A stretch of 20,855 bases of DNA from the IMG/VR virus record IMGVR_UViG_3300037466_002257; one strand, given 5' to 3'. Of the stretch, positions 1-20,855 are shown in pieces. Origin of the DNA: an uncultured virus (IMG/VR IMGVR_UViG_3300037466_002257). Its lineage: Duplodnaviria > Heunggongvirae > Uroviricota > Caudoviricetes. The position numbers and the translations under genes were made by a program. The stretch's first letter is position 1, and every line of letters begins with the position of its first letter. Under the pieces are notes generated by a model. It was not told the DNA's origin. It saw only the letters and a program-made list of their open reading frames with translations, and searched no databases.

Positions 1-120
1 GTCGCTGCCCTTGTCGAACGCGTGCCAGTCGTTCTCGTCCTTGTTGCTGTACTCGATGGGCTCGCCGCGCAGCGCAGCGTCGATCATGGGGCGCAGCTCT
101 TCGGGGATGTCGTTCTGCAT
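1..120 (-). CDS. Hypothetical phage protein, runs off the left edge (MQNDIPEELRPMIDAALRGEPIEY...)
   Basis: ATG at 120 directly behind GAAAGGAACTTCC; frame open to the window edge. Confidence 0.8.
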   Translation of the reverse strand, partial: MQNDIPEELRPMIDAALRGEPIEYSNKDENDWHAFDKGSD

Positions 121-148
121 GGAAGTTCCTTTCGTTGGTGGGTTGGAC

Positions 149-442
149 TTACTTGCGCTTGCTGCCGCGCTTGGCCGCAGGCTTGCTGCGGGCGTTCGCA
201 CGGAACGGGTTGAGCGAGAACTTCAGGTGGCCCTCGCCCTCGGTGCGGTAGTAGACGGCGACGCTCTTGTGCCGCTGCGCCCACATGTTGAACAGCCGCG
301 CTTGCGGCACCGTGCAGGCGAAGACCGGCTCCTCGCCCTTGGCAAGGCGGGCGTACACGGCGTCCCAGTCGATGGCCTCGACCTTCATGGTCGGCAGCTC
401 GAACAGCTTGTAGCTGCGGGTGATCGTTTGTGCTTGGGTCAT
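149..442 (-). CDS. Hypothetical protein (97 aa, basic C-terminus)
   Basis: ORF with GAAAGGAAC RBS; fits the gene tiling. Confidence 0.85.
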   Translation of the reverse strand: MTQAQTITRSYKLFELPTMKVEAIDWDAVYARLAKGEEPVFACTVPQARLFNMWAQRHKSVAVYYRTEGEGHLKFSLNPFRANARSKPAAKRGSKRK

Positions 443-455
443 CTCGTTGTTCCTT

Positions 456-722
456 TCATGTCTGCGGGAAGGTGTGGTTGCGGAATGCCTTCTCGAACTC
501 CGCGTAGGTGCGCGGGTTCATGTGGATTTCGCCACGCCCCTTCATCTGGATGTAGTGGCCGTCCGGGATCAGGTTCGTCACGCCGAAGAACTCGATCATC
601 CACGCGTTGATCTCGGCGCGGAAGTCGTCGGTCACCGGGCAGTCCGGCGAGAGCTGCATCTTTGGTCTGTCCGGCGAGACGAAAATCTTGCAGCCGTACA
701 AGGTGCCTGGCATTTGCGGCAT
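456..722 (-). CDS. Hypothetical phage protein (88 aa)
   Basis: ORF with upstream GGAGG; protein-like composition. Confidence 0.85.
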   Translation of the reverse strand: MPQMPGTLYGCKIFVSPDRPKMQLSPDCPVTDDFRAEINAWMIEFFGVTNLIPDGHYIQMKGRGEIHMNPRTYAEFEKAFRNHTFPQT

Positions 723-725
723 GCC

Positions 726-965
726 CTACCTCCAGTGCTTCGCGAGCAGAAACTTCGCTCGCGTGGTTGAAATATCGGGCGGCGGCACGTACTCGGGGAC
801 GGCCCTGCGGGCGTCACGCCGCATCATCGCGCGGTGATCCTGAGCGAAGACGACGAGGCTGTCGGGGTGCTCACGCGTCGCTGCGCGGTAGGCCTTGCGT
901 GCCTCGTCGTAGTCCTCGCCCTTGTGGATCGTCGTCGTGTCGTTGACGGTGACGGTGAAGGTCAT
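726..965 (-). CDS. Hypothetical protein (79 aa, MTFTVTVNDTT...)
   Basis: True start taken at the ATGA overlap with the upstream gene (962-965). Confidence 0.8.
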   Translation of the reverse strand: MTFTVTVNDTTTIHKGEDYDEARKAYRAATREHPDSLVVFAQDHRAMMRRDARRAVPEYVPPPDISTTRAKFLLAKHWR

Positions 966-1336
966 GCGTCTCCATCCAGGCCGCACTTGAGGCAGTAGAT
1001 GCGCCCGCCGTTCTCGTCGGCCTCGCCTTCGCTCTGGTTCCACTCGTGGCGGCAGGTGAGCTGCTCCACGGTGATGCCCTGCTCGGCGGCCTGCTGTTCG
1101 AGCTTCTCGCGGTGTTCGCTGCGCTCGGCCTGGTTGCGCACCTGCGCAGCCCTCAGCAGGTCCAGGCACTTGTTGTGCCCGACGGAGAGCATGGCGCAGC
1201 GTGCGCACAGAAAGGCCTTGTACGGTTCGCCGTCGAGGTCGGCAAAGCCGTCGTCACACTTCACATCCCCACCGCAGGACGTGCAGCCCTTGGGGATGAT
1301 GTGCGACGAAGGCGGATAGATTGCTTGCAGGTTCAT
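962..1336 (-). CDS. Cys-rich putative zinc-binding protein (124 aa)
   Basis: CxxC pairs (CTSC, CARC, CLKC) plus C-x-H-x-W motif; GAAGGACTTCAC-ATG RBS. Confidence 0.8.
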   Translation of the reverse strand: MNLQAIYPPSSHIIPKGCTSCGGDVKCDDGFADLDGEPYKAFLCARCAMLSVGHNKCLDLLRAAQVRNQAERSEHREKLEQQAAEQGITVEQLTCRHEWNQSEGEADENGGRIYCLKCGLDGDA

Positions 1337-1623
1337 GTGAAGTCCTTCGTGACGATGTTGCCGCCCGCGCCGCGCTTATACAACCGCACGGGCCTGCCCG
1401 CATGCCGGTCGAAGACTATGGCCTGTGCGTACTCGTCTTCCTGCAGCTCGCTGCGGGCGCAGTGCGAGGCGGCGTTGGCGAACGCGTTGACGAGTTCGTC
1501 GGTGCTGCCGGACGTGTCCTGCTTCACCGTGAAGTCGCCGACGATGTGGTAGTAGTACGTGCCGTAGCGCTTGCGGGCCTTGCGGTCACGCTTGAAGGCG
1601 AGCTTGATCGGTTGTTGTTTCAT
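1333..1623 (-). CDS. Hypothetical protein (96 aa, MKQQPIKLAF...)
   Basis: ATGA overlaps at both ends. Confidence 0.8.
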   Translation of the reverse strand: MKQQPIKLAFKRDRKARKRYGTYYYHIVGDFTVKQDTSGSTDELVNAFANAASHCARSELQEDEYAQAIVFDRHAGRPVRLYKRGAGGNIVTKDFT

Positions 1624-1988
1624 TTCAGAAGGTCCTCGGGGATGTCGATCTCGACGGTCTTGGACTTGTGGTGCATCGCGACGGCGGCGCGGCACACCGC
1701 TTCGAGCGGCGTGTCGCCTTCAAGCATGTCGTCACCGAACGGCCCGGCCCGCCAGCCTTTCGGCATGCCGCTCCAGTCGGTCGTGCGAATGAGCGACATC
1801 TCGTACAGGTCGATCAGCCTGCCGCACAGGCGCCACGACTGCGTGAATCGCGTCTCGCCCGTGTCGTGGTAGCTGTTGAAGGTCTCGGGCACGAGGAACG
1901 ACTCGTGCCAGCCGCGCGACTGCACCTTGACCTGCGTCACGGCCCAGTTGAGGGCCTTGCCTTTGAGTTCGGTGACCTTGATCTTCAT
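1620..1988 (-). CDS. NinX/DUF2591-like phage protein
   Basis: Family-typical N-terminus KVTELKGKALNWAV, W..CGRLID and GDTPLEAVCRAAV motifs (recognised from memory). Confidence 0.75.
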   Translation of the reverse strand: MKIKVTELKGKALNWAVTQVKVQSRGWHESFLVPETFNSYHDTGETRFTQSWRLCGRLIDLYEMSLIRTTDWSGMPKGWRAGPFGDDMLEGDTPLEAVCRAAVAMHHKSKTVEIDIPEDLLK

Positions 1989-2902
1989 GCTGCCTCCGTC
2001 ATCACGTCACGCTCGGCCCAGTACAGGCGCTCGGCCGCTTCCTTCTGCGCCTTCTCGCACTCGTCGTACAGGTCATTCAGGTCCTGCGCGGCGCGATACA
2101 GCACCTGATAATCGAACTCGCCCTTCACCGCCTTGGACGAGAACATCTCGTCGCATTCGGCGATGTAGGCAAGCAGCTTCTGGCACCATTCGTTCGAGTA
2201 GCCGTCGTCCCACTTTCGCAGCGTTTCGGCAAACTTGTCGCTCGACATCTCCAGGCTGCGCCCCTCGAACTCGGTCAGGCACAGGTGCTTGCCGCTGCGC
2301 CCGTGCAGCTCGAAGCTCGCATCGAACTCGATGTCCTTGCTGAACGGCTCGACGCGCATCCAGCCTGCCTTCTTGTACGCGTCGTAGTAAGCCATGTCCT
2401 CCTCGGTGCGCCGGGCGAACTTCCACGGCCAGTTGTGATAGACCAGGCCGTAGCGGTTCGCGATCTCGGGGCGGATCGAGGCGAGGTAGGTGCCCTTCAC
2501 GCTACCGGTCACGCCCTCGGCCATGCTCTCCTGCACGATGCTCCAGAGGCGCTCCTGCGTGTGCTCGTCGTCCCAGTCGCTGCACCACTCCTCCAGCCGC
2601 TCGGGCGGCACGACGCACATGAAGTCCTCGCGGGTGTGCTCCATGTTGTCGTGCTCGAAGACGTTCTGGAGGACTCTGTCGCTGTCGGGGACGCCGAAGC
2701 CGAGTGCCACGTTCCATTCGAGGGCGTAGCGCTCGTGATAGCCGCTGCTGTAGCCGCCGTTCTTCTCGACGGCGCGGGCGAGCAGCTCGCGCCAGATGTT
2801 GCCCTTGAAGTCGCGGCGCGTCGCGGCCTTGCAGAAAAGGCCGCCGACCTTCCTGTGCAGCGGGTCGTTCTTGGGGACCTGCTGCGGATAGTAGTTGCTC
2901 AT
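1985..2902 (-). CDS. Hypothetical protein (305 aa, acidic, Trp-rich)
   Basis: Long ORF; ATG 2902 behind the consensus RBS motif. Confidence 0.9.
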   Translation of the reverse strand: MSNYYPQQVPKNDPLHRKVGGLFCKAATRRDFKGNIWRELLARAVEKNGGYSSGYHERYALEWNVALGFGVPDSDRVLQNVFEHDNMEHTREDFMCVVPPERLEEWCSDWDDEHTQERLWSIVQESMAEGVTGSVKGTYLASIRPEIANRYGLVYHNWPWKFARRTEEDMAYYDAYKKAGWMRVEPFSKDIEFDASFELHGRSGKHLCLTEFEGRSLEMSSDKFAETLRKWDDGYSNEWCQKLLAYIAECDEMFSSKAVKGEFDYQVLYRAAQDLNDLYDECEKAQKEAAERLYWAERDVMTEAA

Positions 2903-3159
2903 GTCGAAGTTCCTTTCTGCGTGTTGAACGCGAAGTAGTCCGTCTCTTCCCACATCTTCTTGACGAGGTCTGCGGCGTGCTGCTTGAACTGCAGCGCCTG
3001 GTTAAGCGCACTGCGTTGCGTCGCCGTCGGCGGAAGCGACGGATTGTTGACGTAGCCCTCCAGCCTCTTCGCCTCTTGCTCCAGCCGCTCATACAGATAG
3101 CGGTCGGCCCAGTACCTGCGATAGCCCTCGGTGCCCTTGGGCGGGATGCGTGCAGCCAT
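2899..3159 (-). CDS. Hypothetical protein (86 aa, ends QKGTST)
   Basis: ORF tiling; stop overlaps the next ATG. Confidence 0.8.
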   Translation of the reverse strand: MAARIPPKGTEGYRRYWADRYLYERLEQEAKRLEGYVNNPSLPPTATQRSALNQALQFKQHAADLVKKMWEETDYFAFNTQKGTST

Positions 3160-3160
3160 A

Positions 3161-3415
3161 TCACACCGCCCGCAGGTTCAGCCGCTGCGCAAGGTCGCGG
3201 CACAGCGTCTCGGCCTGCTCGCGCGTCAGCGTCACGTAGGACGCGCCCTTGCTGTTCGCCGTGCGCGCCGCGAGGATGACCTCGTCGTTCTTCTGCGAGA
3301 CGTTCAGCTTGCCGGGCTTTTCGGGCTCGTCGCACTCGATGTGCACGTTGCCGGTGCGGCCTCGCACCTTCATGACGCTCGCCTCGATGCGGGCCGGAAT
3401 GGTAGTCGTGTTCAT
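3161..3415 (-). CDS. Hypothetical protein (84 aa)
   Basis: Consensus RBS motif upstream. Confidence 0.85.
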   Translation of the reverse strand: MNTTTIPARIEASVMKVRGRTGNVHIECDEPEKPGKLNVSQKNDEVILAARTANSKGASYVTLTREQAETLCRDLAQRLNLRAV

Positions 3416-3663
3416 GTTGAAGTTCCTTTCTCATTCGGATACAGGGTCGTGCAGCCGTCGCGGTAGGCGTGGCCTGTGCGCACTTCGCGCACCACGATGT
3501 CGTCGGCGTACTCTTCCCACCAGTGCGAAGGGATGCCGCACCGGAGGCCGTGCACCCGCAGGCCTGCCTTGAGCGCTGCGAGTGCTTCTTCGCGCGTCTC
3601 GCCGAAGGCGTCGAAGCTGAAGTTGCTCGACTCGAAAGAGGCCATGTAGAGGACGCTGCTCAT
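3412..3663 (-). CDS. Hypothetical phage protein (83 aa, ends EKGTST)
   Basis: GAGGAG RBS; ATGA overlap with the next gene. Confidence 0.85.
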   Translation of the reverse strand: MSSVLYMASFESSNFSFDAFGETREEALAALKAGLRVHGLRCGIPSHWWEEYADDIVVREVRTGHAYRDGCTTLYPNEKGTST

Positions 3664-3664
3664 G

Positions 3665-3955
3665 TCAGAAGCTCCTCGGCAAGGGCTCCGCGTCCGTGTC
3701 CTCGACGAAGGTGTACGTCGTCGGCGGATACAGCGGCTGGTCGCGCTTCATGCTGTGCGAGTGCGACGGGTGCGTGCAGTCGAGGCACACCAGCTCGCCG
3801 CGTGCGTTGACGATGCCCGCCTCGCGCCACGAGTCGGGGTCGCGCCGGTAGTCGGCCAGGCCGGGGCCGGGCAGGTCCTCGTGCTGCTTGGCAACGACGC
3901 GGCACTGGGTCGCCCGGTCGGTGACGGCGGGCACGATCAGGTAGGTGACTCTCAT
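3665..3955 (-). CDS. Hypothetical protein (96 aa, MRVTYLIVP...)
   Basis: Start behind GAAAGGAACCTCGAC. Confidence 0.85.
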   Translation of the reverse strand: MRVTYLIVPAVTDRATQCRVVAKQHEDLPGPGLADYRRDPDSWREAGIVNARGELVCLDCTHPSHSHSMKRDQPLYPPTTYTFVEDTDAEPLPRSF

Positions 3956-4167
3956 GTCGAGGTTCCTTTCTGCGCGTTGGCGCTTTGCGGCGGGATGAGA
4001 ACGCAGCCCCACCTCTCGCAGTACGAGCGGGCCTCGTCCTCGCGGGCGAAGCACATGGCCGAGGCAAGCTGGCCCGGCTTGTCGCTCACGCACTTCCAGT
4101 CGGTGGCGTGCGGCTGCCACAGGGCCTGCAGGCCCTGTGGGTTGCGGTCTTGATGCCATGTGCTCAT
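3952..4167 (-). CDS. Hypothetical protein (71 aa, MSTWHQDRNP..., ends QKGTST)
   Basis: GAGGAG RBS; ATGA overlaps. Confidence 0.8.
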   Translation of the reverse strand: MSTWHQDRNPQGLQALWQPHATDWKCVSDKPGQLASAMCFAREDEARSYCERWGCVLIPPQSANAQKGTST

Positions 4168-4520
4168 GCTGTGATCTCCTCGATCAAGTCGTCGATCCAC
4201 GCGACGCGGCAGGCGCGCTGGTAGAGGCAGGCGCTGAGCGGGCTCTCGATGAACTCCTGCCCGGCCAGCCAGATGCCGAGCGTGTCGGTGTCGTAGTTGC
4301 CCGGCGCATGGCGCAGGCGGTCTGCGATCAAACCCGTCAGGTCGTCAGCAACGCGCATGTCTTCGTGCGCCGCGAGTCTGCAGACCGTGTTGCAGATGTA
4401 GACCTCGTCGCGTTCAGCGAGGCGCTTGCGGGCCTGCTGCAGCAGGATGACGGCCTGCCGGTTGCCCTTGAGGCCCTCGGGCAGCGGCGTGCAGCCGCGC
4501 TGGGGGAAGTGAATGTCCAT
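4164..4520 (-). CDS. Hypothetical protein (118 aa, MDIHFPQ...)
   Basis: Start behind GAAAGGGAACTTCGAC. Confidence 0.85.
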   Translation of the reverse strand: MDIHFPQRGCTPLPEGLKGNRQAVILLQQARKRLAERDEVYICNTVCRLAAHEDMRVADDLTGLIADRLRHAPGNYDTDTLGIWLAGQEFIESPLSACLYQRACRVAWIDDLIEEITA

Positions 4521-4534
4521 GTCGAAGTTCCCTT

Positions 4535-4816
4535 TCAGGGTCGGTTGATGCGGGCCGTGGCCCGCGTGGGCTTCTCGCACAGGCCGCGCCACGGCAGGTG
4601 CTGGTGGCCGCTGCGATGCTTCCCGGCCTTGACTGCCACACTCGGCGAAAGCGAGAACAGGCCCCAGTGCGTACCGCTCCACCACGACCACACCCACTCG
4701 CGGCCCACGAAAGACAGCTTGCGCTGGTACAGGCCCACGCGCACCGGCTTGACGTGCCCGTCGAACCACGGCGTCTCGTCGCCGTGGCAGGGCGCCTTAT
4801 GCAGGTCGCGCCTCAT
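4535..4816 (-). CDS. Hypothetical phage protein (93 aa; TPWF..VKPVRVGLYQR...W..W.G..W...WRGL)
   Basis: ATGA overlap; Trp-rich pattern resembling common proteobacterial phage hypotheticals. Confidence 0.8.
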   Translation of the reverse strand: MRRDLHKAPCHGDETPWFDGHVKPVRVGLYQRKLSFVGREWVWSWWSGTHWGLFSLSPSVAVKAGKHRSGHQHLPWRGLCEKPTRATARINRP

Positions 4817-5199
4817 CCCTCGACCTCCTCGGACAGCGCCGCGTGGAAGACCTCGTGCATGTAGTCCTTGATGTCGTTGCGGTCGCGCCCCGTGATGCGC
4901 AGCTCGAAGCCGAACGCAAGGCTGGCCTTGACGATGACTTCGTGCTCGGACCAGCCGGAATAGAAGCCGTGGCCGTCCATGTGGTGAAAGGGCGCCTCGA
5001 AGACGAGGCGCTCGGGCGTGGACTTGTCCCAGTCGAGCTTCGTGCCGCTGTCGAAGCCGCTGCCGGAGGGCAGGTGCTGCTTCACGAGCTGCTCGATGGC
5101 CTCGGCGTGCCGGTCCTTCCATTCGAGGTTGCCGCTCTTGCGGCAGTTCTCGATGGCGATCAGCTTGTTCGCGATGAGGGCGTACAGTTTCTCTTTCAT
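4813..5199 (-). CDS. Conserved-looking phage hypothetical protein (128 aa; LPSGSGFD, FHHMDGHGFYSGW)
   Basis: GGGAG RBS, strong codon bias, motif-rich sequence. Confidence 0.85.
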   Translation of the reverse strand: MKEKLYALIANKLIAIENCRKSGNLEWKDRHAEAIEQLVKQHLPSGSGFDSGTKLDWDKSTPERLVFEAPFHHMDGHGFYSGWSEHEVIVKASLAFGFELRITGRDRNDIKDYMHEVFHAALSEEVEG

Positions 5200-5201
5200 G
5201 T

Positions 5202-5360
5202 TCAAACTCCCAGGTAGTGCCGCTCGGGGTGGCGGCGGTACAGCGCGATCTCCTCGGCCGCCTCGCGCATCTGCTGCACGCGGCGCTGGAAGCGCACCTT
5301 GCCCTTGGGCGGCGTGGCAGACGCGGGAAGCTGCGTTCTGATGGGACGCGGGGTGTTCAT
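5202..5360 (-). CDS. Hypothetical protein (52 aa, MNTPRPIR...)
   Basis: Start behind GAAAGGAACTTTCGATC. Confidence 0.75.
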   Translation of the reverse strand: MNTPRPIRTQLPASATPPKGKVRFQRRVQQMREAAEEIALYRRHPERHYLGV

Positions 5361-5405
5361 GATCGAAAGTTCCTTTCCGGCCTTTATCGGCCATTGAGTG
5401 CTCAC

Positions 5406-5446
5406 CCTGAGCGCTCAGGGAAGTGCGCCACCGCAAGGTGGCGCAC
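5406..5446. promoter_or_regulatory. Two adjacent intergenic hairpins
   Basis: CCCTGA-GCGC-TCAGGG followed by GTGCGCCACC-GCAA-GGTGGCGCAC (10 bp); no clear U-tract. Confidence 0.6.
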
Positions 5447-5451
5447 AGGCC

Positions 5452-5952
5452 TCAGCGTTCGTGGGTGGTGGTGGTGGTGGTGGTGTCTTGCGGGGCGAGC
5501 GGCACGATGCCGTGCGCGGCTTCGATGGCGCGGACGAGTGCCAGCATGTCCCGCAAGACCCAATCCATGCTCACGCCGGGCTTCGCATATGCAATCAGGC
5601 GATCCCACACACCGCTGTCGATCAACGTCGCTATGGCCCGCGTCTCCGCCAGCGGCACCCGCACGGCCTGCGGTGCGCGGGACAGGGCGGCGAGAGCGTA
5701 TTCGCGCATCTGACCGGCAGTGAACGCAGGCTCATGCGACATCCCATAGCGGGGGTCGGGGAAATAATGCTGCGGCAACGGCGGCACTTCCCGCTCGCTT
5801 GCTGCGGCTGCTTCTCGCTCACTGCTCGGTGTGTCAGCGCGAGCAGAGGACAGCCTTTCGATGGATCGCTGCTTGGCTTCGATCTTTGCCGCACGGCGGG
5901 ACGTGTCGATCGCAAACTCATCCAGCGAGTCATCCGGTGTGTCAGTCGCCAT
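5452..5952 (-). CDS. Hypothetical mosaic phage protein (166 aa; poly-Thr tail)
   Basis: AAGGAG RBS before ATG 5952. Confidence 0.75.
   Translation of the reverse strand: MATDTPDDSLDEFAIDTSRRAAKIEAKQRSIERLSSARADTPSSEREAAAASEREVPPLPQHYFPDPRYGMSHEPAFTAGQMREYALAALSRAPQAVRVPLAETRAIATLIDSGVWDRLIAYAKPGVSMDWVLRDMLALVRAIEAAHGIVPLAPQDTTTTTTTHER
5464..5484 (+). repeat. (GGT)7 microsatellite encoding Thr7
   Basis: Read directly from the sequence. Confidence 0.9.
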
Positions 5953-6922
5953 GGCGCTCTCCTTGAAGGGCGGCGATTGCCTTGCGAACATCGCTCTCCA
6001 GTTCATCAGCGAAACCGCGCTCCGGGTTGATGTTGCCGCTGACGTCGATCAGCACATCAAGGGCGATCCGCGCTGCGTCCTGCGCCACTTCGGATGCGGT
6101 GGGTGGGGTGGCGTAGAGGGGTGTTCTCGTTGCGATGGGGTCAGCGTCCTTGAAAGACGTGCTGAAAAACACCCGGCCATCCGGCCATACCTGCATCCAC
6201 GCCACTGGCTGCGGCATCCCCGCTGCTGCGGGTGCTGCGAGATCGGAGCGGACGTATCTAACCGCTGCACGCTCCGGGGTCGCCGGGTTCATGAACCTGT
6301 GCATGCCCGGCCCATCAACCACCGAATAGGGCGGCGGATGGCGAGAGTCGTTGGGCCATTCGCCGCACTTCAAGAGCCACAGTTCGGCCGGGTCTGTGAA
6401 ATCGTTGACCGTCTGCGCTGCGGGTGCTGCCTCCAGATCAAATTCATTCCAAGCAAAGTAGCCTCCGAGGGGATCATCCAGTCGGACACCGCCTTGCTCA
6501 GCCGCTGCAACAACGGCTGTCTTGCCGGGGTCGCGGTTCTGTGTGAGACGCACCACGTCGCCTTTCCTGAAGCGCCCTGCGGGTGCTGGGGTGGTCGGCT
6601 CCTGCCCGGCAAAGGCGAGCGAGGCGCATCCTGCGCACCACACCACGTCGCGACCGCCGAGCGAACCGAAGTCACGCCAGTGGTGCGCGTGTGCTGCGCT
6701 GGTCGGCTGCGCTGCAGGCGTGCCGTGCATCGTCGGCAACACGGTCGGCCCCTCGCTCTGCTTCACCGGCGTGCTGCGGCCGAGGATGCGCAGCGCACCC
6801 TCCGTGAGCTGCTTGCGCCCTTCGGCCGTGAGGCTCGTGGCGTTGAGCAGCGTGCGCAGGGCGACACCGATGGCCGCGTAGTCGTCCTCGACGAGGACGC
6901 GGGCGATGATGGGGTCGCTCAC
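5942..6922 (-). CDS. Hypothetical mosaic phage protein (about 326 aa; Pro/Ala linkers)
   Basis: GTG start overlapping the upstream stop (GTGA); modular segments such as RFRKGDVVRL and QPVAWM...TPLYA. Confidence 0.75.
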   Translation of the reverse strand: MSDPIIARVLVEDDYAAIGVALRTLLNATSLTAEGRKQLTEGALRILGRSTPVKQSEGPTVLPTMHGTPAAQPTSAAHAHHWRDFGSLGGRDVVWCAGCASLAFAGQEPTTPAPAGRFRKGDVVRLTQNRDPGKTAVVAAAEQGGVRLDDPLGGYFAWNEFDLEAAPAAQTVNDFTDPAELWLLKCGEWPNDSRHPPPYSVVDGPGMHRFMNPATPERAAVRYVRSDLAAPAAAGMPQPVAWMQVWPDGRVFFSTSFKDADPIATRTPLYATPPTASEVAQDAARIALDVLIDVSGNINPERGFADELESDVRKAIAALQGERHGD

Positions 6923-7119
6923 TGCTTCACGCACGCCGCAAGGCCTGCGGCGCCGCTCTTGTCGGCCGTGCTCGCGTCGGGCTGGCCGACGTTGGTGAGC
7001 GTGTTCGCCGTCGCGAGGGCGGCTTGCGTGCAGGCAGCCGTGGCCTGCGGGTTGCCGTCGTCGCCGCCACCGCCGCAGGCGGCCAGCAGGAGGACGAGGG
7101 AGAAGGGGACGTATTTCAT
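6919..7119 (-). CDS. Small lipoprotein (66 aa)
   Basis: MK + hydrophobic stretch + LAAC lipobox followed by GGGG; consensus RBS motif. Confidence 0.85.
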   Translation of the reverse strand: MKYVPFSLVLLLAACGGGGDDGNPQATAACTQAALATANTLTNVGQPDASTADKSGAAGLAACVKQ

Positions 7120-7151
7120 GATGGAAGTTCCTTTCGTTTGGGTTGATGGAC

Positions 7152-7418
7152 TCACTCGGGGCGCAGCGAGCCTGCGGCGAGCGCCTTCAGCAGACCTCTG
7201 CGTCCGTACTCGCTCAGGGGCTTGCCCGTCGAGTACGGGTGCCAGCGGCCGTCGTCGGTCTGGTAGAACGAGTCGTAGGCCGTCTCGTCGGCATTGACCG
7301 TCATGCGGTAGCCGACCACGATGTTGCGCGTCACGATCTTGCCGTTCGACTCGATCTCGCCGGTCGGCTCATGAATCTGCAGCCACGAGGCCGGGCTGGT
7401 GGCGATGTAGGTCTTCAT
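7152..7418 (-). CDS. Hypothetical protein (88 aa, MKTYIATS...)
   Basis: GGAG RBS; ATGA overlap. Confidence 0.8.
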   Translation of the reverse strand: MKTYIATSPASWLQIHEPTGEIESNGKIVTRNIVVGYRMTVNADETAYDSFYQTDDGRWHPYSTGKPLSEYGRRGLLKALAAGSLRPE

Positions 7419-7993
7419 CGCACGCTCTCCAGCCACTCGCGGTCGGTGGGCAGGCCCTGCTTCATCTGCCGCATCACCTCCACCGGGTCACTGAAGTCGC
7501 CCATGAGGAAGCGCAGCGCGTTGAAGGGCGGCGTCGGGTAGCACTCGACGATGTCCTCGGGCCGCACCCAGCGCACGTACACGCCGCCGCCGCCGAGGAG
7601 GGCCGCGACTTCGACCCATTCCTTGCCGCTGTCGGCGCCGCTCGTGACCTGGACGCGGCCGATGACGCGGCCGATGCCGTCGTCGGGCGCCTCGTCGAGC
7701 GAGTGCCAGCGCACCCAGTTGCCGGGCTTGGCCTTGTAGCGGCCGAAGCCGAGCGTGCTGGCGCGCGGCAGGTGCACGCCCACGCCGTCGCGGATGCAGT
7801 CGGTGCGGGTGATCTGCAGCGCGTGGATGCGCTGGTTCATTTCGTCGTTGGTCATCGCTTTTCCTTTCCGGCCTTGCCGGGCGATATGCGGGTGCTCCCT
7901 CGGCTGCGACGTGACGGGCTCTCTGCAGGGTTCGCCCGGCTTAACGCCGCAGGTTGGGCAGTGGATGCGCTGGCTCACTTCGTCGTTGGTCAT
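7415..7993 (-). CDS. Hypothetical protein with N-terminal C-x2-C-x7-C...H zinc finger; second in-frame start at 7855
   Basis: CPTCGVKPGEPC...HPHIAR; both ATG 7993 and ATG 7855 have a GAAAGGAAA RBS and begin MTNDE. Confidence 0.8.
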   Translation of the reverse strand: MTNDEVSQRIHCPTCGVKPGEPCREPVTSQPREHPHIARQGRKGKAMTNDEMNQRIHALQITRTDCIRDGVGVHLPRASTLGFGRYKAKPGNWVRWHSLDEAPDDGIGRVIGRVQVTSGADSGKEWVEVAALLGGGGVYVRWVRPEDIVECYPTPPFNALRFLMGDFSDPVEVMRQMKQGLPTDREWLESVR

Positions 7994-8220
7994 TTCGACT
8001 TTCCTTTCTGCGCCTTCTTGGCGCGTCGCTTCTCTTCGACCTTGCGGTTCCACTCCACGATCTCGGCGTGGTGCTGCGGATCGCGCTGCACCTGCGGCTT
8101 GCGCCTGCGGGCCGGTTCGCTTGTGAACGCCTCGCCATCGGCGGCCACGTCGAAGCCGCCCACCGCAAGGGCGGTCATGAGTGCCGCGGACATGACGCCG
8201 CCCACGGAGACCTTGACCAT
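7990..8220 (-). CDS. Hypothetical protein (76 aa; hydrophobic N-terminus, basic C-terminus)
   Basis: TGATG overlap with the upstream gene, ATGA overlap with the downstream gene. Confidence 0.75.
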   Translation of the reverse strand: MVKVSVGGVMSAALMTALAVGGFDVAADGEAFTSEPARRRKPQVQRDPQHHAEIVEWNRKVEEKRRAKKAQKGKSK

Positions 8221-8549
8221 CACTGCGCTCCCAGCACGGCGAAGACGAGGGCCGCCGTCGTGAGCGCGGTGAAGATCACGGCCAGGCGGCAGTGCGTGCG
8301 CATCTGGTGCAGCTCGCTCTCGTTGGCGAACGTCACGCTCGGCAGGCCTGCCAGCAGCACGCCCAGCATGCCGCCCAGCACAGCGGCGGGCACCGCGCAG
8401 AGCAGGCCGTACAGGGGCGAGACGGCGTTGTGGGCGCCGATGTAGGTGCCCGCCACGGCGCACGCGCCGATGGCCGCCACGGTGAGCGCCCGCATCGCTG
8501 CGGTGAAGGCGCGGTTCTCGCGGATCATGTGGAATTGGTACAGGTTCAT
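8220..8549 (-). CDS. Membrane protein (109 aa, about 3 TM segments)
   Basis: Three hydrophobic stretches; AGAAAG RBS. Confidence 0.8.
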   Translation of the reverse strand: MNLYQFHMIRENRAFTAAMRALTVAAIGACAVAGTYIGAHNAVSPLYGLLCAVPAAVLGGMLGVLLAGLPSVTFANESELHQMRTHCRLAVIFTALTTAALVFAVLGAQ

Positions 8550-8597
8550 GGTCTGCTTTCTGCCCTGTGTGGGCGTTGGTGTCAGCGTGAACAGTGC

Positions 8598-8643
8598 TGA
8601 CAGGATTGCACACTATTTGGGAATAGTGTGCAAGGTCTGTCAA
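8598..8643. promoter_or_regulatory. AT-rich palindromic operator/promoter-like site
   Basis: TTGCACACTATT-TGGG-AATAGTGTGCAA (8606-8633) flanked by TGACAG/CTGTCA; minus-strand TTGACA at 8638-8643. Confidence 0.7.
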
Positions 8644-8650
8644 CCCGTTG

Positions 8651-9961
8651 TTACTTGGAGCCGTACTGGGCCAGTGCGTCGAGTACGGTCTGCTGCGTCG
8701 GGCTGCCAAGGTGGCCGAACCAGCGGTTCTCCCGCACCTCGCGCAGCGCCTCGGCCAGCGTGTCGGCCATCGCCTCGTGCGTGGCGCCGGACGGCTGCAT
8801 GTGCAGCGTGCGCCACACGCGCTTGCGGAAGTCGCGGAACCAATCGACCAGGTCGGCGCCGTTGATCGGCACGTCGTTCTCGAAGTCGCCCGCCTTGTAC
8901 TCGCCCAGCTCGCGCAGCAGCGCAAGCGGGTCCTCGGGCTCGCTTGCGGCCCGCAGCATGTCGTGCCGCTGGCATGTCTGCATGACCTGCCGCGCCAGCT
9001 CCGCTTCCAGCTCGCTCACGCGGTCGGCGTACTCGGTGCCCAGGTTGCCCAGCACGCCGTCGGCCCAGGCACGCAGGTCCTGCGGCGTCAGGTCATCGGG
9101 CTCGTCCTCGACGTGCGGCGTGCTGACGGTCTCCTCGGGGCCGTCGATGCCGTAGTAGCCTTCCGCGAGGTCGTCGGGGTCGATCTCGCCGCCATTGGCG
9201 AGATAGCCCTCGGCCGCCTTGCGCGTCTTGAAGCGGGCGAGGACCTGCTGCCTCGCATCGCCGGACCGGGCGTGGGTCACGACGTAGGGCAGGTCCTGCG
9301 TCGGCTCCTCGCGCGGCCACACCCGCATGTCGGGGTTGGCGACCTTGTTGGTCCGCTCCTCGTCCAGCCGCAAGGCGGTGCGCCCGAGCGTGCGGCCGAA
9401 GTCGTAGGTGTCGATCAGCGGGTGATCGAAGTGCGTCGTCACGTCGCTCATGCACTCCATCATGCCGAGCGTGAAGGCGCGCATCAGGGCGTCCTGCGTC
9501 GGCTGCTTCGGCCGCGAGGCCGTCGGATCGTAGGCGAGGCCGCGTGCCGCCTGCATGCTCGCTGCGATGAGCTGCGAGGCTGTCGGCACGACGGTGTCGA
9601 TCTGCATCGCGTTGAGCGCGTCGCACACGCCTTGCGCCACGGCCCGCACCCCGTATTCGAGGAGCGCGTCGCTCGCCTTGACGAAGAATTGCTCCTGCCT
9701 GTCGTAGATGCGGTACGGCGGGTAGCGGCCGATCTTCGGGTCGCTGTCCCACACGCGGGTCTCGAAGTCCGTGGACGTGGCGCCGTCCACAACGAAGCGC
9801 GGGGACTGTGGCGCCGACGGAGCCGCTGTCGGGGCGGGCACGTCCTCGATCTGTGTGTTGAACGCGAAGTCGATGCTGCCGTGATCCTCGGCGATCTGCA
9901 CGGCCCGCTCGATGGCCTTGATCTGCTCGTCGGTCTCGGCGGTGAAGATGATGTGTTTCAT
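8651..9961 (-). CDS. Hypothetical multi-module acidic protein (436 aa)
   Basis: Long ORF with high GC3; start behind GAAAGGAACCTC. Confidence 0.9.
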   Translation of the reverse strand: MKHIIFTAETDEQIKAIERAVQIAEDHGSIDFAFNTQIEDVPAPTAAPSAPQSPRFVVDGATSTDFETRVWDSDPKIGRYPPYRIYDRQEQFFVKASDALLEYGVRAVAQGVCDALNAMQIDTVVPTASQLIAASMQAARGLAYDPTASRPKQPTQDALMRAFTLGMMECMSDVTTHFDHPLIDTYDFGRTLGRTALRLDEERTNKVANPDMRVWPREEPTQDLPYVVTHARSGDARQQVLARFKTRKAAEGYLANGGEIDPDDLAEGYYGIDGPEETVSTPHVEDEPDDLTPQDLRAWADGVLGNLGTEYADRVSELEAELARQVMQTCQRHDMLRAASEPEDPLALLRELGEYKAGDFENDVPINGADLVDWFRDFRKRVWRTLHMQPSGATHEAMADTLAEALREVRENRWFGHLGSPTQQTVLDALAQYGSK

Positions 9962-9997
9962 GAGGTTCCTTTCTGGCCCGTCGCGGGCCGTTGGTTG

Positions 9998-10306
9998 TCA
10001 CACGGTCTTGAGGTATTCGAGGACGATCAGCAGCGGGCCGCTCGTGCTGGCCGTGCGGCGCACCTGCTCGTAGAAGCGCTCGCGGTCCTCGGCGCGATTG
10101 AGCGACAGGAAGCGCAGCACGGTCATCACTTCACCTGACAGCAACTTCGGCGCTGTCGGGGCGGGCAGCGCAAGGGCGGCCTTGGCCTCTTGCGCCAGCG
10201 CGTCCAGGGCACGTCGCTCCTCACCGTCGTGCGCCGTCGCAGCCTTGTGCACAACGTCACCGGCCAGGTAGGTGAGCGCGATCAGGCGGTCTTGGGTGGG
10301 CGGCAT
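9998..10306 (-). CDS. Hypothetical protein (102 aa)
   Basis: GGAGG RBS; fits the tiling. Confidence 0.8.
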   Translation of the reverse strand: MPPTQDRLIALTYLAGDVVHKAATAHDGEERRALDALAQEAKAALALPAPTAPKLLSGEVMTVLRFLSLNRAEDRERFYEQVRRTASTSGPLLIVLEYLKTV

Positions 10307-10307
10307 G

Positions 10308-10514
10308 TCAGGCCTCCAGCTTCACGCAGCCCACGCGGTTGCCGTTCACGTCGTGCAGCGAGAAGCTGTCGCCCGGCTCCAGGTGGAACTTGTCGCGTTC
10401 CCACGCATCGCGCAGGATGCGCTCGACCTCGAAGCCTCGCGAGTAGGCGTTGGCCTCGCCGTCGCTGTCGTAGAAGGCGGCGTTGTCGCACTCGATCTCG
10501 ATGGTCAGTTTCAT
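10308..10514 (-). CDS. Conserved-looking small phage protein (68 aa; DNAAF...EVERIL...DVNGNRVG)
   Basis: AAGGAG RBS; recurrent phage-hypothetical motif pattern. Confidence 0.85.
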   Translation of the reverse strand: MKLTIEIECDNAAFYDSDGEANAYSRGFEVERILRDAWERDKFHLEPGDSFSLHDVNGNRVGCVKLEA

Positions 10515-10518
10515 GGTC

Positions 10519-10863
10519 TCACTCCTTCACAAGTTCGTCAGGTACGTCCACCTCGTCGCCCAGCTTGGAGGCGACGAAGCAGCGCATGGCGGCGATCAGG
10601 GGCGTGGGGCCAGTCTGCCTGTGCTCGTCATGCTCACCAAGATAGGCAGTCCATACGTCGTCGCCGCTGGACTGCCACACGAGGTCGATCTTCTCGCGCT
10701 CGATGATCGGGCCGCCTTGGGACCACCACGTCGAGAACTCGCCCCAAAGCTCGTCCGCGTAATGCTCGGTGCCTCCCTTCAAGTCGCTGCTGCCCTCGTC
10801 CAGACTTTGCAGCACCGCCCGGTCGAGCGCGGCGCCGGTGAGTTCGCTGGTCTTGATCTTCAT
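10519..10863 (-). CDS. NinX/DUF2591-like phage protein, second paralog
   Basis: KTSELTGAALDRAV, WSQGGPIIEREKI and GPTPLIAAMRCFVASKLGDEVDVP motifs. Confidence 0.85.
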   Translation of the reverse strand: MKIKTSELTGAALDRAVLQSLDEGSSDLKGGTEHYADELWGEFSTWWSQGGPIIEREKIDLVWQSSGDDVWTAYLGEHDEHRQTGPTPLIAAMRCFVASKLGDEVDVPDELVKE

Positions 10864-11069
10864 GGTCTCACCTCGTATTGACGTTTCGGGTTGATGCTCT
10901 TGAACGTCGCAGCCGCGCTGCGTGCGTCTTCGAGCGTGGCGTAGGGCGCAACCCGCTCCCACGCGCCCCATTCGGTGCGCTCGGAGAAGTTGCAGCCGTC
11001 GTAGCAGCGGCGTTGCGGGTCGGTGTTGATCGTGATGCGCTGGCGCACCCACACTTCGGGGTGTGTCAT
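10860..11069 (-). CDS. Hypothetical phage protein (69 aa; NTDPQRRCYDGC)
   Basis: Start behind the consensus RBS motif. Confidence 0.85.
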   Translation of the reverse strand: MTHPEVWVRQRITINTDPQRRCYDGCNFSERTEWGAWERVAPYATLEDARSAAATFKSINPKRQYEVRP

Positions 11070-11082
11070 GTCGAAGTTCCTT

Positions 11083-11232
11083 TCAGCGCGGCATGCGCGG
11101 CTTGACCAGCGGCCGGAATGTGACCGCGTAGCCGTTGTTGACGAAGACCTCCTGCCACTGCATGCGGCCCTCGTTGCGGGCGACCCAGGCCTGCATCGCC
11201 TCGCGGGTCTTGAACGTCTTGACTTCCCACAT
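11083..11232 (-). CDS. Hypothetical protein (49 aa, MWEVKTFKTREAMQAW...), absent from the ORF track
   Basis: Hand translation; AAGGAG RBS; fills the gap exactly. Confidence 0.8.
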   Translation of the reverse strand: MWEVKTFKTREAMQAWVARNEGRMQWQEVFVNNGYAVTFRPLVKPRMPR

Positions 11233-11236
11233 GGCG

Positions 11237-11452
11237 TCACTCCTTCAGGGTCCAGTGCTCTTGCGAGCATTCGTTGAGAATTTCGGCCTGCTCCTCGGGC
11301 GGCAGCCGGGCGATGGTGGAGGCAAGCAGCGAAGCGAGGATGTACGTCGCGTCGCCCTCCTCGGTCACGGCACGCACGGCGCCGTCGATGTTGAAGCTGC
11401 CCTGCTTGTGCGGCCTGTGGTCGCGCAGGAACTGCGCATGATTCATCGGCAT
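11237..11452 (-). CDS. Hypothetical protein (71 aa)
   Basis: AAGGAAGG RBS; fits the tiling. Confidence 0.75.
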   Translation of the reverse strand: MPMNHAQFLRDHRPHKQGSFNIDGAVRAVTEEGDATYILASLLASTIARLPPEEQAEILNECSQEHWTLKE

Positions 11453-11453
11453 G

Positions 11454-11750
11454 TCAGTACCCTTCCTTCTCGGCCCATTCGGTGATCTGCGCGATGTGGT
11501 CGGCCTCCACCACATGCTCGCGCTCGAACGTGTCGGTCAGCACGCCCGTGTCCTGCAAGCACGCAAGGCTGGCGTGCTTGTGCGGCTTGCTTTTGAGGAA
11601 CGTGACGTGGCACTCGCTGCGCGGCTCGTCGCCCCGGCACTCCCACGTCTCCAGCTCGACGCGGTAGGTGCGCGTCGGCGTGAAGGCGAAGACGGCTTCC
11701 ACCTTGCGCCTGCCGTCGCGTGCCGTGTCGGATGTGATGCGCGGCGTCAT
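11454..11750 (-). CDS. Hypothetical protein (98 aa, MTPRITSD...)
   Basis: ATGA overlap with the upstream 34-aa ORF; GGAG RBS. Confidence 0.75.
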   Translation of the reverse strand: MTPRITSDTARDGRRKVEAVFAFTPTRTYRVELETWECRGDEPRSECHVTFLKSKPHKHASLACLQDTGVLTDTFEREHVVEADHIAQITEWAEKEGY

Positions 11751-11851
11751 ACGTGGCAGCTCCAGTGTGTGAATATCCAGCTCGCGACGATCGAGCCCCA
11801 AATGCAGCCAGCAGCGAACGCGATCTGCGGGATGTAGTTGCGCCATTTCAT
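11747..11851 (-). CDS. Small single-TM peptide (34 aa, MKWRNYIPQIAFAAGCIWGSIVASWIFTHWSCHV), absent from the ORF track
   Basis: AGGAG RBS; ATGA overlaps at both ends. Confidence 0.7.
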   Translation of the reverse strand: MKWRNYIPQIAFAAGCIWGSIVASWIFTHWSCHV

Positions 11852-12084
11852 GGCTTTTCTCCTGCCGCCCACGGGGCGGGCGCTTGCTGGTGGGCGAGGG
11901 CCGCAAGGTCCTCGGTCGTGGCGTCGCGCCAGAGCGTGCTGCGCGGGCTTGCCTCGGTGTCGAGGTTCGGCACCTCGACTTGCAGCACGAGGTAGGTGCG
12001 GCTTACGAGCAAGCCGTCGCGCACGGTCACGGTGCGCAGGCGGGTGCGCCCGGTCGGGTCGTAGAGAGGGTCGCGCGTTGCCAT
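11848..12084 (-). CDS. Hypothetical phage protein (78 aa; LVLQVEV...WRDATTEDL)
   Basis: GAGGAAGG RBS; fits the tiling. Confidence 0.8.
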   Translation of the reverse strand: MATRDPLYDPTGRTRLRTVTVRDGLLVSRTYLVLQVEVPNLDTEASPRSTLWRDATTEDLAALAHQQAPAPWAAGEKP

Positions 12085-12085
12085 G

Positions 12086-12301
12086 TCAGGCCTTCCTCGT
12101 GCCTCGGTGCACGCGCAGCTCGCCCGTGGTCAGGCTCATGCTGATGCGCGGCTCGACGAACGGCGCATGCTTGCGCCCCTTGTTCGGCCCGCTCGGGCAG
12201 GTCGTGTTGTTGCCGCGATCTCGCCACTCGCCCTTGCGGTACGGGGCGAAGCCTTCGATGTCCTGCCCGCAGTGGCGGCAGGTCGTCTGTCTGACGTTCA
12301 T
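12086..12301 (-). CDS. Small putative zinc-binding protein (71 aa; CRHC...C...H)
   Basis: GAAAGG RBS; Cys/His pattern. Confidence 0.8.
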   Translation of the reverse strand: MNVRQTTCRHCGQDIEGFAPYRKGEWRDRGNNTTCPSGPNKGRKHAPFVEPRISMSLTTGELRVHRGTRKA

Positions 12302-12312
12302 GGCAGGGCCTT

Positions 12313-12600
12313 TCAGGAATGGAACTCGAACGCGGCGCCCGGCTGGCGCTGGATGCAGCCGAGGGTCAGGGCCGCCCCGGTGTGGTAGTGGATGCGCACG
12401 ATCCATTCGAGCCAGCCGGGGTGCTTCCAGGCGGGCGCATCGGCCGCCACGCGCTCTTGCGGGTACACGTCGATCACCTTGGCCTGCGGGATGTGCAGCG
12501 CAAGGCGGGCGAGGACGGCGGCCAGCATGCCCGCGTCCAGCTCCCAGCCGTGCACGTTGTGCACGGTGAGCGTGCAGGTCTTGTCTTCGGGTGTGGTCAT
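12313..12600 (-). CDS. Hypothetical protein (95 aa, MTTPEDKT...)
   Basis: AGAAAGGA RBS before ATG 12600. Confidence 0.8.
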   Translation of the reverse strand: MTTPEDKTCTLTVHNVHGWELDAGMLAAVLARLALHIPQAKVIDVYPQERVAADAPAWKHPGWLEWIVRIHYHTGAALTLGCIQRQPGAAFEFHS

Positions 12601-12859
12601 GGCAAAGGTCCTTTCTGCGCGGTGTCTCGCGCGTTGGTGCCCCGACGGCGTCTTTGCCGGTGGCGCTGTCGGGCGGGAGGCGAGGTTACAGGCGGGCGAG
12701 CTGGGCCAGCACCTCGCTGGCCGTGAGCACGCCGGGGAAGGGCTTGGCGGCCCGCTGGCGCGGCTTTCGGGGCCGGGGCGCGGGGGCAGGTGCTTGGAGG
12801 CGGCCGGAGCGCACCACGCGGCCCCTGTGCGGCCCGCTGGCGGGTGCCTGGTTCGGGGC

Positions 12860-12948
12860 CGCTGTCGGGGACTGGCCCGCTGTCGGGGACTGGCCCTTGC
12901 CCTTGCCCGTAGACGCTGTCGGGGACATGAACGCTGTCGGGGACAGCG
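12860..12948 (+). repeat. Four copies of CGCTGTCGGGGAC spaced 18/36/18 bp
   Basis: Copies start at 12860, 12878, 12914 and 12932; the last is part of the palindrome CGCTGTC-GGG-GACAGCG. Confidence 0.9.
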
Positions 12949-13319
12949 CGAACCAAATGTTGGAAGTTGAACCTTGGGAGTACACGGTAATACCTTTTTC
13001 AAGACACGATTTTTCTTTATGCAGAAAATCGCGAGATTTGCGGGCGCTTCAGATCGAAAAGCGCATGAGCAGCCACAGGCAGCCAGAGGCAGCCCTCAAA
13101 CGGCGACTTGGTGAAATACCGGAGCTGAAATCCGGGGAAGGGGGGTACTAGGTCCAGAGAACACGAAAAAATCGCACTTTTAGAACGCGTTTTTTCTGCG
13201 ATTTCCCCGTAGACCGCGCTTTTTCCCCCAACATGGGTATTTCGAGTATTCAGGGTATGAAGGCTGTCTGTGGCTGCTTGGGACTGCCTTGCGGTTGCAG
13301 AATCTAACAAACCCCGCGC

Positions 13320-13332
13320 TAAGTCGTTGATT
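13320..13332 (-). promoter_or_regulatory. IHF-binding consensus
   Basis: AATCAACGACTTA matches WATCAANNNNTTR, inside an AT-rich non-coding tract. Confidence 0.55.
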
Positions 13333-13412
13333 CGCTCGTACATTAAGTTGCAGAAGCAACACTTTTTACAAGTCGGTAATACTCGGGGTTCAAATGAGTA
13401 CTTCTGGCTGCG

Positions 13413-13482
13413 TCGCTCATTTCAGACCCAGGCAGCTTGCGGGGCCTGAAATGGGCGAACCACGAGGTCGCGCGTGGTTCGC
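13413..13482 (-). promoter_or_regulatory. Overlapping double hairpin
   Basis: 10-bp stem 13455-13482 shares 4 nt with a stem of about 17 bp at 13413-13458. Confidence 0.65.
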
Positions 13483-13496
13483 AAGACCGCCTTATA

Positions 13497-13570
13497 GACT
13501 GACCGGTCAGTCATTAACTCGCGTTGCTGACCGGTTGGTCATTAACTCGTGCTGCTGACCGGTCGGTCAC
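13497..13570. repeat. 28-bp tandem repeat (about 2.6 units) with palindromic core CTGACCGGTYRGTCA
   Basis: Units at 13499, 13527 and 13555; GACTGACCGGTCAGTC (13497-13512) is a perfect 16-bp palindrome. Confidence 0.9.
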
Positions 13571-13723
13571 TACGGTCACGACGGCCCGACCGGGTCGGGT
13601 GTGCGTCGCCCTGTAGCGGGACGGCCTTGCGGCGACGCGCTTCTGCGCCTTGCGCCGGGCCGCCCACTGCTCGTCGATCTCGCGCACGGTCGCCTGGACC
13701 TGCCTGTAGGCGTTCCAGTTCAT
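13514..13723 (-). CDS. Basic hypothetical protein (69 aa); 3' end runs through the tandem repeat
   Basis: GAAAGGGG RBS; ATGA overlap. Confidence 0.65.
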   Translation of the reverse strand: MNWNAYRQVQATVREIDEQWAARRKAQKRVAARPSRYRATHTRPGRAVVTVVTDRSAARVNDQPVSNAS

Positions 13724-13860
13724 GAGCGCCCCTTTCCGGCCTCCCAGCGGGCTTCCTGCCGGTACAGGCCCACAGCCAGCCCGATCATGGCCGCGACGAA
13801 CAGGGCGAGGGCGAGCATCTGTGGCCCGTACCAGAGGGCTTCGACAATCCAGCGGCTCAT
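13720..13860 (-). CDS. Small membrane protein (46 aa, MSRWIVEALW...)
   Basis: GAGGTG RBS; ATGA overlaps; one TM segment. Confidence 0.75.
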   Translation of the reverse strand: MSRWIVEALWYGPQMLALALFVAAMIGLAVGLYRQEARWEAGKGRS

Positions 13861-14126
13861 GCCGTCACCTCGATGCACTGCGGCGCCGTCGGGACGTGCT
13901 CGAACACGTCGCCGGGCACGTAGGTGTAGGTGGTCACGACCTTGCCGAAGTCGGCTCGCTCGTCGGCCTCGCACTCGGCGATGAAGATGGCCGCCTCTTC
14001 GGCCGTGAGGCCTTCGGTGCCGGTCATGCGCTCGCCGGAGCGCAGGTACAGGCTGTCGTTGTTGTGGCCGATGGCGTGCACGTAGGCCGGGCCGTTGTTC
14101 GGCTCGATGCGGGGATTGAGCTTCAT
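13857..14126 (-). CDS. Hypothetical protein (89 aa, MKLNPRIE...)
   Basis: Consensus RBS motif. Confidence 0.85.
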   Translation of the reverse strand: MKLNPRIEPNNGPAYVHAIGHNNDSLYLRSGERMTGTEGLTAEEAAIFIAECEADERADFGKVVTTYTYVPGDVFEHVPTAPQCIEVTA

Positions 14127-14466
14127 GTCGAAGTTCCTTTCTGTCCTGCGTGGGACGGGGTTGATGGATCAGCGGTAGCCGCGTGCTTGGTAGTTGTGGC
14201 CGAAGCGCCGCTCTTTGTCCGCGTACAGTGCGACGCTGGCCTGCATCGCGCTCAGCCGGTTGTGCTCGCGACACCACTCGACGAGCTGCTCGCGCGTCTT
14301 GTACTGGCACGAGGACATGTAGGCGGGCTTGCCCCAGCACTTGAACTCCGCGAGCGTGCCGTCGCTCATCTCGCACAGCAGGGTGCCCTGCACCCACTCG
14401 ACAGCCATCGAAACGATGTTGAGCTTCACGGAAGTTCCTTTCTGTCCTGCGTGGGACGTGGGTTGA
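14116..14466. repeat. Direct repeat of about 48 bp covering leader, RBS and first codons of two adjacent genes
   Basis: 14130-14157 is identical to 14431-14458 (28 bp); TTGAGCTTCA and GGTTGA flanks are also shared. Confidence 0.95.
14169..14429 (-). CDS. Hypothetical protein (86 aa, GTG start, MKLNIVSM...)
   Basis: GTG directly behind GAAAGGAACTTCC. Confidence 0.8.
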   Translation of the reverse strand: MKLNIVSMAVEWVQGTLLCEMSDGTLAEFKCWGKPAYMSSCQYKTREQLVEWCREHNRLSAMQASVALYADKERRFGHNYQARGYR

Positions 14467-14470
14467 ACAC

Positions 14471-14504
14471 TCAGGCATGCACCGGCTCGCGGTGCATGCG
14501 CTGA
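14471..14504. promoter_or_regulatory. Intergenic hairpin
   Basis: GCATGCACCG-N5-CGGTGCATGC (14475-14499) flanked by TCAG/CTGA; no U-tract. Confidence 0.6.
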
Positions 14505-14508
14505 AGGC

Positions 14509-14688
14509 TCAAGGGCGCTGCGACACCATTTCGAAACCGGCCGCCTCCAGTTTGTCCCACGTTTCGCGGGCATATCCGAGGGCGAAGGCGCGGCCTTCGG
14601 GCGTGCGGGACCAGACATGGTCTCCACCGCCGATTACGGTGGAGAGGGCGCCGCTGGTGTGCGGCAGGCGAAACCAGATGGTGTGCAT
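14509..14688 (-). CDS. Hypothetical protein (59 aa, MHTIWFRLPH...), absent from the ORF track
   Basis: Hand translation; GAAAGGAACTCCATC RBS. Confidence 0.8.
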   Translation of the reverse strand: MHTIWFRLPHTSGALSTVIGGGDHVWSRTPEGRAFALGYARETWDKLEAAGFEMVSQRP

Positions 14689-14728
14689 GATGGAGTTCCT
14701 TTCGAAGTTCAGCGGTCGCGGGTGCTTG

Positions 14729-15076
14729 TCACTTCACCATGTTCAGGAGGCTCACGCCCACGACGGCGGTCGCGAAGGCGGTCCACAGGCCGAGCCAGTC
14801 GAGCGACAGCGTCAGGCGCCTGTACTTCACGAGCAGGGCTGCACGCTCGTGCCGGAAGCCGTGATACGGGCTGTAGTGGCTGCGCCGCATCTCCAGCCAC
14901 GCGCCGACCATCAGGGCGAGCAGGGCGCCGATGCCGGGTGCCATGCCCACGAGGAACAGGGCGAAGACGTTGGTGCTCGCGCCGATGAATCCGCCGAGCA
15001 TGGTGAGCACGAACACGTAGGCCAGGATGCGCAGGCTGTGGCGCTCGCAAGCGCGGTAGGCGTGAAAGACGTTCAT
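14729..15076 (-). CDS. Membrane protein (115 aa, about 3 TM segments)
   Basis: Hydrophobic stretches; GAAAGGAACTTTCAAC RBS. Confidence 0.85.
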   Translation of the reverse strand: MNVFHAYRACERHSLRILAYVFVLTMLGGFIGASTNVFALFLVGMAPGIGALLALMVGAWLEMRRSHYSPYHGFRHERAALLVKYRRLTLSLDWLGLWTAFATAVVGVSLLNMVK

Positions 15077-15097
15077 GTTGAAAGTTCCTTTCGTGGT

Positions 15098-15199
15098 TCA
15101 GCGGATGGCAGCGAGCAGGCCGGTTGCGGCCAGGGTGAGCATCACGGCGGTCGCGGCCAGCATGAGATCGAAGAGGTTCACGTTGCGGGTGAGGTTCAT
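15098..15199 (-). CDS. Small single-TM peptide (33 aa, MNLTRNVNLFDLMLAATAVMLTLAATGLLAAIR), absent from the ORF track
   Basis: AGAAAG RBS; stop abuts the next RBS. Confidence 0.7.
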   Translation of the reverse strand: MNLTRNVNLFDLMLAATAVMLTLAATGLLAAIR

Positions 15200-15202
15200 G
15201 AT

Positions 15203-16269
15203 GTTGCTTTCTGTCCGGTGCGGACGTTAGATGGGAGCTTGGCGCTCCTGCGAGTGCACGTTGTCGATGCACTCGCAGGAACGCACCTTGCGGTGCGCTC
15301 CGGCCCGATACGGCCCTTGCGGGGCCATAGGATCGCGTCGGTGCCGCGCGATCAGGGTTCACCCGCGAGTCAGGCGCTTCACAGCAAAGCCTCGCGGGGT
15401 TCGTCGCTTCGTCGGATGTTGTCGAATTGGGCGCCGTGTCACATCAGGATTACGGGGTCAAGCCGGTCCATTTTTTCGCTCGCCTCTCCCACACGGGCGG
15501 CATGCTCGCAAGCATGCGCTAGGCGTGTGGCTCGAACGGATTTAACGGTGGTGGCAATTCGGACGCGTGGGCAGTTAGCCAGGCACGCGCGCACTCCTAT
15601 CCACGCGCGGCAATTAAGCGGTCGCGTTTCGTTTGGTTCATGCTCCGATTTTGGTGGCAGACGATCATTCCACCTTTATCTGTCGTACTGCTCGCACCCT
15701 GCACCCGTCACGGGTTGATGCCTGCGTCTCGCGTCCTGCTCTTGTCGCTCCCTTTTGGGGTTGCTTTTTCCGTTACTCTGTTCAGCCGTGCATGCGTTGC
15801 ATGCCGTGCCTACCGTCGCTCGGTGGCAGTTTGCGCGTGACTGTGGCGGATTGAATCTCCGACAGAATGGAAACCGTTTTAGCGGCTCCCGTGTTTGAGT
15901 GATTGACAGTGAGAGGCTTACGCGCGTTCTGAATGGCCGTTCATGCGTACATTGGACGGGAGCGACTGGAGCAGGCAGGGCGGTTGCCGTCCTGCTCTAG
16001 CGGCTCGCGCCGGGCGATTCCCGCGCGGGCGTGACTGTCAATCCATTGTTAATGAACGGTTGCCCGGCTCAATGTCCCGCCATCCCGGCGGGTAGGTTAG
16101 GCGCTGCCGACAAGGGCCACTAAGGGCGCTAGCGGGAGCCTCCTAACGTCAGAGCGAGGCCGCGTGTGATCACGCGTACTAGGGAGGAGTTATCGTCCTG
16201 CTCCTAGCGTCAGGGCTGCACACCGGCAACCCTGACGCTAGGAGCCTGCTCGCGCAGGCTCCGGACGCG
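15203..16269 (-). ncRNA. Candidate large structured non-coding RNA or leader (about 1.07 kb)
   Basis: No credible ORF in an otherwise densely coded genome; more than 15 helices; stem mismatches resolve as G-U on the minus strand; GNRA loops; long-range complementary pairs. Confidence 0.65.
16046..16066 (-). promoter_or_regulatory. boxA-like antitermination element preceded by a small GCAA hairpin
   Basis: CGTTCATTAACAA versus the boxA consensus (T/C)GCTCTTTAACA; CGG-GCAA-CCG immediately 5'. Confidence 0.45.
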
Positions 16270-17019
16270 TTAGGCGGGCAAGGCCAGCGGCGCAGCTACC
16301 GTGCGCGCCGCCACATCGATGACCTCGGCCGCGCGCACGTCGGCGAGTGCGGACGCGATCAACGCGAGGCCGTCCGCGTCAAACCTGCCTGCGCGCACCA
16401 TGTCTGCGACGGCCTGCGCAGTCAGGCCAGCGAGCGCGGCCTGCATGCCCGATTCGTGAATGCGTTGCCGTTCGGCTTGGTCCTGCTCGCGCGCCTCGGC
16501 GGCCTCGCGCGCCTCGGCGGCCTCGCGCTCTGCCTGCTTCGCGGCCTTTTTCGCCTCGCGCTCTGCCTGCTTTTCAGCGGACAGCGCGACGGGTGCGAGC
16601 TTGGAGAATGCATCGTCCGCGAGCGCTGCGCCGAGTGCCTGCGCCTCGCTCCAGTCGGCAACGCTGCGTGTTTGCCCCTTCAATGCATGCGTGAACAGGA
16701 CGCATGCGTCCGCGTAGCGCTCCATCTTCGCGCCCTTGAACACTTCGGGGAGGCGCTTCCAGTCGGCCGGGTTGCCGTGGCCCTTGGGGGCCGCGTTGAC
16801 GAGCGCGAGCGCAAGCACGGTCCCGACCTGCGCGACGATGAGCGCATGCTTGAGGGTCTTGTCTTTGGACAGCGCGGCCGACAGCGTGTCAAGCGCTGTC
16901 ATCCCGTAGAACTGCGCCGAGGCTTCCACCTTGACAGCGGCCGCGACGGCGGACAGGTCCAGAGCAGGACGCGCGGCGCCCTTGGGTTGCTTGACTTGGG
17001 TTGCTTGGGTCTTAGCCAT
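16270..17019 (-). CDS. Ala-rich hypothetical protein with charged coiled coil (249 aa); first gene of the leftward operon
   Basis: GGAGAG RBS before ATG 17019; EAREA repeats. Confidence 0.85.
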   Translation of the reverse strand: MAKTQATQVKQPKGAARPALDLSAVAAAVKVEASAQFYGMTALDTLSAALSKDKTLKHALIVAQVGTVLALALVNAAPKGHGNPADWKRLPEVFKGAKMERYADACVLFTHALKGQTRSVADWSEAQALGAALADDAFSKLAPVALSAEKQAEREAKKAAKQAEREAAEAREAAEAREQDQAERQRIHESGMQAALAGLTAQAVADMVRAGRFDADGLALIASALADVRAAEVIDVAARTVAAPLALPA

Positions 17020-17220
17020 TTCGATTCTCTCCAGCCCCGTCGGGGCCACTGTCGGAGGCGTCCGGTCCCGGTGCGGGACCTATCAACGCAACCGACAACC
17101 GAATTAGAGCACGAATGGCGCGCCGCTACTAGCCCTTTCAACGCGTTGCAAGCATTCCGAACAGACAGAATAGTTATGTCACGGCCGTCCTTTATGCGCG
17201 CCCCGACGGCGCCGGGGCCG

Positions 17221-17272
17221 CTGTCCACAGCCTGTGGACAAGCCCCAGGTATCCACAGGCCTCTGTGGACAA
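17221..17272. promoter_or_regulatory. Cluster of four DnaA-box-like 9-mers in two inverted pairs
   Basis: CTGTCCACA 17221, TGTGGACAA 17233, GTATCCACA 17249, TGTGGACAA 17264 (consensus TT(A/T)TNCACA; TTGTCCACA is a known high-GC variant). Confidence 0.65.
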
Positions 17273-17607
17273 AACCGTCTTGGAAACAGAAGTACTACAG
17301 CCTAGGACGGCCGGAAAGGGCCTTCTGAGCCGCGCGCGCCCCGACAGTACCGCCGCCCTTGACGGGGCCGCGAACGGGGCTCTAGCGCATTTTCAGGAAC
17401 CAAAGGATTACAGGGTAAACCCGCACGGAATCTGTAGTACGCAAGACCTACAAATTCCTGGCCCCGACGGGGCCGCCGACGGGGCGGGCGCCGCTGGCAC
17501 TGGCTCCGCCGGGGCCGCCGCCGCTGGCAGGGATGGGTACACATCCGACGGCAGAGCAGGGCGGCCGGGCCAACCAGGCTCGAAAATTTCCCAAAGGAAC
17601 TTTTCAA

Positions 17608-17674
17608 AACTTTTGGTCCAAAAGTTGACATTTCTGTCAAAATGCTTGACGGCTCAGCCAAAGTTCGGCACAGT
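17608..17674 (+). promoter_or_regulatory. Palindromic operators and candidate sigma70 promoter of the rightward operon
   Basis: AACTTTTGG-T-CCAAAAGTT, TTGACA-TTTC-TGTCAA, then TTGACG-N17-CACAGT (weak -10). Confidence 0.5.
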
Positions 17675-17689
17675 TGGCAGCTCAACAGC

Positions 17690-17735
17690 GCCAAAGCCCC
17701 AGCCCCAGCCCCAGCCCCAGCCAAAGCCCCAGCCC
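17690..17735 (+). repeat. Hexamer tandem repeat (GCCCCA/GCCAAA)n, about 7.5 units
   Basis: Read directly; lies just upstream of ATG 17748. Confidence 0.9.
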
Positions 17736-17747
17736 AAGAAAGCGCCT

Positions 17748-18041
17748 ATGGACATCGACAACAGCAGCTTCTTCGACACGCGCACCGCACACGTCCCGCC
17801 GATGCGCGACACCGTGGACGACGAGTTCAAGGCGCCCGACTGGCGCGAGGCCACCCTGGGCGCTGTCCTGGCCGCTGCCATCGTCGGGGCCGTCCTGCTC
17901 ACCGCACGCCTCTGGCCCGAGCCGGGCACGGTCACCCTGCAGCGGGCCGACTGGCGCTGCACCAAGAGCGAGATCGCCGACGCGCATGAGCCCAGCTTGC
18001 GAGGCGTCACGCGCTGCATCGAGTACGTGAGGACGAAATGA
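17748..18041 (+). CDS. Membrane-anchored hypothetical protein (97 aa)
   Basis: AGAAAG RBS; one TM segment; W-x-C...C-x2-Y C-terminal pattern. Confidence 0.8.
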   Translation: MDIDNSSFFDTRTAHVPPMRDTVDDEFKAPDWREATLGAVLAAAIVGAVLLTARLWPEPGTVTLQRADWRCTKSEIADAHEPSLRGVTRCIEYVRTK

Positions 18042-18358
18042 CCGGCAGCCTGGTGTTCATCGCGATGCTCTTGGCGGCGGCCTTCGGCGTCCACTCCTGC
18101 ACGCAGTCGGATTGGTACAAGGCCGACATCGCCAAGTACGAAGCGGACAAGCAAGCTGCCACGGTGCCGCGCATCGTGAGCCGCAGTGCCGACGGCTGCG
18201 AGGTCTACGCCTTCAATCCCGGCGACCGCTGGCGCTACTTCACGCGCTGCGGGGCGCAGACGACGACCGACAACAGCTACACGGTGACGCGCACGTCGGG
18301 CAAGACCACGACGACCGAGACGGTCGATGACTCGATCACCACAGTGAGGTCCAAATGA
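18038..18358 (+). CDS. Exported/lipoprotein-like protein, DUF4884-like
   Basis: Signal-like N-terminus ending in Cys; DGCEVYAF...RYFTRC motif (family recalled from memory, not searched). Confidence 0.7.
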   Translation: MTGSLVFIAMLLAAAFGVHSCTQSDWYKADIAKYEADKQAATVPRIVSRSADGCEVYAFNPGDRWRYFTRCGAQTTTDNSYTVTRTSGKTTTTETVDDSITTVRSK

Positions 18359-18501
18359 CCGGCTGGGCCGCCTTCTGGCTGTGCGTGGCCGTCTTCATCC
18401 TCTGCGAATGCATCCTGACGATGCACGGCATCGACACCTTCCTCTGGCAGTTCCGCACACCCGCAGAACTCGACATCCAGAAAGACCTGAGCAAGCCATG
18501 A
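18355..18501 (+). CDS. Small membrane protein (48 aa, MTGWAAFWLCVAVFIL...), absent from the ORF track
   Basis: GAGG RBS; ATGA overlaps at both ends. Confidence 0.8.
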   Translation: MTGWAAFWLCVAVFILCECILTMHGIDTFLWQFRTPAELDIQKDLSKP

Positions 18502-18737
18502 GCCATCCCGAACAACTCGCCATCCAGCAGGACAGCCTGGACCTGTGCCACAAGATCGCCCAGCACACCGGCCACGAGCCGAGCGTCGTGCTGGAAAAGG
18601 CACTTCGCACCTACGCCGCGCTGCACACGCTGCACGAGGACAACGGCATCGTCGCCATCCACCAGCACGGGCGGCTGCACCGGCTGGACCTGTCCACGGA
18701 CGCCGCGCACCTTGCCCACGAGCACCGCAGATCATGA
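18498..18737 (+). CDS. Small His-rich protein, possible ribbon-helix-helix fold (79 aa)
   Basis: ATGA overlaps; beta-alpha-alpha-like pattern (...IAQHTG..PSVVLEKALRTY). Confidence 0.65.
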   Translation: MSHPEQLAIQQDSLDLCHKIAQHTGHEPSVVLEKALRTYAALHTLHEDNGIVAIHQHGRLHRLDLSTDAAHLAHEHRRS

Positions 18738-19072
18738 GACCCAAACCGCTCAAGGAGCGGCTCACCCCGGAATTGGTCAGGGCCTTGGAGGACAGGACCA
18801 TGACCAACTCCGAGGTGGCCGCAATTCTCGACGTGAACCCGGCCTACCTGAGCACGGTGTTCAACACGATCTCGAGGAAAAAGCGCGGACCGGTGCGCGA
18901 GCAGCGCGAGTGGATGCGTGATCTGGTCGCGGCCCGCCGCGACGTGCGCGTGCAGGAAGCGCGCAAGGTCGCTCAAGGGCGCAAGTCCATCGAGCAGGCC
19001 GCGCTGGACGCGAACTGCAGCGAGCGCACGATCCGCCGCTACGTCGAAAAAGTGGCTTCGAAAGAGGCCTAA
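18734..19072 (+). CDS. DNA-binding protein with two HTH motifs (112 aa)
   Basis: TNSEVAAILDVNPAYLS and SIEQAALDANCSERTIRRY. Confidence 0.8.
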   Translation: MRPKPLKERLTPELVRALEDRTMTNSEVAAILDVNPAYLSTVFNTISRKKRGPVREQREWMRDLVAARRDVRVQEARKVAQGRKSIEQAALDANCSERTIRRYVEKVASKEA

Positions 19073-19092
19073 ACCTCGGAAATTTTGCCCAA

Positions 19093-19548
19093 ATGGACCC
19101 GATTGACACCGGAAATCCGCCCAAAACGGGCGGTTTGAAGCCCTATTCGCTCGGAAACACGCAGAAACGGCCCGATTTGGACCTCGAAGCGATGGATGTG
19201 AGCGAATTGCTCGCCTTGCGCGACAAGATCGACGCGAAACTGCCCTCCACGAGCCTGAAGGACATCAACGTCGAGCAGGAGGTGCTGCTGCAGTATTACC
19301 GCGTCAAGGACCTGCAGGAAAAGGCCGCCGACGCGCCCGACGTGCCCACCAACCAGCGCGCACAGGTCGCCAACAGCGTCGCCAACACGCTCAAGGAGAT
19401 CGTGAAGATGCGCGAGAAGGTCTACAACGCCGAGCAGTTCCGCAAGATGGAGGCCGCCCTTGCGAAGGTGCTGCGCACGCAGCCCAAGGAGGTGCAGGAC
19501 GCGTTCTTCGCGGCCTACGAGAAGAGTGCGACGGAGATGGCAGCATGA
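19093..19548 (+). CDS. terS: Probable terminase small subunit (helical, 151 aa)
   Basis: Size, helical character and position upstream of terL; positional inference only. Confidence 0.55.
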   Translation: MDPIDTGNPPKTGGLKPYSLGNTQKRPDLDLEAMDVSELLALRDKIDAKLPSTSLKDINVEQEVLLQYYRVKDLQEKAADAPDVPTNQRAQVANSVANTLKEIVKMREKVYNAEQFRKMEAALAKVLRTQPKEVQDAFFAAYEKSATEMAA

Positions 19549-19886
19549 TCCTCGATCCCGACTACGCCCGCGTCTTCACGCAAGCCCGCATCATCGCCTG
19601 GCAGTACGGCTACTCGGCGAGCCTGCACGGCTCCTACACGCGCGACCTGGACATCCTGCTGACGCCGTGGACCAAAGAGGCGCGGCCCAACCACGACCAA
19701 CTCGTGCGGCTCATCGCGGACGCCTGCAACCTGACCGTGTCGGTGCTGAACACGCAAGGCGACATCCGCTGGACCGAAAAGCCCCACGGCCGACGCGCGA
19801 CAAGCCTGCACTTCCCCGGCTTCGGGGATCGTCGCTGGGTGGGCATCTCGATCATGCCGTGCGCACCGGGAGTCGCCCATGCTTGA
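19545..19886 (+). CDS. Phage protein with nucleotidyltransferase-like motif (LHGSYTRDLD)
   Basis: hhGS...DxD resembles the Pol-beta superfamily signature; ATGA overlap with the upstream gene. Confidence 0.7.
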   Translation: MILDPDYARVFTQARIIAWQYGYSASLHGSYTRDLDILLTPWTKEARPNHDQLVRLIADACNLTVSVLNTQGDIRWTEKPHGRRATSLHFPGFGDRRWVGISIMPCAPGVAHA

Positions 19887-20855
19887 CCGCGTCCTCTTTC
19901 GCGAGCACATCGAGCGGGTGCGCTCGGACGTGTCGGCCCGTCACTCGCTTGCGGACATTCCGGCGTGGATCACCGAGAACACCTACATCCGGGGCCAGAA
20001 GTACAGCTTCAAGGACCACGAATTTCAGGAGTACATCATCCGCTCGGAAGACACCGAGGTGAACGTGATGAAGTGCTCGCAGGTGGGCCTGTCGGAGATC
20101 ATGGCCCGCTGGGTGATGGCCGTGGCCTACAACTTCCCGGCGTTCTCGACCATCATCACCTTCCCGTTCTCAGGCGACGCGAACGACTTCGCCAAGACGC
20201 GGGTCGATCCCTTCATCCAGTCCTCGCCCAAGCTGTCGGAGGCGATGAGCAAGCTGGACAACAAGGACATCAAGCAGATTCGCGAGTCGCTGGTCTACTT
20301 CCGAGGCACCAACGGCACGACGGCGGCGATCTCGATCCCGGCCGACTGCATCGTCTCGGACGAGATCGACCGCTCCAACCCGCACATCCTGACGCAGTAC
20401 ACCTCGCGCCTGACGCACTCGCCGTACAAGCTGCGAAGGAACTTTTCGACGCCCACGGTGAAGGGCTACGGCATCGACCTGAAGATGCAGAGCAGCCGCC
20501 GCTTCGTGAACCTGTGCAAGTGCCACCGCTGCAACGAGTGGTTCCGGCCCGACTTCTTCGAGCACGTCACCATCCCCGGCTACGACGGCGAGGTGAAGGC
20601 CCTGAACAAGAACACCCTTGCGAAGACCCGCTACCTGGAGGCCTATCTGCGCTGCCCGAAGTGCGGCAAGGAGCCGAGCCTGTACCCGGCGCAGCGCGAG
20701 TACGTGTGCGAGAACGCGGGCGACGGCTTCGAGGCCAAGGGCATCTACGTCAGCCCCTTCGACGCACCGGCCATCATCACGCCCACGTCGCTCCTGAAGG
20801 CGATGGTCGAGTACGCCCGGTTCTCCGAGTTCGTCAACCAGAACCTCGGGCAGAC
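19879..20855 (+). CDS. terL: Terminase large subunit, lambda gpA family (N-terminal about 325 aa; runs off the window; absent from the ORF track)
   Basis: Hand translation MLDRVLFREH...: HEFQ adenine-binding motif, KCSQVGLSE Walker A variant, IVSDEIDR Walker B, FSTPT coupling motif, CHRC...CPKC zinc ribbon. Confidence 0.93.
   Translation, partial: MLDRVLFREHIERVRSDVSARHSLADIPAWITENTYIRGQKYSFKDHEFQEYIIRSEDTEVNVMKCSQVGLSEIMARWVMAVAYNFPAFSTIITFPFSGDANDFAKTRVDPFIQSSPKLSEAMSKLDNKDIKQIRESLVYFRGTNGTTAAISIPADCIVSDEIDRSNPHILTQYTSRLTHSPYKLRRNFSTPTVKGYGIDLKMQSSRRFVNLCKCHRCNEWFRPDFFEHVTIPGYDGEVKALNKNTLAKTRYLEAYLRCPKCGKEPSLYPAQREYVCENAGDGFEAKGIYVSPFDAPAIITPTSLLKAMVEYARFSEFVNQNLGQ

Follow-up and report, generated by a model that had tools for sequence, protein, structure and literature searches.

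A recurrent ORF-free zone behind the first leftward gene of an uncultivated soil phage: hairpin modules at its ends and a candidate role in early-operon control

What does a phage keep in a kilobase that holds no gene? The question is raised by a locus in IMG/VR record IMGVR_UViG_3300037466_002257, from an uncultured member of the Caudoviricetes, of which we analysed a stretch of 20,855 nucleotides (the window). The window is phage-like, with a gene for the terminase large subunit and two NinX-like genes, and its leftward genes enclose the gap at issue:

19879-20853, plus strand: gene for the terminase large subunit
16270-17019, minus strand: g1, the first leftward gene, 249 aa, ATG at 17019 with the RBS GGAGAG
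15200-16269, minus strand: ORF-free gap, 1,070 nt between the g1 stop (16270) and the next start (15199)
15098-15199, minus strand: next gene 3' of the gap, a hydrophobic 33-aa peptide, GC3 0.91
14729-15076: gene for a 115-aa protein, after the 33-aa peptide gene

The reading frame of g1 stays open upstream as far as a GTG at 17049, and the C-terminal half of its product is rich in Ala, Glu and Lys. Neither Pfam nor PHROG contains a family for it, relaxed thresholds included, and a search of 5.8 billion proteins returned only two homologues.

The first-pass annotation had seen no credible ORF in this interval, and codon composition bears this out, with the limits corrected to 15200-16269. Real genes in the window carry a clear coding signature (GC3 0.8-0.95, GC2 about 0.45), and no frame of the gap has this pattern. 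Its ORFs of at least 25 aa show flat GC1/2/3 values and lack an RBS, apart from a doubtful 33-aa ORF that spans hairpins (15227-15328), and all of them were rejected as coding on GC1/2/3 and RBS. ARAGORN detected no tRNA or tmRNA gene in the window or in nine related loci. The A-richness previously ascribed to the linkers is borne out on the minus strand (A 0.23 vs T 0.15); the lowest GC is about 0.58, and an AT-rich unwinding stretch is absent. A sigma-70 scan of 14900-17400 found no promoter, even in the divergent region, where promoters must lie, so the scan is uninformative for this host.

The annotation had also proposed an undescribed large RNA recalling GOLLD and ROOL, large ornate RNAs that are often phage-borne and are represented in Rfam. 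The gap resembles these RNAs in its length of hundreds of nucleotides to a kilobase, its location in a phage and its lack of an ORF, but differs from them in matching no model, in having no conserved multi-domain core in related phages and in a middle part that folds like control sequence. Against 4,227 Rfam models, the whole window gave no match at the gathering score. At E values up to 10, none of the 8 matches listed for 14900-16600 was to GOLLD, ROOL or another large RNA family. Nine related loci likewise had no match at the gathering score, and five related loci searched at E up to 10 had weak unrelated matches only. Given the lack of any family at threshold and of a conserved multi-helix core, membership of the GOLLD/ROOL class is not supported.

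One match, to the candidate cis-regulatory motif RAGATH-32 (RF02922), overlaps 16083-16032 and stays below threshold, scoring 21.9 bits where the gathering score is 41.8. The sequence there agrees with roughly 26 of 35 consensus letters in the 5' part of the motif and also has its closing AGUCA, at the very place where the window and its relative L027 have their only common block, whereas the central hairpin of the motif (36 positions) is replaced by 12 nt. This candidate was rejected, as it scores below the gathering score and largely lacks the hairpin positions, and as the L027 block gave no match at E up to 10; no relative contains a match. RAGATH-32 is absent from the main text of PMC5737381, and PMC11061315 states that most RAGATH motifs have no known function.

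The gap had further been described as filled with helices. All ten helices listed fold as described on the minus strand (z -2.35 to -8.92, with 0-9 of 200 shuffles as good); the minus-strand fold is the more stable one for five of them and the plus-strand fold for three, with no difference for the other two. Tiling of both strands in 120-nt tiles, each scored against shuffles, confined the strong folding on the minus strand to the two ends (16164-16283, z -5.1; 15204-15323, z -8.6, compared with -3.0 on the plus strand), while the seven tiles between them reached z -0.2 to -1.4. The middle 761 nt (15400-16160) had z-scores of -2.2 (minus strand) and -1.1 (plus strand), against +0.64 to -2.37 for thirteen 761-nt coding controls from the same window. 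The description thus holds for both ends but not for the roughly 800 nt between them, which fold no better than coding controls. This is a point of caution, since the strong end hairpins lent a structured look to the whole kilobase (15270-16269: z -6.2 minus strand, -3.1 plus strand) until tiling and local controls corrected it. Because strong folding is limited to the two ends, a control region is likelier than one giant structured RNA. Strong hairpins also mark other gene junctions of the same operon (for example 5364-5483, z -7.0, and 14604-14723, z -4.8), suggesting that hairpin punctuation is a habit of this phage.

The hairpins at the ends of the gap form two modules:

16194-16267, minus strand: 5' module, a stem-closed hairpin pair that begins 3 nt past the g1 stop codon
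15221-15353, minus strand: 3' module, five hairpins without a U tract, ending 21 nt before the next start codon
15353-15331, minus strand: 3' module, first hairpin
15329-15309, minus strand: 3' module, second hairpin
15301-15278, minus strand: 3' module, third hairpin, with a GCAA loop
15277-15249, minus strand: 3' module, fourth hairpin
15248-15234, minus strand: 3' module, fifth hairpin

In the 5' module, an outer stem (CGUCC at 16267-16263 paired with GGACG at 16198-16194) encloses a 9-bp hairpin with a GCGA loop (16262-16241) and a 15-bp hairpin (16240-16205), which extends to 20 bp if GCUCC/GGAGC is taken instead. Its MFE is -55.7 kcal/mol (z -6.5), a value matched by 0 of 200 shuffles. 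A 5-bp outer stem (15307-15303 paired with 15225-15221) encloses the last three hairpins of the 3' module, which as a whole has an MFE of -79.5 kcal/mol (z -6.2), again matched by 0 of 200 shuffles. A scan for intrinsic terminators found none on the minus strand of the window and two weak ones on the plus strand; mixed sequence, with no U tract, follows the hairpins at 16200-16262 and 15234-15353.

Whether this arrangement is peculiar to one phage can be judged from related genomes. An ORF-free zone lies behind the first leftward gene in all six phages that have a comparable gene, the window included, and its recurrence in five related uncultivated phages is new here:

Window: 1,070 nt
L027: 570 nt
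L026: 905 nt
G004: 770 nt
L035/L036: 723 nt
L037: at least 763 nt, as the zone meets the contig end

In the five related zones, ORFs of at least 40 aa were rejected on GC1/2/3 and RBS, and no zone of the six contains an ORF remnant with a coding GC pattern. A exceeds T on the sense strand in all six. Two further phages, L028 and L029, whose TerL is 41-43% identical, have no such zone behind the first leftward gene, and their stretches of low codon periodicity contain long ORFs of atypical composition. Together, these results support a gap that is non-coding, belongs to no described RNA family and did not arise by chance.

The zones have little sequence in common. Pairwise BLAST of the six found only blocks of 60 nt or less, and a six-way alignment around an ACAAT core had a mean column identity of 43% with about 8 nt common, too weak a signal for the common structure sought from it. 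Although L035 and L037 have g1 genes of 65% nucleotide identity, most of the zone cannot be aligned between them; a core of about 220 nt common to both is 59% identical, against that 65% for the adjoining protein gene. A 17-mer common to L035 and L037 occurs at 21 loci, of which 18 were discarded as chance matches with unrelated flanks (GC 0.33-0.59). The g1 protein of the window shows no BLASTP similarity to that of the relatives, and hhalign gave a probability of 8% over 32 columns.

Searches for closer relatives of the gap itself were negative in 50,697 phage records, in viral contigs (by a 22-mer) and in genome contigs (by a 23-mer). The 115-aa downstream protein led to no relative in viral contigs and a 436-aa protein search to no locus; g1 itself retrieved nothing from genome contigs and only the weak matches L012 and L013, without DNA likeness, from metagenome contigs. 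Two IMG/VR records represent the same phage (G001 at 100% and G002 at 99% identity), and both are without the gap because their assemblies break at 16890 and 16986.

What does recur is the architecture of the 5' module. An outer stem enclosing a short and a long hairpin was found in five of the six phages (window, L027, L026, L035 and L037) by independent single-sequence folds of differing underlying sequences, each module having z -4.9 to -6.8 and 0 of 200 shuffles as good. In an alignment of L027, L035 and L026, both partners have changed with pairing preserved in 11 of 23 pairs, a count from three sequences only. A model built from these three relatives (R1) finds the fourth (23.5 bits, E 0.0017) and misses the 5' module of the window, which is not alignable to the others. 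What links the window to its relatives is therefore position and architecture, with one 42-nt block, described below, in addition. Of the undescribed large non-coding RNA first proposed, the non-coding character, the position (six of six phages) and the 5' architecture (five of six) are supported, but the picture of about 1 kb of heavily paired sequence is not.

At the other end of the zone, L027 and L035 carry a canonical terminator, in which an A tract and a U tract border the hairpin. A second hairpin comes after it, and the one in L027 likewise has a U tract. Only about 15 to 20 nt separate the second hairpin from the next RBS, which leaves no space for a promoter and implies that the downstream genes of these two phages need read-through.

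Folded whole, all four zones so treated beat shuffles, the sense strand slightly more than the antisense in each (z -6.2/-3.1, -4.7/-3.1, -2.7/-2.5 and -4.1/-2.8). GNRA tetraloops had been reported for the minus strand, and GCGA, GCAA and GUGA are indeed present, which lends the claim thin support. The proposed preference for G-U pairs on that strand is visible, thinly, in gap stems of at least 9 pairs (3 G.U vs 1 A.C) but is lost over six zones, where the wobble-pair test counted 8 G.U vs 12 A.C and gave no strand signal, which leaves room for a DNA-level role of the palindromes.

Several constrained pieces lie within or close to the weakly folded middle:

16032-16083, minus strand: a 42-nt block within this interval, 79% identical to L027, including GTTCATTAACAAT (16057-16045)
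16203-16194, 15997-15988 and 15741-15732, minus strand: three direct copies of GAGCAGGACG inside the gap
16962-16971, plus strand: copy of GAGCAGGACG outside the gap, inside g1
17891-17900, minus strand: copy of GAGCAGGACG outside the gap
15735-15997, minus strand: competing pairings, inverted repeats and the hairpin 15969-15997
15489-15530, minus strand: internal hairpin with a UGCG apical loop, unchanged in a variant strain in which both flanks differ

The 42-nt block is the only sequence block that the window has in common with a relative (E 8e-5 pairwise; E 0.013 against the whole 93-kb L027 record), and GCTCCTTAACAAT is present in L026. The window holds five exact copies of GAGCAGGACG where 0.12 are expected, a number reached in 0 of 100 shuffles, and all five, distributed over both strands, lie in a 2.2-kb stretch that surrounds the divergent promoter region; for a triple 10-mer within the zone, p = 0.004. 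The copies in the gap are spaced by 206 and 256 nt, and a 13-nt complement of the repeat lies inside the g1 message at 16973-16961. L026 and G004 have triple 9-mers of their own, each with one inverted copy (p = 0.002 and 0.054), and triple repeats are missing from three of the six zones. CCUGCUC (15975-15969) can pair locally with GAGCAGG (15997-15991) or, alternatively, as part of an 18-nt helix of 89% complementarity (15975-15958 with 15752-15735). Four DnaA-box-like 8-mers lie near the gap (17225-17290).

A metatranscriptome assembly offers a weak hint that the gap is transcribed:

15411-15636, strand not given: metatranscriptome contig of 226 nt from run X12, which spans this stretch end to end

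The contig comes from a variant strain (12 other letters and 2 gaps relative to the window) that also occurs in a DNA run (X10), and it may reflect DNA carry-over; such contigs carry no strand, ends or level. It is the only long RNA-library piece within the 7 kb examined (depth 3.7), with none on the flanking genes. Because run X12 was picked for holding words of this stretch, cover at the gap is partly a matter of selection, and uncovered parts of the 7 kb were not counted as silence. None of the 15 sites at which the variant differs falls inside the four annotated helices covered (116 of 349 nt), for which the probability is about 0.002 if the sites are independent and about 0.06 if they are taken as 7 clusters. 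The variant touches no local helix and breaks four of the nine long-range MFE pairs that it touches.

We tentatively prefer to see the gap as a cis-acting region for RNA-level punctuation and read-through control of the early operon rather than as one large RNA, a reading that we hold to be a serious possibility though short of probable. The gap would be an untranslated spacer, likely transcribed, in the leftward early operon of a soil phage of roughly 80 kb. Its 5' module may mark and protect the 3' end of the g1 message, or be cut there, and the 3' cluster, just before the next RBS, may halt or pause transcription, so that the downstream early genes would be reached only through read-through (antitermination) or after processing. 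The few constrained pieces in the roughly 800 nt between, namely the 42-nt block, the GAGCAGGACG repeats with their complements and the 15489-15530 hairpin, may tune the decision via alternative pairings. The lack of genes, the hairpins with their placement, and the same arrangement in related phages are observed; transcription, terminator or processing roles and switching are what we infer from them. The length of the zones is a separate matter, as punctuation would not alone require 0.6-1 kb, and it stays unexplained. The 3' hairpins of the window, for their part, lack U tracts, and the terminator scan of its minus strand was empty; both results speak against a gate.

The reading implied by the first-pass annotation, a discrete stable RNA acting in trans, comprising either the whole of about 0.95 kb between the modules or RNAs of a few hundred nucleotides, with the hairpin modules as processing sites or protective ends, is the main rival and appears unlikely to us. 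It would account for the RNA-library piece inside the gap, for the better folding of the sense strand and its excess of A over T, for loops of GNRA and UNCG type and for a core in L035 and L037 as conserved as the adjoining protein gene, and border stems of 19-20 perfect bp would suit RNase III. Yet the run behind the RNA piece was selected by its words of this stretch, the middle folds like coding sequence, Rfam offers no match, the variant disrupts long-range pairs, and beyond the 5' module the zones have almost no common sequence and no demonstrable structure. A more specific form, which we regard as improbable, is a hitherto undescribed class of non-coding phage RNAs, 0.6-1 kb long, which would be cut out from between two stem-closed multi-hairpin junctions of the early transcript and would act in trans on phage or host RNAs. 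Such an RNA would have a fast-evolving body with short guide-like repeats, the three GAGCAGGACG copies being complementary to sites in both divergent early messages (16971-16962 and 17891-17900), and the metatranscriptome contig would be its first sighting.

Recognition at the DNA level also has little probability in our estimate. Here the non-palindromic GAGCAGGACG repeats and the long palindromes would form a binding-site array for a phage or host protein, serving in looping-based regulation, in replication or in partition close to the divergent early promoters, as the clustering of the repeat on both strands, the triple 9-mers with inverted copies in L026 and G004, the wobble pairs without strand preference and the nearby DnaA-box-like 8-mers might suggest. 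Half of the zones lack triple repeats, though, the spacing of the copies is unlike that of iterons or operators, and there is no AT-rich unwinding stretch. Moreover, a stem-closed junction recurs at a fixed place behind the stop codon, and because its sequence changes while pairing is kept, RNA fits better than protein-DNA recognition. Least probable, in our view, is a spacer with no function of its own, made of the remains of lost genes or a slot for incoming ones, with end hairpins that belong to the neighbours. Lengths of 570-1,070 nt, the poor alignment of L035 with L037 and the two assembly breaks nearby would suit it, but six diverged phages, for all the tight packing of phage genomes, keep 0.6-1 kb without an ORF in this position, and the zones contain short conserved blocks and no gene remnants, while the differences in the variant avoid the hairpins.

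The proposed punctuation and read-through control has counterparts in known phage systems. Phages control early and late operons by terminators and antiterminators, as in the tL1/N-nut region and the pR'-6S-tR' leader of lambda, and the put RNA of HK022, two adjoining stem-loops, is an antiterminator that lets polymerase read through downstream terminators. The zones resemble these in being non-coding leaders in an early operon, in having two abutting stem-loops upstream of terminators and in placing terminators just in front of the genes that they would gate, those of L027 and L035 having canonical U tracts; the put-like read-through activity is predicted only. The differences are a module placed behind a gene and not behind a promoter, a leader of several times the length, 3' hairpins without U tracts in the window and an antiterminator protein that is hypothetical. 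In the early mRNA of T7, RNase III processing hairpins lie between cistrons. Long hairpins at the cistron borders of a polycistronic early transcript are a shared feature, and 19-20 bp stems would be long enough for RNase III, but each T7 site is one irregular hairpin in a short gap, whereas here stem-closed junctions bound a 1-kb spacer. The immunity RNAs of P4 (CI) and P1/P7 (C4) are small, are cut from an early leader and pair with repeated sites on the same transcript. The gap is comparable in having a three-copy direct repeat with complements in a leader (CCUGCUC at 15975; the 13-nt sequence at 16973-16961) and a junction, about 75 nt in size, whose 5' and 3' ends pair to close it; it differs in having no Rfam match and in repeats that are significant in only two of the six zones, a third being borderline.

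Space is used sparingly in phage genomes, so a gene-free kilobase that six diverged soil phages keep in one position does something. If it is a gate, it would provide a handle on the timing of early genes in an uncultivated phage group, together with a recurrent and easily recognised RNA junction behind a stop codon that could be searched for in other viromes. If a non-coding RNA proved to be the true product of the gap, the few large RNAs known from phages would be joined by a long one that evolves fast.

The gap behind the first leftward gene (g1) is real and so are its helices, but heavy pairing throughout is not. It covers the 1,070 nt between the g1 stop codon (16270) and a 33-aa ORF that starts at 15199. 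GC3 in the window's genes is 0.8–0.95; no frame of the gap has this genomic pattern and no ORF there combines a coding GC pattern with a ribosome-binding site (RBS), bearing out the first-pass annotation's view that it holds no credible ORF. All ten helices listed in that annotation fold as described, with z (folding energy against dinucleotide shuffles) of −2.35 to −8.92, and the 1000 nt at 15270–16269 outdo their shuffles, with z −6.2 for the minus and −3.1 for the plus strand. Its picture of a gap filled with helices held at the two ends: of nine 120-nt minus-strand tiles, only the end tiles were unusual (16164–16283, z −5.1; 15204–15323, z −8.6), whereas the seven between them gave z −0.2 to −1.4 and the 761-nt middle (z −2.2 minus, −1.1 plus) fell within the range of 13 same-length coding controls from the window (+0.64 to −2.37). 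The ends carry these elements:

16267–16263 with 16198–16194, minus strand: outer 5-bp stem of the 5′ module, closing two hairpins
16262–16241, minus strand: hairpin 1 of the 5′ module, 9 bp, GCGA cap
16240–16205, minus strand: hairpin 2 of the 5′ module, 15 bp, or 20 bp if the GCUCC/GGAGC arms are used instead
15353–15221, minus strand: 3′ module, five hairpins, a 5-bp stem enclosing the last three

The 5′ module (z −6.5) begins 3 bases past the g1 stop codon, and the 3′ module (z −6.2) ends 21 nt ahead of the next start codon; neither is directly followed by a U tract. Strong hairpins are also found at other gene junctions of the leftward operon. The strand-specific signs proposed earlier can each be seen in the gap, namely G·U over A·C in its stems (3 versus 1, minus strand), GNRA-type loops (GCGA, GCAA, GUGA) and A-richness (minus-strand A 0.23, T 0.15), but they are thin. 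Six zones pooled gave 8 G·U versus 12 A·C wobbles without strand preference.

The window belongs to a phage with a long leftward operon that includes two NinX-like genes and further PHROG families. Two landmarks lie to the right of the gap:

about 17050–17265: divergent region
19879–20853, plus strand: lambda gpA-type terminase large subunit

The stretch of the gap was present in 12 soil or rhizosphere runs from 12 different studies, and five of these runs may have supplied the DNA of the window. Two IMG/VR records represent the same phage, G001 (63.9 kb, 100% identical) and G002 (99% identical); they end at window positions 16890 and 16986 and therefore lack the gap. Some hundreds of bases to the left of these breaks, g1 contains tandem 18-nt and 33-nt repeats (16446–16679), which encode an Ala/Glu-rich run and on which foreign contigs pile up to 170-fold depth. 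Among 50,697 phage records, the nearest isolates reach only 33% terminase identity.

DNA searches with the gap itself, in those records and in viral and genome contig sets, returned no relatives, and the flanking proteins are near-orphans (g1 has 2 homologues in 5.8 billion proteins). A terminase search did recruit related uncultivated phages. Three loci (L024, also recorded as G004; L026; L027) have terminases 46–48% identical to the window's, and their first leftward genes form one protein family, with which a further search added L035/L036 and L037. The window's g1 has no detectable homology to this family; it occupies the same place and has a similar Ala/Lys/Glu-rich tail. An ORF-free zone lies behind the first leftward gene in all six phages, the window counted, and is absent from the more distant L028 and L029.

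ORF-free zones behind the first leftward gene of the relatives
L027: 570 nt
L035/L036: 723 nt
L037: at least 763 nt, the contig end cutting the zone
G004: 770 nt
L026: 905 nt

One feature that the zones share is a junction directly behind the stop codon. In single-sequence folds of five phages (L027, L026, L035, L037 and the window), an outer stem of 4–5 bp encloses a short and a long hairpin; G004 has a single composite hairpin at the same place. All six junctions fold better than shuffles (z −4.9 to −8.5), none of the 200 shuffles run for each equalling the native fold. Across an alignment of three relatives, 11 of 23 pairs are kept despite changes on both sides, and a covariance model built from these three detects a fourth relative (23.5 bits, E 0.0017), with no match to the window or G004. 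The 3′ ends of the zones carry strong hairpins just ahead of the next RBS, two of them as follows:

L027, 5174–5290: A tract, hairpin and U tract, then a second hairpin with its own U tract
L035, 4330–4446: A tract, hairpin and U tract, then a second hairpin

In both loci, the tract-flanked hairpin resembles a terminator that works in both directions. The hairpins are separated from the RBS by some 15 to 20 nt, and a conserved ACGYCUGGAGC follows them just ahead of the start codon.

The likeness to GOLLD- or ROOL-class RNAs suggested at first pass gained no backing from Rfam searches, in which neither the window nor the relatives yielded a family at gathering score; lists extended to E 10 for the window region and the relatives held weak matches only. 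Neither the zone nor the 5′ junction matches an Rfam family, and the literature, searched under RAGATH-32 alone, yielded no paper. RAGATH-32 was the best sub-threshold match (16083–16032; 21.9 bits, where the gathering score is 41.8) and was rejected because the central hairpin of the motif is absent. ARAGORN found nothing in the window or the related loci. Tests of membership in named families, where they could be run, were negative; the kind of element that we consider most likely is already known.

Further features were noted elsewhere in the window. Several leftward genes are preceded by a start context of GAAAGGAAC, a short run of bases and ATG (15071–15098, about 14690, 5385), and one 29-nt copy (97% identity) lies at another site of this phage (G001 7427–7455). 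A second stretch without codon periodicity (12900–13550; GC down to 0.50–0.55), with palindromes such as GACCGGTCAG...CTGACCGGTC adjoining TATAAG, probably serves the leftward operon as a further regulatory region. Past the stop of a 436-aa gene, a nested palindrome (8590–8650) that starts with TTGACA and encloses TTGCACACTATT/AATAGTGTGCAA has the appearance of a promoter plus operator. Around the rightward gene start (17265), at it and shortly upstream, four 8-mers (TGTCCACA, TGTGGACA, TATCCACA, TGTGGACA; 17225–17290) form two inverted pairs; they resemble the textbook DnaA-box consensus and could mark a DnaA-regulated promoter or an origin.

The main rival to a role in cis is a discrete stable RNA comprising the whole gap body or part of it, which we consider unlikely. 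Whole-zone folds of four zones were each better than shuffles, the sense strand somewhat more so. Four runs, all in contig form, were mapped on 12000–19000. In one of them, a metatranscriptome library, a contig of 226 nt covers 15411–15636 end to end; that run has no other long piece of this phage within these 7 kb. The contig is a weak hint of transcription, because the run was picked by words of that very stretch, contigs show neither strand nor ends, and DNA carry-over is possible; the contig comes from a variant strain that also occurs as DNA in run X10. Within 15288–15636 this variant differs by 13 letters and 2 small indels, none inside the four first-pass helices covered (116 of 349 nt). 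By our own arithmetic, such avoidance would arise with a probability of about 0.002 were the sites independent, or about 0.06 when they are counted as seven clusters, and local hairpins thus look constrained. Four of the nine substituted positions paired in the global MFE fold would break a long-range pair, their partners lying outside the variant contigs, so a long-range fold is unsupported. At 15539–15554, 8 of 16 consecutive letters differ against about 2% in the flanks, which marks a hypervariable patch or small replacement.

An array of sites acting at the DNA level is distinctly improbable. Three direct copies of GAGCAGGACG lie in the gap (p = 0.004 for a triple 10-mer within the zone), and two more lie outside it, one on the opposite strand within g1 and another at 17891–17900, or 5 in the window against 0.12 expected. 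Triple repeats reach significance in the window and L026 and are borderline in G004; the other three zones have none. CCUGCUC (15975), a partial complement of GAGCAGGACG, could pair locally or, alternatively, within an 18-nt helix with 15752–15735. Least probable, and very unlikely in our view, is a plain spacer. A six-way zone alignment retains about 8 nt, and the L035 and L037 zones cannot be aligned outside a core of about 220 nt (3841–4060 and 3769–3988), which is as conserved as their g1 (59% against 65% nucleotide identity), includes a stem changed from CUUGC/GCAAG to CAACA/UGUUG, and may by itself be a small RNA or a binding region. The window and L027 share a 42-nt block in the same orientation and relative place (79% identical, with E 8e-5 in the pairwise comparison and 0.013 when the entire 93-kb record is searched), with a degenerate copy in L026. 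The bolder proposal that the gap and its counterparts form a new long phage RNA class we regard as quite unlikely.

Our leading reading, tentative and just short of an even chance, is that the gap is a cis-acting region of punctuation and gating in the early transcript. The recurrent position, the junction anchored at the stop codon and, in two relatives, terminators right ahead of the following gene agree best with it, as does this phage's general habit of placing hairpins at gene borders; spacer length and the short conserved blocks are left unaccounted for. In mechanism, such a region is akin to the terminator-antiterminator leaders of phages, and perhaps also to put-type or RNase III-type elements. 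The 5′ module would end or protect the first-gene message, or be cut from it, and the 3′ module would keep transcription of the early genes beyond it in check until read-through.
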